Source: a virus (Duplodnaviria > Caudoviricetes). Taken from it: a stretch of DNA of 64,000 nt. The stretch lies in IMG/VR virus record IMGVR_UViG_3300017933_000003, positions 15,653-79,652 of that record; one strand, given 5' to 3'. This document shows positions 1-64,000 of this stretch, piece after piece. Position numbers and translations under genes: made by a program. The stretch's first letter is position 1. Each line of letters begins with the position of its first letter. The notes beneath the pieces are model-generated. The model saw nothing but the letters and a program-made list of their open reading frames with translations, did no database searches and had not been told where the DNA came from.

Positions 1-2
1 AG

Positions 3-548
3 ATGATAAAGGCAATTTACCCAGGTTGTTTTGATCCTATAACTTGGGGACATTTGGATATTATCCGGCGTAGCATGCAGTTCTGTGATCAATTAGTGAT
101 CGCGGTGGGCGTTAATTCTGCCAAGAAACCTTTCTTCTCCACAGAAGAGCGTATGAAGCAAATTGATACGGTAGTTAATAATCATATGGACTTCTTGGTT
201 TCTACCAACATTACGGTCACTTCTTTTGAAGGTCTTTTAACTGATTATGCCAAACTAATTAGTGCCAAGATTCTTATTCGTGGCATTAGATCTGTTTCTG
301 ACTTCGAATACGAAATCACTATTGCTAATGCTAACAAGATCTTGGCGCCCAATATCGAAACGGTTTTTCTACCCACCAGCCCTAACCTGGCGGTGGTTTC
401 TTCCTCGGCAGTCAAAGAAATCGGCAAATATGGCGGACCTTTGTCCCATTTTGTTCCGCCCGAAATTGAGAAGGCGGTGAAGACAAAGTTTGGTTTTGCT
501 GAATCTCCCGCCACTGGATTTATAAAATACGGCGACCCACAAAAGTAA
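3..548 (+). CDS. coaD: phosphopantetheine adenylyltransferase
   Basis: IYPGCFDPITWGHLDII (HxGH), LIRGIRSVSDFEYE and SSSAVKE motifs typical of PPAT. Confidence 0.95.
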   Translation: MIKAIYPGCFDPITWGHLDIIRRSMQFCDQLVIAVGVNSAKKPFFSTEERMKQIDTVVNNHMDFLVSTNITVTSFEGLLTDYAKLISAKILIRGIRSVSDFEYEITIANANKILAPNIETVFLPTSPNLAVVSSSAVKEIGKYGGPLSHFVPPEIEKAVKTKFGFAESPATGFIKYGDPQK

Positions 549-563
549 AAATTAGCCAGGGTG

Positions 564-592
564 TTGACAGGGCGGTCAAGTGGGATTATATT
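564..592 (+). promoter_or_regulatory. sigma70-like promoter
   Basis: TTGACA-17 nt-TATATT in intergenic DNA. Confidence 0.6.
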
Positions 593-639
593 GCTTTGAT
601 ATTCGAGGGGAAAGTTAGGCATAAATCGATAATTTTGTT

Positions 640-1146
640 ATGAAGTGTTCTCGATGTGATAGGAACGATCTTACTGAAGAAGATTTTTATAAAACTTCAA
701 GTGGATATCTTTATTCTTTCTGTAAAGTTTGTCATAATAAACAGAGCGCTAAGGCAAAGAAAGCCAGGTATCAGCTTCCTGAAAATAAAATTAAGATGTC
801 TCAAAAAGCTAAGCGGGCGAGACAAAATCCTGAAAAACGAGCAAATGTAATTTTTACAGATTCAAAAAGTTCTGACAAAAAACATAATAGAGAGTTCGAT
901 CTAACAGTAGATTTTATTAAGGAAATTATTAGCGCAGAATGTTCTTATTGTGGTGAAACTGAATTGCAAATGACAGTGGATAGAATAGATAATAATATTG
1001 GTCATTTACAAAACAATGTTGTGGCTTCCTGTATTAGATGTAATTTAATAAGAAAAGCGATGCCATACGAAGCTTGGCTGTGTCTATTGCCGGGTTTGAG
1101 AGAAGCGAGGGAGAAAAAATTATTTGTCGATTGGTTGGGTAAATAG
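640..1146 (+). CDS. HNH-type homing endonuclease with CxxC zinc fingers
   Basis: CSYCG...VDRIDNNIGHLQNNVVASCIRCN. Confidence 0.8.
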   Translation: MKCSRCDRNDLTEEDFYKTSSGYLYSFCKVCHNKQSAKAKKARYQLPENKIKMSQKAKRARQNPEKRANVIFTDSKSSDKKHNREFDLTVDFIKEIISAECSYCGETELQMTVDRIDNNIGHLQNNVVASCIRCNLIRKAMPYEAWLCLLPGLREAREKKLFVDWLGK

Positions 1147-1169
1147 GTGATATAATAATATTTATACAT

Positions 1170-1252
1170 GGGAAGGTAGCTCAGTGTCAGAGCGCAAGGC
1201 GTCCGCAAGGAAAACCTTGAGGTCGGTGGTTTGATTCCATCCCTTCCCACCA
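1170..1252 (+). tRNA. tRNA-Phe-like gene with expanded 15-nt anticodon loop
   Basis: acceptor GGGAAGG/CCTTCCC, ACCA end, D arm GCTC/GAGC, T arm GGTGG-TTTGATT-CCATC; stem CAAGG/CCTTG encloses CGTCCGCAAGGAAAA. Confidence 0.7.
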
Positions 1253-1312
1253 AGCTGAATGCAGATGTGATTACATCGGAAAAATGCAAAATCTCATCAA
1301 CTCTTGTCAGCT
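1253..1312 (+). ncRNA. tRNA-spacer RNA motif, copy 1
   Basis: AGCTGA/TCAGCT closing stem, ATGC, inner stem GATGTGATT/AATCTCATC, ACAT loop start, AACTCTTG. Confidence 0.65.
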
Positions 1313-1317
1313 TTTAT

Positions 1318-1412
1318 GCACCGATAGCTCAGTGTTAGAGCAGCTGGTCAATGTCCGAATAAAAACGGATAAACTTGCAGGTCGTGTGGTTCAACTCCCG
1401 CTCGGTGCCCCA
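1318..1412 (+). tRNA. tRNA-Thr-like gene with hairpin insertion replacing the anticodon loop
   Basis: acceptor GCACCGA/TCGGTGC + CCCA; GAGCAGCTG...GCAGGTC resembles Thr tRNAs; insert TGTCCG-AATAAAAA-CGGATA. Confidence 0.6.
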
Positions 1413-1452
1413 CTTATGGCTTGATTCATGTAAAAGTGAATTGTGCCACCAC

Positions 1453-1510
1453 ACCGAATGCCAGTAGGATTACATACCATAAAAAACAAATCTTACTAAC
1501 TATTGTCGGT
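1453..1510 (+). ncRNA. tRNA-spacer RNA motif, copy 2
   Basis: ACCGA/TCGGT closing stem, ATGC, AGTAGGATT/AATCTTACT, ACAT, AACTATTG. Confidence 0.65.
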
Positions 1511-1512
1511 AT

Positions 1513-1598
1513 GGAGTAGACGAGTCATCGGTAGACTCACCAGTCTGTAAAACTGGCGCCTTTGTGCACTGTGGGTTCGAATCCCTCCTGCTCCACCA
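1513..1598 (+). tRNA. tRNA-Tyr(GTA)
   Basis: cloverleaf, CCAGT-CTGTAAA-ACTGG, long variable arm, TTCGAAT loop, ACCA. Confidence 0.95.
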
Positions 1599-1646
1599 TC
1601 CAGTTCTAAACTGGTTTGTTCGATGACAACTTAATAACTTTTCGTT

Positions 1647-1768
1647 CGGCGATTAGTACAGTCTGGTAGTACGCTTGTTTTGGCTTGTTAATCATAAATA
1701 GTGATGGAATATTCGCTACTTATGACAAGTACAAGAGGTCAGAGGTTCGAATCCTCTATCGCCGACCA
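1647..1768 (+). tRNA. tRNA-Pro(TGG) with 45-nt intron-like insertion (1684-1728)
   Basis: removing 1684-1728 gives a canonical 77-nt tRNA-Pro: CGGCGAT/ATCGCCG, CTTGT-TTTGGGT-ACAAG, AGAGG-TTCGAAT-CCTCT, ACCA. Confidence 0.85.
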
Positions 1769-1907
1769 ACTAGTTTAGCTTCTTTATAGTTTACCTATAA
1801 ACGTGAGATTACTGAACCTCACCACTTTGTGATGCTTAGCATGATAAAAGCCAAATTATAATTGTGGTACTGGTCAACACGCCAGTGAGCTGAATGAATG
1901 TGTTAAT

Positions 1908-1982
1908 CAGAGTGTGGTGTAAGGATAGCATGAGCCGCTTGGAACGGTTCGGAATTCCGTTTGACTCGGATCACTCTGACCA
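1908..1982 (+). tRNA. tRNA-Pro(TGG), divergent
   Basis: CAGAGTG/CACTCTG, AGCCG-CTTGGAA-CGGTT, ACCA. Confidence 0.85.
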
Positions 1983-2019
1983 CTCTATTTCGAAAAGGTA
2001 CGTAGTAATTAAGTTTACC

Positions 2020-2094
2020 GGGGTAGAGCGTTTGCTAAGTATCAATTTATGCAAGTTAGTAAACTTGTGGTGTAGTTCCATTTCTACTCCCTAA
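2020..2094 (+). pseudogene. degenerate tRNA-like element with G3.U70 acceptor stem
   Basis: GGGGTAG/CTACTCC stem and T-like arm; no clear anticodon, no CCA. Confidence 0.35.
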
Positions 2095-2096
2095 TA

Positions 2097-2265
2097 TGCA
2101 ATGGACCAATTAGAGGCTGAACTCTAATAGCGTAATCGGATGCGCTTGATATTCCGATTGGCGGCGGGAAGATAGTATAATAGCTATCCCTCCTGAGATT
2201 GTTAATTGCTCATTAACTAATTAACTTGCAGCCCAGAGCTTCGAGGCGCAGAATATCGAAGCTGC
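2097..2265 (+). ncRNA. unassigned multi-hairpin RNA in tRNA cluster
   Basis: hairpins ATTAGAG/CTCTAAT, AATCGGA/TCCGATT, GTTAAT/ATTAAC, AGCTTCGA/TCGAAGCT; no credible ORF. Confidence 0.4.
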
Positions 2266-2269
2266 TTAT

Positions 2270-2346
2270 TCCTGCTTAGCTCAGTGTTAGAGCATCATCC
2301 GTTATGGGGTGAAGGTCGGTCGGTTCAATTCCACCAGTGGGAGCCA
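2270..2346 (+). tRNA. tRNA-Asn(GTT)-like gene with atypical 8-nt anticodon loop
   Basis: TCCTGCT/AGTGGGA + GCCA; loop CGTTATGG lacks U33. Confidence 0.55.
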
Positions 2347-2349
2347 TAT

Positions 2350-2469
2350 GTTTCAATAGCTTAAGAGTTAAGTAGGCAAGATGATTATTCGCGCGAAACA
2401 AGTCTTGCCGAAGGTAGAGCGCCCTTATTCAATAGGGAGATGGAGGTTCGAATCCTTCTTGAGACACCA
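2350..2469 (+). tRNA. tRNA with ~47-nt hairpin insertion in D loop; anticodon ambiguous (TCA or TTC)
   Basis: GTTTCAA/TTGAGAC + ACCA, GGAGG-TTCGAAT-CCTTC; insert with GGCAAGA/TCTTGCC between GCTTAA and GGTAGAGC. Confidence 0.7.
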
Positions 2470-2524
2470 GGAAACAAATGCCCGAAAGGGATTACATTTT
2501 TATTAGTAAAGCGACATGTTTTCC
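2470..2524 (+). ncRNA. tRNA-spacer RNA motif, compact variant
   Basis: GGAAACA/TGTTTTCC closing stem, AATGC-CCGAAAGGG-ATTACAT. Confidence 0.45.
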
Positions 2525-2547
2525 GAATCGATGATATATGTCATAGT

Positions 2548-3093
2548 ATGAGCACGAAGAAATGCACTCAATGCGGTATTGAAAAAGAATTTTCGGAATT
2601 TAGCCCGAAAGGTAATGGTAAATACGCCAGTCGATGTAAAATTTGTATCGCCGCTAATAAACGCGTAAAATATGTTAGGCACCCAGGGGCGACCCGTCCT
2701 CCTGTTTTAGAAGGAGATACTAAGCGGTGTCGAATCTGTTTAGAAGTGAAAGATATAAGTGAGTTTTATTCTAATAATGGATGTGGCACCCATAGAAATG
2801 AATGCAAATCTTGCCTAATAGACAAAAGAAAAAAGAAATACGATCAAACGCGCCAAATTTTATGGAACTATCTAAAAGAGCATCCGTGTGTAGATTGTAG
2901 TGAAGACGATCCGCTCGTTTTGGAATTTGACCATATTTCGAATAAATTTCAAGAAATTAGTGATCTAATAAGAAATGGATATAATGTAGAAACGATTTTC
3001 AAAGAGATTGAAAAGTGTGAAGTAAGATGTGCCAATTGTCATCGCAGAAAAACTGCGATTCAACTCAATTGGTATAAAGATGTGCAAAAGTAA
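2548..3093 (+). CDS. HNH homing endonuclease
   Basis: repeated CxxC fingers; CVDC...LEFDH...CEVRCANCHRRKT; ATG 2548 preferred over track start inside tRNA. Confidence 0.85.
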   Translation: MSTKKCTQCGIEKEFSEFSPKGNGKYASRCKICIAANKRVKYVRHPGATRPPVLEGDTKRCRICLEVKDISEFYSNNGCGTHRNECKSCLIDKRKKKYDQTRQILWNYLKEHPCVDCSEDDPLVLEFDHISNKFQEISDLIRNGYNVETIFKEIEKCEVRCANCHRRKTAIQLNWYKDVQK

Positions 3094-3098
3094 TTAAC

Positions 3099-3168
3099 GT
3101 CGTTGTAGCATAACCTTCAATGCAGGGGACGCCTAATATGTGTGGTGTAAATCCCACCAACGGCGCCA
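3099..3168 (+). pseudogene. tRNA-like gene lacking a normal anticodon arm
   Basis: GTCGTTG/CAACGGC + GCCA, D stem GCAT/ATGC, T arm present. Confidence 0.5.
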
Positions 3169-3258
3169 AAGATTCCGGTTCTGGTGAAAGTGCGCACAAG
3201 GTTGGTTCGATTCCAACACGGATATCTAGGCAATATGATGCATAGTATTGCCGCCTAT

Positions 3259-3333
3259 TCCTAAGTACCATAAGAGCAATGGACCTCGCTGTTAACGAGT
3301 TATATGTGGGTGCAACCCCTACCTTAGGAGCCA
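3259..3333 (+). tRNA. tRNA-Asn(GTT)
   Basis: TCCTAAG/CTTAGGA + GCCA; CTCG-CTGTTAA-CGAG. Confidence 0.9.
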
Positions 3334-4035
3334 TTATATGAGCGATAATGCTAATTGATTTTTTCTTGGCATAGATAGTTTATGTTCAGGGTAGTATAGC
3401 CAAGTTAATAATTTTTGGGCATTTGAATCATTAAATTGTAGTCGATATTGATTGCAAGTCGCAATGACCTCTTTACCTCTAATGATTGAGTTTTTTGGAC
3501 TCAATGTAATTATGTGGCAGCTAATATTACTTGGTATTAGTGATGATATTTGTTCAATAAATATTTTTGAGGCAGAACACAAATATATTGTTCTTTTAGT
3601 ATACCAGTATTCTTTATTGTTTTTAACTTTCTTATATGGGCACGAGGTAATTGATCCGTCCCCATCAATTAGTCCTCGGATAAAGTCTCGATGATATTTT
3701 TCTGGTATCGTTTTTTCTAATAATAAAGTTTTAGATTTGCGTGGAGTGCACCCATAAGATATGAGCCAACTCATAGCATCAATATCCGAAACTTCTATTG
3801 CGCAGCAATTAAGTCGGTCGTATAATGGCTTGTTAGGACAAATAATATCTCGGATATTTTCAATCCAATCTCTATCTTTAGATATTATACTAAAGGAGAC
3901 GTGATGCTTGGTATCGTTGATATTACCGTCCGTCATATACGCGCCCAATAAATAAAATGAGACATCGTCTTCACGAAGAAACACATCAGAGTTAACGATA
4001 TATTTTCTGACAGTAGCTTTTTTCATAAGTTCCAT
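3334..4035 (-). CDS. LAGLIDADG homing endonuclease
   Basis: YLLGAYMTDGN and FIRGLIDGDGS motifs; AGGAG before ATG at 4035. Confidence 0.9.
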   Translation of the reverse strand: MELMKKATVRKYIVNSDVFLREDDVSFYLLGAYMTDGNINDTKHHVSFSIISKDRDWIENIRDIICPNKPLYDRLNCCAIEVSDIDAMSWLISYGCTPRKSKTLLLEKTIPEKYHRDFIRGLIDGDGSITSCPYKKVKNNKEYWYTKRTIYLCSASKIFIEQISSLIPSNISCHIITLSPKNSIIRGKEVIATCNQYRLQFNDSNAQKLLTWLYYPEHKLSMPRKNQLALSLI

Positions 4036-4114
4036 AGTGGCTCCTAAAACATACACTCGAACTAATATATCAGGCTATGCATAGATTTTCTACCCCAAGA
4101 AAGGTAAAATTAAC

Positions 4115-4279
4115 ATGAGCGCACGTAATGATGCTAATTGGATTATCAGCGCCTCGACTGGTGTGCCAGATCCCCGCACTAGTCAAATTCTTAGGAAAGC
4201 TGGTGAAGCTATTTTAAATCTTGTTAGAGATTTGGAAGATGCTCAAAATGAAATTGAGTCTCTCAAACGAAAAGTGTAA
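4115..4279 (+). CDS. hypothetical protein (54 aa, coiled-coil C-terminus)
   Basis: ATG..TAA frame MSARNDANWII...SLKRKV, below the ORF track size cutoff. Confidence 0.55.
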   Translation: MSARNDANWIISASTGVPDPRTSQILRKAGEAILNLVRDLEDAQNEIESLKRKV

Positions 4280-4291
4280 GCTTAACTTAGG

Positions 4292-4388
4292 TTCCCAATA
4301 ACCTTTTAATATTGGGTGGTGCCCCTCTAACGAGGGCGGGTTTCCAATAACCTTAATGTTGGATGGTGGAGGCGAACAATCGTTCGCC
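4292..4388 (+). repeat. two tandem structured units (hairpin + TGGTG + hairpin)
   Basis: CCCAATA-ACCTTTTAA-TATTGGG-TGGTG and TCCAATA-ACCTTAA-TGTTGGA-TGGTG, each followed by a GC-rich hairpin. Confidence 0.6.
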
Positions 4389-4485
4389 CTTTTATTATCT
4401 CCTCTGCCCAATCTGATTGGGCTATCTTCGGATAGAAAACAGGCTGAAATAATGCTTGAGAGGAGACTATTTTTATGGTGGAACA

Positions 4486-4674
4486 ATGACTATCAGTGAT
4501 GGAAGTCGTGAGTTAAAGCCTGGCAATGTGTTCTATGTGGGAACCGATGAAGGAGAAACGGTTAAGTTTCAATTCCTCCGATATCTCAACGAAGAACAAA
4601 CTAAAGCCGAAGTGGAGTTCCTGTCTGGTCCTAATAAGGGTTTGACTACTATCATGGAAAAAGAGCTTAATTGA
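4486..4674 (+). CDS. hypothetical protein
   Basis: ORF with upstream GGTGGA. Confidence 0.6.
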   Translation: MTISDGSRELKPGNVFYVGTDEGETVKFQFLRYLNEEQTKAEVEFLSGPNKGLTTIMEKELN

Positions 4675-4681
4675 AAAATAT

Positions 4682-4753
4682 CTCCTCCTCGTATAACCAA
4701 TACGCTGCCCTCTAAAAGCAGAAATCAAGGTTAAAATCCCTGGGAGGGGACCA
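4682..4753 (+). tRNA. tRNA with CTA anticodon (amber-suppressor-like)
   Basis: CTCCTCC/GGAGGGG + ACCA; CTGCC-CTCTAAA-AGCAG; short D loop and one T-stem mismatch. Confidence 0.6.
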
Positions 4754-4840
4754 GTCTGTGTATGGTGTAATTAGCACTCTAAATAAGGTTCGATTCCTCT
4801 TTCACGCGCAATTTGATGAAGTCGTGATATATAATATTAT

Positions 4841-5734
4841 ATGAAACCAGATTTCGAGACAAATTGTGGATTTTGTGGAAAACTTTTTATCGTCAAAAGA
4901 AAAAGTTATCTCGATCAAATTAGACGAAACAGTAATCATACTTTTTATTGTAGCGACGAATGTCGTCGTGAAAAAGCTAAGACAGGACAATATATAAATT
5001 GTCTTATTTGTGGCAAAGAAGTTTATAAAAAACTAAATGAAATAGAAGCGGGCGCCCGCTTTTGTTCCTCATCTTGCGCAGCCCAATATAATAATCAAAT
5101 CAGATTAACTACAAAAGGCAAACTTAAAAACTTAATTTGTGCCAAATGTGGTTGTGAGTATATAGGCTCAATTCATACTCCTACATCAACAGGGTTATGT
5201 GATTTGTGTGGTAGTGAGTCTAATTGTATTGATTGTGGTGCAATAATTCACGGGAGTTCTGGCATAAAATATTGTGATTTTTGTAGAACAAAAATAGTTT
5301 CTACTAAAATTAAAAACAGAATTAATAATGGAACTTTATTTTCTAAAGCAATTAAATGTGAATATATGTTCAATGATAAAAAGATAAGGTGCGATTCCAA
5401 ATTAGAGTATGTCTGTCTGACTTATTTTCAATCCACATATGATGTGTTAGATATGAAAAGGGCGGATATGGTAATTGCATATATCTTTGATGAAAAAATA
5501 TGTCATTACTATCCTGATTTTGAGATCTCTTTAAAAGATGGAACCAAATATCTCATAGAATGTAAGGGCGTGGTGGGCAAAAAATTATCAGATAAGTGGC
5601 ACGATTATAATAAAAAAGCAGTAGAGAAGAAAAAAGTTTTAGAAAAATGGTGCCAAGAAAACGGATATATACCGTTTTGGTTCGATCAACAACGGCATAA
5701 TAAGATATATAAAAACACGAAAATAGATGCGTAG
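4841..5734 (+). CDS. zinc-finger plus PD-(D/E)XK (TnsA-like) endonuclease
   Basis: CxxC/FCS repeats; DSKLE...YYPDFEI...YLIECKG. Confidence 0.75.
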   Translation: MKPDFETNCGFCGKLFIVKRKSYLDQIRRNSNHTFYCSDECRREKAKTGQYINCLICGKEVYKKLNEIEAGARFCSSSCAAQYNNQIRLTTKGKLKNLICAKCGCEYIGSIHTPTSTGLCDLCGSESNCIDCGAIIHGSSGIKYCDFCRTKIVSTKIKNRINNGTLFSKAIKCEYMFNDKKIRCDSKLEYVCLTYFQSTYDVLDMKRADMVIAYIFDEKICHYYPDFEISLKDGTKYLIECKGVVGKKLSDKWHDYNKKAVEKKKVLEKWCQENGYIPFWFDQQRHNKIYKNTKIDA

Positions 5735-5800
5735 GACTTCAGCAAATCCATCACATTGTCAATGTGAACCAAGCGGGGGCAGCACCCGTCGCATCTGCCA
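5725..5800 (+). tRNA. tRNA-Asp(GTC)
   Basis: AGATGCG/CGCATCT + GCCA; TCACA-TTGTCAA-TGTGA; T loop GGCAGCA. Confidence 0.85.
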
Positions 5801-5806
5801 AATTAT

Positions 5807-5881
5807 CCGCCATAACGAGCCGGTAGCTCTGTCGGGTCTTATAAATCTGACGGTCAGGTTCAACTCCTGAATGGCGGACCA
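5807..5881 (+). tRNA. tRNA-Ile(TAT)
   Basis: CCGCCAT/ATGGCGG + ACCA; CGGGT-CTTATAA-ATCTG; TCAGG-TTCAACT-CCTGA. Confidence 0.8.
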
Positions 5882-5946
5882 GACGAATGCTCGATTGGGA
5901 TTACATTACTTCAATGAACAAACATCTCAGTCAAAATCTTGTCGTC
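5882..5946 (+). ncRNA. tRNA-spacer RNA motif, copy 3
   Basis: GACGA/TCGTC, ATGC, GATTGGGAT/ATCTCAGTC, TACAT, AAAATCTTG. Confidence 0.65.
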
Positions 5947-5949
5947 AAT

Positions 5950-6023
5950 GGCACTTTAGTTCAATGATAGAACAGACCGCTGAAGACGGTCGGACAACAG
6001 TTTGATTCTGTTAGGTGCCACCA
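5950..6023 (+). tRNA. tRNA-Phe(GAA)
   Basis: GGCACTT/AGGTGCC + ACCA; GACCG-CTGAAGA-CGGTC. Confidence 0.9.
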
Positions 6024-6038
6024 TAAGGTAATATTAAG

Positions 6039-6260
6039 ATGGCGATCGATATCGGAAGAATAGCATACCAAAAATATTTCCAATCAATGGATGGGATGAC
6101 GGAAGATGTTCGCGGTCTTATAAGTTGGGAAGATTTATCTCGAAGAGAGAAGGATGCTTGGAGACACGCTGCCGTAGCAGTTGCCCAATATTTAGACGAA
6201 GAGAGAAAAAGATACGAATCAGAAAAAGACGAAGATAGCGCAGGTTTTGAAATAGGATAA
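6039..6260 (+). CDS. hypothetical protein
   Basis: ORF between tRNAs with upstream AAGG. Confidence 0.7.
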   Translation: MAIDIGRIAYQKYFQSMDGMTEDVRGLISWEDLSRREKDAWRHAAVAVAQYLDEERKRYESEKDEDSAGFEIG

Positions 6261-6276
6261 TATCGCATAATATAAT

Positions 6277-6352
6277 CGACCATTCGTCCAACGGTCTAAG
6301 ACGCGGCTCTGATAAAGCCGAGACACAAGTTCAACTCTTGTATGGTCGACCA
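6277..6352 (+). tRNA. tRNA-Ile(GAT)
   Basis: CGACCAT/ATGGTCG + ACCA; CGGCT-CTGATAA-AGCCG. Confidence 0.9.
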
Positions 6353-6353
6353 C

Positions 6354-6557
6354 ATGAAATATAGTGTATGGCACAAACAATATCGCTCATACGTAGAGTA
6401 CGATGATGAGACGGGAACGTTCTTCGATCCTTTTTTGAAAAAGAATTTAAAAGTTTCTTTCAAGCCCATCAGTTATCAATTAACAATTGATAAAAGAAAT
6501 TGGATTGTGCAATATAATCCTTTAACAGGTAAAGAGTTCAGAAGAATTGCCCTATGA
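6354..6557 (+). CDS. hypothetical protein
   Basis: ORF; its stop overlaps the next start. Confidence 0.6.
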   Translation: MKYSVWHKQYRSYVEYDDETGTFFDPFLKKNLKVSFKPISYQLTIDKRNWIVQYNPLTGKEFRRIAL

Positions 6558-7117
6558 AATTTTGTTATAAATGCAATTCTGAAAAAGATGAAAGTGCTTT
6601 TAGCAAAGATAAAAATAGTCCAGACGGATTACAATCTCAATGCAAAGAATGTTTCAAGTTATACAAAAAGCAATATCATAAAAGTAATAAAGATAAAGCG
6701 GGTCAATATAAGAAATCATATTACGCTAATAACAAGCGTTCAGTATTAGATTACAATAATCAATATTACAAGGACAAAAGAAAAAATGATCCATCTTTTA
6801 GATTGCGAGATATAATTTCTTCGGCAGTCAATAGGGCTTTACGCGGCAAAAAGGGTGGCAAATCATTTTTACAGCATGTTCCTTATTCTATGGATGAATT
6901 GAAGGCTCATCTCGAAAAGCAATTTGAACCCTGGATGAATTGGAACAATCATGGAAAGTTTTCGCCAATTAAGAGAACTTGGCAGATAGATCATATCATT
7001 CCGCAAAGTAAATTGCCTTATTTTAATATGACTGATGATAATTTTCAAAAGTGCTGGGCTTTGAGTAATTTACGACCTTTAGAATCTTTCATTAATCTTA
7101 AAAAGAGTAATAAATAA
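6554..7117 (+). CDS. HNH homing endonuclease
   Basis: N-terminal CxxC; WQIDHIIP...CWALSNLRPL..NLKKSNK. Confidence 0.85.
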   Translation: MKFCYKCNSEKDESAFSKDKNSPDGLQSQCKECFKLYKKQYHKSNKDKAGQYKKSYYANNKRSVLDYNNQYYKDKRKNDPSFRLRDIISSAVNRALRGKKGGKSFLQHVPYSMDELKAHLEKQFEPWMNWNNHGKFSPIKRTWQIDHIIPQSKLPYFNMTDDNFQKCWALSNLRPLESFINLKKSNK

Positions 7118-7147
7118 AAATTACATTAACTATTTGGATATTAAATT

Positions 7148-7414
7148 ATGAGAAAGTTCAAACCCTATTTAGAAATTATTATCAATTACGAAGGTGGTCA
7201 AGATTCCAATTTAGACTATCGTTTGACAGAATACGCCTGGAAGTTTGATGGAGAACAGGGTGGTTCTGGTTTTTCTTTTGTGAATGGAATGCGCGACATT
7301 AGTTTCGAATTCTCTACTATCAAAAATGCTGTTGCTTTCGTTAAAGCTGCCAAGAGATTCAAGAGGGTCATCTCTGTCACTTCTCGATCGGTGCTGACTC
7401 GAGATGATGGATAA
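7148..7414 (+). CDS. hypothetical protein
   Basis: ORF track. Confidence 0.7.
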   Translation: MRKFKPYLEIIINYEGGQDSNLDYRLTEYAWKFDGEQGGSGFSFVNGMRDISFEFSTIKNAVAFVKAAKRFKRVISVTSRSVLTRDDG

Positions 7415-7437
7415 TTAGAGATTTAGGAGATAAAAAT

Positions 7438-7896
7438 ATGGGTTGGTTTGGGTATAGTCTTTATGATGGTGATGATACACAATCGCTGCATATAGATTTT
7501 ATTAAGTGGGCTATTCCTCAAGTATCCGAAGATACAATTTTTGGGTGGCTACATTACCGAAAAACAAAAATACCAGCAGGATATTTTTTACAATTCAGAA
7601 AAGGCGTTCCTAACCTTTTAAAGAAAATAAAAGCCCCTAAAAACAAACTTAATTGGAATGAAGATAAAGCTATTGAATGGCAGATGTTATTGGCGTTATT
7701 TGTCGATAATAACTTAATAGTTCCTCATAAAGTTCTGGTATATGGTATGTTAGCCTGTTATTATCTATTGGGAGAACATTCTGCTGACTTTCGTGAGCCA
7801 AGTAAACGAAGAGCAGTCATTAGAAGATTTATGAAAAAAGTAGATAGTCTATTTTGTTCTGTTAAGGCTCGTAGAGAAATATCTAAATATATTTGA
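7438..7896 (+). CDS. hypothetical protein
   Basis: ORF with AGGAG SD. Confidence 0.75.
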   Translation: MGWFGYSLYDGDDTQSLHIDFIKWAIPQVSEDTIFGWLHYRKTKIPAGYFLQFRKGVPNLLKKIKAPKNKLNWNEDKAIEWQMLLALFVDNNLIVPHKVLVYGMLACYYLLGEHSADFREPSKRRAVIRRFMKKVDSLFCSVKARREISKYI

Positions 7897-8012
7897 AAAC
7901 GTTGGGGATAAAACCAACCGGCTGCAATCTGGGAAGTTTTGATAAAGATTCTATGCAGAGAATGGCATAAAGTTGAGAGAGATTTGAAACCTCGTTCTCG
8001 TACCCAATATAT

Positions 8013-8086
8013 GGGTTCATAGCTTAATGGTAAAGCAACCGGCTCTTACCCGGTCGATTAGGGTTCGATTCCCTGTGGACCTACCA
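8013..8086 (+). tRNA. tRNA-Lys(CTT)
   Basis: GGGTTCA/TGGACCT + ACCA; ACCGG-CTCTTAC-CCGGT. Confidence 0.95.
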
Positions 8087-8109
8087 AATTATTAAAAGTG
8101 AAAGTCAAT

Positions 8110-8355
8110 ATGAAAAAAGATAAACCCAACAAAAAGCAACAGGCTATGATGGATTTTCTAGCTCTAATTGAGACAGAAGGTCTTCATTATGGTTTGGTTC
8201 ATCATGGATGTAAAGATGAATTAAAGGCTCTTAAGGACGATGATTTGACAGAATTGGTCACTCAACTTAAAACTGTCACGCGTAAGATTGAGGCTAAAAT
8301 TGAAAAATATGAAGAAGAGGTGGCTCCTTTCTTAAATGATGATTCAGATTTTTAA
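8110..8355 (+). CDS. hypothetical protein
   Basis: ORF, coiled-coil-like. Confidence 0.7.
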   Translation: MKKDKPNKKQQAMMDFLALIETEGLHYGLVHHGCKDELKALKDDDLTELVTQLKTVTRKIEAKIEKYEEEVAPFLNDDSDF

Positions 8356-8377
8356 AATCTAATTGTATAGGGAGAGT

Positions 8378-10054
8378 ATGGATACGGTTGCTAAATTCTT
8401 AATCGAATATCTTTATTCTAAAAATATAGATACGTATTTTGGAATACCGGGCGGACCTATTGGTTATTTATTTGATGCTCTATATAGAACTTCCGGCACG
8501 ACTTTAATAGAGTCTAGACACGAAACGGCAGCCTTGTTTGAAGCTATTGGATATTATAAAACTACTGGAAAAATTCCTGTTGTATTAGTGACAGCGGGTC
8601 CAGGCATTACCAATTCATTAACGGGTATGGCTTCCGCTAAAGCTTTGCGTGTCCCAGTGTTACTTCTTTGTGGTGATACGGCTTGGGAAAAACAAAATCA
8701 TATTCTTTTGCAGACGGGCGGTCCCGAAGGGATTGATATTGAAAGAACTTTTGCGCCCCATACCGATCACATTATTAGACATCATAACCCGATCGATGTG
8801 GTGCAAGAGATAGCTAATCTCCTAAATACTAGAAACAATCTATCTCCTTCTATTTGCGTTTTGCCACATAATATTAGTAGTGCAAGAGTAAAGAAACCTA
8901 TTGTGAGTGATGTAATTTGTAAATCAAATTACAAAGGCAGCCACTCCCGAATAGATAAAAAAATTCTGCAACACATCGCTTCTTTTTTGCAAGAAGCTAC
9001 GCATCCGTTAGTGGTGGTGGGATATGGTGCTCGCACCTCCGTAAAAGAAGTTACTCAATTCATTAGTAATGTTGAGGTGCCGTTCGTTACCACACCGCAA
9101 GCTAAAGGATTAATTTCTGAAACTCATAAATTATCTTTGCGCCATGCTGGGATTGGAGCTTCACAGTGGGCACGAAAGTATATTAAAAATACGCCTGATG
9201 TGGTGATAGCTCTGGGCACCGACCTAGATGATTGTGCTGTTGGCACTACAGAGTTTATTGGTAAAAAGACCAAATTAATTCATATTGACATTAATAGCCG
9301 AGTTTTTAATCGTAAATATAAAACCGAAATTGCCATCCAGTCTAGTATTAAAAACTTTTGCCAAGAATGGAAAAAATTAAAGTATAAAAATTCCACTAAT
9401 CAATGTATTGATTTGGAACATTTGAAAAATGGTTCCGCTTTTGATGTTCCCTATTTTAAAAAAGATAATAGTTTACCTATAGCGCCGCATCGTGTTTTAG
9501 GAGATTTAGAAGATTCATGTCCTCCCAATGTTAGATTTGTTACTGATATTGGAGAACATATGTTATTTAGTGTACATTACCTAACTATTAAAGAAGAAAA
9601 TCAATTTTCTATCGATTTAGGATTAGGTTCTATGGGATCGGGCATTTGCCAATCTATTGGTATGTGTTTAGGAGATAGAAGACCTACTATTTGTATTTGT
9701 GGTGACGGTTGTTTCCAAATGCATGGTATGGAAATCTTAACTGCTATTAAGCACAAACTTCCTATTATTTTTGTCATTTTTAATGATGCTCGCTATAATA
9801 TGGTGAGTTATGGTTTTCAGTTTTCCTTTGGATTAAAGCGATCACCGGGGCAAACCGATATTATTGATTTTGTTAAGATAGGCGAAGCTTTAGGAATTAA
9901 AAGTCTTCGTATTGAAGAGGGTGGTAAAATTAATGCACCCATGATCAAATCATTATTTGATAATGCTCCTTGTCTTTTGGATGTTCGCATAAATAAAGAT
10001 ATTCATATTAAAGGTGCCGGTCGTAATGAAGTGTTAAAACAGATGGGGGAATAA
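8378..10054 (+). CDS. thiamine-pyrophosphate-dependent enzyme (acetolactate synthase/ScyA-like)
   Basis: FGIPGG, SRHE, VTAGPGITN, TPP-binding GDG..QM...IFNDARYNMV. Confidence 0.9.
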   Translation: MDTVAKFLIEYLYSKNIDTYFGIPGGPIGYLFDALYRTSGTTLIESRHETAALFEAIGYYKTTGKIPVVLVTAGPGITNSLTGMASAKALRVPVLLLCGDTAWEKQNHILLQTGGPEGIDIERTFAPHTDHIIRHHNPIDVVQEIANLLNTRNNLSPSICVLPHNISSARVKKPIVSDVICKSNYKGSHSRIDKKILQHIASFLQEATHPLVVVGYGARTSVKEVTQFISNVEVPFVTTPQAKGLISETHKLSLRHAGIGASQWARKYIKNTPDVVIALGTDLDDCAVGTTEFIGKKTKLIHIDINSRVFNRKYKTEIAIQSSIKNFCQEWKKLKYKNSTNQCIDLEHLKNGSAFDVPYFKKDNSLPIAPHRVLGDLEDSCPPNVRFVTDIGEHMLFSVHYLTIKEENQFSIDLGLGSMGSGICQSIGMCLGDRRPTICICGDGCFQMHGMEILTAIKHKLPIIFVIFNDARYNMVSYGFQFSFGLKRSPGQTDIIDFVKIGEALGIKSLRIEEGGKINAPMIKSLFDNAPCLLDVRINKDIHIKGAGRNEVLKQMGE

Positions 10055-10056
10055 AG

Positions 10057-11121
10057 ATGGCTAAAATAATAGGATTAGGAAGATTCTTTCCAGAAAAAGT
10101 AAGAAAAAATTCGGATTGGAGTCCTGAATTGATTAAATCGTTTCAAGATCATCTCAAGAGGGATTTATTAGATATTGTTGATCACGGTCTTCACAAAGAT
10201 ATAGATCAATTTTCTCTAGATAATATCCAAAGAGAAAAATCGGATCCGTTTCTTGGAGCTAGTGAAAGAAGAGTAGTTTCAGATCATATGACTTCTTATG
10301 ATTTAGATTTTGAAGTAAGTAAAATTGCTATTCAAGGTTTTGATCCCGAAAATATAGGTGCCGCCTTTTCTTACTCATTTATGCCTGATCGAATTGGTTT
10401 ACCTTCGGCGGGTGTAGTTGCCAACCTCTTAGGAATGAAAAATGCCTTCGGTTGTCATATTGAAACTGCCTGTTCATCGCAAATACTTCAAATTAAATTA
10501 GCTACCGCTTTAGTGGATTCTGGGGTAGTATCCGGAGTGCTCTTAATGGCTTCCAACCTTATGACTCGTGGTTTACTGATGGGACACCCCGCCTCTCCTG
10601 GTATTGGCGATGCCGCCACAGCAATTCTAATTGGACCAGATACTAACGAAGGACATAAAATCATCAACACTTTTAGCCGCACCCATGGGGAATATAAAGA
10701 TGCCGTGGTGTGGAGAAGAAAACATGATGAGAATCAAAATTGGTGGAAATCTGGGGGAGATTTTTATTTAGGAAGCTATGATAGTGACAAGGCTCGTGAG
10801 TTAGTGCAAATCACTGCCAAGTGCGGCGCAGACACTATTTCGTCTGCCTTGCAAGAGGTAGGAATGTCTGTTAAGGATTTGAATTTTGTTGTATCGGTTC
10901 AGCCTCGAAAATGGATCAATACAGCTATCACTCGACTCTTGGGTATGCCGGATGAAAATTCTATCGAAACCTACGAGCAGTATGCTCACATTGGCTGCTG
11001 TGGTCCGGTGGTCAATTTGATTGAAGCCGATCTACAAGGTAAGATTAAAAAGGGTGATGTAGTTGCTTTGTATGCTCAAGGTGCTGGATTTACTAGAAGC
11101 GCTTCGATTATTGAGTGGTAA
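10057..11121 (+). CDS. 3-oxoacyl-ACP synthase III (FabH-like) family protein
   Basis: ETACSS catalytic Cys, GDAATA, C-terminal GAGFT. Confidence 0.85.
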   Translation: MAKIIGLGRFFPEKVRKNSDWSPELIKSFQDHLKRDLLDIVDHGLHKDIDQFSLDNIQREKSDPFLGASERRVVSDHMTSYDLDFEVSKIAIQGFDPENIGAAFSYSFMPDRIGLPSAGVVANLLGMKNAFGCHIETACSSQILQIKLATALVDSGVVSGVLLMASNLMTRGLLMGHPASPGIGDAATAILIGPDTNEGHKIINTFSRTHGEYKDAVVWRRKHDENQNWWKSGGDFYLGSYDSDKARELVQITAKCGADTISSALQEVGMSVKDLNFVVSVQPRKWINTAITRLLGMPDENSIETYEQYAHIGCCGPVVNLIEADLQGKIKKGDVVALYAQGAGFTRSASIIEW

Positions 11122-11123
11122 TT

Positions 11124-11933
11124 ATGTTCACTTTTATGCTATTAATATTAGCACTTCTTACTCCCTCCCCGCAACCTAAGGTAATACTGGTTACTATTGA
11201 TGGAGTAATGTGGCAAGATATTTACAGCAGTAATGCTCGGTTAATTGTTCCTAATTTGTATCTTGATTTTGTGCAGCAGGGAATTGCGGTTGGTAAAATG
11301 TCTCCCATGTTTGCCGCTGGTCCCATGCATATTTCTTTGCCTGGTTATTTAGAGATTACTCGAGGACATCCTTCCAAAGATTGCCAACGTAACGATTGTC
11401 ATCCCACTATCGATAGAAGTATTTTTCAGCTTTTTTCAAGCTCCGCGTTCTTTGCGTCATGGAAAACCATCCAGCGCACCATTCCTGCTAATGTCAACGT
11501 TTATACTGACAATGGTCCTCAATATCGTTGGGATGTAAATACCATCAGTATAGCTGATGAGTATCTTAAGACCAACACCCCAGAGTTTTTGTGGGTGGCT
11601 CTTGGAGACACTGATGAATGGGCGCATGCCAATGATCATACACGCTATTTGGCGGCTCTCACTGCTGCTGATAAATATATTCGTTCCTTGGTAGTCAGAT
11701 ATCCTAATACCACTATTATCGTGACCACCGATCATGGTCGTAGCAGTAATTTTCGAGACCATGGAATAGATTCTGCTTCAGGAAGAGTGTGGTTGATGAT
11801 GCGTGGTCCCAGTGTTCCACATAAAGGTTTGGTTGCTGCTAACTATTTGAGTCTTTCTAATATTTATGATACAATGTCAGAGATACAGTCTGGAAATCAT
11901 TCGAATAATTCTATTCTTACAAGGATTCAATGA
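11124..11933 (+). CDS. alkaline phosphatase/sulfatase superfamily protein
   Basis: hydrophobic N-terminus, LVTIDGV, LGDTDEWAH, TTDHGR metal-binding motifs. Confidence 0.8.
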   Translation: MFTFMLLILALLTPSPQPKVILVTIDGVMWQDIYSSNARLIVPNLYLDFVQQGIAVGKMSPMFAAGPMHISLPGYLEITRGHPSKDCQRNDCHPTIDRSIFQLFSSSAFFASWKTIQRTIPANVNVYTDNGPQYRWDVNTISIADEYLKTNTPEFLWVALGDTDEWAHANDHTRYLAALTAADKYIRSLVVRYPNTTIIVTTDHGRSSNFRDHGIDSASGRVWLMMRGPSVPHKGLVAANYLSLSNIYDTMSEIQSGNHSNNSILTRIQ

Positions 11934-12526
11934 AGACAACAATTATTAATTTATATGGTGGTCCGGGTTGTGGTAAAAGTACCTCAGCAGCCTATCTTTT
12001 TTATCTATTGAAATGCGCAGGAGAAAATGCCGAATTAGTTAGAGAATATGTCAAGGATTGGGCATATGAATCTCGTAAGTTTTCTGCTTATGACGAAATC
12101 TATTTTTTGGGTAAACAAGTGCGCCATGAAAGTATGTTGTTCGGTAAAGTAGATTACATTGTCACCGACGCTCCAGTGTACATGACAGCCTACTATGCTT
12201 CCATCTATTGCAGTCCCACTCTGGCTAAAGGTGTTAAGGCTACTGCCCAAGCTTTCTATCAGCAGGTAGCCGAGGATGGTCATCAGCATCTGCACATCAT
12301 GTTGAATCGTATTCGACCCTATGCTCAAGAGGGTCGATATCAAAACGAAAGCCAAGCTCATGCGGTCGACGATGGTGTAGGAGATATGCTGCGCACCCAA
12401 GGTATTAGTTTTATTCTTGCCGATCCCAGCGAAGAATCTTTACGGAGAGCGCTGGAGCATTGTAAAAAAATGCGCCACAACGCCGGCATGTTAGATTCTG
12501 CCCGAACCCTTGACACGGAATCGTAG
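11930..12526 (+). CDS. P-loop kinase/ATPase (NadR/AAA_28-like)
   Basis: GGPGCGKST Walker A; IVTDAP. Confidence 0.8.
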   Translation: MKTTIINLYGGPGCGKSTSAAYLFYLLKCAGENAELVREYVKDWAYESRKFSAYDEIYFLGKQVRHESMLFGKVDYIVTDAPVYMTAYYASIYCSPTLAKGVKATAQAFYQQVAEDGHQHLHIMLNRIRPYAQEGRYQNESQAHAVDDGVGDMLRTQGISFILADPSEESLRRALEHCKKMRHNAGMLDSARTLDTES

Positions 12527-12543
12527 AAGATTACCTTACTTCC

Positions 12544-12963
12544 ATGATCGACTCTCTAAAAGACCTGGGAATTACCGGGGAAGAAGAAATAGAACAGCTT
12601 AATCTCATCTTCCAAGAGAAGCTAGGAATTAGCTTTAATCAAATGGTAGGGATGTTAGAAACCGTTTTGATCCAGCGAGCCGATGAGGTAGCGTCGGATT
12701 TTCTGGTGATGACTGCTTTTGGAGATTACGGTAAGCTGTTAGAAGACCAACCAAAAATGGCGCAATTTTTGCGTCAAGAAGCTTCTCAAAAAGATAATTG
12801 GAAGCTAACCTATGTTGGTTCCAGTCGCGACCCTCAGTTGCCCAACATGATTGAAGTATTGTTTGGTAACATAGCGGTGGATGAGGGAGAGTCTTTAAAA
12901 GGTTATGTTTTCCTAAATTATGCTGGCAAAATTCTTCATGTCTTTGTGCAAGGTGATCCTTAA
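12544..12963 (+). CDS. hypothetical protein
   Basis: ORF downstream of TTGACA promoter-like site at 12510. Confidence 0.75.
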   Translation: MIDSLKDLGITGEEEIEQLNLIFQEKLGISFNQMVGMLETVLIQRADEVASDFLVMTAFGDYGKLLEDQPKMAQFLRQEASQKDNWKLTYVGSSRDPQLPNMIEVLFGNIAVDEGESLKGYVFLNYAGKILHVFVQGDP

Positions 12964-12998
12964 ACCTGCGCATTTCTTGATGTAATACATACACTAAT

Positions 12999-13081
12999 GG
13001 GTCCGTCGTCTAGTGGCTATGACAGCGGTCTTTTAAACCGTCGCTTCGGCATCGTGGGTTCGAGTCCCACCGGACCTACCA
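12999..13081 (+). tRNA. tRNA-Lys(TTT) with extended variable arm
   Basis: GGGTCCG/CGGACCT + ACCA; GCGGT-CTTTTAA-ACCGT; variable region CGCTTCGGCATC. Confidence 0.9.
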
Positions 13082-13097
13082 TTTAAAGAAAGTAATT

Positions 13098-13307
13098 ATG
13101 AATTGGCTGCAAAAACTATTTCATTTTCATCAATGGGAGAAGACTTATAGTTATACTTCTTTGAGGGATGCGTTTGCTAATCCGCCTGGAGTAATAGATC
13201 GTTCTGGCATCGTGACCATCGGTGAGAAGTGTTTTTGCGGTGAGACTCGTAGTAAAATGACGGTTTACGCTAAAGATGGTCGTGTTGAAAAAGAGTCTAT
13301 TATCTAA
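13098..13307 (+). CDS. hypothetical protein
   Basis: ORF track. Confidence 0.65.
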   Translation: MNWLQKLFHFHQWEKTYSYTSLRDAFANPPGVIDRSGIVTIGEKCFCGETRSKMTVYAKDGRVEKESII

Positions 13308-13375
13308 AAGAAAACTTTGCCAATAAAGCGGTATATTTGTGTAGGGATTTGAAGTCCTTAAAATAGGAGATAATC

Positions 13376-13561
13376 ATGTCTAGTTTTTTGCTCTTTGTAA
13401 TGGTTGCCGCAATCTTTGTGCATACTTTTCTCAATTTCCTTTTGGGAGTATATTCCAAGGTAGTCTCTAAGGCTTCCGGAGTGGGCGCTGCTGTTTATTC
13501 CGTGGAAGAATTCTTCGCCAAGATTTTTGCTGGAGTGTTCAACTGGTTTAAACACCTCTAA
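13376..13561 (+). CDS. small membrane protein
   Basis: AGGAG SD; hydrophobic. Confidence 0.7.
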   Translation: MSSFLLFVMVAAIFVHTFLNFLLGVYSKVVSKASGVGAAVYSVEEFFAKIFAGVFNWFKHL

Positions 13562-13622
13562 AATTCCGATTAGGAATTAATCAATAGAGCATGAACTTGA
13601 ATGGGCAGGCTCTATCTAAGCT

Positions 13623-14060
13623 ATGAAAGTAATTAGCTATTTATTTTTCTATTTATTATTTTTAGTTATCTTTATTGGGTGGTTGCCCCAAGATAATTTT
13701 AATATAATAGCCAATATAATGACCAATTTTATTTCTAGTGGATTTACTTTGATTAGTGTCTTAACCCTCTTATGTGCTTTTATACCAGTGATAATCAACC
13801 TATTTACTTTTCCATCAGCCTGTGATGATGTATTGGATGATCAATTTTTTTATGGATCATCCCCTCAAACAAATTGGAGTTCCCTTTCTGATAAAAGAAT
13901 TGATGGCGGTATTCATGTGATAGCTTTTTGGTGGCTCCGTCATAAAAAGATTATACAGGGTGAGAGGCGCGCTTATTGGGCAGGTCCCAACTATAAAAAA
14001 TATCGAGATAAACAAAATAAAAAATGGGAGAAATTTAATTCTCCGCCCAGTGCTCGATAG
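13623..14060 (+). CDS. hypothetical membrane protein
   Basis: two hydrophobic segments. Confidence 0.6.
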   Translation: MKVISYLFFYLLFLVIFIGWLPQDNFNIIANIMTNFISSGFTLISVLTLLCAFIPVIINLFTFPSACDDVLDDQFFYGSSPQTNWSSLSDKRIDGGIHVIAFWWLRHKKIIQGERRAYWAGPNYKKYRDKQNKKWEKFNSPPSAR

Positions 14061-14535
14061 CATGACAGTTGCAACATAAGACTTCAAGATTATCATCCGC
14101 ATCGTTCATGCGATTACGATCTTTATGATGAACGATGATAGCCGCTTCGTGTTTGTCATAGCCGCAACGTTCACATTTTTTAGGACGCCCATCCGTAAAA
14201 AATACTTTACGACGATATGTATTATCAGCTCGACCTTTGCCATAATGGGGTGGCATAATTTCTTGAATACCGCCGACACGTTGAGCGGTGTCTTTGTGTT
14301 CGCGACAACAAAAGTAAAGTTTTGATTTAGATGCGGCTTGTCTTGATAGATTTAAGTAAAACCCTTTATTACAATAAGCGCACTTGACATTTGGTTCTGG
14401 TGGTATTATATTTTTGCTCTTGTATTCTCCGGAACATTTTCGAGAACAAAATTTTCCAAAACCCCTTTTAATTTCCTTGTTTTCGATATAAGTTTCTTTT
14501 CCGCAGTTCAAGCAGTTAATCTTTGTTGTAGCCAT
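14035..14535 (-). CDS. HNH homing endonuclease
   Basis: FCS/FCC zinc motifs; CERCG...VHHKDRNRMND..DNLEVLCCNCH; start MATTK. Confidence 0.85.
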   Translation of the reverse strand: MATTKINCLNCGKETYIENKEIKRGFGKFCSRKCSGEYKSKNIIPPEPNVKCAYCNKGFYLNLSRQAASKSKLYFCCREHKDTAQRVGGIQEIMPPHYGKGRADNTYRRKVFFTDGRPKKCERCGYDKHEAAIIVHHKDRNRMNDADDNLEVLCCNCHAIEHWAEN

Positions 14536-14616
14536 AGTGGAAATACCTTTCTTTGGGCAAAGTCGCCCTATTCCACTATAACAATATATGCATAGCTTGT
14601 TATAAGTATTAATAAC

Positions 14617-14690
14617 GGGGCGCGAGTAGGATACGAATACGGCACGCTTGCACCGTGCAAGACGGGGAGGGTAACCCCGGCGCTCCACCA
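14617..14690 (+). tRNA. non-canonical tRNA-Ala(TGC)
   Basis: GGGGCGC/GCGCTCC (G3.U70) + ACCA; GCACG-CTTGCAC-CGTGC; T loop AGGGTAA. Confidence 0.8.
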
Positions 14691-14700
14691 ACAAAGTTAT

Positions 14701-14774
14701 GGGGTCGTGATATAACGCGATTATGGATCCTCGGCAGGGATCTCACACGGGTTGGACTCCCGTCGACTCCACCA
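14701..14774 (+). tRNA. non-canonical tRNA-Ala(GGC)
   Basis: GGGGTCG/CGACTCC (G3.U70) + ACCA; GATCC-TCGGCAG-GGATC; ACGGG-TTGGACT-CCCGT. Confidence 0.7.
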
Positions 14775-14846
14775 TAACTCGCAGTAAGCCATTTCAGTGA
14801 TCACATTTTGGCTTACTTGATCGAGTAAAATCTTGAGCTGATATAT

Positions 14847-15000
14847 ACAGCCAGCAAGTCCTAGACATGACTTGAATTCGGAAACTGTCTGGTTATACCC
14901 TGCAATTTCGAAATAATCCTTGCTGGCTGTCTTATCGCAGCGCTGAAACGAAGAGCTGGCATAGACAAGGAACCAAGTGAAAGTCTTGGGCAGGGTACCA
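14847..15000 (+). ncRNA. structured leader RNA with probable pseudoknot upstream of DUF1003 gene
   Basis: 12-bp ACAGCCAGCAAG/CTTGCTGGCTGT; 8-bp TACCCTGC (14896)/GCAGGGTA (14990). Confidence 0.55.
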
Positions 15001-15001
15001 T

Positions 15002-15394
15002 ATGGATAATAAGAAACCCGTAACAACTACCACGCTCACGCTGGGACAAAGGTTCGCAGATTGGGTGGCACAAATTGTTCGTTCTTGGTTTTTTGTTGTT
15101 TGTCAAATCATCTTCATTGCGGGGTGGATTTGGTGGGTGCACCATTTCCCATCTACCACTTTAGATAATCATTCTTATGATATATTGAGATTGATTCTCA
15201 CTATTGAATCCTCTTTCATTGGTTCCATTATCTTGATGAGTCAACATCGACAATCAGAAAGGGATCGACGTATCATTTATAATGACTATATTCTCGATCA
15301 TCGCATTTATAAAGAGGTGCGAGAAATTCGCCCGATGGTGGAAGATATCCACAAGAAAACAGGAGAATGTCTGAACCAACCTGGCAATAATTAA
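15002..15394 (+). CDS. DUF1003-like membrane protein
   Basis: TLGQRFADWVA...SWFFV...ILMSQHRQSERDR pattern. Confidence 0.8.
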   Translation: MDNKKPVTTTTLTLGQRFADWVAQIVRSWFFVVCQIIFIAGWIWWVHHFPSTTLDNHSYDILRLILTIESSFIGSIILMSQHRQSERDRRIIYNDYILDHRIYKEVREIRPMVEDIHKKTGECLNQPGNN

Positions 15395-15409
15395 GAATAA
15401 TGGGTATAT

Positions 15410-15483
15410 TCGGGTGTCGTCCAATGGTAGGACCGCAGACTTTGAATCTGTTTACGGGAGTTCGATCCTCTCCACCCGAACCA
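15410..15483 (+). tRNA. tRNA-Gln(TTG)
   Basis: cloverleaf, GCAGA-CTTTGAA-TCTGT, ACCA. Confidence 0.95.
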
Positions 15484-15487
15484 TTAT

Positions 15488-15561
15488 TGGGGACTAACAC
15501 AATGGTAGTGTGAACGACTCTGACTCGTTTTATGGGAGTTCGATCCTCTCGTCCCCAACCA
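15488..15561 (+). tRNA. tRNA-Gln(CTG)
   Basis: cloverleaf, AACGA-CTCTGAC-TCGTT, ACCA. Confidence 0.95.
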
Positions 15562-15572
15562 TATAAAAATTA

Positions 15573-15649
15573 TGCAGATGAGAGAAACGGTTTCCTCGCG
15601 AGGTTCATACCCTTGAGACATCAGGTTCGACTCCTGCTATCTGCTACCA
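15573..15649 (+). tRNA. tRNA-Met(CAT), initiator-like (1:72 mismatch)
   Basis: CGAGG-TTCATAC-CCTTG; TGCAGAT/ATCTGCT; ACCA. Confidence 0.85.
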
Positions 15650-15683
15650 CGAAGTTCAGTGAATTATTTGGCATCACTGAACC

Positions 15684-16004
15684 ATGTTTCAAGTTTGGTC
15701 TAAAGTCAAAGTCATAGCTTCCGATCTTGTTGGTGATTCTAACACCAAATATTATGGAAATGCGAAGCTTGCAATAATCAGTTATAGTACTGGAACATTT
15801 AGACGCGTCGGATCTTCTGGATTTTCTAGAAAGAGACTTACTTTAAGGATGAGAAAATCTGAGTTCAAATTCCATAATAGTCAAGAGGCTAGATTTGAAA
15901 TTTACACTCCTGATGAGGAATTTCTAATTACTAGGTGGGGCGCAGTTGTTCAAGCATATAGGAACACTGTGATAGTAGAGTTGGAGCCAGTTAATTTATA
16001 TTAA
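15684..16004 (+). CDS. hypothetical protein
   Basis: ORF track. Confidence 0.55.
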   Translation: MFQVWSKVKVIASDLVGDSNTKYYGNAKLAIISYSTGTFRRVGSSGFSRKRLTLRMRKSEFKFHNSQEARFEIYTPDEEFLITRWGAVVQAYRNTVIVELEPVNLY

Positions 16005-16724
16005 ACCAATAGACCGATAACTATAGTATCGAATAATGGACTTTGCTTTATTTTGCTTCCTGTTAAGAACTATTTTATATTTCCCACCATAAATTTGTTC
16101 GGCAAATTTTTTACAATGCTGCCCTCCTATAGACATTTGGTATAGTTGATTTTTGGCGGTGATTATATCTCCATTCATCATTTTATGATCTTGCATTTTT
16201 ACTTCGTAAATATGAGACATGATATCATATGTTTCTAATAATGTTTTTTGCATCGAATATATAAATGATTTACTGGCAGAATATAATTGTGCCCTTGGTT
16301 CTAAATATCCGTTTGATCTATGAGAGAGTGAGATAGAACCATCTCCATCCCAGCATCCTCGAATAAAGTCAGACAAATAAATATTAGGTAATTGTGGAAA
16401 TTGAACAGTTAATGTTTTATTAGGAGTACAATTGTTAGCAACTAACCATTCTCCTATTTTAGTGTTATGTAATCTAAGTCGTAAACATTTGCTATTTGTA
16501 GCAGGAACTAAAGGTAAATTTTTCCCACATAATTTAGATAGTTTTTTAATCCAATTATGATCTGCAGATTTTAGTTCACAGCTATAATAGATTTTATCAA
16601 TAGAGTGTGATTTTTGATATGAGACATTTCCGTCAGTAATAAAAACACCTAGCAAATAATATGAAATGTCATTTTCGTTTGTAAATGATTTTATGTTATA
16701 AATAAATTTATTATTATTTGTCAT
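15996..16724 (-). CDS. LAGLIDADG homing endonuclease
   Basis: YLLGVFITDGN, FIRGCWDGDGS. Confidence 0.9.
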   Translation of the reverse strand: MTNNNKFIYNIKSFTNENDISYYLLGVFITDGNVSYQKSHSIDKIYYSCELKSADHNWIKKLSKLCGKNLPLVPATNSKCLRLRLHNTKIGEWLVANNCTPNKTLTVQFPQLPNIYLSDFIRGCWDGDGSISLSHRSNGYLEPRAQLYSASKSFIYSMQKTLLETYDIMSHIYEVKMQDHKMMNGDIITAKNQLYQMSIGGQHCKKFAEQIYGGKYKIVLNRKQNKAKSIIRYYSYRSIGLI

Positions 16725-16768
16725 ATTCCGTTCTCCTGGACCATATACTAATATATCGTCATATTAGC

Positions 16769-17311
16769 ATGACAGGAGAAAATAAATTCAAAGTGTATGG
16801 ACCGTACCGTCGTCAGTCTGATGGTCGTTCTATTGTTGTCGTAGTTGATGATAATGGTGATACGCAAACTATTTCCTACCCAAAATGGTTGTTGGAAATG
16901 CAATTGGGACGTAAATTAGATCCCAATACCGAGACCGTGGATCACTGGGACTCTAATAAAGAGAACAATGATTTATCTAATCTTCGTATTGTTCCTCGTG
17001 AAGAGCATTCTGCTAATGATACGCGTCGAGTCAAACCTGTCAAATTTAATTGTGCTTGGTGTAAAAAGGAATTTGAAAGGTCTCCTCGTTTAGTGAGAGA
17101 TAAGGCTCGCAAAAATAAAGCGGGCCCCTTCTGTTCTAGGAAGTGTGCGGGTCAATATAGCCGCAAGTTACAACTCAAACTGATCGATAAGTTTGATACA
17201 CAACCAGTTGTAGATAGTGAATATTACAAGAAGAAATATGTTAAAGCTTACGCTCCGCTGATTAGTAGTGATGATTTGATTGATTATTTGTGCGACGTGT
17301 GGGACGAGTAA
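16769..17311 (+). CDS. HNH homing endonuclease
   Basis: TVDHWDSNKENNDLSNL; CAWC and FCSRKC. Confidence 0.85.
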   Translation: MTGENKFKVYGPYRRQSDGRSIVVVVDDNGDTQTISYPKWLLEMQLGRKLDPNTETVDHWDSNKENNDLSNLRIVPREEHSANDTRRVKPVKFNCAWCKKEFERSPRLVRDKARKNKAGPFCSRKCAGQYSRKLQLKLIDKFDTQPVVDSEYYKKKYVKAYAPLISSDDLIDYLCDVWDE

Positions 17312-17330
17312 TTTTACAAAATCGTCGCCC

Positions 17331-17358
17331 TTGACTCCGTCCCCGGAATGATTATATT
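17331..17358 (+). promoter_or_regulatory. sigma70-like promoter
   Basis: TTGACT-16 nt-TATATT upstream of 17403. Confidence 0.5.
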
Positions 17359-17402
17359 TTCGATGTATTTAATTGATTCTCATTTTTCAAAAGGAATAAA
17401 CC

Positions 17403-17915
17403 ATGTCTGATAAGGTAACTATTGCGCAAGCTTTACGCCGAATTAAGAAACTCAAGGGGCAAATTGCGGAACATAGCACCCGTGCTCAACAAGGTGTCAG
17501 TTATGTTCAGGGTAAGACTCCTGCTTTCCGTTTTGCGGAAGCTGTTAATGCTTTGCGTACAGCTCGCCAAGAGATGCTAGATTTGGAAGCTAGGGTTGCC
17601 TTAGCTAATGCTAAGAAGACGGTGACTAATGCCCTGGGCAATAAGATTACGCTAGCTCAAGCTATTCGTCAGCTTCAAGAGTGGAAAGGAGAAATTGCCT
17701 TTCTTCGTAGTTTGAATCTGCGTTCAGAAATAGTTCGTGAGCGCGAGCAGAATTGGGATGAAGAGCAGATGAAGCACATCACTCGTGTTATGGAAGTGGC
17801 TTATGTGTCTGACCTTACTGAACAGGAGCGTGATGTCCAGATCAAATCTTTTCAAGATGCATTTGAAGATTTGAATAACCTCGTTGAGGAAGCTAACCAC
17901 ACGGTGTTGGTCTAA
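17403..17915 (+). CDS. coiled-coil protein (DIP1984/DUF6847-like)
   Basis: internally repeated TIAQALRRIKKL / TLAQAIRQLQEW and DLNNLVEEANHT end; AAAGGA SD. Confidence 0.65.
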   Translation: MSDKVTIAQALRRIKKLKGQIAEHSTRAQQGVSYVQGKTPAFRFAEAVNALRTARQEMLDLEARVALANAKKTVTNALGNKITLAQAIRQLQEWKGEIAFLRSLNLRSEIVREREQNWDEEQMKHITRVMEVAYVSDLTEQERDVQIKSFQDAFEDLNNLVEEANHTVLV

Positions 17916-17942
17916 AGATTCGCCCACAAGGGGCAAAGGACT

Positions 17943-18250
17943 AGGGTACGGAACGTAGCACCTAGGTAACTGGGATCCCTCCTCCAAAGGAAATGTCCTC
18001 GGACATTTAATTGGAACCGTTGTTATCTTCGGATACCAACAATAAACAAAGGCGCCCTGAAGGCATTACTTCGCTATCGATGCCGATAAAACCATCCAGC
18101 AATAATAAGCTGGTTAGCTGTTAGCAATTATAGCATCTGTAGCACTCAGCCCTGATAGGCAACCCCGAAAGGGTTGCGATGGGTAAGCAATGAGTTCTAA
18201 GCAGGAAGCATTTGTTCACCAGCTTACTAACGTACGAAACTTCGTACCCT
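17943..18250 (+). ncRNA. ~310-nt structured RNA with periodic AGC units
   Basis: 10-bp closing helix AGGGTACGGA/TTCGTACCCT, UUCG and GAAA hairpins, 11 AGC trinucleotides in 18098-18223. Confidence 0.7.
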
Positions 18251-18269
18251 ATTATTTTTATACTTGAAT

Positions 18270-18309
18270 GAAGTTAGCTGGGCAATCGCTGGATAACTAG
18301 AGGAAAGTT
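18270..18309 (+). pseudogene. truncated 5' fragment of an RNase P RNA
   Basis: GAAGTTAGCTGGGCAATCGCT...GAGGAAAGT directly upstream of the full copy. Confidence 0.6.
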
Positions 18310-18325
18310 CATTGAATAATAAAAT

Positions 18326-18687
18326 GTAGAGTAGCTCGGGTAATCGCTACATAATATGTAGAGGAAAGTACGGGCTTTATAGGACAAGATGCTGGTTAAC
18401 GACCAGATACAGTAATGTAATGGAAAGTGCAACAGAAAATACAACGCCAACTGATAAGACCTAGTCTTATAAAGGGCAAGTGTGAAAAGGCGAGGTAATA
18501 GCTCACCGCATTTACAGTGATGTAAATGGCAAGTGCAAACCCCATCTAAAGCAAGGCAAACAGTAAACGCTTGAGGGCTGTCCGTCCAATGTTTACGGGT
18601 TGCTGCTTGAGTCAATAAGTAATTATTGACCTAGATTAATGATTGCCTGATTTTATACACAGAACCCGTCTTATAGGGCTGCTCTAC
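18326..18687 (+). ncRNA. rnpB: RNase P RNA
   Basis: GAGGAAAGTACGGGC, GGAAAGTGCAACAGAAA, AAACCCC..AGCAAG, ACAGAACCCGTCTTA; P1 GTAGAGTAGCTC/GGGCTGCTCTAC. Confidence 0.93.
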
Positions 18688-19102
18688 TTTTTCTATAATT
18701 AATAATGGCTGTTACTGCAATTTTAGTTTCCTCAACTGTAAGAAAATTATTTCTTATTGAATTGCATTGTTTACAACAAGGTAAAACGTTATCAACAGTA
18801 TATCCTTTAGTATTATCTATTCTGTCTAATCCAGATCCATATTTAGATTTTGCAGCAAAGAAGTCTTCACAATAATAACAAGGTTTAGAAATCAATTTTG
18901 CATATTCATCAATAGTAATTGCCCACTCTTTATGAATTTTAATGCCTCTTTGTTTAGATTTTGCAAAACGAGATCCAATTTTTTGTTGTTGTTTAGATGC
19001 AGCCTCTTTGACTTGTGGTGTTTGTTGGTAACATTTTTTACATATTGGACCAGTATACCACTGATAGCTTTCGTGTGTTCCGCATTTAATGCACGCTTTC
19101 AT
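18671..19102 (-). CDS. HNH homing endonuclease
   Basis: PCYYC...GLDRIDNTKGYTVDNVLPCCKQCN. Confidence 0.85.
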   Translation of the reverse strand: MKACIKCGTHESYQWYTGPICKKCYQQTPQVKEAASKQQQKIGSRFAKSKQRGIKIHKEWAITIDEYAKLISKPCYYCEDFFAAKSKYGSGLDRIDNTKGYTVDNVLPCCKQCNSIRNNFLTVEETKIAVTAIINYRKSRAAL

Positions 19103-19165
19103 ATATTGAAATATATCAGCAATATCATCATTTTAAATGAAAAAAGAATCGTTATTAGGTGTCAC

Positions 19166-19663
19166 ATGAAAAATAAAAATCCCATCACTAAAGGACCCAT
19201 CACCAAGGGACTTGTAGTCGATTGGCAAGAAGCTCGCGAGAAAGCCGATCAACTTGAAGATAAAATAACTGATCGACTTGATTACGTTATTCAAACTATT
19301 TTTGACGCCTTTGGCGTTATATTATACACCTGGTATTTTGGTGATGCAGCACAAGGAGAATTAGGTTCTCTCACTTGGGATGAACCAGAAATATTTATGG
19401 TTTGGGACGCTTCATCTCATGAAGAATTTATCATCCTCGACAGAGATGGGAACGAATTGATAATGGAAGGATCGGTACCTACCCGTTGGCTCTTCCAATC
19501 TTTCGAAGAAGAGCTAAGAGACGGCAAAAGAAAATATGAGGAGCAGGAGTCAGCTCGATTGGCGAAAGTTCTTTCTGTTAAGGAAGCTACTAAAAAGTTA
19601 GCTGCCAGTGCCAAAAAGAAGTTGACCAAAGAAGAGCTAGCAGCCATCAAGAAAACTTTATGA
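19166..19663 (+). CDS. hypothetical protein
   Basis: ORF, start at MKNKNP. Confidence 0.7.
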   Translation: MKNKNPITKGPITKGLVVDWQEAREKADQLEDKITDRLDYVIQTIFDAFGVILYTWYFGDAAQGELGSLTWDEPEIFMVWDASSHEEFIILDRDGNELIMEGSVPTRWLFQSFEEELRDGKRKYEEQESARLAKVLSVKEATKKLAASAKKKLTKEELAAIKKTL

Positions 19664-20298
19664 AAATCAAACTAGCTTACCCTAAAATACCTGATACCTT
19701 GCATTGTCCACTTAAAAACTGTATAGCATTTGAGAAGATAGATGGAACGTGTTTGCATTTTGTCTGGTCTCCTGAACATGGTTTCCACAGTTTTGGAACT
19801 CGAAGGGATCGATTCACTTATATTGATGCTAGCTTTGCTCAGTTTCATCAGGATCATCCCGGGCTGAACGGGTTGGAACCAGCCTTCCAGAAAATCGAGC
19901 AGCCACTGTCAGATTTTCTGATCAAAAATTACTATAGCACCAAAGAAGTTATCATCTTCACCGAATTCCACGGACCTCACTCTTTTGCTGGCACCCACAA
20001 CCTTAAAGAGGAAAAGAAGCTGACCCTCTTCGATGTGCAGGTAGATGGGGCGATGCTGGCGCCAGATGAATTTATAAAACTGTTTGAGCCCTTTGGCGTC
20101 CCCAAGGTGGTCTTTCGGGGAAAGTTCACTGGGCAGCTCTTTATGGATGTGCGCAGCGGCAAGTATCCCGTTGCTGAAGGTGTGGTGGTTAAAGGCATGG
20201 TAGATGGTCAAGTCTATATGGCTAAGATAAAGACGAACGCTTATTTGGCAAAATTGAAGAATCAATTTAAGGATAATTGGCGAGAATATTGGGAATAA
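19660..20298 (+). CDS. ATP-dependent RNA ligase-like nucleotidyltransferase
   Basis: motifs I FEKIDGT, III FTEFHG, IIIa LFDV, IV EGVVVK, V KIK. Confidence 0.8.
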   Translation: MKIKLAYPKIPDTLHCPLKNCIAFEKIDGTCLHFVWSPEHGFHSFGTRRDRFTYIDASFAQFHQDHPGLNGLEPAFQKIEQPLSDFLIKNYYSTKEVIIFTEFHGPHSFAGTHNLKEEKKLTLFDVQVDGAMLAPDEFIKLFEPFGVPKVVFRGKFTGQLFMDVRSGKYPVAEGVVVKGMVDGQVYMAKIKTNAYLAKLKNQFKDNWREYWE

Positions 20299-20300
20299 TC

Positions 20301-20576
20301 ATGGCGATGGATGAAACACATGCTTTGGCGGCAGCTATCATAACTGGTAGTAAAATTCAGCTAAAACTGCAAGATAAAACTTTAGTAGCCGAAGTTATTT
20401 CTGCTACCATCCATTGCAACCATAGCACCGGCTCTTTTGACGGTTCCGTCAATTTCTTAATAGAAGGTGAACGGTATGCCAAGATTGAAGCTTTCTACAA
20501 TATGTGGGTGCAAGGTTGGGAGCCTGTAAAGCCAAATGAGTATTTAGCTTATTTAGGTGGTTGTAATGCAACATAA
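20301..20576 (+). CDS. hypothetical protein
   Basis: ORF track. Confidence 0.65.
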   Translation: MAMDETHALAAAIITGSKIQLKLQDKTLVAEVISATIHCNHSTGSFDGSVNFLIEGERYAKIEAFYNMWVQGWEPVKPNEYLAYLGGCNAT

Positions 20577-20734
20577 TCTTCGTGGATAACGTAGATCAAC
20601 AGCGACAGTCCCCAACGGTTGTCGTCAGCGATGAAGCTATCTTTTTTGCTGTTTCTGATGGTAGAGCAACGCCAAGATGTAAGCATCTTGGTCGATGACC
20701 TTGGGGCTCCACAATTATTTTTAATTGATTCGCG

Positions 20735-20762
20735 TTGACACTCTCCAAGCTGTGTATATAAT
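20735..20762 (+). promoter_or_regulatory. sigma70-like promoter
   Basis: TTGACA-16 nt-TATAAT. Confidence 0.7.
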
Positions 20763-20806
20763 TACTAATATACATGAGGCACATCCTCTAATTTTGGAGA
20801 ATTACT

Positions 20807-21130
20807 ATGAACGCAGATATTGAAACTATGGTTACCAGTGCTAAGGCAGCTTTTGAAGCAGCCCAACGCATCATTGATGGGATGAAGGATCGCGAACGCA
20901 TTCAACTTAAAGATTTAGCAAAAGATGTAGGTTTAGCTTTAGCATTAGATCCAAAAGAAGTGTTTGGGTTTGTTTATCATTTTGCCCACAATAATGGCAG
21001 CGCCTATGTTACTCGTGGCAAGAATGGTGGCGTCATTAAAGGCGTTAAACCAGTTAAAGTTGTAAAGGTCAAGAAAGTTAAGGCAGCTCCTGTTATCGTA
21101 TCTACCGATGACACTGACACTCAGTCATGA
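20807..21130 (+). CDS. putative winged-helix DNA-binding protein with Lys-rich tail
   Basis: VTRGKNGGV wing-like motif, KVVKVKKVK tail; GGAG SD. Confidence 0.5.
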   Translation: MNADIETMVTSAKAAFEAAQRIIDGMKDRERIQLKDLAKDVGLALALDPKEVFGFVYHFAHNNGSAYVTRGKNGGVIKGVKPVKVVKVKKVKAAPVIVSTDDTDTQS

Positions 21131-21453
21131 GTAAAGACCGAGAGCTTCTGGCTCAATTACTTAAATCATGGGCACAGAATCATACTACTGGATATATTGT
21201 GGCGGATACTGCCCTGGGTGACCGAGGCGTTAGTAATACGGGAGCATTTTTTACTTGGTTAGTTCGAGAGACGGACTGCCACATTGAACTAGTTGACTTG
21301 CTCAACCGACTAGAAGAGTACGTGGAGAGTATCCGCCGTCGTAAAGGAATGGACGGAATGTTCTGCTGCAAATGCGGTCAATTCTATGATTTTGCGGAAG
21401 CCAACCAAGAGGATGGCTCCATGATTTGCTATTCTTGTAGACATAGGACTTAA
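21127..21453 (+). CDS. hypothetical zinc-finger protein
   Basis: CCKCG...CYSC. Confidence 0.65.
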   Translation: MSKDRELLAQLLKSWAQNHTTGYIVADTALGDRGVSNTGAFFTWLVRETDCHIELVDLLNRLEEYVESIRRRKGMDGMFCCKCGQFYDFAEANQEDGSMICYSCRHRT

Positions 21454-21454
21454 A

Positions 21455-21913
21455 ATGAGTAAAGAGCAAGAAAAATTAGAGGCTATCAATTATGAATTGG
21501 GTGCTATGATTCAGTGGTTGGAAGATCGTATTTCTTATATTGAAGAGAGCGTGGGAATTCCTTTTGGTCTGGAATATTATCAAGAGATGCTGTCCAAATT
21601 AGTTTTAGTGAGGCGCGGCAACTATCCAAACCTCGAAAATATATTTCGTTTTCATGACGCCAAAGTATCCAAATTGTTAGACCGTATTGATCGGCTCGAA
21701 GAAGAGCCCATAAAAGAGAGTATGAAGTCTGATACTATTAAAGCCGCGATTCTTTTAATTCAAGAGGGACGCACCTTAGCTCTTCAAGGAGAATATGGTT
21801 CTCGAGATTTAGAATATACAGATGTTCGAGAGCGCTTTGATGCTGCTATTAATCTTCTGCAAAAACTGGTAAATGATTCTGATAATAACGCCAGTCCTAT
21901 TACTAAAGAATAA
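21455..21913 (+). CDS. hypothetical protein
   Basis: ORF track. Confidence 0.7.
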   Translation: MSKEQEKLEAINYELGAMIQWLEDRISYIEESVGIPFGLEYYQEMLSKLVLVRRGNYPNLENIFRFHDAKVSKLLDRIDRLEEEPIKESMKSDTIKAAILLIQEGRTLALQGEYGSRDLEYTDVRERFDAAINLLQKLVNDSDNNASPITKE

Positions 21914-21923
21914 TAGTATTGAG

Positions 21924-22463
21924 ATGGCAACAAAACTAGAAATTGAAAAGAAGTTCCTGGTTAAACTTCCACAATCTTGGTCAGATTTGGCGGAGATGTT
22001 TGATGACATTGTGGATGTTAAGCGTATCATTCAACAATATCTCACCCCAAAAAATGGCGAGCCGGCATCCAGGGTTAGGAAGACGGTGGAAGGTTTGGAA
22101 GGGCAAACCAAGACTGTATATCATTTCAATCAGAAAAAGCCCACGGGTGATACTGGCACCCACGAAGAGACAGAACGAGAAATTTCTGAAAAGGAATATC
22201 AAAAATATCTCAAAAACGCTAACCCCAGTAAATGCGCCGTGGAAAAGACTCGTTTCGTTTTCAATTGGCATGATCAAGTCTTCGAATTAGATTTGTTCAA
22301 AGGTCATCTCAAAGGATTGGCTATTCTGGAAATTGAGCTGGACGACAAGGATGATAAGGTAGAGCTGCCACCTTTCTTGAGGGTTATCAAGGAAGTAACC
22401 AAGGATAAGCGTTTTACTAATTTCGCGTTAGCCGATAAAAAGTTGCAACAGAGAAACAGCTAA
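21924..22463 (+). CDS. CYTH-domain triphosphate tunnel metalloenzyme
   Basis: LEIEKKFLV, EKTRFVF, FELDLF, LEIEL, FTNFALA. Confidence 0.9.
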   Translation: MATKLEIEKKFLVKLPQSWSDLAEMFDDIVDVKRIIQQYLTPKNGEPASRVRKTVEGLEGQTKTVYHFNQKKPTGDTGTHEETEREISEKEYQKYLKNANPSKCAVEKTRFVFNWHDQVFELDLFKGHLKGLAILEIELDDKDDKVELPPFLRVIKEVTKDKRFTNFALADKKLQQRNS

Positions 22464-22485
22464 TAACACGATATATAAAGACTAC

Positions 22486-22561
22486 GTCGCAGTACCAAAA
22501 TGGCTACTGGCTGTGGTTGCAACCCACATGTTTGTCCGTTCGATTCGGACCTGCGACTCCA
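22486..22561 (+). tRNA. tRNA-Cys(GCA)
   Basis: GTCGCAG/CTGCGAC + TCCA; TGTGG-TTGCAAC-CCACA. Confidence 0.9.
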
Positions 22562-22565
22562 TAAT

Positions 22566-22655
22566 GGAAGGTAAATTGCGTGGGACGCAACCGTGCCTGG
22601 AAAGTACGCGGCACCTATAAAAGGGTGTTCGGATCGAGACCGATGCCTTCCTCCA
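22566..22655 (+). tRNA. tRNA-Ser(GGA)
   Basis: GGAAGG/CCTTCC + TCCA; CTGGAAA loop; long variable arm. Confidence 0.8.
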
Positions 22656-23331
22656 ATATAATTTTTACTTGTTCCCATCGTTTATTTTTGAGAACTTTGT
22701 TCAAATATTTGTCATTTTGACAGTCTAGCTCGAATAGTTTGATACCTAGATCAGAACACTTATCTCGTTTTTCTTGATCGAGTTTTTGGATCTGCGCCAA
22801 CTTCGTCTGCCCATAAATAGGTTGATAATGTAGGACGCCGTTGATTTGAATAGCTAATTTGAGAGTGGGAAAATAAAAGTCCAGCTCTGACCCGATGATA
22901 CTTTTTGAATTGCATTCAAATGATAGGTTAGGGAAAACAATTTTGACCTGATCTTCAATATATTGCTCTATTTTCGAACGACGCGTACCATATTCTTTGT
23001 TTCGATTATTGAAGACAGCTGCACATGATTTACTACAAAAATGATTGCCGCTTTTGCTTTTATTCATTTGGCTAATGAGTTTCTCGAATAGAATTCCGCA
23101 ATTAGTGCAAGTCAATTTTTGAGATGTAGATTCATAATTGTAAAGGCACTTACGAGAGCAGAAAAACTTTTTATTTCGTCGCAGCCCTCGCAAAATTTCG
23201 CATTGTGCCTTATAATGTAGCTCACCGCACTGAGCGCATTTTATAAGATAGCACAGTCGTTTGCCGTTTGACATCTCCATTTCTTTGGTATCAAATACCT
23301 GTAAGTTTTGCATGATATAAGTTGAGTCCAT
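22615..23331 (-). CDS. zinc-finger plus DUF559/PD-(D/E)XK-like endonuclease
   Basis: FCSRKC/FCSKSC; RRSKIE...ELDFYFPTLKLAIQINGVLHY. Confidence 0.8.
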   Translation of the reverse strand: MDSTYIMQNLQVFDTKEMEMSNGKRLCYLIKCAQCGELHYKAQCEILRGLRRNKKFFCSRKCLYNYESTSQKLTCTNCGILFEKLISQMNKSKSGNHFCSKSCAAVFNNRNKEYGTRRSKIEQYIEDQVKIVFPNLSFECNSKSIIGSELDFYFPTLKLAIQINGVLHYQPIYGQTKLAQIQKLDQEKRDKCSDLGIKLFELDCQNDKYLNKVLKNKRWEQVKIILEEGIGLDPNTLL

Positions 23332-23402
23332 CCCAGATATATATCAGCGAATCACGATCTTTCCGCAAAGAAAAGATCGTCATATTTAGGTATAATATGT
23401 AT

Positions 23403-23495
23403 GGAAGGCAAATCCGCCAGGGCTGCGGAGCTAGTCTTGAAAACTAGTCGTCCCTTTAATCGGGGATGCGTTTCGATTACCGCTACCTTCCTCCA
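23403..23495 (+). tRNA. tRNA-Ser(TGA)
   Basis: CTAGT-CTTGAAA-ACTAG, long variable arm, TCCA. Confidence 0.85.
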
Positions 23496-23528
23496 AACGT
23501 ATCAATAACAGGATATAAGTAGTATTAT

Positions 23529-23615
23529 GGAAGATGAATCGGTCGGGGACCGAGCCTCTTTGCTAAAGAGTGCGTACCTTATGGGTATGGGAATCAAGAT
23601 CTCCGTCTTCCGTCA
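23529..23615 (+). tRNA. tRNA-Ser(GCT)
   Basis: GGAAGAT/GTCTTCC; CTCT-TTGCTAA-AGAG; long variable arm; no encoded CCA. Confidence 0.8.
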
Positions 23616-23620
23616 GATAC

Positions 23621-23694
23621 AGGGGTATCGTCTAATGGTAAGACTGCCGCCTCCAAAACGGCTAATGTGGGTTCGATTCCTACTACCCCTGCCA
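23621..23694 (+). tRNA. tRNA-Trp(CCA)
   Basis: AGGGGTA/TACCCCT + GCCA; CTCCAAA loop. Confidence 0.95.
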
Positions 23695-23701
23695 GATTAA
23701 G

Positions 23702-24010
23702 ATGACACAGAAAGTTTGTCAGGAAGTCTATAAGCAAGAGGGCTGCCCTGATCGCCATTGCACATTAGATTACTATCACGTTGGTTGCTGTGAAGACGAA
23801 ACAGGTTTTATGTTTATCGTCGAGCATCTACCTTTGGGTTTCAAGGTATATTGGCCGGACCATCTAGGTAATGGACCAAGTGGGTATCCTATGAACAACC
23901 CAGCCTTCGATAAGGCTGCCCAAAAGGTGCTCGACGAACGTAAAGAAGATATTGAACAGGCTGAAGATTTTTTGAAAGTGTTAGGTAATAACCTTCGACG
24001 ATTGAAATAG
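23702..24010 (+). CDS. hypothetical protein
   Basis: ORF track. Confidence 0.7.
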   Translation: MTQKVCQEVYKQEGCPDRHCTLDYYHVGCCEDETGFMFIVEHLPLGFKVYWPDHLGNGPSGYPMNNPAFDKAAQKVLDERKEDIEQAEDFLKVLGNNLRRLK

Positions 24011-24031
24011 ATCATATTCAGGAAAGAAAAT

Positions 24032-24652
24032 ATGCTACCTCCCAAAGATGAAGATCCAACCCTGTGGTCCTTAAAATTTCAATACCAACAGCGAGACTGG
24101 TTCTATGATGTTGGGTATGATCAATTTGGTCGTCCCGTGTTATACGTTAAGTATGAGTGCCCAGAAACTATCTGGGATATCCCAGATCGTTGGGATGGCA
24201 AACAGTTGCTGGTGCACTTTGCACCCAGTGCTCCCAATTGGAAGAGCGATTATGTTAGCGTAGAGTCTACCTCTCGTCTACCTGTAGCGGTATCGTTCTC
24301 TCCCAAGGTTTTTATCGAAGCTGCTAAAACAGCTCAAACCAAAGGTATCGATACTGGATTCGTTGGAGCTATGGATGCTGAAGGGATAGCAATATTGGAT
24401 CGGTTGGCAGAGCAGGAAGAAGCAGAGCGAGAGCGTGAGCTGGAACTGAGTGTTCGAGCACTGACTGACGAACTGGATCGGTTGGAACGGATCTGCGGTA
24501 GTAATATCTTGCAGGACATTTTCTATGAAGTCCAGGATGGTAAGAACGCTGTCACCAACCTATCTGCCAAATTCCCTGAGGTTCGTCAAAGGATGGAGAA
24601 GTTGCATGCCAAGTATGGCTTCGATATTATCTACGAGGAGTTGGATGGCTGA
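24032..24652 (+). CDS. hypothetical protein
   Basis: ORF track. Confidence 0.75.
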   Translation: MLPPKDEDPTLWSLKFQYQQRDWFYDVGYDQFGRPVLYVKYECPETIWDIPDRWDGKQLLVHFAPSAPNWKSDYVSVESTSRLPVAVSFSPKVFIEAAKTAQTKGIDTGFVGAMDAEGIAILDRLAEQEEAERERELELSVRALTDELDRLERICGSNILQDIFYEVQDGKNAVTNLSAKFPEVRQRMEKLHAKYGFDIIYEELDG

Positions 24653-24872
24653 TTGCGTTCTACGTCACGATTTTTCCTGTCTCCACGCAGGTAAAGTCTG
24701 TGCTTGGGATAGCTATGATTATAGCGATCCAAAAACCAAATTGGTAACTCATTTGGAACCAGGCACTTCAGCTAAGATAATCTCCAGGAAGTTTCCTGGA
24801 ATCTTGGTGAAAATTAGTGACGGAACCCAATATTGGGTATGTGAATGGGATGTTTATAAAATCGGTGGGTAA
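24645..24872 (+). CDS. hypothetical protein
   Basis: start MADCV with GAGGAG SD. Confidence 0.6.
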   Translation: MADCVLRHDFSCLHAGKVCAWDSYDYSDPKTKLVTHLEPGTSAKIISRKFPGILVKISDGTQYWVCEWDVYKIGG

Positions 24873-24889
24873 GTGCAAAGGAGTTAAAA

Positions 24890-25408
24890 ATGACGAATGT
24901 TAAAACGATTTCCAAAAATAGAATAAGCGAACTATTGGAATTATTTTCCAACGGCGATAATGCTGATTTCAAATTAGAACTATTCGATGGTCTAATGCTA
25001 TCTAAAAGAAGCTTAGTAGAAGCAAAGGTTCAAATAGACCGATGGAATACGGTTACTACACAATGGATTTTTCATAGCTCAAAAGAGCAAATGGTTATTT
25101 CTCTTTTTGAGAAAGATAATGTAGAAAATTTAAATACTAGCGGGATCAAGGAAGCCTTAAAGGTAGTTGTTAAATATTCCACTGCCTTAGATCTCAATAA
25201 GAATGTAGATGACTTAACAGGGGAAGAATTAAAGTCTCTTTTCAAAATAAATAATTCTTCGTTCCGAATTTGGGGAGCTGATGTGATTTTTACGGACAAT
25301 ATCGATCCTCATATGGGTATTGGGCTATCCGTAAATAACGATGATACTTTACGCCCTAATGATAGTGGGAAATTAGCTAATAGCATTGTCGTTTTTGATA
25401 TACCATAA
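24890..25408 (+). CDS. hypothetical protein
   Basis: AAGGAG SD. Confidence 0.75.
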   Translation: MTNVKTISKNRISELLELFSNGDNADFKLELFDGLMLSKRSLVEAKVQIDRWNTVTTQWIFHSSKEQMVISLFEKDNVENLNTSGIKEALKVVVKYSTALDLNKNVDDLTGEELKSLFKINNSSFRIWGADVIFTDNIDPHMGIGLSVNNDDTLRPNDSGKLANSIVVFDIP

Positions 25409-25419
25409 TTTGGAGAAAT

Positions 25420-25776
25420 ATGGGAACCGAAAAGAAACTCATCCGCAAGAATTTTCGAGACGCTGTGTTCAAGCGTGATGGGCATATGTGTGCCATGTGC
25501 GGCACGACTTCTGCGATCTGGCAAGCCGCACATAAAATTCCTATTACTATTGAGACTTGTCTCGACGCCCATCACATAAGCGATCGAAATTTGCTCCCTA
25601 ATGGCGGATACGTTCTCGAGAACGGCATTTCTCTCTGCCCCGACTGTCATCTAAAAGCCGAAGAGTTTCATTCTACTGGGGCAGCCCATCCTGGTTATGC
25701 TCCCGAGGATTTGTATAAAGTAATCAACTCTACATATGAAATAGCGGTGGAAGCAAGCAAAAAATTGAAATCTTGA
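25420..25776 (+). CDS. HNH endonuclease
   Basis: RDGHMCAMCG...LDAHHI...NGISLCPDCH. Confidence 0.85.
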   Translation: MGTEKKLIRKNFRDAVFKRDGHMCAMCGTTSAIWQAAHKIPITIETCLDAHHISDRNLLPNGGYVLENGISLCPDCHLKAEEFHSTGAAHPGYAPEDLYKVINSTYEIAVEASKKLKS

Positions 25777-25894
25777 TATAGGTTATTATAGGGTTGTCTT
25801 CTAATAAAAAGGCATTTCTATATCCCAATTACTATAGGAGGAATTCACTACTTTTTCTTTTCACGCTCAACTCTTATCATATTGGAGTAGCATT

Positions 25895-26254
25895 ATGACT
25901 ATCAACGACTTGAAAGTTCTAACACTAATTGACACAAAAAACTCTAACGACCAAGATGAGGAATTTAATATCCCGATCGATATCTCTGACATTATTAGCA
26001 TTTGCAGAGAATATAATAAGTTAGGATGGCAAATTCAACAACAAGTAGAGAATATTCTAGAAGTCGGTATGGAAGAGTCCATTAAAACTGGATACGTGAA
26101 AAAAGAAGCTTTACCTCTTATCAAGAATTTTTTGCGTCAGCTTTCTAACAATCCTTACTTCGGCGATGCAGTAAGCCAGGCACACGATGTCATTAAGTTG
26201 ATCCAGAAATATGAACAAGAGCATGGCATTATCTATGTTTCTAGTTTTAATTAA
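25895..26254 (+). CDS. hypothetical protein
   Basis: GGAG SD. Confidence 0.75.
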   Translation: MTINDLKVLTLIDTKNSNDQDEEFNIPIDISDIISICREYNKLGWQIQQQVENILEVGMEESIKTGYVKKEALPLIKNFLRQLSNNPYFGDAVSQAHDVIKLIQKYEQEHGIIYVSSFN

Positions 26255-26287
26255 AGCCGATTAAAGAAATTTCCGATATATGGGAGA

Positions 26288-26734
26288 GTGAACACTCACT
26301 CTCCCATTTTTGGTATCATGAACGATTTATTTGACAAAGAAGAACACGCTAAGAACCTGTATGTCATCAAGCATAAGCTGGGCGACCTAAAAAAGGTGCC
26401 CTATGGGAATCATTTTGAGTGGCAGATCGGGCACTACGTGGTTAAGATATTCTGTGCCAAGCATGGCGATCCCTCCCCACTATTTATTACACAGTGTGAA
26501 AAGGTGGACGTTCATGTCTATGAAGTGTCACGTCGTGAGGGCAAAGAGCAAGAAAAGTTGCTCGACCTACTAAATGAGCCCCTGTTCAAAAACTACAAAC
26601 CCATTCAATACAACACCATCCAAACCCCTAATGGAACCATCAATTTGAGTGATGGTTCTGAAATTCCCATTACTTATCTTTGTGAATTAATTCGTTATCT
26701 ACATCGTTTAGCTAATTTGTCTGTTTTTATGTGA
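26288..26734 (+). CDS. hypothetical protein
   Basis: GGGAG SD, GTG start. Confidence 0.7.
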   Translation: MNTHSPIFGIMNDLFDKEEHAKNLYVIKHKLGDLKKVPYGNHFEWQIGHYVVKIFCAKHGDPSPLFITQCEKVDVHVYEVSRREGKEQEKLLDLLNEPLFKNYKPIQYNTIQTPNGTINLSDGSEIPITYLCELIRYLHRLANLSVFM

Positions 26735-26928
26735 GGTATATCATGTTGAAGGAAGATATTTATAGCCTACAAACCATCGTCCGTGAATACGGAACCAAAG
26801 GAGCGGTAGCTGGGCTGATGGTAGCCTTGCAACGGTATGCGGATGAAATGTCTGATTTGGGACTGAAGGAGAAGGCGATTCAGGCTGCCAATATGGCAGA
26901 TGTGTTACGTGATATCAACGACGAGTAA
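26731..26928 (+). CDS. hypothetical protein
   Basis: ORF track. Confidence 0.65.
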   Translation: MRYIMLKEDIYSLQTIVREYGTKGAVAGLMVALQRYADEMSDLGLKEKAIQAANMADVLRDINDE

Positions 26929-26949
26929 AACAGAGATATAGGTAGTAGT

Positions 26950-27450
26950 ATGCTTGCAATTCTCATCACCGTCATCATCACCTTTTTTGTTGGCAGTTTG
27001 TTTGGTTATGTCGTCCATTATTCTTTGCATCAGTCTTGGATGGGCAGGTTTAATGATGCTCATATGACACATCACCTGAAGTTATATCCACCCAGTGATT
27101 ATGTCTCGGATAAGTATCGAAATGCTGGTAAGGACAATACTGTTATTATTTTTGGATTGGCTGCGGTGCCCATCTTTGCGGTCCCTGTCGTTTTAGGAAT
27201 ATTACATATGTTACCATTAACACTAGTGATTACCTCACTAATTGTTATGTCAATTATGAGTTTGCTACATAGCTATCTACATGACTCCTTTCACATTAGG
27301 AACCATTGGCTACATCGTGTGCCAGGAATAGGTAAGCTGTTTTCCCATTGGGTTCATATTCATTGGCTACATCATGTCGATATGGACACTAACTATGGGA
27401 TATTCATTTTCTTTTTGGATAGATTGTTTGGAACCTATTGGTCTGATTAA
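26950..27450 (+). CDS. fatty acid hydroxylase/sterol desaturase family membrane di-iron protein
   Basis: His boxes YVVHYSLH, HMTHH, YLHDSFH, HWLHH, NYGI. Confidence 0.85.
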   Translation: MLAILITVIITFFVGSLFGYVVHYSLHQSWMGRFNDAHMTHHLKLYPPSDYVSDKYRNAGKDNTVIIFGLAAVPIFAVPVVLGILHMLPLTLVITSLIVMSIMSLLHSYLHDSFHIRNHWLHRVPGIGKLFSHWVHIHWLHHVDMDTNYGIFIFFLDRLFGTYWSD

Positions 27451-27461
27451 CGGAGATTACT

Positions 27462-27968
27462 ATGAATGACCGAATCGACCCTAGTGGCGGACTTTTTACC
27501 GTTGACTGTGAGTGTGGCACCACCTTTGTAGTAGAGGATATTGTATGCCCCTCTTGTCATAAGATGAAGGGAACACTCAAGTTGCATATTCCCAAGTTCC
27601 TAACCAGAGTCTATACGTTCTCGGAGGAAGATCAAGACGATGATGCCTTGGATGTTATCTTTGATGTCTTCTGGAACTTACACAACAAGTTCGATATCAT
27701 GAATGATATCCTGGGTCAGCTTGACTTCAATAAACTTAATGAGAATTTGATGGTAGGCTTGATGACGCAAACCTTCAAATATGCTCAACAAGTTCCGAAC
27801 CATAAAATATTGTGCGACAAGTCGGAAGCTCGTATGAGAGAGCAGGGAGCCGACGATAAGTTAATTCATGACCTAGTGGATCCTTATCGTGTTGATGCTG
27901 AGAAATACTGGAAGGATATGGAAGCTTTCGGCGCCCCCGAATGGCTAACCGGTCCCAAACCACAATGA
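27462..27968 (+). CDS. hypothetical protein with N-terminal zinc ribbon
   Basis: CECG...CPSC. Confidence 0.7.
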   Translation: MNDRIDPSGGLFTVDCECGTTFVVEDIVCPSCHKMKGTLKLHIPKFLTRVYTFSEEDQDDDALDVIFDVFWNLHNKFDIMNDILGQLDFNKLNENLMVGLMTQTFKYAQQVPNHKILCDKSEARMREQGADDKLIHDLVDPYRVDAEKYWKDMEAFGAPEWLTGPKPQ

Positions 27969-27995
27969 AGTTAGGAATACTTCTACATCCTAATT

Positions 27996-28415
27996 ATGAA
28001 TAGCAATATGCTACTTCTGTTGTGCGTCTTATTGTGGGGCACCACGACCTTTCTGCAAAGGTTATCTGCGGACCACATGTCGCCTATTGTAATACAGACA
28101 GTAGTAGCGTTAGGGTTCGTTATATTTGTTCCAATTGCCTTTCATATGGAAGGTGGATTCTCCAATATTAGATGGTCTCCTTTAAGTATTGGTCTCAGTT
28201 TGACCGCAACGGCTTTATCTATTTGTGGTAACGTAGTCTTTTATTCTGTTCTAAAAGGCAGTAACCATACCGGTTCGATGGCTATGTTTCTGTGCCTTTA
28301 TCCGATTTGGACATTAGTATTATCAGTTATATTTTTGCACGAAGCTTTTACTGTGTCCAAAATTATTGGCATCGTAGCCATGATAATAGGAACAATTTTC
28401 TTGAGTTTGGGGTAA
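27996..28415 (+). CDS. EamA/DMT family membrane transporter
   Basis: hydrophobic helices; LWG, LYPIWTLVLSVIFLHE..KIIGI. Confidence 0.85.
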   Translation: MNSNMLLLLCVLLWGTTTFLQRLSADHMSPIVIQTVVALGFVIFVPIAFHMEGGFSNIRWSPLSIGLSLTATALSICGNVVFYSVLKGSNHTGSMAMFLCLYPIWTLVLSVIFLHEAFTVSKIIGIVAMIIGTIFLSLG

Positions 28416-28418
28416 TTT

Positions 28419-28922
28419 GTGCTAACTATTATCTTCTCCGAAGGACAGACTAATAACCTGTTTCTCAAGTTTTTTCGACCCTTTGTCCATAAATATCGCT
28501 CTACTCATGTCTCTTTCGGCATCGAAGTAGGAGACAAGCCATACATTTTCCACATGTCTTATAAGGGTGCTATTAGGACGCCTCGTGACCGATTTTTAAT
28601 TAAAAATGACATCGTGAAGGAGTATCGTATCCTGCCTGACCTTTCGGAAGAGTTGCAAGAGCACCTCAAATATTTGGGTAAAGCCAAGTATAATCATTTC
28701 TCTGCCATAGTGCATTTCGCTACTTTGCTCTTTCATCCACTCAAATTATTACTGATGTTCTTTAAGATTAGAAATGGGTTTTATTGTAGTAATTTTGCTC
28801 GTCAATTAGATAAAAATAATAAAATTAAATCTTGGAGAAATATTAATATACACTGGGCATCAGTCGATGAATTACAAGTAATTTGTGAAAGCAGCCCAGA
28901 ATTCATGGATATTACTAACTAA
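28419..28922 (+). CDS. permuted papain-like (NlpC/P60, YiiX-like) protein
   Basis: THVS near the N-terminus, YN, then FYCSNF. Confidence 0.55.
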   Translation: MLTIIFSEGQTNNLFLKFFRPFVHKYRSTHVSFGIEVGDKPYIFHMSYKGAIRTPRDRFLIKNDIVKEYRILPDLSEELQEHLKYLGKAKYNHFSAIVHFATLLFHPLKLLLMFFKIRNGFYCSNFARQLDKNNKIKSWRNINIHWASVDELQVICESSPEFMDITN

Positions 28923-29472
28923 TTGTAGTACATCTTTCTTTAATTAGCACTTGTGCTACAAGATGCATTTCTTTGACTGATAGATTATTACTTCTAACGG
29001 AATTACAAAAACTTCCACATGGTTGTACATTATCAGGAGTGTATCCTTTAGTATTATCAATACGATCTAAATTACAACCAGCGATTGTTTTATCACACAA
29101 TAAACCATTACAATAAATACAGGGCAAATCACATAGATCAGTAAATTGTTGGAGTGTTAACGACATTTCTCGCCGTATCTTTTTACAGCGTTTAATTAAT
29201 GCGCTATATCGACCTTTGATAGATGTGTATCGTTTCTTATTTTGAGTAGTCATAGAAAACTTGTATGATTCAGTTTCTTTATAAATTTCGTGATATTTCT
29301 TTTTGCGCCTGCGTTGTTCGGGCTTCTTTTCGAATGCTCGATGGTATGCTTTGGCACATTCTTTACAGGCGCCCGCTCGTTTATTTTGATCATACCATAG
29401 TGGATTGAAATCTTCTATTGGAAGATCTTTCTTGCATTTAATACAAATTTTTGTGATGTCCATGTTTATCAT
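28915..29472 (-). CDS. HNH homing endonuclease
   Basis: PCIYC...NLDRIDNTKGYTPDNVQPCGSFCN. Confidence 0.85.
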   Translation of the reverse strand: MINMDITKICIKCKKDLPIEDFNPLWYDQNKRAGACKECAKAYHRAFEKKPEQRRRKKKYHEIYKETESYKFSMTTQNKKRYTSIKGRYSALIKRCKKIRREMSLTLQQFTDLCDLPCIYCNGLLCDKTIAGCNLDRIDNTKGYTPDNVQPCGSFCNSVRSNNLSVKEMHLVAQVLIKERCTTIS

Positions 29473-29529
29473 GCGTTATTATTAGCACAGTGGTTATTAA
29501 TAATTGCGCTAACTCTTAACCGACTTATA

Positions 29530-29859
29530 TCACTGTTTTTTAGATTTTTTCTTGGGTTTCCCGCCCATATTTTTATAAACCGAATAAACGACCGCCCATG
29601 GTTCCTCATACTTCTTCCAGTATTTCTTGACCGCTTTCTTCGCCTTGTCCCAAGTCTTTTCGCTAGCAATAGAACCGGGTGGATTATGGGGTTTGAAGGT
29701 GGGAGCGGTGCCGTTCTCTTTGATTAGGCGGCGTTCTTCCTCCGTGATCCATTTGATGTCTTTAGCCTTCTTATCCTCGGGAGCGTGTTCCTCGTAGTGA
29801 TGTTCAGCTAATTTGATAGCGAATTGTTCTGCTAGTTCGGCTACTTTTGCAAAGCTCAT
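29530..29859 (-). CDS. small basic protein, ChaB-like C-terminus
   Basis: TWDKAKKAVKKYWKKYEEPWAVVYSVYK. Confidence 0.45.
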   Translation of the reverse strand: MSFAKVAELAEQFAIKLAEHHYEEHAPEDKKAKDIKWITEEERRLIKENGTAPTFKPHNPPGSIASEKTWDKAKKAVKKYWKKYEEPWAVVYSVYKNMGGKPKKKSKKQ

Positions 29860-29882
29860 ACTTGTAATGTAAGGATAGTAAT

Positions 29883-30515
29883 ATGTTAGATAAACCCGCT
29901 ATTATAGGCTGTGACGAAGTAGGTTATGGGTGTTTAGCTGGTCCTTTGGTGGTAGTAGGTATTAGGGCGCCCAAGGACTGGCACCTGGAGGGACTTAATG
30001 ATTCCAAGAAATTATCAGCCAAGAAACGCGAAGCTATGGCTGACAAGATGAATGACTTAATCGTGGATGGTTCTATTACCTGGGCATTAGCGGAGCGTTC
30101 CAATGTTGTTATCGATAAGTTTGGAGTGGCAGTAGCTCTCAAAGATGCTTATGTGGAGGTATTTCACCAACTCTATCAGTCGGACAGTTTAATAATTAGC
30201 GACGGAATCTTAAAATTTGACGAGCTGGGCGTGGATGGTTATGATATTCAGTCTCTAATAAAAGCCGACACCAAGATCCCGCAGGTGATGGCTGCCAGTA
30301 TTTTGGCGAAGGTGTATCGTGATGGTAAGATGAAAATTTTACATGAACTTCATCCTATGTACGGATGGAATAAAAATGTGGGGTATGGCTCTGCTACTCA
30401 CTTGCAAGCTATTGAAAAGTATGGACCTTCTCCTTTACATAGGTTTTCTTACGCTCCGATGCGTAATATGAAACTGACTGATCCCCGCCAATGCTTACTA
30501 CCTTTCAGTAAATGA
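29883..30515 (+). CDS. rnhB: ribonuclease HII
   Basis: GCDEVGYGCLAGP, LNDSKKL, IKAD, AASILAKV, KNVGYGS..H. Confidence 0.95.
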   Translation: MLDKPAIIGCDEVGYGCLAGPLVVVGIRAPKDWHLEGLNDSKKLSAKKREAMADKMNDLIVDGSITWALAERSNVVIDKFGVAVALKDAYVEVFHQLYQSDSLIISDGILKFDELGVDGYDIQSLIKADTKIPQVMAASILAKVYRDGKMKILHELHPMYGWNKNVGYGSATHLQAIEKYGPSPLHRFSYAPMRNMKLTDPRQCLLPFSK

Positions 30516-30610
30516 TGTTATATAGGAAATAACAATGTACGTCCCTATCTGGCTAATTATTATCTTTTTGTTACTAGCTTTTTGCTAATATTTTCGTATG
30601 GAAATATTGT

Positions 30611-30682
30611 GGCGGTGCCTATTGGATAGGCGGTCGTTTCATACGCGACCTATTGTGAGTTCGATTCTCACCTCCGCTACCA
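30611..30682 (+). tRNA. tRNA-Met/Ile2(CAT)
   Basis: GGTCG..TTCATAC..CGACC; GTGAG-TTCGATT-CTCAC; ACCA. Confidence 0.8.
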
Positions 30683-30687
30683 ACCAT

Positions 30688-30761
30688 GGGCGGTTAGTTA
30701 AATGGTATAACATATCCTTTACACGGATAATTCAGGGGTTCGATTCCCTTACTGCCTACCA
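30688..30761 (+). tRNA. tRNA-Val(TAC)
   Basis: cloverleaf, TATCC-TTTACAC-GGATA, ACCA. Confidence 0.95.
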
Positions 30762-30868
30762 GGTTTAATGATAGTTAGGGGAGCGCCCCGTTGTATAGCT
30801 GGGACTTGGTAAAGCTATCTGAACACGAAAGCCTGTCGCCGAGCCAATTAAGTGCAGGTCATTAAACT
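30762..30868 (+). ncRNA. unassigned structured RNA filling the Val-Val tRNA spacer
   Basis: 9-bp GTTTAATGA/TCATTAAAC closing stem, internal hairpins. Confidence 0.55.
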
Positions 30869-30870
30869 AT

Positions 30871-30944
30871 GGGCGATTAACTCAATGGTAGAGTGCTAGC
30901 ATGACTCGCTAGTTACAGGGGTTCGATTCCCTTATCGCCTACCA
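30871..30944 (+). tRNA. tRNA-Val(GAC)
   Basis: cloverleaf, CTAGC-ATGACTC-GCTAG, ACCA. Confidence 0.9.
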
Positions 30945-31048
30945 AATGAAATGGTATAAGTTTTGTGCCTTTTGTGATTTCATGGGCAACCAGCATCAAT
31001 CTCATTGCGTTTTCTATAAAGCCATGAGAGCAGCCTTATGGTCTCCTA

Positions 31049-31300
31049 ATGGAGTCTATGTCGCCTTGGATGCAAGGAGAGCTAATGAGCACGGTTGAAA
31101 ACTACGATGGTCTCTGCGGCATCATTCATCTCGCTGCTTCTTCTAGCAAGCAGGTTAGGTGCAATTATGAGTTAGGTCATCATGGTCCTCACTCTTGGGC
31201 GAACAAGAAGGTAGCTTACCACATCTGTGGTTGTACCGAGGATAGATGGTACGAAGAGAAACAATTCATCGCTTCTGTTATGGCTAGTATCAAAAAGTAA
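31049..31300 (+). CDS. hypothetical protein (Cys/His-rich)
   Basis: ORF track. Confidence 0.6.
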   Translation: MESMSPWMQGELMSTVENYDGLCGIIHLAASSSKQVRCNYELGHHGPHSWANKKVAYHICGCTEDRWYEEKQFIASVMASIKK

Positions 31301-31319
31301 TCCTTTATTGGAGATTTTA

Positions 31320-31661
31320 ATGACTAAAGAAGAGTTTTATGAACTGATTAAGCAGTGGTCTCATGATACCTGCTTTTTGTCGTATCATGACACCCAGCAT
31401 GAAGCTTATCTCAAAGCCCTACAGGCTGGGGAAGAAATTATTCCTTGGGCACTAGAGAGATTGAAGGACAGTATTGGTCATGATAGTGGGAACACCATGG
31501 ATCGTGACAACTCTCCGTGGTTTACCGTCTGCCTATTGGGCGATCTGAGCAAAGGTGAATGTTTGGCTACTATGCCTCGCGAGTATGCCGGTAGGCTGGT
31601 CAAGATTAGAGAACACATCCTCCAGTGGGGCGAGTCTAAAGGCTTCATTAAGCTATCATAA
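31320..31661 (+). CDS. hypothetical protein
   Basis: GGAG SD before MTKEEF. Confidence 0.7.
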   Translation: MTKEEFYELIKQWSHDTCFLSYHDTQHEAYLKALQAGEEIIPWALERLKDSIGHDSGNTMDRDNSPWFTVCLLGDLSKGECLATMPREYAGRLVKIREHILQWGESKGFIKLS

Positions 31662-31740
31662 ACAAAAATGCCAGATGATTGTTCACCTGGCATTCCCGTA
31701 TTGATTGACTCCGAAACACTATATCACGCGTTTTCTGGAC

Positions 31741-32679
31741 TCACAAGATTGACCATGTAAGTGCAAGAGCATTGAATGCCCAAGTATCATTGGCTGCTTG
31801 TCCCGTGGTAGCATCAATACCGCCGAACAGAATAGTTCTGCTAGATTGAGAATCATAAGCTAATTGAGCACCAATACGACCAGATGGTCCGGCGCCAATA
31901 GCCGCCTGAGTCCAAGTAGTTCCGTTGTAAACCCAAGTCTCTGGCAAGTAATTGTATTCGTTCTCACCGCCAAACATGACGTATAGACCACCGTGAGAGT
32001 CATAAGTCATAGCAGCATTGCTTCTAACAGAAGGAGAGGCGGTCGGAGTTTGCTGAGCCCACGTGGTTCCGTTAAAGATCCAGGTGTCATTGAATTGGCT
32101 GTTGGATCCTTGACCACCAAAGAGAACGATACCTAAAGGACCGGTAGACATAGCATGATAGACACGAGCGTTGGGACCTGCTCCATTAGCTACGCTCACT
32201 TGAGACCAATTAAGACCACTGCCGTCCCAGATCCAGGTTTCATTTAAGTAAACGCCGTTACCAGCTCCACCAAAACCACCGAACATGACGGTGCCAATAC
32301 CAGCAATAAAGCCAGCTTTAGCGCCGAAACGACCAAATGGGGTAACGGTTGGGGATCTCTTGGTCCAAGCCGTTCCGCTCCAAGTCCAGGTATCTTGAAA
32401 GATTTGACCAGAAGCACCACCCGCACCACCGTACAACATAACGTTATAACCATCATATACGAAGGTCATTTGGGTGCGACCGGGTAGTGGTCCATTAGCA
32501 TCAATTAGGGTAGTGCCAGTGTTAGTCCAGTCATTTACGTTTCCGTTAAACGTCCAGGTTTCATTTAGAAAGTTGGAGAAGGCAGGATAGTTGCCGGTAT
32601 CCATTAGAACGAGATAGCCGTCAGCATCCGGACCAGCCATACCAGAGAAAGAGCAACGAAGTGGGGAGTGTGCAGTCAT
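31741..32679 (-). CDS. Kelch/galactose-oxidase-like beta-propeller protein
   Basis: repeated LFGG...DTWxW units. Confidence 0.85.
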   Translation of the reverse strand: MTAHSPLRCSFSGMAGPDADGYLVLMDTGNYPAFSNFLNETWTFNGNVNDWTNTGTTLIDANGPLPGRTQMTFVYDGYNVMLYGGAGGASGQIFQDTWTWSGTAWTKRSPTVTPFGRFGAKAGFIAGIGTVMFGGFGGAGNGVYLNETWIWDGSGLNWSQVSVANGAGPNARVYHAMSTGPLGIVLFGGQGSNSQFNDTWIFNGTTWAQQTPTASPSVRSNAAMTYDSHGGLYVMFGGENEYNYLPETWVYNGTTWTQAAIGAGPSGRIGAQLAYDSQSSRTILFGGIDATTGQAANDTWAFNALALTWSIL

Positions 32680-32813
32680 ATTATCCTCTTATTAAAAGTC
32701 AATCAAAACTTCAATACTTAAACCTATGGCATAAAAGTGATAGAATATTTTCAAGGATTTTGTTAATAATTTCCTTTTTAATATCGGGGCATAAGCTGAT
32801 ATAAATGATACAC

Positions 32814-32888
32814 GCTTCTGTAATTCAGTGGTAGAATGCTGCGCTTCCAACGCAGACGTCGCTGGTTCGAATCCAGTCGGAAGCTCCA
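32814..32888 (+). tRNA. tRNA-Gly(TCC)
   Basis: cloverleaf, CTGCG-CTTCCAA-CGCAG, TCCA. Confidence 0.95.
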
Positions 32889-33005
32889 GGACGAATGCAG
32901 ATAGAATTACATTGGATAAAGTTGGGCGCAAGCCTGGCGAGATAGTTCAAGCCTATCAACAGTTCCGTGAGGAATTGAAAACAATTTTATCAATTCTTGT
33001 CGTCT
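32889..33005 (+). ncRNA. tRNA-spacer RNA motif, extended copy
   Basis: GGACGA/TCGTCT, ATGC, GATAGAATT/AATTTTATC, ACAT, AATTCTTG; two GNRA hairpins in loop. Confidence 0.65.
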
Positions 33006-33757
33006 ATAAGCGGAATTAGTTCAGCAGTAGAATGCAACATTGCCAATGTTGATGTGATGGGGGCAGCACCCATATTCCGCTCCAATTTTTCAGAGATAAT
33101 GCTCTTAATTATATCGAAATACTTTTTTGAAGATTTTTCCTTGAAGTAATTTTCACGAGACACATCAATAATAACAAGTTCAATTCCTCTTTCGATGCAG
33201 GCTTGAAACTTTCTGTTGTCATTGTTTTGAATAGATGCTAACTTTTCTACACCATATATTGGTTCATAATGGAAGATACCGTTCAATTCAAAAGCAAGAT
33301 TAAGAGAGGGAACATAAATATCGAGTTCGGCATTGATAACTTCTTTGCTGTTAAAAAGTATTTTAAGATTGGGTAATTGACTAGTTAGTTGTATTTCTAA
33401 CCAAGCCTCCAATTTAGAACGCCTATTTCCTTTTATTTTATGTGTATTATTATATTTTGCCGCGCAGCTTCGTGAGCAAAAATGATTTGGAGAGTTTTTA
33501 ATTTGATTAGGAAGTTTTTCAAACATTATTTTACACTGTAAACACTCTACTTTTTGTTTAGTAATTGCTGCCTGCGCAGCACATTTATGAGAACAATAAA
33601 TTATCTTCTCGTGATTATGTTCACCAAACTTACTTTGTATTACATTCTTGGGGCGAGTAAAAGAAATGTGGCATTGTGGGCATTCTAAAGTGACGATAGT
33701 GCCAGATTGTAGTGAGTTGATATAAGTCATGAACTCGGGAGTATTGATGGGTAGCAT
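32990..33757 (-). CDS. zinc-finger plus DUF559/PD-(D/E)XK-like endonuclease
   Basis: paralog of 22615-23331: RRSKLE...ELDIYVPSLNLAFELNGIFHY. Confidence 0.8.
   Translation of the reverse strand: MLPINTPEFMTYINSLQSGTIVTLECPQCHISFTRPKNVIQSKFGEHNHEKIIYCSHKCAAQAAITKQKVECLQCKIMFEKLPNQIKNSPNHFCSRSCAAKYNNTHKIKGNRRSKLEAWLEIQLTSQLPNLKILFNSKEVINAELDIYVPSLNLAFELNGIFHYEPIYGVEKLASIQNNDNRKFQACIERGIELVIIDVSRENYFKEKSSKKYFDIIKSIISEKLERNMGAAPITSTLAMLHSTAELIPLIDDKN
33010..33084 (+). tRNA. tRNA-Gly(GCC)
   Basis: GCGGAAT/ATTCCGC + TCCA; CAACA-TTGCCAA-TGTTG; T loop GGCAGCA. Confidence 0.9.
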
Positions 33758-33830
33758 AATAGAGATATATCATCATATTAGTAGAAATTAGATTTTCTAT
33801 TCCTAGTGTCCGCTCCATTTTATATTATAA

Positions 33831-34247
33831 ATGTTTAAGTTAGTTAGACAGCAACACAATAATGGTTGTGTGCCGGCTGCCATTGCCACTATTACTGGAA
33901 TTCCGTATCAGGATGCATTGAAGGCAGTTTATCATGCCAAAAGACCCAAAGAATGGGATCACCATGGCACTAAACACAAAGACATGCTGCGCGCCTTAGA
34001 TCGTCTTGGTTTGAAATATCGAGAACGATATTATTTAGTTCCTTTCTCTCAATTACGTAGTAACGCCATTATTATAGTAGAACACTCCATTTATGGACCG
34101 CCAGGTCATCGCTCTCATGTGGTGGTATGGGATTATGAACAGCAACGTATTTTAGATCCTTATCCTTCACCCACGCGCCATATGAAGCGCCACTTGCCAC
34201 AAACTTCTTATCAAAAGGCAGCCCAATTTATTATAGATGTGAAATAA
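33831..34247 (+). CDS. peptidase C39-like protein
   Basis: QQHNNGCVPAA (Q..C) and HVVVWD. Confidence 0.65.
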   Translation: MFKLVRQQHNNGCVPAAIATITGIPYQDALKAVYHAKRPKEWDHHGTKHKDMLRALDRLGLKYRERYYLVPFSQLRSNAIIIVEHSIYGPPGHRSHVVVWDYEQQRILDPYPSPTRHMKRHLPQTSYQKAAQFIIDVK

Positions 34248-34248
34248 A

Positions 34249-34278
34249 AACCTCGACCTCCATAAGAAAGTCGAGGTT
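34249..34278. terminator. bidirectional terminator-like hairpin
   Basis: AACCTCGAC/GTCGAGGTT between convergent genes. Confidence 0.6.
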
Positions 34279-34298
34279 AATATTTTTAGTTTCTATTA

Positions 34299-35024
34299 TT
34301 ATTTGGAAGTTCGACTACCGCGTGAAAAATCTTTTTTCTTGGTGTCGCGTCTCCACTGGGGCATTGCTTCTCCAAAGATTTGTGTTTCTGTTCCAGGACC
34401 ACCAGTTCGTTGAATAGCATATCCTCCAGGAAGAATGGTGAATGGAGCCTTCAAGCTATTGAGATAGTTAAGTGGAGCATTTTGAGGCAAAGAAGCATAA
34501 GGATTAAAGAAGTTTGGGAAAACGAAATCGCTGACCGAAACATTCACTCCATTGACCATAATACCATATCCAACTTGTTCCACCGGATCGCACATTTCTT
34601 GACACCAAGAAGTTGTTCCATTATCACAAAATACATTGGTAAATCGATCCATGAAGGTTTCTAATACCTCATGACTCAAAGTGGCAGACACAGTATACTG
34701 TCCGGGATTAGCGGGATTGAAGTTTAGGACTGCTCCACCGTTAGTCAAAATGGGTTGACACATGATGTATCCGTCAATTTTGCCACTAGTTTCTTCTTGA
34801 TGGAAACCTAAAGCACCGGCTACTTGAGCATCGCTATCTATGATATGAATCAACCAAGCATATCCAGGAACTGTGTTTTTGTTTGGATAGAATTTAATTG
34901 GTATGGATTTCTGATTCCATGCGGGCGCGAAATGAAGATCTAACTGAATCTGAATGGCTTGACACATAGTATTAACTTGATCATTAGTTACCATAGTAGA
35001 TTCGTTGATAACGGCAATTAACAT
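34299..35024 (-). CDS. putative zinc metallopeptidase-like protein
   Basis: LGFH and SHEVLE (HExxE) motifs, EMCDPVE. Confidence 0.55.
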   Translation of the reverse strand: MLIAVINESTMVTNDQVNTMCQAIQIQLDLHFAPAWNQKSIPIKFYPNKNTVPGYAWLIHIIDSDAQVAGALGFHQEETSGKIDGYIMCQPILTNGGAVLNFNPANPGQYTVSATLSHEVLETFMDRFTNVFCDNGTTSWCQEMCDPVEQVGYGIMVNGVNVSVSDFVFPNFFNPYASLPQNAPLNYLNSLKAPFTILPGGYAIQRTGGPGTETQIFGEAMPQWRRDTKKKDFSRGSRTSK

Positions 35025-35173
35025 ATTGTCCTCCTAGCAATTATTTCTTAAACATATGATCTATTATGAGTAGTAGTGGATAAATACTTTTCTCGAACGA
35101 GATGTGGTCGGGAGAGTTATATGAGAGAGGGTTGCGCAAGTGTCGGGAGCCTTTATGAAAAATTGGACACCCC

Positions 35174-35202
35174 TTGACATTCAATTTTCTAAGATTTACC
35201 TT
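35174..35202 (+). promoter_or_regulatory. sigma70-like promoter of tsf
   Basis: TTGACA-17 nt-TACCTT, AGGAGG SD downstream. Confidence 0.65.
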
Positions 35203-35224
35203 ATACTACTAGGAGGAAACTATT

Positions 35225-36136
35225 ATGAGCAACACCGATCTGATCAAAGAGCTGCGTGCGTTGACCCAAGCTGGTATGAAGGACTGCAAAGAAGCTTTAG
35301 AGGAAGCCGGATGGGACCTACAGAAAGCTGTAGATATCGTCAAGGTCAAGGGACTCAATATTGCAGATGGTCGTAGTGGTCGTGTTGCTTCTGAAGGTCG
35401 TGTAGTCATTGTAGATAATGGTAAGGGTAAATGGGCTACTATGGTAGAAGTTAATTGCCAAACCGACTTCGTAGCTAATAGCGAAGGTTTCATTGCTTTT
35501 GCTAATGATGTTGCTGTTGGCGTAGCTCAAGTAATGTTTGCATGTTCGGATCCTAGCAAATTTGATGTAGGAGCTTTTGAAGACGCTCGTAAGGCTGTTG
35601 TTGCCTCTACTAAAGAGAATGTGGTGGTTCGTCGATGGTGGGGAGAAGAATCTTTGGACCCTTCTGTGAGGGTATTCTCTTACACTCACTCCAATAATAA
35701 ACTAGGAGTTTTGTTGAGTCTAAAAGCTCCAAGTGAAATGGCAGCGCATCATGAAGATTTCATTAAGTTGGGCGAGGAACTAGCGATGCAGGTTGCTGCT
35801 ATGAACCCGCTAGCCGTTTCTGTGGATCGTTTGGCTCCAGAGGAAGTCGCTCGTCAGAAGACTATTTTCGAGACACAGCTTCAAGAAATGAACAAGCCAC
35901 AAGCTGCTTGGCCCAAGATTATGGAAGGCAAAATGCGCAAGTGGAACACTGAGGTATGCCTTTTGGAACAGGAGTCGGTGGTTGTTCCTAAGACTACCGT
36001 TGAACAAGTTATAAAGAGTGTTAGTGCCAAAGTTGGTGGCGAAATTACCATTGTGAATTTCGTGCGCTGCCAAGTCGGTGAAGGTATCGACAAGAAACAA
36101 GACAACCTCGCTGAGGAAGTCGCTAAGATGATGTAA
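35225..36136 (+). CDS. tsf: translation elongation factor Ts
   Basis: IKELRALTQAGMKDCKEAL, EVNCQTDFVA, LAMQVAAMNP, FVRCQVGEG. Confidence 0.97.
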   Translation: MSNTDLIKELRALTQAGMKDCKEALEEAGWDLQKAVDIVKVKGLNIADGRSGRVASEGRVVIVDNGKGKWATMVEVNCQTDFVANSEGFIAFANDVAVGVAQVMFACSDPSKFDVGAFEDARKAVVASTKENVVVRRWWGEESLDPSVRVFSYTHSNNKLGVLLSLKAPSEMAAHHEDFIKLGEELAMQVAAMNPLAVSVDRLAPEEVARQKTIFETQLQEMNKPQAAWPKIMEGKMRKWNTEVCLLEQESVVVPKTTVEQVIKSVSAKVGGEITIVNFVRCQVGEGIDKKQDNLAEEVAKMM

Positions 36137-36144
36137 GGTGTAAA

Positions 36145-36429
36145 ATGGATACTCAAATTTTATTAGACAAGTTAACAAAGGCTGTATCTTTTCAGTTCAA
36201 AGATGATAAGACTTCTCCTGGCGTGACCGTCTCCGCCCTCAAAAAGGGTTATTACTGCTCCGTGGTTCGCTATACTGGCGCTATCGCTAAGGGCAAAATA
36301 GTAGTGTGTTCAGCTCGTGGCGATACTCTTGACCAAGCTTTACAGGGCGCGGCTAAGGAGTTTCTAACTAAGATTAATATGCAGCCCGATCCTGTTCAGC
36401 AGTTGGATACCTTGGTGCGGAGCTCCTAA
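36145..36429 (+). CDS. hypothetical protein
   Basis: ORF track. Confidence 0.7.
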   Translation: MDTQILLDKLTKAVSFQFKDDKTSPGVTVSALKKGYYCSVVRYTGAIAKGKIVVCSARGDTLDQALQGAAKEFLTKINMQPDPVQQLDTLVRSS

Positions 36430-36797
36430 TGAATCGTGAAGACCTTCTTAGAGAGATGCGAACCAGTATTGGAACCCAGGCACCCCTCGTCTTTTTCGAG
36501 AAAATGACAGATCTATTAGGGCTATTGTTTGATCGTATTGATGAGTTGGAAGAAACCGTGAGTCAGCTTAAAACCCGCAGTGCTTTATCCATTCAGTGGG
36601 AGCCTAAGGTGGCGTCTGATATGCTCGCTAAAGAAATTGAGAAGCTTAAAACAGCCGATCGAGACACCTATGCTCTTGAGATTGCCACTCTTCGTCGAGC
36701 CTATGCTGAAAATATAATAACCCAAGAATATGTCGATTTCTGTCGTTTCTGGCAAGACAATTTAGGCTATCATCCTTTCTTGGATTACGACCGATGA
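36429..36797 (+). CDS. hypothetical protein
   Basis: translationally coupled ORF. Confidence 0.7.
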   Translation: MNREDLLREMRTSIGTQAPLVFFEKMTDLLGLLFDRIDELEETVSQLKTRSALSIQWEPKVASDMLAKEIEKLKTADRDTYALEIATLRRAYAENIITQEYVDFCRFWQDNLGYHPFLDYDR

Positions 36798-37081
36798 ATG
36801 CGTTGGCAGCTTTCAAACGAGCCCTCTTCTACATATCGAGTGTGTGTTCTTCACGAACGCTCAACAAACCTGGTGCAATTATCGAAAGACTATCTGACAA
36901 TGACCGTCTGGAATTGAGAAAGCTCAAATCATCCGATATCGATGGTAGCGTCGAAAGAATAGACGACTTGAAGTATTTTGTTGGTTCAGACGAGTATTAT
37001 CGGAATAAAGAGTTTGAGAAGGATTGTTTAGAGTTCGATAAAAAAATCGCAAAAGGGATTCCTACACCAAAGAAATACTAA
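36794..37081 (+). CDS. hypothetical protein
   Basis: translationally coupled ORF. Confidence 0.65.
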   Translation: MNALAAFKRALFYISSVCSSRTLNKPGAIIERLSDNDRLELRKLKSSDIDGSVERIDDLKYFVGSDEYYRNKEFEKDCLEFDKKIAKGIPTPKKY

Positions 37082-37246
37082 TGAACTTATTTGGACGTGT
37101 TAAGGTTAAAGAAACTCTTAGAATCTCTAAAAAAGATTTGTATAAGCTATTGGATGAGAATCGACACATGCAAAGACAAATTGCAGAATTACAAGCCGAT
37201 AACACCAGGCTACTTTTGGAAAATCGAGAACTAAGGAATGTAACTC

Positions 37247-37480
37247 ATGGATAATGATTTGGAGGCGATGACTCTCGAAGAGCTCAAGGTAGAAATCAAA
37301 AAACTTCGAGCCGGAATTAGACAGCATCGTGACGCCTCGATGCACGATCTTTGTTGGTATGTCCCTGAATTGTGGAACTTATTGCCCGAGAAGGTCGAGC
37401 CGCAGCCCCAAGTTCCGCCGACTGAAGAGTTCTTACAGTGCTGTCAGATTTATCGTAAATCTTTGGACAAAAAAGTATAG
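37247..37480 (+). CDS. hypothetical protein
   Basis: ORF track; LCWYVPELW motif. Confidence 0.7.
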   Translation: MDNDLEAMTLEELKVEIKKLRAGIRQHRDASMHDLCWYVPELWNLLPEKVEPQPQVPPTEEFLQCCQIYRKSLDKKV

Positions 37481-37506
37481 CAATCCTAGGTATATAGTTA
37501 GTATAC

Positions 37507-37581
37507 TCAGGGTTCGACTAATGGTAGGTCGTCATTTTCCGAAGATGCAAAATGTGGGTTCGAATCCCACACCCTGAACAA
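37507..37581 (+). tRNA. tRNA-Arg(CCG)
   Basis: TCAGGGT/ACCCTGA; TTCCGAA loop; GTGGG-TTCGAAT-CCCAC; no encoded CCA. Confidence 0.85.
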
Positions 37582-37621
37582 AATTAACTTTTAATGTATA
37601 TGGATAACGAAGCATTAATGT

Positions 37622-38533
37622 ATGGCTAAGAAAATTATAATTTTAGATGAAGAAAAATTTGAAATTAAAAGTTTGTATCAACAAGGTTTAACGATTAAAG
37701 AAATTGCCTCTCAATTTGGAATTGAAAAGAGGAATATTTCTAAAATTCTTAAAGGGTTAACGAAAACTGGTCGATTCGTAGGAATGACTGTAAATGATAT
37801 TTTTACAGAAAACTCTACCTACAATAGAACCAATCTAAGAACAAGAGTTTTAAAAGAAAAATTAATTGATTATGTGTGCGCTATTTGTAATATTAATGGA
37901 TATTGGAATAATAAAGAACTTAAACTTCAAATTGATCATATCAATGGTATCGCCACAGATAATAGAATCAACAATTTAAGATTTTTGTGTCCAAATTGTC
38001 ATTCACAGACTGAAACTTTTGGTACTAAAAATAGTGCCACAAATAAAAAGAATAAAATATTTGAGTTTCCTCTTGCCGAATTAAAACTAATTATTAGATC
38101 CTCAAAGAGTTTTAGCGAAATAGTTAAAAATATAGGTATGCCAGTTCATGGGGATTGTTTTAGATATCTTAAACAAGTTATAGTAGAAAATAACATAGAT
38201 ATTTCTCATATAACTATGCGATATCAAACGCAAAGAAATAAAAATTATGATATCCCAACAGATCAATTGTTAGTAGCAGATTCAACATATCATTCAAAAA
38301 CAGTTAAAGATAGAATAATCAAAGAACATTTATTATTTAATAAATGTTCTTTATGTGGTCTTGTCCCATGGTGGAATAATAAAGAATTAATTTTGCAGCT
38401 TGATCATATAAACGGCAAAAACAATGATCATAGGTTGGAGAACTTACGATTGTTATGTTATAATTGTCATTCTCAAACCGATACATTTATGCTTGGAGCG
38501 CGTCGTTTGGCAGCCAAAAAAAATGATATTTAA
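37622..38533 (+). CDS. double-HNH homing endonuclease
   Basis: two LQ(I/L)DHING...NLR.LC.NCHSQT repeats, N-terminal HTH. Confidence 0.9.
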   Translation: MAKKIIILDEEKFEIKSLYQQGLTIKEIASQFGIEKRNISKILKGLTKTGRFVGMTVNDIFTENSTYNRTNLRTRVLKEKLIDYVCAICNINGYWNNKELKLQIDHINGIATDNRINNLRFLCPNCHSQTETFGTKNSATNKKNKIFEFPLAELKLIIRSSKSFSEIVKNIGMPVHGDCFRYLKQVIVENNIDISHITMRYQTQRNKNYDIPTDQLLVADSTYHSKTVKDRIIKEHLLFNKCSLCGLVPWWNNKELILQLDHINGKNNDHRLENLRLLCYNCHSQTDTFMLGARRLAAKKNDI

Positions 38534-38933
38534 ATCAATTGGTAAAGTTGTTTATTCGCCAAGAACTCATCTTGCCTCAAGTGAGAATTGGGCGGCAGTT
38601 TTATGTGATGACAATATGTCTGCCTATTACAGGCATTTATATGAGATGGAATATCCATATCTTAATGGTGGACGAAGCATTAAATTAACACGTCCGATCT
38701 GGGGCGCTCATATCAGTTTTATTCGAGGATTTGAGAAATATAATCCCAAACTATGGCGTATGGATGAAGGCAAACTAATTGAGTTTGAGTACGAAGGCGG
38801 CGTTATAGACAACGGCGAATACTACTGGCTTAAGGTTCATTGCTCCTATTTAGGAGATCTTCGGGAGAAGCTAGGACTTCGTCGTGAACCTAGGTTTGGA
38901 TTTCATCTTACTATCGGAAGAACCACAGAATAA
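38523..38933 (+). CDS. 2H phosphoesterase superfamily protein
   Basis: paired motifs GAHISF and FHLTIG. Confidence 0.75.
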   Translation: MIFKSIGKVVYSPRTHLASSENWAAVLCDDNMSAYYRHLYEMEYPYLNGGRSIKLTRPIWGAHISFIRGFEKYNPKLWRMDEGKLIEFEYEGGVIDNGEYYWLKVHCSYLGDLREKLGLRREPRFGFHLTIGRTTE

Positions 38934-38935
38934 CA

Positions 38936-39604
38936 ATGTTAGACTACAACGCATTCAATCTTTATTTAATTCGTCATGGACAATCCGTCGTAAATGTTCT
39001 TCCTGATCAAATGGGTCAATCTCCTGATGTTCCTCTCACTGATCGTGGCAGAGAACAAGCTAATTTATTGAAGCAGCGATTTATGAAAGAGGGTACCGCT
39101 TTTCTTCATGTCTTTTCTTCTCATTACACGCGCGCCTTAGACACCGCCAAGATCGTGACTCATCCTCATGAAGACATAATTCAAATTCATCAAGACTTGC
39201 GAGAATATAGCGCGGGTAATTGGGAAGGATCCAAGCGTAGCGAAATTCTAACGCCTCAAACCGTAATGCGTATGGGCTATATGACCAATGCGTTTCAACC
39301 GTCTGGTGGCGAATCTATGAACCAAGTAGAGCGCCGCGTATCTCAATGGATGGAAGAGGAAATCCTTTACAATCCATTAATTCAACATGAGGCTACTGTC
39401 CTTCGTGACCGCGGTTTTTCTAAAATGAACATCGCTATCTTTAGTCACGGTATGACTATCAAGTGCTTACTACATCACATTATGGGCTTCGATAAGAGTT
39501 TTACGTGGAAGCTTACCTTAGAGAATACTTCGATTAGTAAGTTAGTCTTTGGAGAGGAAGGGTGGAGATTGATTACGATTAATGACCATGCTCATTTACT
39601 ATAG
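38936..39604 (+). CDS. histidine phosphatase (phosphoglycerate mutase family)
   Basis: LIRHGQS, RALDTA, LRE, GGES, FSHG, INDHAHL. Confidence 0.92.
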   Translation: MLDYNAFNLYLIRHGQSVVNVLPDQMGQSPDVPLTDRGREQANLLKQRFMKEGTAFLHVFSSHYTRALDTAKIVTHPHEDIIQIHQDLREYSAGNWEGSKRSEILTPQTVMRMGYMTNAFQPSGGESMNQVERRVSQWMEEEILYNPLIQHEATVLRDRGFSKMNIAIFSHGMTIKCLLHHIMGFDKSFTWKLTLENTSISKLVFGEEGWRLITINDHAHLL

Positions 39605-39612
39605 GAGTTTGA

Positions 39613-40131
39613 ATGGGTGCTCAAGAGAGAAAAAGGCAGAAACGCATTCGAGAATATGTCATCAATCGAGATGGTTCATTATGCTGTTACTGTGATAAAG
39701 TTCTTACTGATGAAACAGTGACTTTAGAACATATCGTACCTGATAGTAAGAGGGGAACATTTAACACTACTAATTTAACTATAGCTTGCGCAGAATGCAA
39801 CAATCGTCGAGGTAACAAACCATTCTTTGAGTATTGTAAGCAATTTAGTTGGGGTGAAGAAAAATTAGGTAAGTACAAAAGATTGTACTTCAATAATTTA
39901 AGAATCAAAGTTCTTAATATAGCTAAAGAAGAATGTCTGCAAGATGATGAAGTGGTTCCATATATCATCATCAAAAAGGCTTGTCATGTTTTAAAAATCA
40001 AAAGCATGGACTTTTCGGACTATGAAAAGATGTATCAGTTCGAGATTAGGTTTGACGAGGCGTGTGATCGTAAAAAGATCAAGTATTGCTTTGAGCAATT
40101 AATTCGAATTATCGAAGCAGATAGCGAGTGA
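39613..40131 (+). CDS. HNH endonuclease
   Basis: RDGSLCCYC...TLEHIVP...NLTIACAECNNRRG. Confidence 0.85.
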   Translation: MGAQERKRQKRIREYVINRDGSLCCYCDKVLTDETVTLEHIVPDSKRGTFNTTNLTIACAECNNRRGNKPFFEYCKQFSWGEEKLGKYKRLYFNNLRIKVLNIAKEECLQDDEVVPYIIIKKACHVLKIKSMDFSDYEKMYQFEIRFDEACDRKKIKYCFEQLIRIIEADSE

Positions 40132-40155
40132 TATATCTACTGCAAGGAGTTTATT

Positions 40156-40446
40156 ATGAAAATATTTCCAATTAGAGATCAAGTGGTTGTGACGAAAGAA
40201 AAGGATGAAGAAAAGAAGTCTCCTGGTGGTATTATTCAGGTTATTGTTAGTAGTCCTAAACATGTGTCTGGTACGGTAGTTGCGGTCGGTTCAGGACGTG
40301 TTACTATGAGTGGTAATATTGTCCCTTTGGAGTTACAGCTCGGCGACCAGGTGTTGTTCAATCCCAACATGGCAACTGAGGTAACTGATGATACCGGCAC
40401 TTTCTTTGTGATTAGGGAAGATGCTGTTCTTTCTACATTACGATAA
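40156..40446 (+). CDS. groES: co-chaperonin GroES
   Basis: PIRDQVVV, SPGGII, GTVVAVGSG, GDQVLF, IREDAVL. Confidence 0.9.
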   Translation: MKIFPIRDQVVVTKEKDEEKKSPGGIIQVIVSSPKHVSGTVVAVGSGRVTMSGNIVPLELQLGDQVLFNPNMATEVTDDTGTFFVIREDAVLSTLR

Positions 40447-40494
40447 TGGCAAGAACAGTAGTCAATAAGTATTATATTCTACGCATAATCTAGT

Positions 40495-41265
40495 ATGACT
40501 TTAGAGGGATATAATATGCAAAGAATTAAATGTGCAGACTGCAAAACAACATCCGCTAAAAAATATGTAAGAGGATATTGTATTATTTGCTATAACAGGC
40601 TGTTAAAAAACGGTGCCTTATCTAAAATAGACAAGAATATACCAAAAATTATTACTAACCATCAATTACAGATTATAAATGGTTTAATGTTGGGCGATGG
40701 TCATCTTGAAAGAAGATCGCCTACTCATAATACTATATTGCGAGTGGAACGCTCAATTAAAGATGAGGATTATTTACGAGATAATTATAAATCATTTGAG
40801 GATTTCTGTGCATCCTCGCCGCGATTCCGAAAGAAAAATGGTGTACTGAGATTTATTAATTTTGCCACTCGAAGTGTTCCTGTATTTAACCATTTACATG
40901 ATAAATGGTATAACAAAAAAACAAAGATTGTTCCTAGTGATATTAATTTAACTCCACTAACCTGTGCTATTTGGTTTTGTGATGATGGTTTCTTTCACAG
41001 GGCACGAGGTTATCTGCTAATGAAACTATGCACACACTCTTTCACTTTTGATGAAGTAGAAAGATTGGCAAATATTTTATCCAATAAATTATGTTGTCAT
41101 TTTAGTCCGATTGCAATGCATAAGGATGAATCCACATATTACACTATAAATGGTGCAGGTCCGGCAGCTCGTAATTTTTATGATTACATACAAGAATGTT
41201 TTCCACTATCAATGTCAAGAAAAATAGATAATTTTAACATTCATAAGATATGCGTCAAATATTGA
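40495..41265 (+). CDS. LAGLIDADG homing endonuclease
   Basis: INGLMLGDGHL, AIWFCDDG. Confidence 0.9.
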   Translation: MTLEGYNMQRIKCADCKTTSAKKYVRGYCIICYNRLLKNGALSKIDKNIPKIITNHQLQIINGLMLGDGHLERRSPTHNTILRVERSIKDEDYLRDNYKSFEDFCASSPRFRKKNGVLRFINFATRSVPVFNHLHDKWYNKKTKIVPSDINLTPLTCAIWFCDDGFFHRARGYLLMKLCTHSFTFDEVERLANILSNKLCCHFSPIAMHKDESTYYTINGAGPAARNFYDYIQECFPLSMSRKIDNFNIHKICVKY

Positions 41266-41371
41266 TATGCCCGTCATGTTTAAAATCAAGTCAAGAGCTT
41301 GGTTGGAGAAGTTGAGAGAATATTGTAAGGGCGATGAAAGATTGTTTGAAAGGCTATCTTAAAAGGATACT

Positions 41372-42544
41372 ATGAGTAAGAAAATTAATTGGTCAGAGTT
41401 GACGCGACAATATTATACCAAGGTAGGAGAGCATTTTGACTTCTCACCTATGCGTATTGGTGGCGCTACGCTGACAGAAAATATCCTTCAAGAAGCTAAA
41501 GGAAATCTTTCCGAAATGGAAATATCCGGCTCCATTGAAGAAGATGAAAAGGATGAAGACGGTTTACGCTATTTACAAAAAATAGAAAAATTAGGTGGGC
41601 GTTTGCTTCATAAGTGGATGGGCAATAATTTTTCTACGGCAACCTTTTTGTTCGATCATGGCATTGTTCGAATTGAAGTCAGTATTAATTTTCTTAAGGC
41701 TCATGCCATCTCGACTGATGAAAAGTTTGTCACCAAGTTACAAAAAGAGATTTCTTCTGAGTTTTTGCCAGACATACAAGAAGGGCATATTTTTGCTATT
41801 GTACGCCAAGGTCAAAATCTTAACATTAGTTCTATTGGTAATGCTTCAGTTCCTTTGGTAGTTGGCAATTATACTAAAACAGTATTAACAGACTACAAGT
41901 ATGCGATTAAAGACTTAAAGACGGCAAATCCATCGGGTCGTATTGTCATTATGGAAGGGGAGCCGGGAACGGGTAAAACTCATTTAATTCGTGCTTTATT
42001 GACCGAAGTGCTAGATGCAATGTTTGTGTTAATTTCACCAGAAATGGTACCTTCTTTAGCGGGTCCAGATCTTCTACCGTTACTGTTACAAAATAAACAA
42101 GCTTATGCTTTGAATGGTCCCATCGTTTTGGTATTGGAAGATGCAGATCGTTGTCTAATAACTCGCGGAGGTGACAATATTAACTCTATTCAATCATTAC
42201 TGAACTTAGGAGATGGTATTGTAGGTTCTCTATTAGATCTTCGTATCGTAGCCACTACCAACGCTAAAAAATTGGAAATGGAAGCCGCTATCTTGCGTCC
42301 GGGTCGCCTTAGTAAACGTATGGAAGTTGGTCCTTTGGACTTTAACACGGCTCGCGGTGTCTTCAAGAGGCTACTACCAGAAACAGCTTATCCTGATAAA
42401 TTACTAGTAGAACCGCACCTGGATGTTTTCAAAATGACTTTAGCGGAAGTGTATTCCTTAGCTCGTACTCACGGTTGGGAACCAGCAGTACGTGTAGCCA
42501 AAAAGAAAAACCTTCAGAAAAATTCAGCGTATTGGGATGATTGA
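41372..42544 (+). CDS. AAA+ ATPase
   Basis: GEPGTGKT, LVLEDAD, ATTN, AAILRPGRL. Confidence 0.9.
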   Translation: MSKKINWSELTRQYYTKVGEHFDFSPMRIGGATLTENILQEAKGNLSEMEISGSIEEDEKDEDGLRYLQKIEKLGGRLLHKWMGNNFSTATFLFDHGIVRIEVSINFLKAHAISTDEKFVTKLQKEISSEFLPDIQEGHIFAIVRQGQNLNISSIGNASVPLVVGNYTKTVLTDYKYAIKDLKTANPSGRIVIMEGEPGTGKTHLIRALLTEVLDAMFVLISPEMVPSLAGPDLLPLLLQNKQAYALNGPIVLVLEDADRCLITRGGDNINSIQSLLNLGDGIVGSLLDLRIVATTNAKKLEMEAAILRPGRLSKRMEVGPLDFNTARGVFKRLLPETAYPDKLLVEPHLDVFKMTLAEVYSLARTHGWEPAVRVAKKKNLQKNSAYWDD

Positions 42545-42588
42545 TTAGGGCATAAATCGACAGTTTAGTAATAACTGTCGGAGGACTA

Positions 42589-42834
42589 ATGCAACAGGGT
42601 GAATTAATCGTAACCGGTACTAATAGTATTGAAATCCCGCTACATCGTTTGATATATCCTGGTGAAGTGCATGTTCATTTCAAGGATAATGGTCTGGAAC
42701 CAGTTCCTTGTGACCCGGGTAATGTTGATACGTTAGAATATGAAATCAGGAATAATTCTCTTGGCATCTTTATTCTTGTAATTAATTGGTCTGTTTCCAG
42801 TGTCCGAGAAATTAAGTGGCACGTTTCATATTGA
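42589..42834 (+). CDS. small beta-rich protein, paralog of next gene
   Basis: MQxGxLxVTG...PVPC.P...W.VS.VREI.W.V shared with 42844. Confidence 0.75.
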   Translation: MQQGELIVTGTNSIEIPLHRLIYPGEVHVHFKDNGLEPVPCDPGNVDTLEYEIRNNSLGIFILVINWSVSSVREIKWHVSY

Positions 42835-42843
42835 GGTAATATC

Positions 42844-43134
42844 ATGCAACATGGGCAATTAACAGTAACTGGAAAGGATTCAACCAGTATCTTATTATTA
42901 GGTTTTCCTCGTGATGTGAATGTTCGTTTTGTTGAAATCGATCCTGTTCCATGTAACCCTCATCATCACCACCACCACGATCATTTGCATTACAGGATAG
43001 AAAAGGTAGATGAGGATTCTAGGCATCATCATGAGCCTGGACACCACCATCATGATCGTCAATTTTACCTCTTTATTGAGTGGGAGGTGTCTGGTGTACG
43101 CGAAATTCGTTGGTCCGTCCATTTTAATAGGTAA
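42844..43134 (+). CDS. His-rich small beta-rich protein
   Basis: paralog with HHHHHHDH and HHHEPGHHHH insertions. Confidence 0.75.
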   Translation: MQHGQLTVTGKDSTSILLLGFPRDVNVRFVEIDPVPCNPHHHHHHDHLHYRIEKVDEDSRHHHEPGHHHHDRQFYLFIEWEVSGVREIRWSVHFNR

Positions 43135-43136
43135 CA

Positions 43137-44102
43137 GTGAAAGTCCTTGTATATGGTTTTTATCACCAAGGAAATTTGGGGGATGATTTTTTTATTGAAG
43201 TTTTTAAGTTTTTGTTTCCTAATTACGAATTAATTTTCACAGAAATTATTGATTCAGACAAATTAAAAGATGTAGATGCCGTTTTCTTTGGGGGCGGCTC
43301 TTTTCTTTTGGATCGTCCGAACATAACTTCAGATGCATTAAAGGCGCTCAAATACAAAAAGATATTATATATTGGTGTAGGGGTTGAAGCTGAAATCCAT
43401 CCTATTCATGTGGAATTAATGTCACGTGCATTATTGATTGCTACACGTTCTATAGATAAAGTAGAATGTCTAAAACTCATTAATCCAAATATCAAATATA
43501 TTCCAGATTTAGTGTATTCTTTACAGAATAAAGTAATACTATCTCAGAAAACTAATCATTCAGTTCTAATTATGCCTAATATGGTGGTTGTTCCGCAACG
43601 ATCTAATCCGCATTGGCAACATGCGGCATGGGCTTACTTCAAATCAGAATTTACTCAATTTTTAGATTGGTTGGTTGAGAACAATTATCACCCACACCTC
43701 TTTCCGATGTGTCGTGCAGCCGAGATAGACGATGAGTGGGCAGCTTCTGAACTCATCGGTCACATGGAACACCGTCACCAAGCACACTCTAACCCCATTC
43801 TTCCTGTTGGGTTTGCAGCTGCTACAGCTTTGGTTTCTCGCTATAAAATTGTGGTGACCCAACGTTTTCATGGTATAGTTCTATCTGAAATGACCCGCAC
43901 ACCTTACTTAGCCATTCATCATCACGATAAGTTAAAACTATGTCAGCCTAATGAAGGAAAATTTTTATCTTATTATAATAGCTCCAAACATAGTCTTATC
44001 GATGCTTTTAATCAAGCACTTGTGATGAATTATAGAGACATTCTGCCAATAAAAACCTCTATCTTTAAAGAGTTAGTTGACGAGGTAACAAATCTTTTAT
44101 GA
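43137..44102 (+). CDS. polysaccharide pyruvyltransferase family protein
   Basis: YGFY..GNLGDD, FGGGS, TRS, PDLV, TQRFHG. Confidence 0.85.
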   Translation: MKVLVYGFYHQGNLGDDFFIEVFKFLFPNYELIFTEIIDSDKLKDVDAVFFGGGSFLLDRPNITSDALKALKYKKILYIGVGVEAEIHPIHVELMSRALLIATRSIDKVECLKLINPNIKYIPDLVYSLQNKVILSQKTNHSVLIMPNMVVVPQRSNPHWQHAAWAYFKSEFTQFLDWLVENNYHPHLFPMCRAAEIDDEWAASELIGHMEHRHQAHSNPILPVGFAAATALVSRYKIVVTQRFHGIVLSEMTRTPYLAIHHHDKLKLCQPNEGKFLSYYNSSKHSLIDAFNQALVMNYRDILPIKTSIFKELVDEVTNLL

Positions 44103-44118
44103 TATGGGTTGGTAGAGC

Positions 44119-45399
44119 ATGGCACGCTTTGTCGGAGTCAAAAATAATCGTATTTGCATAGTATCAGATAAACCGTTCAGCAATGATGGTTTGCAGGTGT
44201 TAGAAATACCACCCGAGTTATCTGACGTGAATGCTGCTGACCTAATCATTAGATGTAAAGTGAAAGATGGTATAATCAAGTGTAAAACTTTCAAGAAGGC
44301 TGCCAAACAAATGAAGGTTGCTTTAGTGGGTAATTGGAAGATGCGCTGTGGAATCGCTACTTACTCCGAAAACTTATGGAGCGAAGTCGTTAAACATGTA
44401 GGCGGTTTCAAACTTTTTATCGAGAAAAATGATCTGCCAACCGGCGATGTTCATCAAATTGGCACACAATTGATACCAGATAGTCAAGTTTCCGCGTGCT
44501 GGAAACGCGGTGAGTCACTCAAGCAACTCATTGCTGAATTAAAAGAATATGATCCCGATATCATTTGGATCCAACATGAATTTGGGCTGTGGCCTAATGC
44601 CGCATATTGGTTGTCAATGATGTCTCAGCTGTCTGACTATCGTGTTATTGTTACTATGCACTCAGTTTTTCATCATCGAGATAAGACTATTGTTGAAGCG
44701 GCTATGCCAGAAATTGTAACTCATTTGGAAGGTGGTAAGAGACTTTTACAAGAAGAGAAGGGTATTACTTCTAAAGTGCACGTTATCCCTCATGGTTGCC
44801 AGCCATTTAATAACGAGAGGTTATGGAATTTCTATAAGTCTGATAAAACTTTCCTGCAATTTGGTTTCGGTTTTCGTTACAAAGGTTGGGAGAATGCGGT
44901 TATGGCTACCGCTATCCTGGCTAAAAAATATCCCGAGGTTTTTTTCACGGGACTATTTTCCGATTCTCCTTATGCTAAAACGGAACATCAGATTTACTTT
45001 AGCGAGTTGATGCAGTTGGCAGATCGGCTCGATATACGGAATAATATCGCTATTTTACGTGGTTATCAATCAGATGCCTCTTTAGATAGTTTCTTGCGTA
45101 CTAATCAAGCTACCATCTTTCCGTACGTCTCTTCTCCCGAACATGAGGTTTTTGGTGCTTCTGGTGCCGCACGCATGGCAATGTCCAAAGGATTACCAGT
45201 AGTTACTTCTTCAGTCAATCACTTTTCTGATTTGCCCACCTTACAAGCCGATACGCCTGAACAATTAGCTAATGCACTGGAATATATCTTTACTGTACCA
45301 GGTGCTAAAGAAGCACAGGTAAAAAAGCAAATTGCCTATCTTGATGATAACACTTGGGAAAAGTGCGCTTTGCGCTATATTAAGATCTTCGAGGAATGA
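44119..45399 (+). CDS. glycosyltransferase family 4 (GT-B)
   Basis: CGIATYS, IQHEFG, VTMHSV, IPHG, FGFGFRYKG, ASGAARMAMSKGLPVV. Confidence 0.9.
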   Translation: MARFVGVKNNRICIVSDKPFSNDGLQVLEIPPELSDVNAADLIIRCKVKDGIIKCKTFKKAAKQMKVALVGNWKMRCGIATYSENLWSEVVKHVGGFKLFIEKNDLPTGDVHQIGTQLIPDSQVSACWKRGESLKQLIAELKEYDPDIIWIQHEFGLWPNAAYWLSMMSQLSDYRVIVTMHSVFHHRDKTIVEAAMPEIVTHLEGGKRLLQEEKGITSKVHVIPHGCQPFNNERLWNFYKSDKTFLQFGFGFRYKGWENAVMATAILAKKYPEVFFTGLFSDSPYAKTEHQIYFSELMQLADRLDIRNNIAILRGYQSDASLDSFLRTNQATIFPYVSSPEHEVFGASGAARMAMSKGLPVVTSSVNHFSDLPTLQADTPEQLANALEYIFTVPGAKEAQVKKQIAYLDDNTWEKCALRYIKIFEE

Positions 45400-45477
45400 A
45401 ATTAACGATAAAAAACGATATGACCTATGAAATTAATGATATATAGAGGTTAGGACCCAAATTAACCTCGGTAAAAC

Positions 45478-46116
45478 ATGTTCTGTATCATTTATAAAAT
45501 TGTTAACCTTCGGAACAAGAAACTCTATATAGGGCAGACTTGGTCATCCTTATCTCATCGATGGGGACAGCATATCTCGTCTAAAAGATGCCTCAAATTA
45601 GCTAACGCTATCGACAAATATGGCGTTTCTAATTTTAGCATAGAACTTATCACCATAGCTCATACACAAGAGATGGCTGATTGGCTTGAAGATTATTTTA
45701 TCAATAAATTTGATACTATTAAATTAGGGTACAATATTCGAGGTGGTGGCAGTCGTGGAAAACTTTCACAAGCAACCCGACAGAAAATATCTATTGCTAA
45801 TACTGGTAAAAAATTTACAGAAGCAACAAAGATGAAATGTTCTTTAGCTCGTAAAGGCAAGTTAGGTCCAAATAAAGGAAAGATGATACCATTAAGTCCT
45901 GGTGCGGGCACACCCAAAGGAACAAAACCGTGGAATACGGGCACTAAAGGTGTTGTAGTTGCTTGGAACAAAGGTAGAAATAGTAATGATCGTTTGTTTA
46001 CTGAAGAACAGGAACTTGTGATAGCGAAGGATGAAAGATCATCCAGAGTTTTAGCTAAGGAATATGGCGTATCTCGCTCTCACATTCTAAATATAAGGAA
46101 GCGCCATAAGGAGTAA
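45478..46116 (+). CDS. GIY-YIG homing endonuclease with NUMOD-type repeats
   Basis: IIYKIVN...LYIGQT...RW..H, GYN. Confidence 0.9.
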   Translation: MFCIIYKIVNLRNKKLYIGQTWSSLSHRWGQHISSKRCLKLANAIDKYGVSNFSIELITIAHTQEMADWLEDYFINKFDTIKLGYNIRGGGSRGKLSQATRQKISIANTGKKFTEATKMKCSLARKGKLGPNKGKMIPLSPGAGTPKGTKPWNTGTKGVVVAWNKGRNSNDRLFTEEQELVIAKDERSSRVLAKEYGVSRSHILNIRKRHKE

Positions 46117-46118
46117 TA

Positions 46119-47096
46119 ATGAGTAATTACGAATTAAATGTGATAAGCCACCATCAAGATTTTAATGGCAAATCACTTAGAAAATATTATGTGAATGGTA
46201 TTGACACGGTGGGAGCTTACGGTAATGAGCCGTTTTCTATCGTATTTAAAAACAATACTTGGCAGAAGGTACAAGTAGTTATTAGTGTTGATGGGACTGA
46301 TGTTTTTACTGGTAAACGTGCCAGCACCGAACCAAATAATAAAATGTGGGTAGTTAATCCATGTTCTAAATTGGAACTTTCTGCCTGGTGTGAAAATGAT
46401 TTTGGTGGCGCTTCTTTCGTATTTACCAGCGCTGATAATAGTGTTGCCATCCATACTCATGGCGATCTCTCCAGTCGTGGTATCATCGCTGCTGCCGTTT
46501 TCGTGGAAGGACATGTTGAGCCACAGAGATTAGATCGGCACTATCATTATCACTACGATTATACTTGGCCCAATTTCTGGATCAACTATCCATATACTAC
46601 TATCGGCACTCTCAGCTCTCAGTATACTGGCTCTATTACCTCCCCAACCTGGACTATCTATAATAATACCAATACTACTGGCGTTGTCAGTCAAAATAAT
46701 GCTATCAATTTAGGTAATATCGGTCACAACTCTGCTACTTTTGATTCTTGCGAAGTCGGTGAGGCAATGCCCGCTGCTTCTGAGATGAGTGGAACCAGAG
46801 CTAGACAATCACTAGAAAGTTTAGTAGCCGTAGGCGCTGGACAACATGTGGATCAAAAAATCTCTTATGTTCAGGGTTTGATTAAACCAGTCTTTACTGA
46901 GACGGTTAGAGTTAAATATGTTTGGTGGGATACATTAGTGGAAATGTTAAGACAAAATAATGTGCCGACTGCTCATCCATCGGGTTTCCCAGCAGATGGT
47001 GATAAACATCATCATATCAACTTGTGTAGTACTCCCAGATTGCCAAAGCATGGAAGTTTTACTCGTTCGGTGCAGCCCGTTTATCAAAGAGTATAA
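46119..47096 (+). CDS. hypothetical protein
   Basis: conserved-looking FSIVFKN...VVISVDGTDV..G domain; GGAG SD. Confidence 0.75.
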   Translation: MSNYELNVISHHQDFNGKSLRKYYVNGIDTVGAYGNEPFSIVFKNNTWQKVQVVISVDGTDVFTGKRASTEPNNKMWVVNPCSKLELSAWCENDFGGASFVFTSADNSVAIHTHGDLSSRGIIAAAVFVEGHVEPQRLDRHYHYHYDYTWPNFWINYPYTTIGTLSSQYTGSITSPTWTIYNNTNTTGVVSQNNAINLGNIGHNSATFDSCEVGEAMPAASEMSGTRARQSLESLVAVGAGQHVDQKISYVQGLIKPVFTETVRVKYVWWDTLVEMLRQNNVPTAHPSGFPADGDKHHHINLCSTPRLPKHGSFTRSVQPVYQRV

Positions 47097-47121
47097 ATTC
47101 ACTTATTCCTAATCATTTACG

Positions 47122-47152
47122 AAGGCAGCGTCGTTCGGGCGCTGCCTTTTTA
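47122..47152 (+). terminator. Rho-independent terminator
   Basis: GGCAGCG..CGCTGCC stem followed by T run. Confidence 0.8.
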
Positions 47153-47167
47153 TTATTACCGTCTCCC

Positions 47168-47195
47168 TTGACAGGTGAGTTGTAGAAATTAACTT
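47168..47195 (+). promoter_or_regulatory. sigma70-like promoter
   Basis: TTGACA-16 nt-TAACTT upstream of NAD locus. Confidence 0.55.
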
Positions 47196-47425
47196 GAAGC
47201 TGTAGGAGAAATACCGTGCTTGTTTGGATCGTAATACTGGTCTTCAACTTATATTTCGCTTTTATTCTGGCAGGAAGCTGGGAAGCAATCGTTAGTTTGA
47301 TGTTTGTTGCCCTGGCGACGTATTACATCATCCAAAATGTTCGACGAAAATAGCGTGGGCATAACGATATATATTCTTTGAACCCAGAGAGGGTTCACGA
47401 AAACTGAATTCACGGAGAGTGAAAA

Positions 47426-48466
47426 ATGGAAAGTACATTTCAATACGAATTTTCGATCTTTATCGGTCGCTTCCAGCCATTCCACCTAGCTCATTACGAG
47501 TTAGTTAAAGAGGCGCTGAAGTTAGCCAGGACAGCCATCGTGGTGATTGGTAGCTACAAGAGAGCGCCATCACCCAAACATCCCTTCTCGGGTGAGGAAC
47601 GCGAAGCTATGATGCGCGCTGCCCTGACATCAGAAGAGAATGGGCGTGTCAAAGTTATCTTTATGCACGACTATCTATACAACGACAATATGTGGTTGGC
47701 AGATGCTGCGCAGAAGGTGTTGGAACTAACCGACGACTCTGAGAGTATTGTGCTGGTGGGTCATGATCATGACGACACCTCCTACTATTTAGAGCAGTTT
47801 CCACAGTGGCAGAAGCATTTGGTCCCCAACTTGGATCACTTTCCACATGCCACAGAAATTCGATATCTGTATTTTACGCATGACGTTCAATACAAGAAGC
47901 TACTTCATTCTAAAACCATGGAGTACTTGGAAGCCTTCAAAAGAACAGATAAATTCAAAGGACTCAAAGCTTATTTCGATGCGGTGCGAGCCAGCAAGGC
48001 GGAATGGTCAGGGGCACCTTATCCTCCCATTTTTCACACTGTAGACGCTGTGGTTATCAAGTCGGGACATATTTTATGTGTTCGTCGCGGCAAGGCTTAC
48101 GGTGGCGGGCAAATCGCTCTGCCCGGAGGCTTCCTTAATGAGAGAGAGTACATCAAAGTGGGAGCACTGCGAGAGTTGAAGGAAGAAACTGCTATCGCTC
48201 TAGATAAGAAGGTTTTGTCTGCCGCTGTCAAAGCAGAGCATGTCTTCGACCATCCCGACCGTTCGGAGCGTGGTCGCACCATTACTACCGCCTACTTCAT
48301 CGACTTGGGGAATGGTCCACTGCCTAAGGTGAAGGGTAGTGATGATGCTGATAAGGCTTGGTGGATGCCTTTGAGCGAATTCTTTACTCGTGAGGAAGAG
48401 TTCTTCGAGGATCACTATCATATCATCAACTATTTTGTTGGCTCACCTATGATGAGGGCGGCATGA
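47426..48466 (+). CDS. nadM: bifunctional NMN adenylyltransferase / ADP-ribose pyrophosphatase (NadM-Nudix)
   Basis: IGRFQPFHLAH; Nudix box ALPGGF...GALRELKEET; HPDRSERGRTIT; GSDDA. Confidence 0.93.
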   Translation: MESTFQYEFSIFIGRFQPFHLAHYELVKEALKLARTAIVVIGSYKRAPSPKHPFSGEEREAMMRAALTSEENGRVKVIFMHDYLYNDNMWLADAAQKVLELTDDSESIVLVGHDHDDTSYYLEQFPQWQKHLVPNLDHFPHATEIRYLYFTHDVQYKKLLHSKTMEYLEAFKRTDKFKGLKAYFDAVRASKAEWSGAPYPPIFHTVDAVVIKSGHILCVRRGKAYGGGQIALPGGFLNEREYIKVGALRELKEETAIALDKKVLSAAVKAEHVFDHPDRSERGRTITTAYFIDLGNGPLPKVKGSDDADKAWWMPLSEFFTREEEFFEDHYHIINYFVGSPMMRAA

Positions 48467-48735
48467 GTAATAGAATTTGCTCTAACTGCGGCGCCCCGTG
48501 CGGAATAGACAGTCGTATGGGATCAGTCGATCATTATCTGGTTTGTGAATGTGCCAGCGCTAAAAACACCCATTGGGTTGATGATGGACGTGGCGGATAT
48601 CATGTTCATCTTAATGATGCCAGCCCGGTTACTTGGGAAGAGTATTCTAAAAGACATCAAACCTCGAATCAAACTACTGTTAAAGTAGTGGTTCAAAACT
48701 CTACTGGACAAGATTGGAGTAGGGAAGACGACTAA
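48463..48735 (+). CDS. hypothetical zinc-finger protein
   Basis: CSNCG...CEC. Confidence 0.65.
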   Translation: MSNRICSNCGAPCGIDSRMGSVDHYLVCECASAKNTHWVDDGRGGYHVHLNDASPVTWEEYSKRHQTSNQTTVKVVVQNSTGQDWSREDD

Positions 48736-48782
48736 CAAAACTTCCCAGAGAGGGAAGTTTGATACAATACGGAGAGTATATC

Positions 48783-50180
48783 ATGGACACCGAAAACATT
48801 ATCATCGATACAGACAGTTATAAAGCCAGCCACTATCTACAGTATCCACCCGGTACTAGCTCGATGTTCAGTTACATCGAGTCCCGCGGCGGTGATTATG
48901 ATAAAACCGTCTTCTTTGGTTTGCAGTATTACCTCAAGAAGTACTTAACTCATCGTGTGACGATGGCAGAGGTAGAGGAAGCCAAGGAATTCTTCGAAGC
49001 TCATGGAGAACCTTTTAATTATGAAGGTTGGATGTATGTTGCCAAGAAGTTGAAAGGCAAGCTTCCGGTGCGTATTCGTGCTGTGCCCGAGGGAAGTGTT
49101 ATTCCAACACACAACATTCTTGTCAGCATCGAATCTACTGATCCCAAAGCTTTTTGGGTAGTATCTTGGTTGGAAACTTCTCTGCTTCGTTCGGTGTGGT
49201 ATCCGACTACCGTGGCTACCAGAAGCCACGAGATCCGACAAATTATTCTTGAAGCTTTGAGAGTCTCATCGGATGATCCACAAGCAGAAATCAATTTCAA
49301 AGTTCAGGATTTTGGTTCTCGTGGAGTAAGTAGTCAGGAAAGCGCGATGATTGGAGGAGCGGCACACCTCGTCAATTTTATGGGCAGTGACACTATTGTC
49401 GGCGTCAGATGCGCTAACAAATATTATCATAGCAAGATGGCAGGATTTAGTATTCCCGCAGCGGAGCATAGTTCGATTACAGGGTGGGGTCAGGATCATG
49501 AAGTAGATGCATACCGCAATATGCTCAAGCAGTTTGCTAAGCCTGGTGCGTTGGTGGCTGTGGTTTCTGATAGTTATGACTTGTGGAATGCCATCACTAA
49601 TTTATGGGGAACTGAATTGAAAGATGAAGTGATTAAATCTGGCGCTACGGTAATTATTCGTCCCGATTCTGGGAACCCGCCCGTGGTCGTTCTTAAATCT
49701 CTACAGTTGTTGGATGAGAAGTTTGGCAGCACCGTCAATAGCAAAGGCTACAAAGTTTTAAATAACGTTAGGGTTATTCAGGGCGATGGTATCAATGAGC
49801 ATTCAATTCAGGAAATTTTAAATGTGGCGTTGGATGCCGGCTATTCCGCAACCAATATCGCGTTTGGTATGGGAGGACAACTTTTGCAATGTCATAATAG
49901 GGACACGCTTAAATTTGCCATGAAATGTTCTTCTATTACAGTTAATGGTGAAGAGCGAGAGGTGTTTAAAGATCCTATCACCGATCACGGAAAAGTAAGC
50001 AAGGCGGGTAGATTGGATTTGATTGCCGACCAAATTGGTGAGGTTAGAACCGTGAAACTGTACAGTGGCGAGATCGCCAATCAATTTTCTGTCATGCGAA
50101 CCGTTTATCAAGATGGTGAGATTTTGGTCGATGACAACTTGGATGACATTCGTGCTCGTGCCAAAAGTGAGAGAATATGA
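48783..50180 (+). CDS. nadV: nicotinamide phosphoribosyltransferase
   Basis: DTDSYKASHYLQYP, DFGSRG, SIPAAEHS, VSDSYD, IRPDSG, IQGDG, RDTLKFAMK. Confidence 0.95.
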   Translation: MDTENIIIDTDSYKASHYLQYPPGTSSMFSYIESRGGDYDKTVFFGLQYYLKKYLTHRVTMAEVEEAKEFFEAHGEPFNYEGWMYVAKKLKGKLPVRIRAVPEGSVIPTHNILVSIESTDPKAFWVVSWLETSLLRSVWYPTTVATRSHEIRQIILEALRVSSDDPQAEINFKVQDFGSRGVSSQESAMIGGAAHLVNFMGSDTIVGVRCANKYYHSKMAGFSIPAAEHSSITGWGQDHEVDAYRNMLKQFAKPGALVAVVSDSYDLWNAITNLWGTELKDEVIKSGATVIIRPDSGNPPVVVLKSLQLLDEKFGSTVNSKGYKVLNNVRVIQGDGINEHSIQEILNVALDAGYSATNIAFGMGGQLLQCHNRDTLKFAMKCSSITVNGEEREVFKDPITDHGKVSKAGRLDLIADQIGEVRTVKLYSGEIANQFSVMRTVYQDGEILVDDNLDDIRARAKSERI

Positions 50181-50485
50181 AGGTACTTTCTAAGCCAGAC
50201 TATACGACTTGGAAGTACGAGTTTACTTGTTATATTTGTACTTCCAAGTTATCTGCGGATTACACCGATCTCAAATACAAAACCACCAAGCAGTGGTACA
50301 GCGGTAGAGATATAGATGATGGCTATGAAGCTGACGTAGATAATTACTACTTCATTTGCCCCGTCTGTGGTCATGAAAAATCTTTCAGGTTCCCCAACGA
50401 GAAGGGTCTGGAAATACCATACCTTCTACAAGAGAGGGTGAAGAAGGAATACAATGAAAATCCTAAAAAGAGTAGACACCAATAA
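50177..50485 (+). CDS. zinc-ribbon protein
   Basis: W.Y.FTCYIC...CPVC; paralog of next gene. Confidence 0.7.
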   Translation: MKVLSKPDYTTWKYEFTCYICTSKLSADYTDLKYKTTKQWYSGRDIDDGYEADVDNYYFICPVCGHEKSFRFPNEKGLEIPYLLQERVKKEYNENPKKSRHQ

Positions 50486-50765
50486 TTGGTCTTACAAATA
50501 TACGTGTACCCAATGTGAATCAGAGCTGGAAGTGGAAAAGGGTGATATCAAGTATCAGTTTCATTCTGGATATGGTCGTGAAACCGACTACGAAACTTGG
50601 ACAGCTACATGTCCAGTATGTCAAAATCATTTTCACATTCCGGACAAGAATTTTTCTTCAGCTCTCAAAGTAGAGATTAAGTCTGGCAAATTATCTTCTC
50701 CTGGCACTGTTTATCTTGATCAATTTGAAGATGAGCGAGGCAAACTGCCTCGCAATGGAAGGTAA
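50454..50765 (+). CDS. zinc-ribbon protein
   Basis: W.YKYTCTQC...CPVC. Confidence 0.7.
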   Translation: MKILKRVDTNNWSYKYTCTQCESELEVEKGDIKYQFHSGYGRETDYETWTATCPVCQNHFHIPDKNFSSALKVEIKSGKLSSPGTVYLDQFEDERGKLPRNGR

Positions 50766-50772
50766 GCTCATA

Positions 50773-51222
50773 ATGAGTTCCAAAATTAACCATATCTCTT
50801 CTTTCACTGGAGATTATCGTTTTCTGTCCAATTTCTATCCAGCTACGGTAGAATTAGATGGGATAGAATATCATAGCGTGGAACATGCATATCAGGCGGC
50901 TAAAACTTTGGACCAAGAGGAAAGAAAAGTTTTTCATATACATCCGCCACTTACTGCCGCTGAAGCGAAAAAATTAGGCAAAAAATTGACCATGCGTTCC
51001 GATTGGGAAGAGGTTAAATTGGAGATAATGGAGAAACTTTTGATACAAAAGTTTGCTCATGTTGATTTGAAGAAACAATTATCTCAAACTGGAGACGCCC
51101 TATTAGTAGAAGGAAATTATTGGGGAGACACCTATTGGGGAGTTGATAATAAAAAAGGCGGACAAAACCATTTAGGTAAATTGCTCATGAAAATTAGAAA
51201 TCAAAACATCCTCTCTGAGTAA
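50773..51222 (+). CDS. NADAR (YbiA-like) family protein
   Basis: FLSNFY, SVEHAYQAAK, DWEEVK..IM...KF, L..TGD..LVE...GDTYWG, N.LGK.LM. Confidence 0.92.
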   Translation: MSSKINHISSFTGDYRFLSNFYPATVELDGIEYHSVEHAYQAAKTLDQEERKVFHIHPPLTAAEAKKLGKKLTMRSDWEEVKLEIMEKLLIQKFAHVDLKKQLSQTGDALLVEGNYWGDTYWGVDNKKGGQNHLGKLLMKIRNQNILSE

Positions 51223-51224
51223 AT

Positions 51225-51875
51225 ATGTATTTCTTCAACTCACAAGTTCAGCAGCGAGGGAACTTCCCTAAAGATTTTTCTACGGAAATAATCAAAAATG
51301 AACCTATGTTCTTTAATTGCGATCTGTCATTTTGTTTGCAAAATGGCGGACCCATCACACATTCTTTCCTAGAGAATATGCCAGACGGTTGGAAAAAGTG
51401 TCATCCCGTGATAGATAGTAGGGTGCATATGCTGATGCCGGGTTGGTCTCCGGCTATTCCCGGCTTTCACCATGATGACGTGCCTCGCAACACCCCAACC
51501 GGGCAACCTAACTACGATAACCTAGATTATTATAGTGAACATTTGACTGGGGTAGTCAACGCGGAAATTTGTCCCACTCTCTTTGCTTTGGGCAAACACA
51601 CTCTTCCCAAGATAGACAGTGGTGTTATCTATCGAGAATGGCATCCTTGGGTCGCGCAACAACTGCAAGACAAAATCTTAACTCCTTATGAGATTAAATC
51701 AGGTGAGTATATCCAATTTGATTGGCAGAGCATTCATACAGCACAGAAGGCTGTCAAGAATGGTTGGCGCTGGTTTATTAGATTGTCTCGTAAAACTGAT
51801 CGCCAATTTACAGTAACTAATGAGATTAGGCGACAAGTTCAAGTCTATTTAGAAAATCCCACAGACGGATGGTAA
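51225..51875 (+). CDS. putative 2-oxoglutarate/Fe(II) dioxygenase-like phage protein
   Basis: HHDDVP (HxD), later IHTA and RWFIR. Confidence 0.55.
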   Translation: MYFFNSQVQQRGNFPKDFSTEIIKNEPMFFNCDLSFCLQNGGPITHSFLENMPDGWKKCHPVIDSRVHMLMPGWSPAIPGFHHDDVPRNTPTGQPNYDNLDYYSEHLTGVVNAEICPTLFALGKHTLPKIDSGVIYREWHPWVAQQLQDKILTPYEIKSGEYIQFDWQSIHTAQKAVKNGWRWFIRLSRKTDRQFTVTNEIRRQVQVYLENPTDGW

Positions 51876-51876
51876 A

Positions 51877-52791
51877 ATGAGTAATGTTTTATTAGGAACC
51901 TGTATTGGAGATGCTCTCGGTAAGTTTGCCGAGAGTAAATTATCTAATTATCAACCACTACTTGATTGGGATGGTAAAACATTCTTACCTTCTGAACATC
52001 ACGGTTTGGCGGCAAATGCCTACACAGACGACGGACAAATGTCGATTATGGTAGCAGAATCGCTCATCGAACACCAAGGCTTCAACCCTGAAGATCTATC
52101 ACAAAGATATGTGGATTGGATTGTATCAGGTCGTGCTCGTGGTTATGGTAGGACTACCTTACTTGCTATCCATAATCTATTGGAAGGTAAGCATTACTCT
52201 CAGTCTGGTGTTCCCGGCTCCTATGGTAACGGAACTGCCATGCGAGCTGCTCCTATTGGCGTTTATTTTCGTCATGATCTGGAAGAAGTAATTAAGGTCT
52301 GTAAGGTGGATAGTGCCATCACTCATGCTTCGGAAGAGGCGGAGGCTGGCTCTATTGCTATTGCTTTTACAGCAGCATTAGCCTCACAAAATGATACTGA
52401 AGACCTATTAGAAAGAGTGCATTCTATTCTACCCGACAGCAAAGTCAAGAGCATTATCTACACTTTGGGCTCTCTGGTCAACGCCCGTCATATTCCTGCC
52501 ACTTCGGCTTTACGGGTGTTGGGCACTAAAGCAGATGTCAGGCAAACGGTACCGGCTGCCATGTATTGTTTCCTTAAGTTCGATAACTATCATGATGCCA
52601 TCCTGGCTGCCATCAAGGCGGGTGGCGACACTGATACCACGGCTGCCATCGTGGGCGGTTTGTTTGGTGCTAAATTGGGTATGAAAGCCATCGATCGTTC
52701 TTTCTATAGTGTGGAAGACTTTGATCGATTAGTGGAATTAGACAGTCAGCTTTACAACCGTTCGGATGGTGATTTTATTCCTAGGAGCTAA
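51877..52791 (+). CDS. ADP-ribosylglycohydrolase (DraG/ARH family)
   Basis: IGDALG, YTDDGQM, GNGTAMRAAP, GGDTDTTAAIVG. Confidence 0.95.
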   Translation: MSNVLLGTCIGDALGKFAESKLSNYQPLLDWDGKTFLPSEHHGLAANAYTDDGQMSIMVAESLIEHQGFNPEDLSQRYVDWIVSGRARGYGRTTLLAIHNLLEGKHYSQSGVPGSYGNGTAMRAAPIGVYFRHDLEEVIKVCKVDSAITHASEEAEAGSIAIAFTAALASQNDTEDLLERVHSILPDSKVKSIIYTLGSLVNARHIPATSALRVLGTKADVRQTVPAAMYCFLKFDNYHDAILAAIKAGGDTDTTAAIVGGLFGAKLGMKAIDRSFYSVEDFDRLVELDSQLYNRSDGDFIPRS

Positions 52792-52793
52792 TC

Positions 52794-53081
52794 ATGAAGA
52801 AAAGAAGTTCTAAACCCAAAGAAACAGTCCTACAAATCAAATTCGCTAACGAAGCTGCGGCAGCACATTTTGCACTGTGGCTGTGCGAGGGAGGCGAGCA
52901 AGATTACTGGGATTGGATGGAATATCGTGAGCGAGAAGAAGAGGGCGATATTACCGCTATTGAATTTGATTATCATGGTGAAGAAGATAAAACTAAAGAC
53001 GAATCAGATCCGGAACGATATGGTGAGTTTATGTGCGATAATATAATTCGAACGACTTGTGGTCGTTTAGGTAGACGATAA
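52794..53081 (+). CDS. hypothetical protein
   Basis: ORF with AGGAG SD. Confidence 0.7.
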   Translation: MKKRSSKPKETVLQIKFANEAAAAHFALWLCEGGEQDYWDWMEYREREEEGDITAIEFDYHGEEDKTKDESDPERYGEFMCDNIIRTTCGRLGRR

Positions 53082-53635
53082 TGAGTATTGAGCGTCAAAA
53101 GTTAATTGAAGACCTCAAAATCTTTTCTATCAAGAAGGGTGAAGAATTTACTTTAGCCTCAGGTCAGAAAAGTAATATTTACATCGATGTTAAGCAAACC
53201 ATGCTATATGGTCCATCCATGTATAATCTGGCTAAATTACTACATGATACTGCCAAAAAAGTAGCCAAGAAATCAAACCAAAAGTTCAAATACTATAATG
53301 TGGCTGCTGGTGTAGCTTTGGGCGGATGTCATTTAGCCAGTATAGTAGCGATGTTTTATGCTCCCACCCATGTCGTTTATGTTAGACAAGAAACTAAAGA
53401 CCATGGCACCCAACAATCAGTGGAAAAACCACACTGTAATCTAATGAGAGAAGTTATTCTATTCGAGGATGTGGTGACCACCGGACAATCTGCTATTAAA
53501 GCTGCCAAATTATTGGATGAATCTGGATTATTCGTCTTGGGTATAGTAGCGGTGGTAGATCGACGAACCGAGAAGATCGATAAGTTGGGAGATTATAGCT
53601 TCGGTGCTTTGGTCGATTTTGAAGAGTTAGTGTGA
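53081..53635 (+). CDS. pyrE: orotate phosphoribosyltransferase
   Basis: FTLASGQKSNIYID, VRQETKDHG, PRPP motif LFEDVVTTGQS. Confidence 0.9.
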   Translation: MSIERQKLIEDLKIFSIKKGEEFTLASGQKSNIYIDVKQTMLYGPSMYNLAKLLHDTAKKVAKKSNQKFKYYNVAAGVALGGCHLASIVAMFYAPTHVVYVRQETKDHGTQQSVEKPHCNLMREVILFEDVVTTGQSAIKAAKLLDESGLFVLGIVAVVDRRTEKIDKLGDYSFGALVDFEELV

Positions 53636-53690
53636 TATTTTGCTCCTACTATACACATATTATGATATATAATAATAGGAGGAGCACAAA

Positions 53691-54281
53691 ATGAAGAAAA
53701 ATATTACCTATGTGGGCACCAAAATTAATGGATTAAAAATCATTGATTATCGTTGTACTACAGGGTCGTCTCGACGCTCATATTTTAAATGTTTATGTAT
53801 ATGTGGTCAGATATTTGAAGCCCGTGCGGAAGCTATTAAAAATGGTCATACGAAAAGTTGTGGTTGTAGAACATCCGAATTAATGTCAGTAAGTCATACA
53901 TTAAATGAAGATGTTGTTGCTAGTAATATTCTATACGGTCGATATCTACATACAGCAAAAAGAAAAGATATTTCCTTTTTATTATCTATTGATGATTTTA
54001 AATCTTTTATTTTCAATAATTGTTATTATTGTGGAGCTCCACCTCGATTGGCAAAAGTTTCTGGGTCAAAAAAGTGGAACATAAAAGACAAGTTTGTATC
54101 TTATAATGGAATTGATCGTATTGATAATAATATAGGGTATATTATTGATAACTGTGTTACTTGTTGTTCTTTTTGTAATGGTGCAAAATCTAATTATTCT
54201 TTAGAAGATTTTCAGAACTGGATCAAAAGATTAGTATCATTTGTAAATGGAAAAAATAATACCAATGACCAAAAAGTTTAA
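53691..54281 (+). CDS. HNH homing endonuclease
   Basis: CLCICG..SCGC; CYYCG...GIDRIDNNIGY..DNCVTCCSFCN. Confidence 0.88.
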   Translation: MKKNITYVGTKINGLKIIDYRCTTGSSRRSYFKCLCICGQIFEARAEAIKNGHTKSCGCRTSELMSVSHTLNEDVVASNILYGRYLHTAKRKDISFLLSIDDFKSFIFNNCYYCGAPPRLAKVSGSKKWNIKDKFVSYNGIDRIDNNIGYIIDNCVTCCSFCNGAKSNYSLEDFQNWIKRLVSFVNGKNNTNDQKV

Positions 54282-55770
54282 TAAGTTTCCACCCAAAAAA
54301 CCGGACAATTCATATATTGTCAAACACAATCCAAAGAGAAACTGGAGCGAATATCAAAAGGCAATTTTCAAAGATATCTCTACGGGAACACATCATACTG
54401 TAGTGGTAGCACGAGCTGGCTCTGGGAAAACTTCTACTATTGTAGAAGGATTTAAGTATATTCCAAAGGGTAAAAAAACTCTTATGGTTGCCTTTAATAA
54501 AGCGATTGCTGATGAGTTAAGGCAAAGGGCACCATCATATGTCGATACAATGACCCTTCATTCGCTTGGGTATAGATCCATCAGGCAGCGCTTCGGCAAT
54601 GATGTGGTATTAGAAAACCACAAAATGCAGCTTATTTTTGAGGATATTATTGGTAAAAATGATTGGGACTTAACGATGCAGTTTTGTAAATGCGCTTCGT
54701 TATGTAAAGGGTTTCTATTTGATACTCCGACCAAGATTTCAGAATTGATAGATAATTTTGGTATTGATACTGGTGAGTTCAAACAAGAAGATTTTATCAA
54801 GTATGTTATTAAAGCATTAGGTATGTGTAAAAGTCAAACTCAAATAATTGACTTTGATGACATGATCTATTTCCCCTTTGTCTATCGTCTCAATGTAGGT
54901 AAATTTGATGTAGTCTTTGTGGATGAAGCTCAAGATTTAAATGCAGCCCAAATTGCTATGGTGCTTTCTGCTGTCAAGATAGATGGGCGCATTATTGCGG
55001 TTGGAGACCCCGCTCAAAGCATTTATCAGTTTCGTGGGGCTGATAGTGAAGCTATTCCAAACTTCATTAATAAATTGAACGCCAAAACCCTTCCTCTTTC
55101 TGTCAGTTATCGCTGCCCGGAGAGCGTCATCAAAGTAGCTCAGGAAATTGTACCCGACATTATGGCAGCCCCTAACGCCAAGTATGGGGCGGTAGAGGAG
55201 GTTCAAGTAGAAGAACTTCTTAAATTGGTTAAACCGGGAGATTTCGTTCTGTCTCGTACTAATGCCCCGCTGATCAAGCACTGCCTCAAACTGCTCAAGT
55301 CAGGTGTCCCCGCCAATATTCAAGGAAGAGATATTGGATCGAACCTTCAATATTTTATCAAAAAGTCCAAAGCTAAAACTATCAATTCATTTATTGAATA
55401 TGTAAATGAGTGGAAAACTATTGAGGTTAAAAGGCTTCTTTCTGAAAAGAAAGACACTACCGTGGCTATCGATAAAGCAGAATGTCTATTGAATCTTTGT
55501 GAAGGAACTTTAACTATTAAGGATCTCAAAGCAACCATAGAAAGTTTGTTTAGCGATGTTGATGATTCTGCTAAAGTTGTATTTTCAACAACACATAAAG
55601 CCAAAGGTTTGGAACGCGATCGTGTCTTTGTTCTCGCGAACACCTACCGAAAAGGAGCCGGAGGAGAAGAAGACAACCTCTGGTATGTCGCCGTAACCCG
55701 AGCTAAAAACTCTCTCTTCTTGGTCAAAAAGCCTAATAAGTGGGAACAGTATGATGAGCCGAAGGAGTAA
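54265..55770 (+). CDS. UvrD/Rep-like superfamily 1 helicase
   Basis: ARAGSGKTST, VDEAQD, VGDPAQSIYQFRGA, SYRC, THKAKGLE, YVAVTRAK. Confidence 0.95.
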   Translation: MTKKFNKFPPKKPDNSYIVKHNPKRNWSEYQKAIFKDISTGTHHTVVVARAGSGKTSTIVEGFKYIPKGKKTLMVAFNKAIADELRQRAPSYVDTMTLHSLGYRSIRQRFGNDVVLENHKMQLIFEDIIGKNDWDLTMQFCKCASLCKGFLFDTPTKISELIDNFGIDTGEFKQEDFIKYVIKALGMCKSQTQIIDFDDMIYFPFVYRLNVGKFDVVFVDEAQDLNAAQIAMVLSAVKIDGRIIAVGDPAQSIYQFRGADSEAIPNFINKLNAKTLPLSVSYRCPESVIKVAQEIVPDIMAAPNAKYGAVEEVQVEELLKLVKPGDFVLSRTNAPLIKHCLKLLKSGVPANIQGRDIGSNLQYFIKKSKAKTINSFIEYVNEWKTIEVKRLLSEKKDTTVAIDKAECLLNLCEGTLTIKDLKATIESLFSDVDDSAKVVFSTTHKAKGLERDRVFVLANTYRKGAGGEEDNLWYVAVTRAKNSLFLVKKPNKWEQYDEPKE

Positions 55771-55771
55771 G

Positions 55772-56167
55772 ATGAAGTATATCAAGCAAAAACATATTAC
55801 CGGATGTGGTGTGGCCGCTGTAGCCATGCTGACAGGGGTTAGTTATAATACGGCACTCAAAGCTGTCCGTCCCGATAGAAAGTCGGGCGATTGTGCCTGT
55901 ACTAGTCTAACAGATTTTCTGCGAGGAATCGAGGATTTGGGACACAAGTGCCATGTCTCGTATAAAAAGAGCCAACTTCAAAATTTGGATCGAAATGCCA
56001 TGATTGTTGTTAGGAATCCTACTGAAGATGCTCATACCCCTCTTCATGTAGTAATTTGGGACGCAGAAAAGAAAGAGATTTTGGATCCCTGGGGTCTCCA
56101 GAGCACTTTCACCATAGATCACAAATACATCCAAAAATACGAGCAATATCGCATTATCTTGGTATAA
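55772..56167 (+). CDS. peptidase C39-like protein
   Basis: QKHITGCGVAA, HVVIWD...ILDP; paralog of 33831. Confidence 0.65.
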   Translation: MKYIKQKHITGCGVAAVAMLTGVSYNTALKAVRPDRKSGDCACTSLTDFLRGIEDLGHKCHVSYKKSQLQNLDRNAMIVVRNPTEDAHTPLHVVIWDAEKKEILDPWGLQSTFTIDHKYIQKYEQYRIILV

Positions 56168-56189
56168 TTGAATAATTCAGCATTTTGGT

Positions 56190-57419
56190 ATGGTTCGTTA
56201 CAAAATGCTGGGTCGAGACGTTAATTCGGCTCCTACACAATATCGTACTTGGGTGGTCAATGATACTCCTGATTTAACAGGAGCGCTGTATACTGGTCTA
56301 AAATCCGGTCCCAATCTGATGGTGGATATTAGTGCGTATTTAATTACTGACGGTTATGCTATCGTCGATTTCAATTTACCTCTGCCCTCACAATGGCAAA
56401 CCGCTCCTGATACACCTTTCGATTTCCCTGGTAGAAAAGTGCTGCCAGAGCAAGTGAGCGATTCTAGTTTAGCTATTATTGATGGGTATGCTTACATGTT
56501 TGGGGGCAAGATTTCGGATAAGATTTATCGAGCCGATCTTAACAATCCTGCTGATTGGGTAGATACCGGTGCCAGATTACCTATACCATTATATAATTCC
56601 AGTTTGGCTATTGTGGATGGATATATTTATCTGTTTGGCGGTAATACGGGCACTTCACCAATTTCAGTAGATAATATTTTTTCAGCACCAGTTAGTGATC
56701 CGCTTACTTGGACTGATCATGGTTCTGGTTTATTGCCAAGAAAACTTCATTCCTCTGCACTAGGAATGGCTAATGGAGTATTATTCTTGGCAGGTGGCGC
56801 AGAAAACGATAACGCTTCTAACCTAATTTGTACTGCCTCTACTTCTAATCCTTTACTATGGACTATTGCTAGTGGTACTTTACCTTCCGTACTCTATGGA
56901 TCCACCATTATTCAATCCGACGGATATTGGTATTTATTGGGTGGACAAAATGCTCCTGCTTCCCCAATCAATGCTATTTTTCGTGCTCCAGTTTCTGCGC
57001 CGTTTATTTGGCAATCATATGGCTCATTACCGTATGTCACTTCCTATGGTCAGTTTTTTCCGATGGGTAATGACGGATATTACATAGGACCAGCTTCAGG
57101 TGATGGATATAGCGGTTTCACCAATATCTTACAAGTCCCTCTCAATAGTTTGACCCAATGGATAGATACTAAGCAGTTAGTGCCGGCTGTTCTATCTCGC
57201 TCACAAGGCGCCATCATTTATGATAGACTTTGGTTCTTTGGTGGTAGCGGACTTTCCGCTATTTTTGCTTGTGAGCAACTTCTTAAGTATCCGTTGACCA
57301 ACGCTACTGTTATAGCGTATGGTAACATCACTCGCACGGTAGTGCAAAGTACGGATAATTTGAACGAGCCATTCGCGGCTTTAGGCATTCCATATTGGAA
57401 GACCAGTTACGAGCTGTAA
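56190..57419 (+). CDS. Kelch-repeat beta-propeller protein
   Basis: repeated DGY(I/A)Y(L/M)FGG...W units. Confidence 0.85.
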   Translation: MVRYKMLGRDVNSAPTQYRTWVVNDTPDLTGALYTGLKSGPNLMVDISAYLITDGYAIVDFNLPLPSQWQTAPDTPFDFPGRKVLPEQVSDSSLAIIDGYAYMFGGKISDKIYRADLNNPADWVDTGARLPIPLYNSSLAIVDGYIYLFGGNTGTSPISVDNIFSAPVSDPLTWTDHGSGLLPRKLHSSALGMANGVLFLAGGAENDNASNLICTASTSNPLLWTIASGTLPSVLYGSTIIQSDGYWYLLGGQNAPASPINAIFRAPVSAPFIWQSYGSLPYVTSYGQFFPMGNDGYYIGPASGDGYSGFTNILQVPLNSLTQWIDTKQLVPAVLSRSQGAIIYDRLWFFGGSGLSAIFACEQLLKYPLTNATVIAYGNITRTVVQSTDNLNEPFAALGIPYWKTSYEL

Positions 57420-57439
57420 TTTTATAAAATGCAGTAGAC

Positions 57440-57468
57440 TTGCCATCGTCGCCCCAAATGGTTAGATT
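57440..57468 (+). promoter_or_regulatory. sigma70-like promoter
   Basis: TTGCCA-17 nt-TAGATT. Confidence 0.45.
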
Positions 57469-57474
57469 ATCGTT

Positions 57475-57945
57475 ATGGTAGACCACAACTCCCCCGAAGC
57501 ATTTTATCAACGCGCCACCAAAGAAGAAGATCCTCTTGTTTCTTATTTAATAGTGAGAGAATCGATTAATATGAGTGTGGGCAAAATTGCTGCGCAGTGT
57601 GCTCATGCCGCTCAAATGCAACAATTAAAATATGATGATCTGCACAAGAGTCTTAACTGGCGTCGCCGTCAGGCATCACCCATGCCTTCTGATGACTTGG
57701 AAGTTTCGATAATGAAGTTAGAATCCCTTTATCAGGAATGGGTGGCTGCCGCTGTTCGTAAGGTGGTATTGAGTGCTTCGGAAAAAGAATGGGCTAAACT
57801 CAAGAGTGAAGAAAAGAACAAACTTATCGTGATAGATGCTGGTTTGACAGAATTAGAACCGGGCACCGAAACGGTGATGATTTTGTGGCCCATTAGAAAA
57901 AGTCAAGTAAGCAAAACCGTTAGGAGGCTTCAGGTTTTGAAATGA
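57475..57945 (+). CDS. pth2: peptidyl-tRNA hydrolase, Pth2 type
   Basis: MSVGKIAAQCAHAA, RKVVL, IDAGLTELEPGTET. Confidence 0.92.
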   Translation: MVDHNSPEAFYQRATKEEDPLVSYLIVRESINMSVGKIAAQCAHAAQMQQLKYDDLHKSLNWRRRQASPMPSDDLEVSIMKLESLYQEWVAAAVRKVVLSASEKEWAKLKSEEKNKLIVIDAGLTELEPGTETVMILWPIRKSQVSKTVRRLQVLK

Positions 57946-58619
57946 AAAAGCCATTCAAGTTAATAGAGGTTAAACCAAGTATATTTTGTCTTGAGTTTAA
58001 TAATGAATATGATATGTGTATGACTTTTTTGAGATATCAAGAATTTTATGAAAGCCCCTTTAATCAATTTAGAGGTAAGTCTTTTAGAATTTTAAATTTC
58101 ATGAAAGCATATTCTTTAAAATTTGGAAAAGGTGCATTTACCTATCCAATAGATTGGTCCGGATTTAACCTACCTTCATATGTTATTACTAACATTCGTA
58201 AGCTTGGAATCCCAGATCCCAACGATTATGATACTGCTATGTGGCAAGTCTACCAACACTGTAAAAAACAAGCAAATGGTGACAAGTTTTACATCATTGG
58301 TGTGGTCAAGGGCAACGATGCTTTGGACCATGAAATTGCCCACGGTTTGTTTTATCTCAATTCTGCATATAAAAAAGAGATGGTTAAGCTGGTCAGGCAG
58401 ATGGACCCAGAGCTGAGAAAGGTAATGAATACCTATCTTCTCAAGGTAGGATACACTCCACGAGTCTTTGTGGATGAAACCCAAGCTAATATGGCAACTA
58501 CTGGAGACTTCGGCTATTATAGTGAAAGACACACTTTACCGTTCCCGTTAGATTCTATCCCCAAACTCAATGAAGCTAGATTGGTTTTTGAAGAAGTATT
58601 CCAGAGATATACAAAATAA
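57942..58619 (+). CDS. hypothetical protein with HExxH motif
   Basis: LDHEIAHG, DETQA. Confidence 0.7.
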   Translation: MKKPFKLIEVKPSIFCLEFNNEYDMCMTFLRYQEFYESPFNQFRGKSFRILNFMKAYSLKFGKGAFTYPIDWSGFNLPSYVITNIRKLGIPDPNDYDTAMWQVYQHCKKQANGDKFYIIGVVKGNDALDHEIAHGLFYLNSAYKKEMVKLVRQMDPELRKVMNTYLLKVGYTPRVFVDETQANMATTGDFGYYSERHTLPFPLDSIPKLNEARLVFEEVFQRYTK

Positions 58620-58674
58620 TTAAATGTAGTTAGCGTCTTGTTGTACCCATATACTAATAATAAAGTATTATTTC

Positions 58675-59475
58675 ATGCCTGCGAAAATTTCCCGAGAGAT
58701 AGAAAAACAAATTTGCCAATTGTATAATAATGGGACTGGTACCAATGAGATATCGGTTCAATTAAAAATACATCGAGCCACGGTTCAACGCACTTTAATA
58801 AGAAGTGGGATTAAATTAAGAAAAACCTCGCCTTATAAGAAAAAGTATAATGTTAAGTATTTTGATAAATATACAGCAGAAAATTGTTATTGGGCGGGGT
58901 TTATTTTAGCAGATGGTACTATTCGTTCAGATAGAGACGCCGTTGAAATACATCTACAAAAGAAGGACAAGAAACATTTACTTAAGTTTGCTAAAGCAAT
59001 AGGTTTTACTGGAGATTTAATTTATGATAAATCAAGTAATGCTTATACGATATCTATCGCTGGTAAGTGGTTTCCTAACGCACTAAAAAAGAACTTTTCA
59101 ATAGAAAGTAGAAAGTCTTTAACTTCTGTATTTCCTACACAAATACCACAGAAATATTGGACGCACTTAATACGAGGCTATTTTGATGGTGATGGTTGTA
59201 TAACAAGACAAAGTTGTCCAATTATTAGTTTTATCGGAACTAATATGTTATTACGGTTTTTGTCAGAACTCTTTTATAGTTGGGGAATTAGATTAAAGTC
59301 TAAAAATAAATATGCTCCGCTTATAAAAACACCTAATGAACTCATTAGCTTTATTTCTTATTCAGGATTAAATGCACTCAAAATATTGAATCGTATGTAT
59401 GATTATTCGGCGCCCAATACCAGATTAGATAGAAAATATAAGAGATTTATCAAGTATTTTGGAAATAAATCATGA
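58675..59475 (+). CDS. LAGLIDADG homing endonuclease with N-terminal HTH
   Basis: YWAGFILADG, IRGYFDGDGC. Confidence 0.92.
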   Translation: MPAKISREIEKQICQLYNNGTGTNEISVQLKIHRATVQRTLIRSGIKLRKTSPYKKKYNVKYFDKYTAENCYWAGFILADGTIRSDRDAVEIHLQKKDKKHLLKFAKAIGFTGDLIYDKSSNAYTISIAGKWFPNALKKNFSIESRKSLTSVFPTQIPQKYWTHLIRGYFDGDGCITRQSCPIISFIGTNMLLRFLSELFYSWGIRLKSKNKYAPLIKTPNELISFISYSGLNALKILNRMYDYSAPNTRLDRKYKRFIKYFGNKS

Positions 59476-60539
59476 ACAATATTCCCCCGAGTATCACCAA
59501 TAAAATAGGACAGGGTTTATACAAGATCCCCAATCATCCCCTGACCATCATCAAGGAGAAGATATTTGAATACTTTGATGATCTGGCAAGAATTGAAATT
59601 GGAATACCCTATGTGTTGGTCGAAAATAACTTTGACAGGCTACGTGTGCCCCTAGATCACCCTTCTCGTCATCTCACTGACACTTTCTATCAGGATGAGA
59701 TGACCTGTCTTCGCACTCATATGACTTGCTATTTATACCCGATTGGCAAGTCACACAGCGGCACTAGCCAGCTTAAGTATATTACCTGTGGCGATGTATA
59801 TCGCAAAGATGCTATTGATGCCACCCATTATCCGGTTTTCCATCAAGTGGATGCTTTCTGTATCGTGCCTGATGGTATGGATGTTAAACAGGACTTACGT
59901 AATAGACTTACAGGTTTGGTCAAACACCTTTTTGGCGATTCGTGTGAATACCAATTTCTAGAGGATTCGGAACATGAGGATGTTTACTTTCCCTTTACGG
60001 TTAATTCCTTAGAAGTTAGTGTCAAGTTTCGTATGGAAGATGGTCAAGAGAGGCATTTGGAAGTGTTGGGTGCCGGGACGGTCCATCCAGATATCATGAA
60101 AGATCTGGGATTAGAGAATCATCAAGCCTGGGCTTTCGGTTTGGGATTAGAGCGCTTGGCTATGGTGATGTTCGATATCCCCGACATTCGACTTTTCTGG
60201 AGCCAAGATGCCCGTTTTCTAAATCAATTCAAGGCAGGAGAGATTACTAAATTCAAGCCCTTCTCTAAATATGAAGTATGCTATAAAGACGTTTCTTTTT
60301 ATGTGAGCGATAAATTCTCTTATAACGATATGTGTACTATCGCTCGCGATGAGGATAAAGATAGCCTGATCGAATCGATTACTTTAATCGACGAATTTGA
60401 GAAAAAGGGGCGCACCTCACAATGTTATAGGATTACTTACCGTTCGATGGAGCGCACTTTGGTCAATGCAGAAGTAGATAAAGTGCAGAAAAATATTCGT
60501 CAAAGATTGACCAAAGAATTAGAAGTGGAGATACGATAA
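59472..60539 (+). CDS. pheS: monomeric (mitochondrial-type) phenylalanyl-tRNA synthetase
   Basis: NHPL, LRTHMTC, YRKDAIDATHYPVFHQVD, AFGLGLERLAM, DIRLFW, C-terminal FDX anticodon-binding domain. Confidence 0.92.
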   Translation: MNNIPPSITNKIGQGLYKIPNHPLTIIKEKIFEYFDDLARIEIGIPYVLVENNFDRLRVPLDHPSRHLTDTFYQDEMTCLRTHMTCYLYPIGKSHSGTSQLKYITCGDVYRKDAIDATHYPVFHQVDAFCIVPDGMDVKQDLRNRLTGLVKHLFGDSCEYQFLEDSEHEDVYFPFTVNSLEVSVKFRMEDGQERHLEVLGAGTVHPDIMKDLGLENHQAWAFGLGLERLAMVMFDIPDIRLFWSQDARFLNQFKAGEITKFKPFSKYEVCYKDVSFYVSDKFSYNDMCTIARDEDKDSLIESITLIDEFEKKGRTSQCYRITYRSMERTLVNAEVDKVQKNIRQRLTKELEVEIR

Positions 60540-60826
60540 TGGGAGTAGTACACTACAAATGCGATACCTGTGGACGTAGCTTTTCAGATTGCGGTAAGTT
60601 TTTTGCTTGTTTCTCTTGCAGGGGCAAGTTTTGTTCCGATGACTGTGGTGGGAAGCAGGTTATCCCTCATCCTGAAGATCCTCCGAATATGGAAGAAGAA
60701 ACAACTTGCGTTTTGTGTCGCAAAGAATCTGCTACTGATTTTCAACTCCTTCACTTTCTCTTAAAACACATAAAACTGACGTATGAACAAGCCATGGAGT
60801 TATATCGTAATGCTGATCGAGAATAA
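60539..60826 (+). CDS. Cys-rich zinc-finger protein
   Basis: multiple CxxC. Confidence 0.7.
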   Translation: MGVVHYKCDTCGRSFSDCGKFFACFSCRGKFCSDDCGGKQVIPHPEDPPNMEEETTCVLCRKESATDFQLLHFLLKHIKLTYEQAMELYRNADRE

Positions 60827-61442
60827 GGAAACCTTCCAAGCTCGGGTTCAACCCTATTTTAGCCCATCAGAACAGCTGGATATTAAGCTGGCTTATTGTC
60901 TGGCTAAATTTGGGCATCGTGCTCAAATTAGAAAAGAGCTGACGGAAGGTAAGCCTACTCGCTACTTTGAACATGTAAGAAGGGTGGCTATTATTCTCAT
61001 GGATCAGATGCACATCCATGATCGAGATATGATCATTGCCGCTTTGTTACACGACTCTTTAGAAGATACTCGTGATTTATCGGCTGAACTTTTAGAGCAT
61101 TGTTTCGGTTCTCATGTAACCGGTATGGTTAGATTATTAAGCAAATTGCCTAAAGAGGGGTATTGCGATCGTTTACGCAATTGCAAAAATTGGAAAGTAA
61201 TTGCCCTCAAAATGTGTGATAGGTTAGATAATCTACGATCACTAATGGTGCCAGGAGTTAGCGTAGATTTTCAAAAGAGGCAAATTAAGGAAGCTAAAGA
61301 AATTTATATTCCATTATTTGATAGTATAGCTTTGTTGGTTCCTCCCGAGCATTTGGCTAATGTGTTAGCAGTAAAAGATGAGATTAGGGATTTAATTATT
61401 AGATATAGCACCATCATTGAGTTACAAGAGATGCCGGCATAG
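60810..61442 (+). CDS. HD-domain protein, (p)ppGpp hydrolase (SpoT/Mesh1-like)
   Basis: YFEHVRRVA, AALLHDSLEDT, FG..V..MV..LSK, KMCDRLDNLR. Confidence 0.85.
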   Translation: MLIENKETFQARVQPYFSPSEQLDIKLAYCLAKFGHRAQIRKELTEGKPTRYFEHVRRVAIILMDQMHIHDRDMIIAALLHDSLEDTRDLSAELLEHCFGSHVTGMVRLLSKLPKEGYCDRLRNCKNWKVIALKMCDRLDNLRSLMVPGVSVDFQKRQIKEAKEIYIPLFDSIALLVPPEHLANVLAVKDEIRDLIIRYSTIIELQEMPA

Positions 61443-61469
61443 CGGGACTATTTATTAAATAGTTGGGGC

Positions 61470-61498
61470 TTGACATTTCCGCAAGATAGTCTTACACT
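61470..61498 (+). promoter_or_regulatory. sigma70-like promoter
   Basis: TTGACA-17 nt-TACACT. Confidence 0.65.
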
Positions 61499-61582
61499 AT
61501 CTGTGCGCTCAGGGCGAGGTGCGTCTCCCGCATGAGCTGCCTCATTTTTTAACTGGATCGCACTTACCCAAGGCAAATAATC

Positions 61583-61942
61583 ATGGAATGGAAAATTGAA
61601 CGGGTCTTCGAAGACCTAGAATTACACATTAGGGCTGGTTTGGTCAATAGTGCCGTCATAGATTATGAAGTACGCGGTTTGTTTCTTCACGACGATGGTA
61701 ATGGTGCACCACTCAAATTTCGTACTGAAGATGGAGATATGACTATCGACCTTGATCGGGCAGAGATATTAGTCAAAGGTAGCATCAAATGGGATGGCTG
61801 TTCTCATAATACTTTTGGTGATAGAAATGGATATATTCATGCTTGTTCTAGATCTGAAATGGTTAGATTTGGAGAATTATTCAATAAGCTGTTTGAAATA
61901 GCGCAAGAACTAATGCCAGGCAATGGTGATTATTTAGGGTGA
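61583..61942 (+). CDS. hypothetical protein
   Basis: ORF track; KWDGCSH motif. Confidence 0.7.
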   Translation: MEWKIERVFEDLELHIRAGLVNSAVIDYEVRGLFLHDDGNGAPLKFRTEDGDMTIDLDRAEILVKGSIKWDGCSHNTFGDRNGYIHACSRSEMVRFGELFNKLFEIAQELMPGNGDYLG

Positions 61943-61957
61943 ACATGAATGGTCCAT

Positions 61958-62863
61958 CTAAGTAGAATTGGATATTATAAAATCTTTTTCCCATATGTGC
62001 ACGATGATATAACCTGCATCTTTTAGAATCTTTTCTCTTTGTATAGTGCGCGCATATAATTCTCCAAATGTTTTCTTTACAGCTAAATTGATTTCATGTG
62101 AATCGTATTTATTTGGATTACCATGCCAATAATCTCCGTAAAACTCATAGATGGTATTTGTTTGTGGATCGAATCCATCCAATTTGAATAATTTGCCATC
62201 TATATATAGTTTCACTTGTCTTTGCTCTAGAGGAATAGACAGGCTATCTAACCAAAGAATTTCTTTACGGGAGATCATGTTGCTGCATTTTGGACAGCCA
62301 CTACCATTCAAATGCGTGTCAGGAGATTGTTCAAATTGTCCATGTTTAGGACACACAATTTTTACCTTAGTTTTTGCGTTATCATAATCGGTTAGGGAAT
62401 AGTCATAATAATTGTTATGTATTTCACCCGCCTGTTTGATAAAAATTTCTGTGGTTGACTTTTGTACAGACGATATCGTTTGTGCCATGCATTTAGGGCA
62501 GCCGTGTCCGCGTAGATGATTATCTGGTGTTTGCTCAAAAGAGCCGTGCTCTAAACATATAATGCGAACTTTTGTGCGAGCGTTTTTATATTTTACCATA
62601 GAATAATCATATCTATCACCATGATCGTTTTTACTTTTTGATATGAATAATTGTGAGTTTTCTTCAATGTTATTATGCGAACATAGTGGACATCCTCTAC
62701 CCTCTAAATGTTTATATGGCTGTTGGTAGAACGCACCATGTCTATGACAAATTATCTTAACTTTGGTCGTTCCGTTTTGATAATAGACTTTTGAGTAATC
62801 ATATTTTGTTCCATGAACCTTTTGCGATTTTTCTATAAATTCTTGAAGTGTAAGTTTTTTCAT
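61958..62863 (-). CDS. DUF723-like repeat plus PD-(D/E)XK endonuclease
   Basis: three FI....H...YDYS.V.Y...KV.I.C..HG.F.Q.P..HL.G.GCP.C repeats; LDGFD...YEFYGDYWH. Confidence 0.85.
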   Translation of the reverse strand: MKKLTLQEFIEKSQKVHGTKYDYSKVYYQNGTTKVKIICHRHGAFYQQPYKHLEGRGCPLCSHNNIEENSQLFISKSKNDHGDRYDYSMVKYKNARTKVRIICLEHGSFEQTPDNHLRGHGCPKCMAQTISSVQKSTTEIFIKQAGEIHNNYYDYSLTDYDNAKTKVKIVCPKHGQFEQSPDTHLNGSGCPKCSNMISRKEILWLDSLSIPLEQRQVKLYIDGKLFKLDGFDPQTNTIYEFYGDYWHGNPNKYDSHEINLAVKKTFGELYARTIQREKILKDAGYIIVHIWEKDFIISNST

Positions 62864-62906
62864 ACTGATATATGAGAATATACCCAGGGATCGTAAGGTA
62901 GTATTT

Positions 62907-64000
62907 ATGAATAGAATCAAAGAATTAGAAAACAAAATATATCAGGCTCGACACGATTATTACAATAACCAGCCAAAAATCAGCGATCGTGTTTACGATG
63001 CCTGGGTGGACGAGTTGCGTCTGTTGGATCCCACCAATAAGGCAGTGACCGCTATTGGAGCCCCAATAGTTCCTTCAGAATGGCAAAAAGCCAAGCACCA
63101 AATCCCGATGGGAAGTTTGGACAAGGTCAATACGCCAGCCGAATTGACCAAATGGGTAGAAGATACCTATCCTGATGGTAAACTTTGCCTTGTTGAAAAG
63201 TTAGATGGACTTTCTATTGAGGTCATTTATGAGAACGGTAGTCTAATTCAAGGGATAACCCGAGGCGACGGCGAAACCGGAGAAGATATTACTGTTAATG
63301 TGGTTAAGATGGGTGGTGTCAAATCTCATCTCAAAGAAAAGTTTACTGGATCTTTGCGTGGTGAAATCATCATGTATAAGAGCACTCACAAGCAGTGGTT
63401 CGCGGATAAGGCTAATCCACGTAATGCAGCTTCGGGTACCAGTAAACGATTGGATGGTGTGGGTGTAGATAAGCTCAATATCTTGTTCTATCAGGTATTG
63501 GGAGATGTAGATTTCAAGAATGAGCAAACCCAATTCGTCTGGCTTGTAAACCAGGGACTGGATACCCCTAATTGGTGGGTAGTCAAGACTGCTGATGAAG
63601 TCAATAAATTTTGGCGTAAATATCAAGACGAAAATCGTGAAAAGTTAGATTATGATATTGATGGTTTAGTAGTTCGTATAGACAACCTAGAAAAGCAACT
63701 TGCTTTGGGCGAAAAAGATCTTCGACCCAAAGGAGCTATTGCTTTTAAGTTCGATAACGAGGCTCGTGAGTCGGTTATTCGAGATATCATTTGGCAGGTA
63801 GGTAATAGTGGGCGTATTACTCCGGTGGCTGTGGTAGACCCGGTGCAACTGGTGGGTGCCACAGTAACCAGAGCGAGTATGTATAACTTGGCTTATATTG
63901 AGGAATTGGGTATAGATATTGGGGCTAAGGTATTGGTGGCTCGTGCTAACGACGTTATCCCCCGTATTGAAGAACTAATTAAGGGTACGGGCACTATTGC
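62907..64000 (+). CDS. ligA: NAD-dependent DNA ligase (3' truncated by window end)
   Basis: translated by eye: YYNNQPKISDRVYD, EKLDGLS, TRGDG..GEDIT, NPRNAASG, DIDGLV, AIAFKF, WQVGNSGRITPVA. Confidence 0.95.
   Translation, partial: MNRIKELENKIYQARHDYYNNQPKISDRVYDAWVDELRLLDPTNKAVTAIGAPIVPSEWQKAKHQIPMGSLDKVNTPAELTKWVEDTYPDGKLCLVEKLDGLSIEVIYENGSLIQGITRGDGETGEDITVNVVKMGGVKSHLKEKFTGSLRGEIIMYKSTHKQWFADKANPRNAASGTSKRLDGVGVDKLNILFYQVLGDVDFKNEQTQFVWLVNQGLDTPNWWVVKTADEVNKFWRKYQDENREKLDYDIDGLVVRIDNLEKQLALGEKDLRPKGAIAFKFDNEARESVIRDIIWQVGNSGRITPVAVVDPVQLVGATVTRASMYNLAYIEELGIDIGAKVLVARANDVIPRIEELIKGTGTI

Follow-up and report, generated by a model that had tools for sequence, protein, structure and literature searches.

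A type A RNase P RNA gene in a phage contig

The window, by which we mean the whole 64,000-nucleotide stretch analysed here (bases 15653-79652 of a 79,652-bp linear IMG/VR record), carries on its plus strand a gene for a full-length bacterial type A RNase P RNA, rnpB. RNase P is the RNA enzyme that trims new tRNAs, its bacterial form is a ribozyme, and the RNA is viewed as a housekeeping ribozyme of cells. In a cmscan search, the gene matched RF00010 (RNaseP_bact_a) far above the gathering score of 100 (E 8e-91), with an untruncated alignment spanning model positions 1-367 of 367 and with all five conserved regions, CR-I to CR-V, aligned to consensus. The original prediction of a bacterial RNase P RNA possessing every conserved region was thereby confirmed, its coordinates lying within 2 nt of ours, and no essential helix proved to be missing from the full covariance-model alignment.

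The RNA retains P13/P14, P16/P17 and P18, GNRA loops on P9, P14 and P18, the AAC of L8 and the GGU of L15, the last being the motif that serves the 3'-CCA in type A RNase P RNA. P3 is short and P12 is enlarged, and type A elements covary among the members of the clade described below. Deviations at strongly conserved positions are limited to C70A together with G357U (E. coli numbering) and to the closing pair of P12, both of which are compensated. Its GC content of 41.7% resembles that of the window, which is about 40% throughout. The features of the locus are compiled in Table 1.

Table 1. Coordinates of rnpB, its catalytic-helix strands and neighbouring features, given as positions in the window.
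Feature	Position	Strand	Remarks
LAGLIDADG homing endonuclease	15996-16724	-	upstream of rnpB
HNH homing endonuclease	16718-17311	+	upstream of rnpB
Diverged copy of the first ~45 nt of rnpB	18272-18312	+	~78% identical; 15 nt upstream of rnpB
rnpB, full-length bacterial type A RNase P RNA, 362 nt	18328-18689	+	RF00010, 281.3 bits
CR-I and P4 5' strand, GAGGAAAGUACGGGC	18361-18375	+	bulged U69 = 18369; variant A70 = 18370
Second compensated C-G to A-U swap, P12 closing pair A18444-U18481	18444-18481	+	cmscan alignment and structure line
CR-V and P4 3' strand, ACAGAACCCGUCUUA	18659-18673	+	variant U357 = 18669, pairs with A70
HNH/EndoVII-type homing endonuclease, N-terminal zinc ribbon	18671-19102	-	convergent on rnpB
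RNA ligase	19660-20298	+	PF09414, phrog_548; orthologues beside rnpB in relatives 44-48% identical

Genomic setting and relatives

The source record has a CheckV completeness of about 18% and is therefore a fragment of a phage genome of several hundred kilobases. Besides NAD-salvage genes, the window encodes a helicase, ligases for DNA (NAD-dependent) and RNA, a CYTH protein and several homing endonucleases. The helicase had no cultured relative above 40% identity and yielded no host call, blastn of rnpB against GenBank phages gave no match, and single-protein searches of IMG/VR with the two genes adjoining rnpB retrieved no relatives.

Relatives were located through the RNA rather than through the neighbouring proteins. 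The nearest RNAs reside on two viral contigs, G008 (IMGVR_UViG_3300049217_000071, 268 kb; RNA at L048:5754-6097, 308 bits) and L044 (IMGVR_UViG_3300035180_002191, 9.9 kb; RNA at L044:3672-4015, 304 bits), and are 82.8% and 81.0% identical, respectively, to the window rnpB over its full length. Both are orthologues with the same neighbours and the same convergent overlap with an HNH gene at the 3' end. The three loci share the gene order HNH, coiled-coil, structured spacer, rnpB, convergent HNH/EndoVII, RNA ligase, two small ORFs and CYTH, with protein identities of 40-86% across the block. G008 additionally encodes a terminase-like ORF and 53 tRNA genes, its rnpB being placed within a tRNA-rich region. 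This shared gene order, along with the RNA and protein identities, indicates vertical inheritance of rnpB in a clade of huge phages rich in tRNA genes.

One could suppose that the contig was wrongly filed as viral, being bacterial or plasmid DNA, and that its rnpB is an ordinary cellular gene, given that many of the small IMG/VR matches to RNase P RNA are provirus flanks and that in one GenBank 'phage' record an RNase P RNA is surrounded by bacterial housekeeping genes. Here, however, rnpB sits inside a viral contig rather than in a provirus flank, in a block whose synteny is conserved among phages and extends to a 268-kb contig with a terminase-like ORF and 53 tRNA genes; the window contains phage-type genes and many homing endonuclease genes, and rnpA was not found in the record. 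We therefore regard misfiling as extremely unlikely.

Two further features accompany the locus. A structured non-coding element of approximately 310 nt (window 17942-18251) lies between the coiled-coil gene and rnpB and is kept in G008 (L048 about 5031-5345); in both contigs it is closed by a helix of AGGGTACGGAA and TTCCGTACCCT followed by a T-run, and it has no Rfam match at the gathering score. In addition, a 243-aa ORF (18932-19663, plus strand) and the N-terminal portion of the HNH gene overlap on opposite strands. The ORF occurs in neither relative and has no Pfam, PHROG or IMG/VR relative, and it may be that this ORF or the HNH frame is spurious, or that the ORF is a recent insertion.

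Matches to RNase P RNA are frequent in large IMG/VR genomes: 41 of the 50 records tested contained one, including complete genomes of 160-500 kb, and our literature searches found no published description of a phage-encoded RNase P RNA. Among cultured entries, Microcystis phage MaAM05 (MW495066.1, recorded as a 274-kb cultured phage) harbors an unannotated full-length RNase P RNA (L239:2462-2861, 252 bits), although the nature of this stretch is in doubt because the RNA sits among bacterial-looking fabI, engB and mtgA.

Selection on RNA structure

We aligned the window rnpB with the RNAs of G008 and L044 and a more distant phage copy, L110, obtaining a consensus fold of 95 pairs. With the structure predicted from the same alignment, 33 of these pairs had changed on both sides while remaining paired, compared with 12.3 +/- 2.6 in shuffled alignments, none of which (0/500) reached 33; sliding the partners by 1-3 columns left only 2-8 such pairs. 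Paired cells amounted to 96.8% versus 86.7% in shuffles, again with the fold derived from the same alignment, and the window RNA forms standard pairs at 94 of the 95 positions. The covarying and standard pairs together indicate that rnpB is under structural selection.

These counts bear on the possibility that the gene is decaying or inactive, or serves as a decoy that soaks up host RnpA, with the altered P4 helix as a product of decay. A nearly invariant catalytic pair is indeed changed, and the pseudo-5' fragment beside rnpB testifies to local rearrangement. With 94 of 95 pairs intact, however, this is not a decaying copy, and the compensation found at every changed strongly conserved position and the retention of all conserved regions and tertiary-contact loops at 281 bits likewise speak against decay, making such a reading very improbable.

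The P4 swap and its rarity

The P4 helix of the window rnpB reads AG(U)ACGGG / CCCGUCU, as had been proposed from the letters alone and as we confirmed from the sequence and cmscan, so that the pair adjoining the bulged U is A70-U357 (18370/18669) and not C70-G357. RNAalifold analysis of the four phage RNAs recovered P4 with its bulged U: columns 40-48 pair with 345-352, with the bulge at column 43, in 4/4 sequences, and columns 44/349 are CG in three of them and AU in the window. The accompanying claim of a two-sided swap under structural selection was also borne out, with the pair kept within P4 and the rest of the RNA strongly selected (33/95 pairs changed on both sides). The conservation of C70-G357 is a regularity that stands outside the definition of the RF00010 family.

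To gauge how rare the swap is, we relied on exact-pattern searches. Using a 3'-strand pattern with position 357 left free, at least 72 RNase P RNAs on viral contigs, viral or proviral, proved to be C-G, and among the matches listed A-U occurred only in the window. The exact 3'-strand motif with U357 was present in 29 IMG/VR viral contigs, none of which had CR-I nearby. The exact variant 5'-strand motif occurred in 15 IMG/VR contigs, which we dismissed as chance matches because none of them holds an RNase P RNA.

Beyond viruses, the variant 5' pattern matched seven times in 185,579 species genomes, with one genuine RNase P RNA, from a Pirellulales MAG, in which G357 is unchanged. That RNA (L221:232-657, minus strand) carries A70/G357 and is otherwise normal. 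Among 17 matches to the variant pattern in JGI metagenomes (241 million records), L225 and L231 are genuine RNase P RNAs combining A70 with G357, while L232 and L236 were rejected as variant RNase P RNAs owing to broken or poor sequence. At the L232 locus (L232:4555-5100), a 5' end that resembles RNase P RNA and carries A70 gives way to AT-rich sequence and a second GGAAAGUGCAACA motif; no CR-V was detected within 480 nt, and rnpB may be interrupted or broken here. When 301 genomes sampled from one phylum were searched with position 70 free, 130 matched and all 130 had C.

These exact-pattern searches of IMG/VR, the 185,579 species genomes and the JGI metagenomes found no other compensated A70-U357 pair. 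As no second case emerged from the scans of viruses, genomes and metagenomes, the compensated A-U pair is unique within their reach. The three A70/G357 RNAs (L221, L225 and L231) could represent A-G intermediates toward A-U, or sequencing errors.

Homing endonucleases and a duplicated 5' fragment

The two close relatives keep C70-G357 and differ from the window at another site of CR-V. Their CR-V (L048:6067-6081 in G008 and L044:3985-3999 in L044) reads ACAGGACCCGGCUUA, with G at E. coli position 351, and of the 28 matches to this motif in IMG/VR only G008 and L044 contain an RNase P RNA. Within this small clade, then, the most conserved element of the ribozyme has undergone two distinct rare changes.

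The convergent HNH/EndoVII gene terminates within this same element: its stop codon complements the UUA of CR-V, two bases from U357, and the overlap with the 3' end of rnpB is kept in both relatives (L048:6079-6780 and L044:3997-4482). Three further paralogues of the gene are found in the window at 640-1146, 28915-29472 and 53691-54281.

Upstream of rnpB, the diverged 5' copy contains the 5' strands of P1 and P2 together with a short P3 hairpin (CUGG-AUAA-CUAG) and GAGGAAAGU, and ends exactly at position 70. It lies within a tandem duplication of 61 nt in which a TTGAAT flank is included. P3 of this copy measures 12 nt, as in the relatives, compared with 15 nt in the real rnpB. The duplicated fragment is absent from G008 and L044, as is the enlarged P12.

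This arrangement raises the possibility that the CR-V changes confer immunity against an endonuclease cutting canonical rnpB, with G357T arising first and C70A then re-pairing P4, and with the relatives reaching the same end through A351G. It would fit the termination of the HNH/EndoVII gene inside CR-V at two bases from U357, shared by all three members of the clade, the absence of both CR-V variants from every IMG/VR RNase P RNA found outside this clade, the break of the duplicated fragment exactly at position 70 and the two additional endonuclease genes upstream. However, 78 of 80 relatives of the HNH/EndoVII family do not adjoin rnpB, which indicates that the family is not specialised for this gene; no single change is common to the three carriers, and the cleavage site is hypothetical. 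We consider endonuclease immunity highly doubtful. The closeness of homing endonucleases hints at how phage RNase P RNA genes move and change.

Protein subunit and tRNA substrates

A six-frame search with PF00825 over the whole 79,652-bp record, representing about 18% of the phage, gave no match to rnpA, in keeping with the earlier statement that the window lacks this gene. G008 likewise yielded no rnpA, nor did four huge phages that carry rnpB and are 94-100% complete, and rnpB without rnpA is thus a common pattern among the rnpB-carrying huge phages searched. Since the RNA without its protein gene is the common pattern, the use of host RnpA by the phage RNA is a natural and plausible reading.

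The window contains 18-19 tRNA genes and the whole record 20; examples are located at 1170-1249, 8013-8083 and 30688-30758. CCA directly follows the discriminator in 16 of 19 genes and comes one base later in two more, and most have U at position -1. These features give the phage tRNAs the appearance of standard substrates and suit a type A RNase P with an L15 GGU. Part of the tRNA cluster is common to G008, whose P4 is canonical, while an unusual tRNA-Ala pair of the window was not found in G008, a contig that is 62% complete.

Origin of the P4 swap

The window RNA is the most AT-rich of the clade, with a GC content below the 50.7% and 45.2% of its relatives. Five pairs have changed on both sides on the window branch only, and four of these five, in P3, P4, P8 and P18, went from G-C to A-U. 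The P12 closing pair (Table 1) altered the consensus ACC...AAGG to AAC...AAGU, with C-G kept in both close relatives. As one of several GC-to-AU swaps on an AT-richer branch, the P4 change is most readily accounted for by AT-biased substitution with compensation.

Alternatively, the A-U pair might be adaptive, altering metal-ion binding or catalytic rate or tuning the ribozyme to unusual phage tRNAs. In favour of this are the catalytic sensitivity of C70, at which C70U shifts the Mg/Ca response (PMC11221534), the metal ions near the tandem G's of the P4 3' strand (PMC4919922), the presence of C-G in all other RNase P RNAs of the at least 72 viral or proviral matches listed and of C70 in 130 genomes, and the occurrence in the window of some unusual tRNA genes not found in G008 (62% complete). 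Against it, P4 has no role in recognising the tRNA body, the phage tRNAs are standard in their CCA ends and U at -1, part of the tRNA cluster recurs in G008 with its canonical P4, and the swap matches the branch-wide GC-to-AU pattern; moreover, there is a single carrier sequence, with no sign of repeated or sustained selection. An adaptive origin accordingly appears rather improbable to us, and the original suggestion that the ribozyme may be tuned to non-canonical phage tRNAs gained no support, since P4 is not a substrate-reading element, most of the tRNAs are CCA-ended with U at -1, G008 shares part of the cluster while retaining a canonical P4, and the GC-to-AU pattern is branch-wide. Compensated drift explains the P4 swap better than tuning to odd tRNAs.

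Possible functional effect

P4 is a catalytic, metal-binding helix and not an element that reads the substrate (PMC4919922; PMC11221534). At position 70, the C70U mutation of E. coli RNase P lowers kc by approximately 30- to 250-fold and alters the Mg/Ca response (PMC11221534). The window RNA differs from the canonical helix on both strands at this pair. By our own mapping, we take G318/G319 (T. maritima numbering) to be the GG of CCCGGCUU, equivalent to E. coli G356/G357, in which case one of these neighbouring guanines in the P4 3' strand is lost through the swap. Bound metal ions are located near A49, A50, G51, G318 and G319 in T. maritima numbering (reviewed in PMC4919922). Because position 70 matters for catalysis and a guanine near metal ions is lost, a real functional effect of the swap is possible, and its extreme rarity argues that it is not freely neutral in cells. 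Even so, a re-engineered catalytic helix with a changed metal preference or rate, or else a mark of homing-endonuclease escape, is in our judgement unlikely. If it were true, a different pair at this position would be documented for the first time in a natural RNase P RNA, and the function of the phage copy could diverge from that of the host enzyme.

Proposed model and comparison with known systems

In summary, our analysis has provided a model in which a huge, tRNA-rich phage would encode a functional RNase P ribozyme of bacterial type A. During infection, the phage RNA would most likely assemble with the host RnpA protein, and the resulting holoenzyme would cut the 5' leaders off the phage's many tRNA precursors, potentially adding processing capacity. 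The P4 A-U pair would be a compensated double substitution fixed on the phage's AT-richer branch, with the helix geometry kept and probably little or only a modest effect on catalysis. As an accessory copy with the host enzyme as backup, the phage gene may be under weaker constraint than a cell's sole copy, bringing the swap within reach, because an unfavourable intermediate might be more easily passed when host RNase P is available. Judged from sequence comparison, this explanation as a whole, namely a working type A ribozyme that uses host RnpA, processes phage tRNAs and acquired its P4 A-U pair by compensated drift, is in our view likely.

That a phage clade has inherited a full-length copy under selection strengthens the case for huge phages supplying tRNA-maturation machinery of their own. 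What is new here is a phage RNA of full length whose specificity domain is intact and whose catalytic helix is a natural variant found nowhere else in our searches. The gene also constitutes a natural experiment on the catalytic helix's most conserved pair, showing that A-U can occur beside the bulged U when the rest of the gene is under strong structural selection, and it offers enzymologists a ready-made variant whose rate and metal dependence can be compared with those of a C-G revertant.

Compared with E. coli M1 RNA (rnpB, RF00010), the window RNA has the same P1-P18, CR-I to CR-V, bulged U in P4, GNRA loops, L8 AAC and L15 GGU. It differs from bacterial type A RNA in being phage-encoded, with no rnpA found in the record, and in having the A70-U357 pair, a short P3, a large P12 and an AU-rich composition. 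The E. coli P RNA mutant C70U, obtained by Frank and Pace through in vitro selection (PMC11221534), affects the same P4 position beside the bulged U. By contrast with that mutant, in which a U-G wobble accompanies a large catalytic loss, the window rnpB is changed on both sides and keeps a Watson-Crick pair. Theta ribozymes (bioRxiv 10.1101/2023.06.13.544163), which are minimal HDV-like ribozymes located by phage tRNA genes, are likewise phage ribozymes tied to tRNA maturation; they belong, however, to another class of small self-cleaving RNAs, whereas the window rnpB is a trans-acting RNase P.
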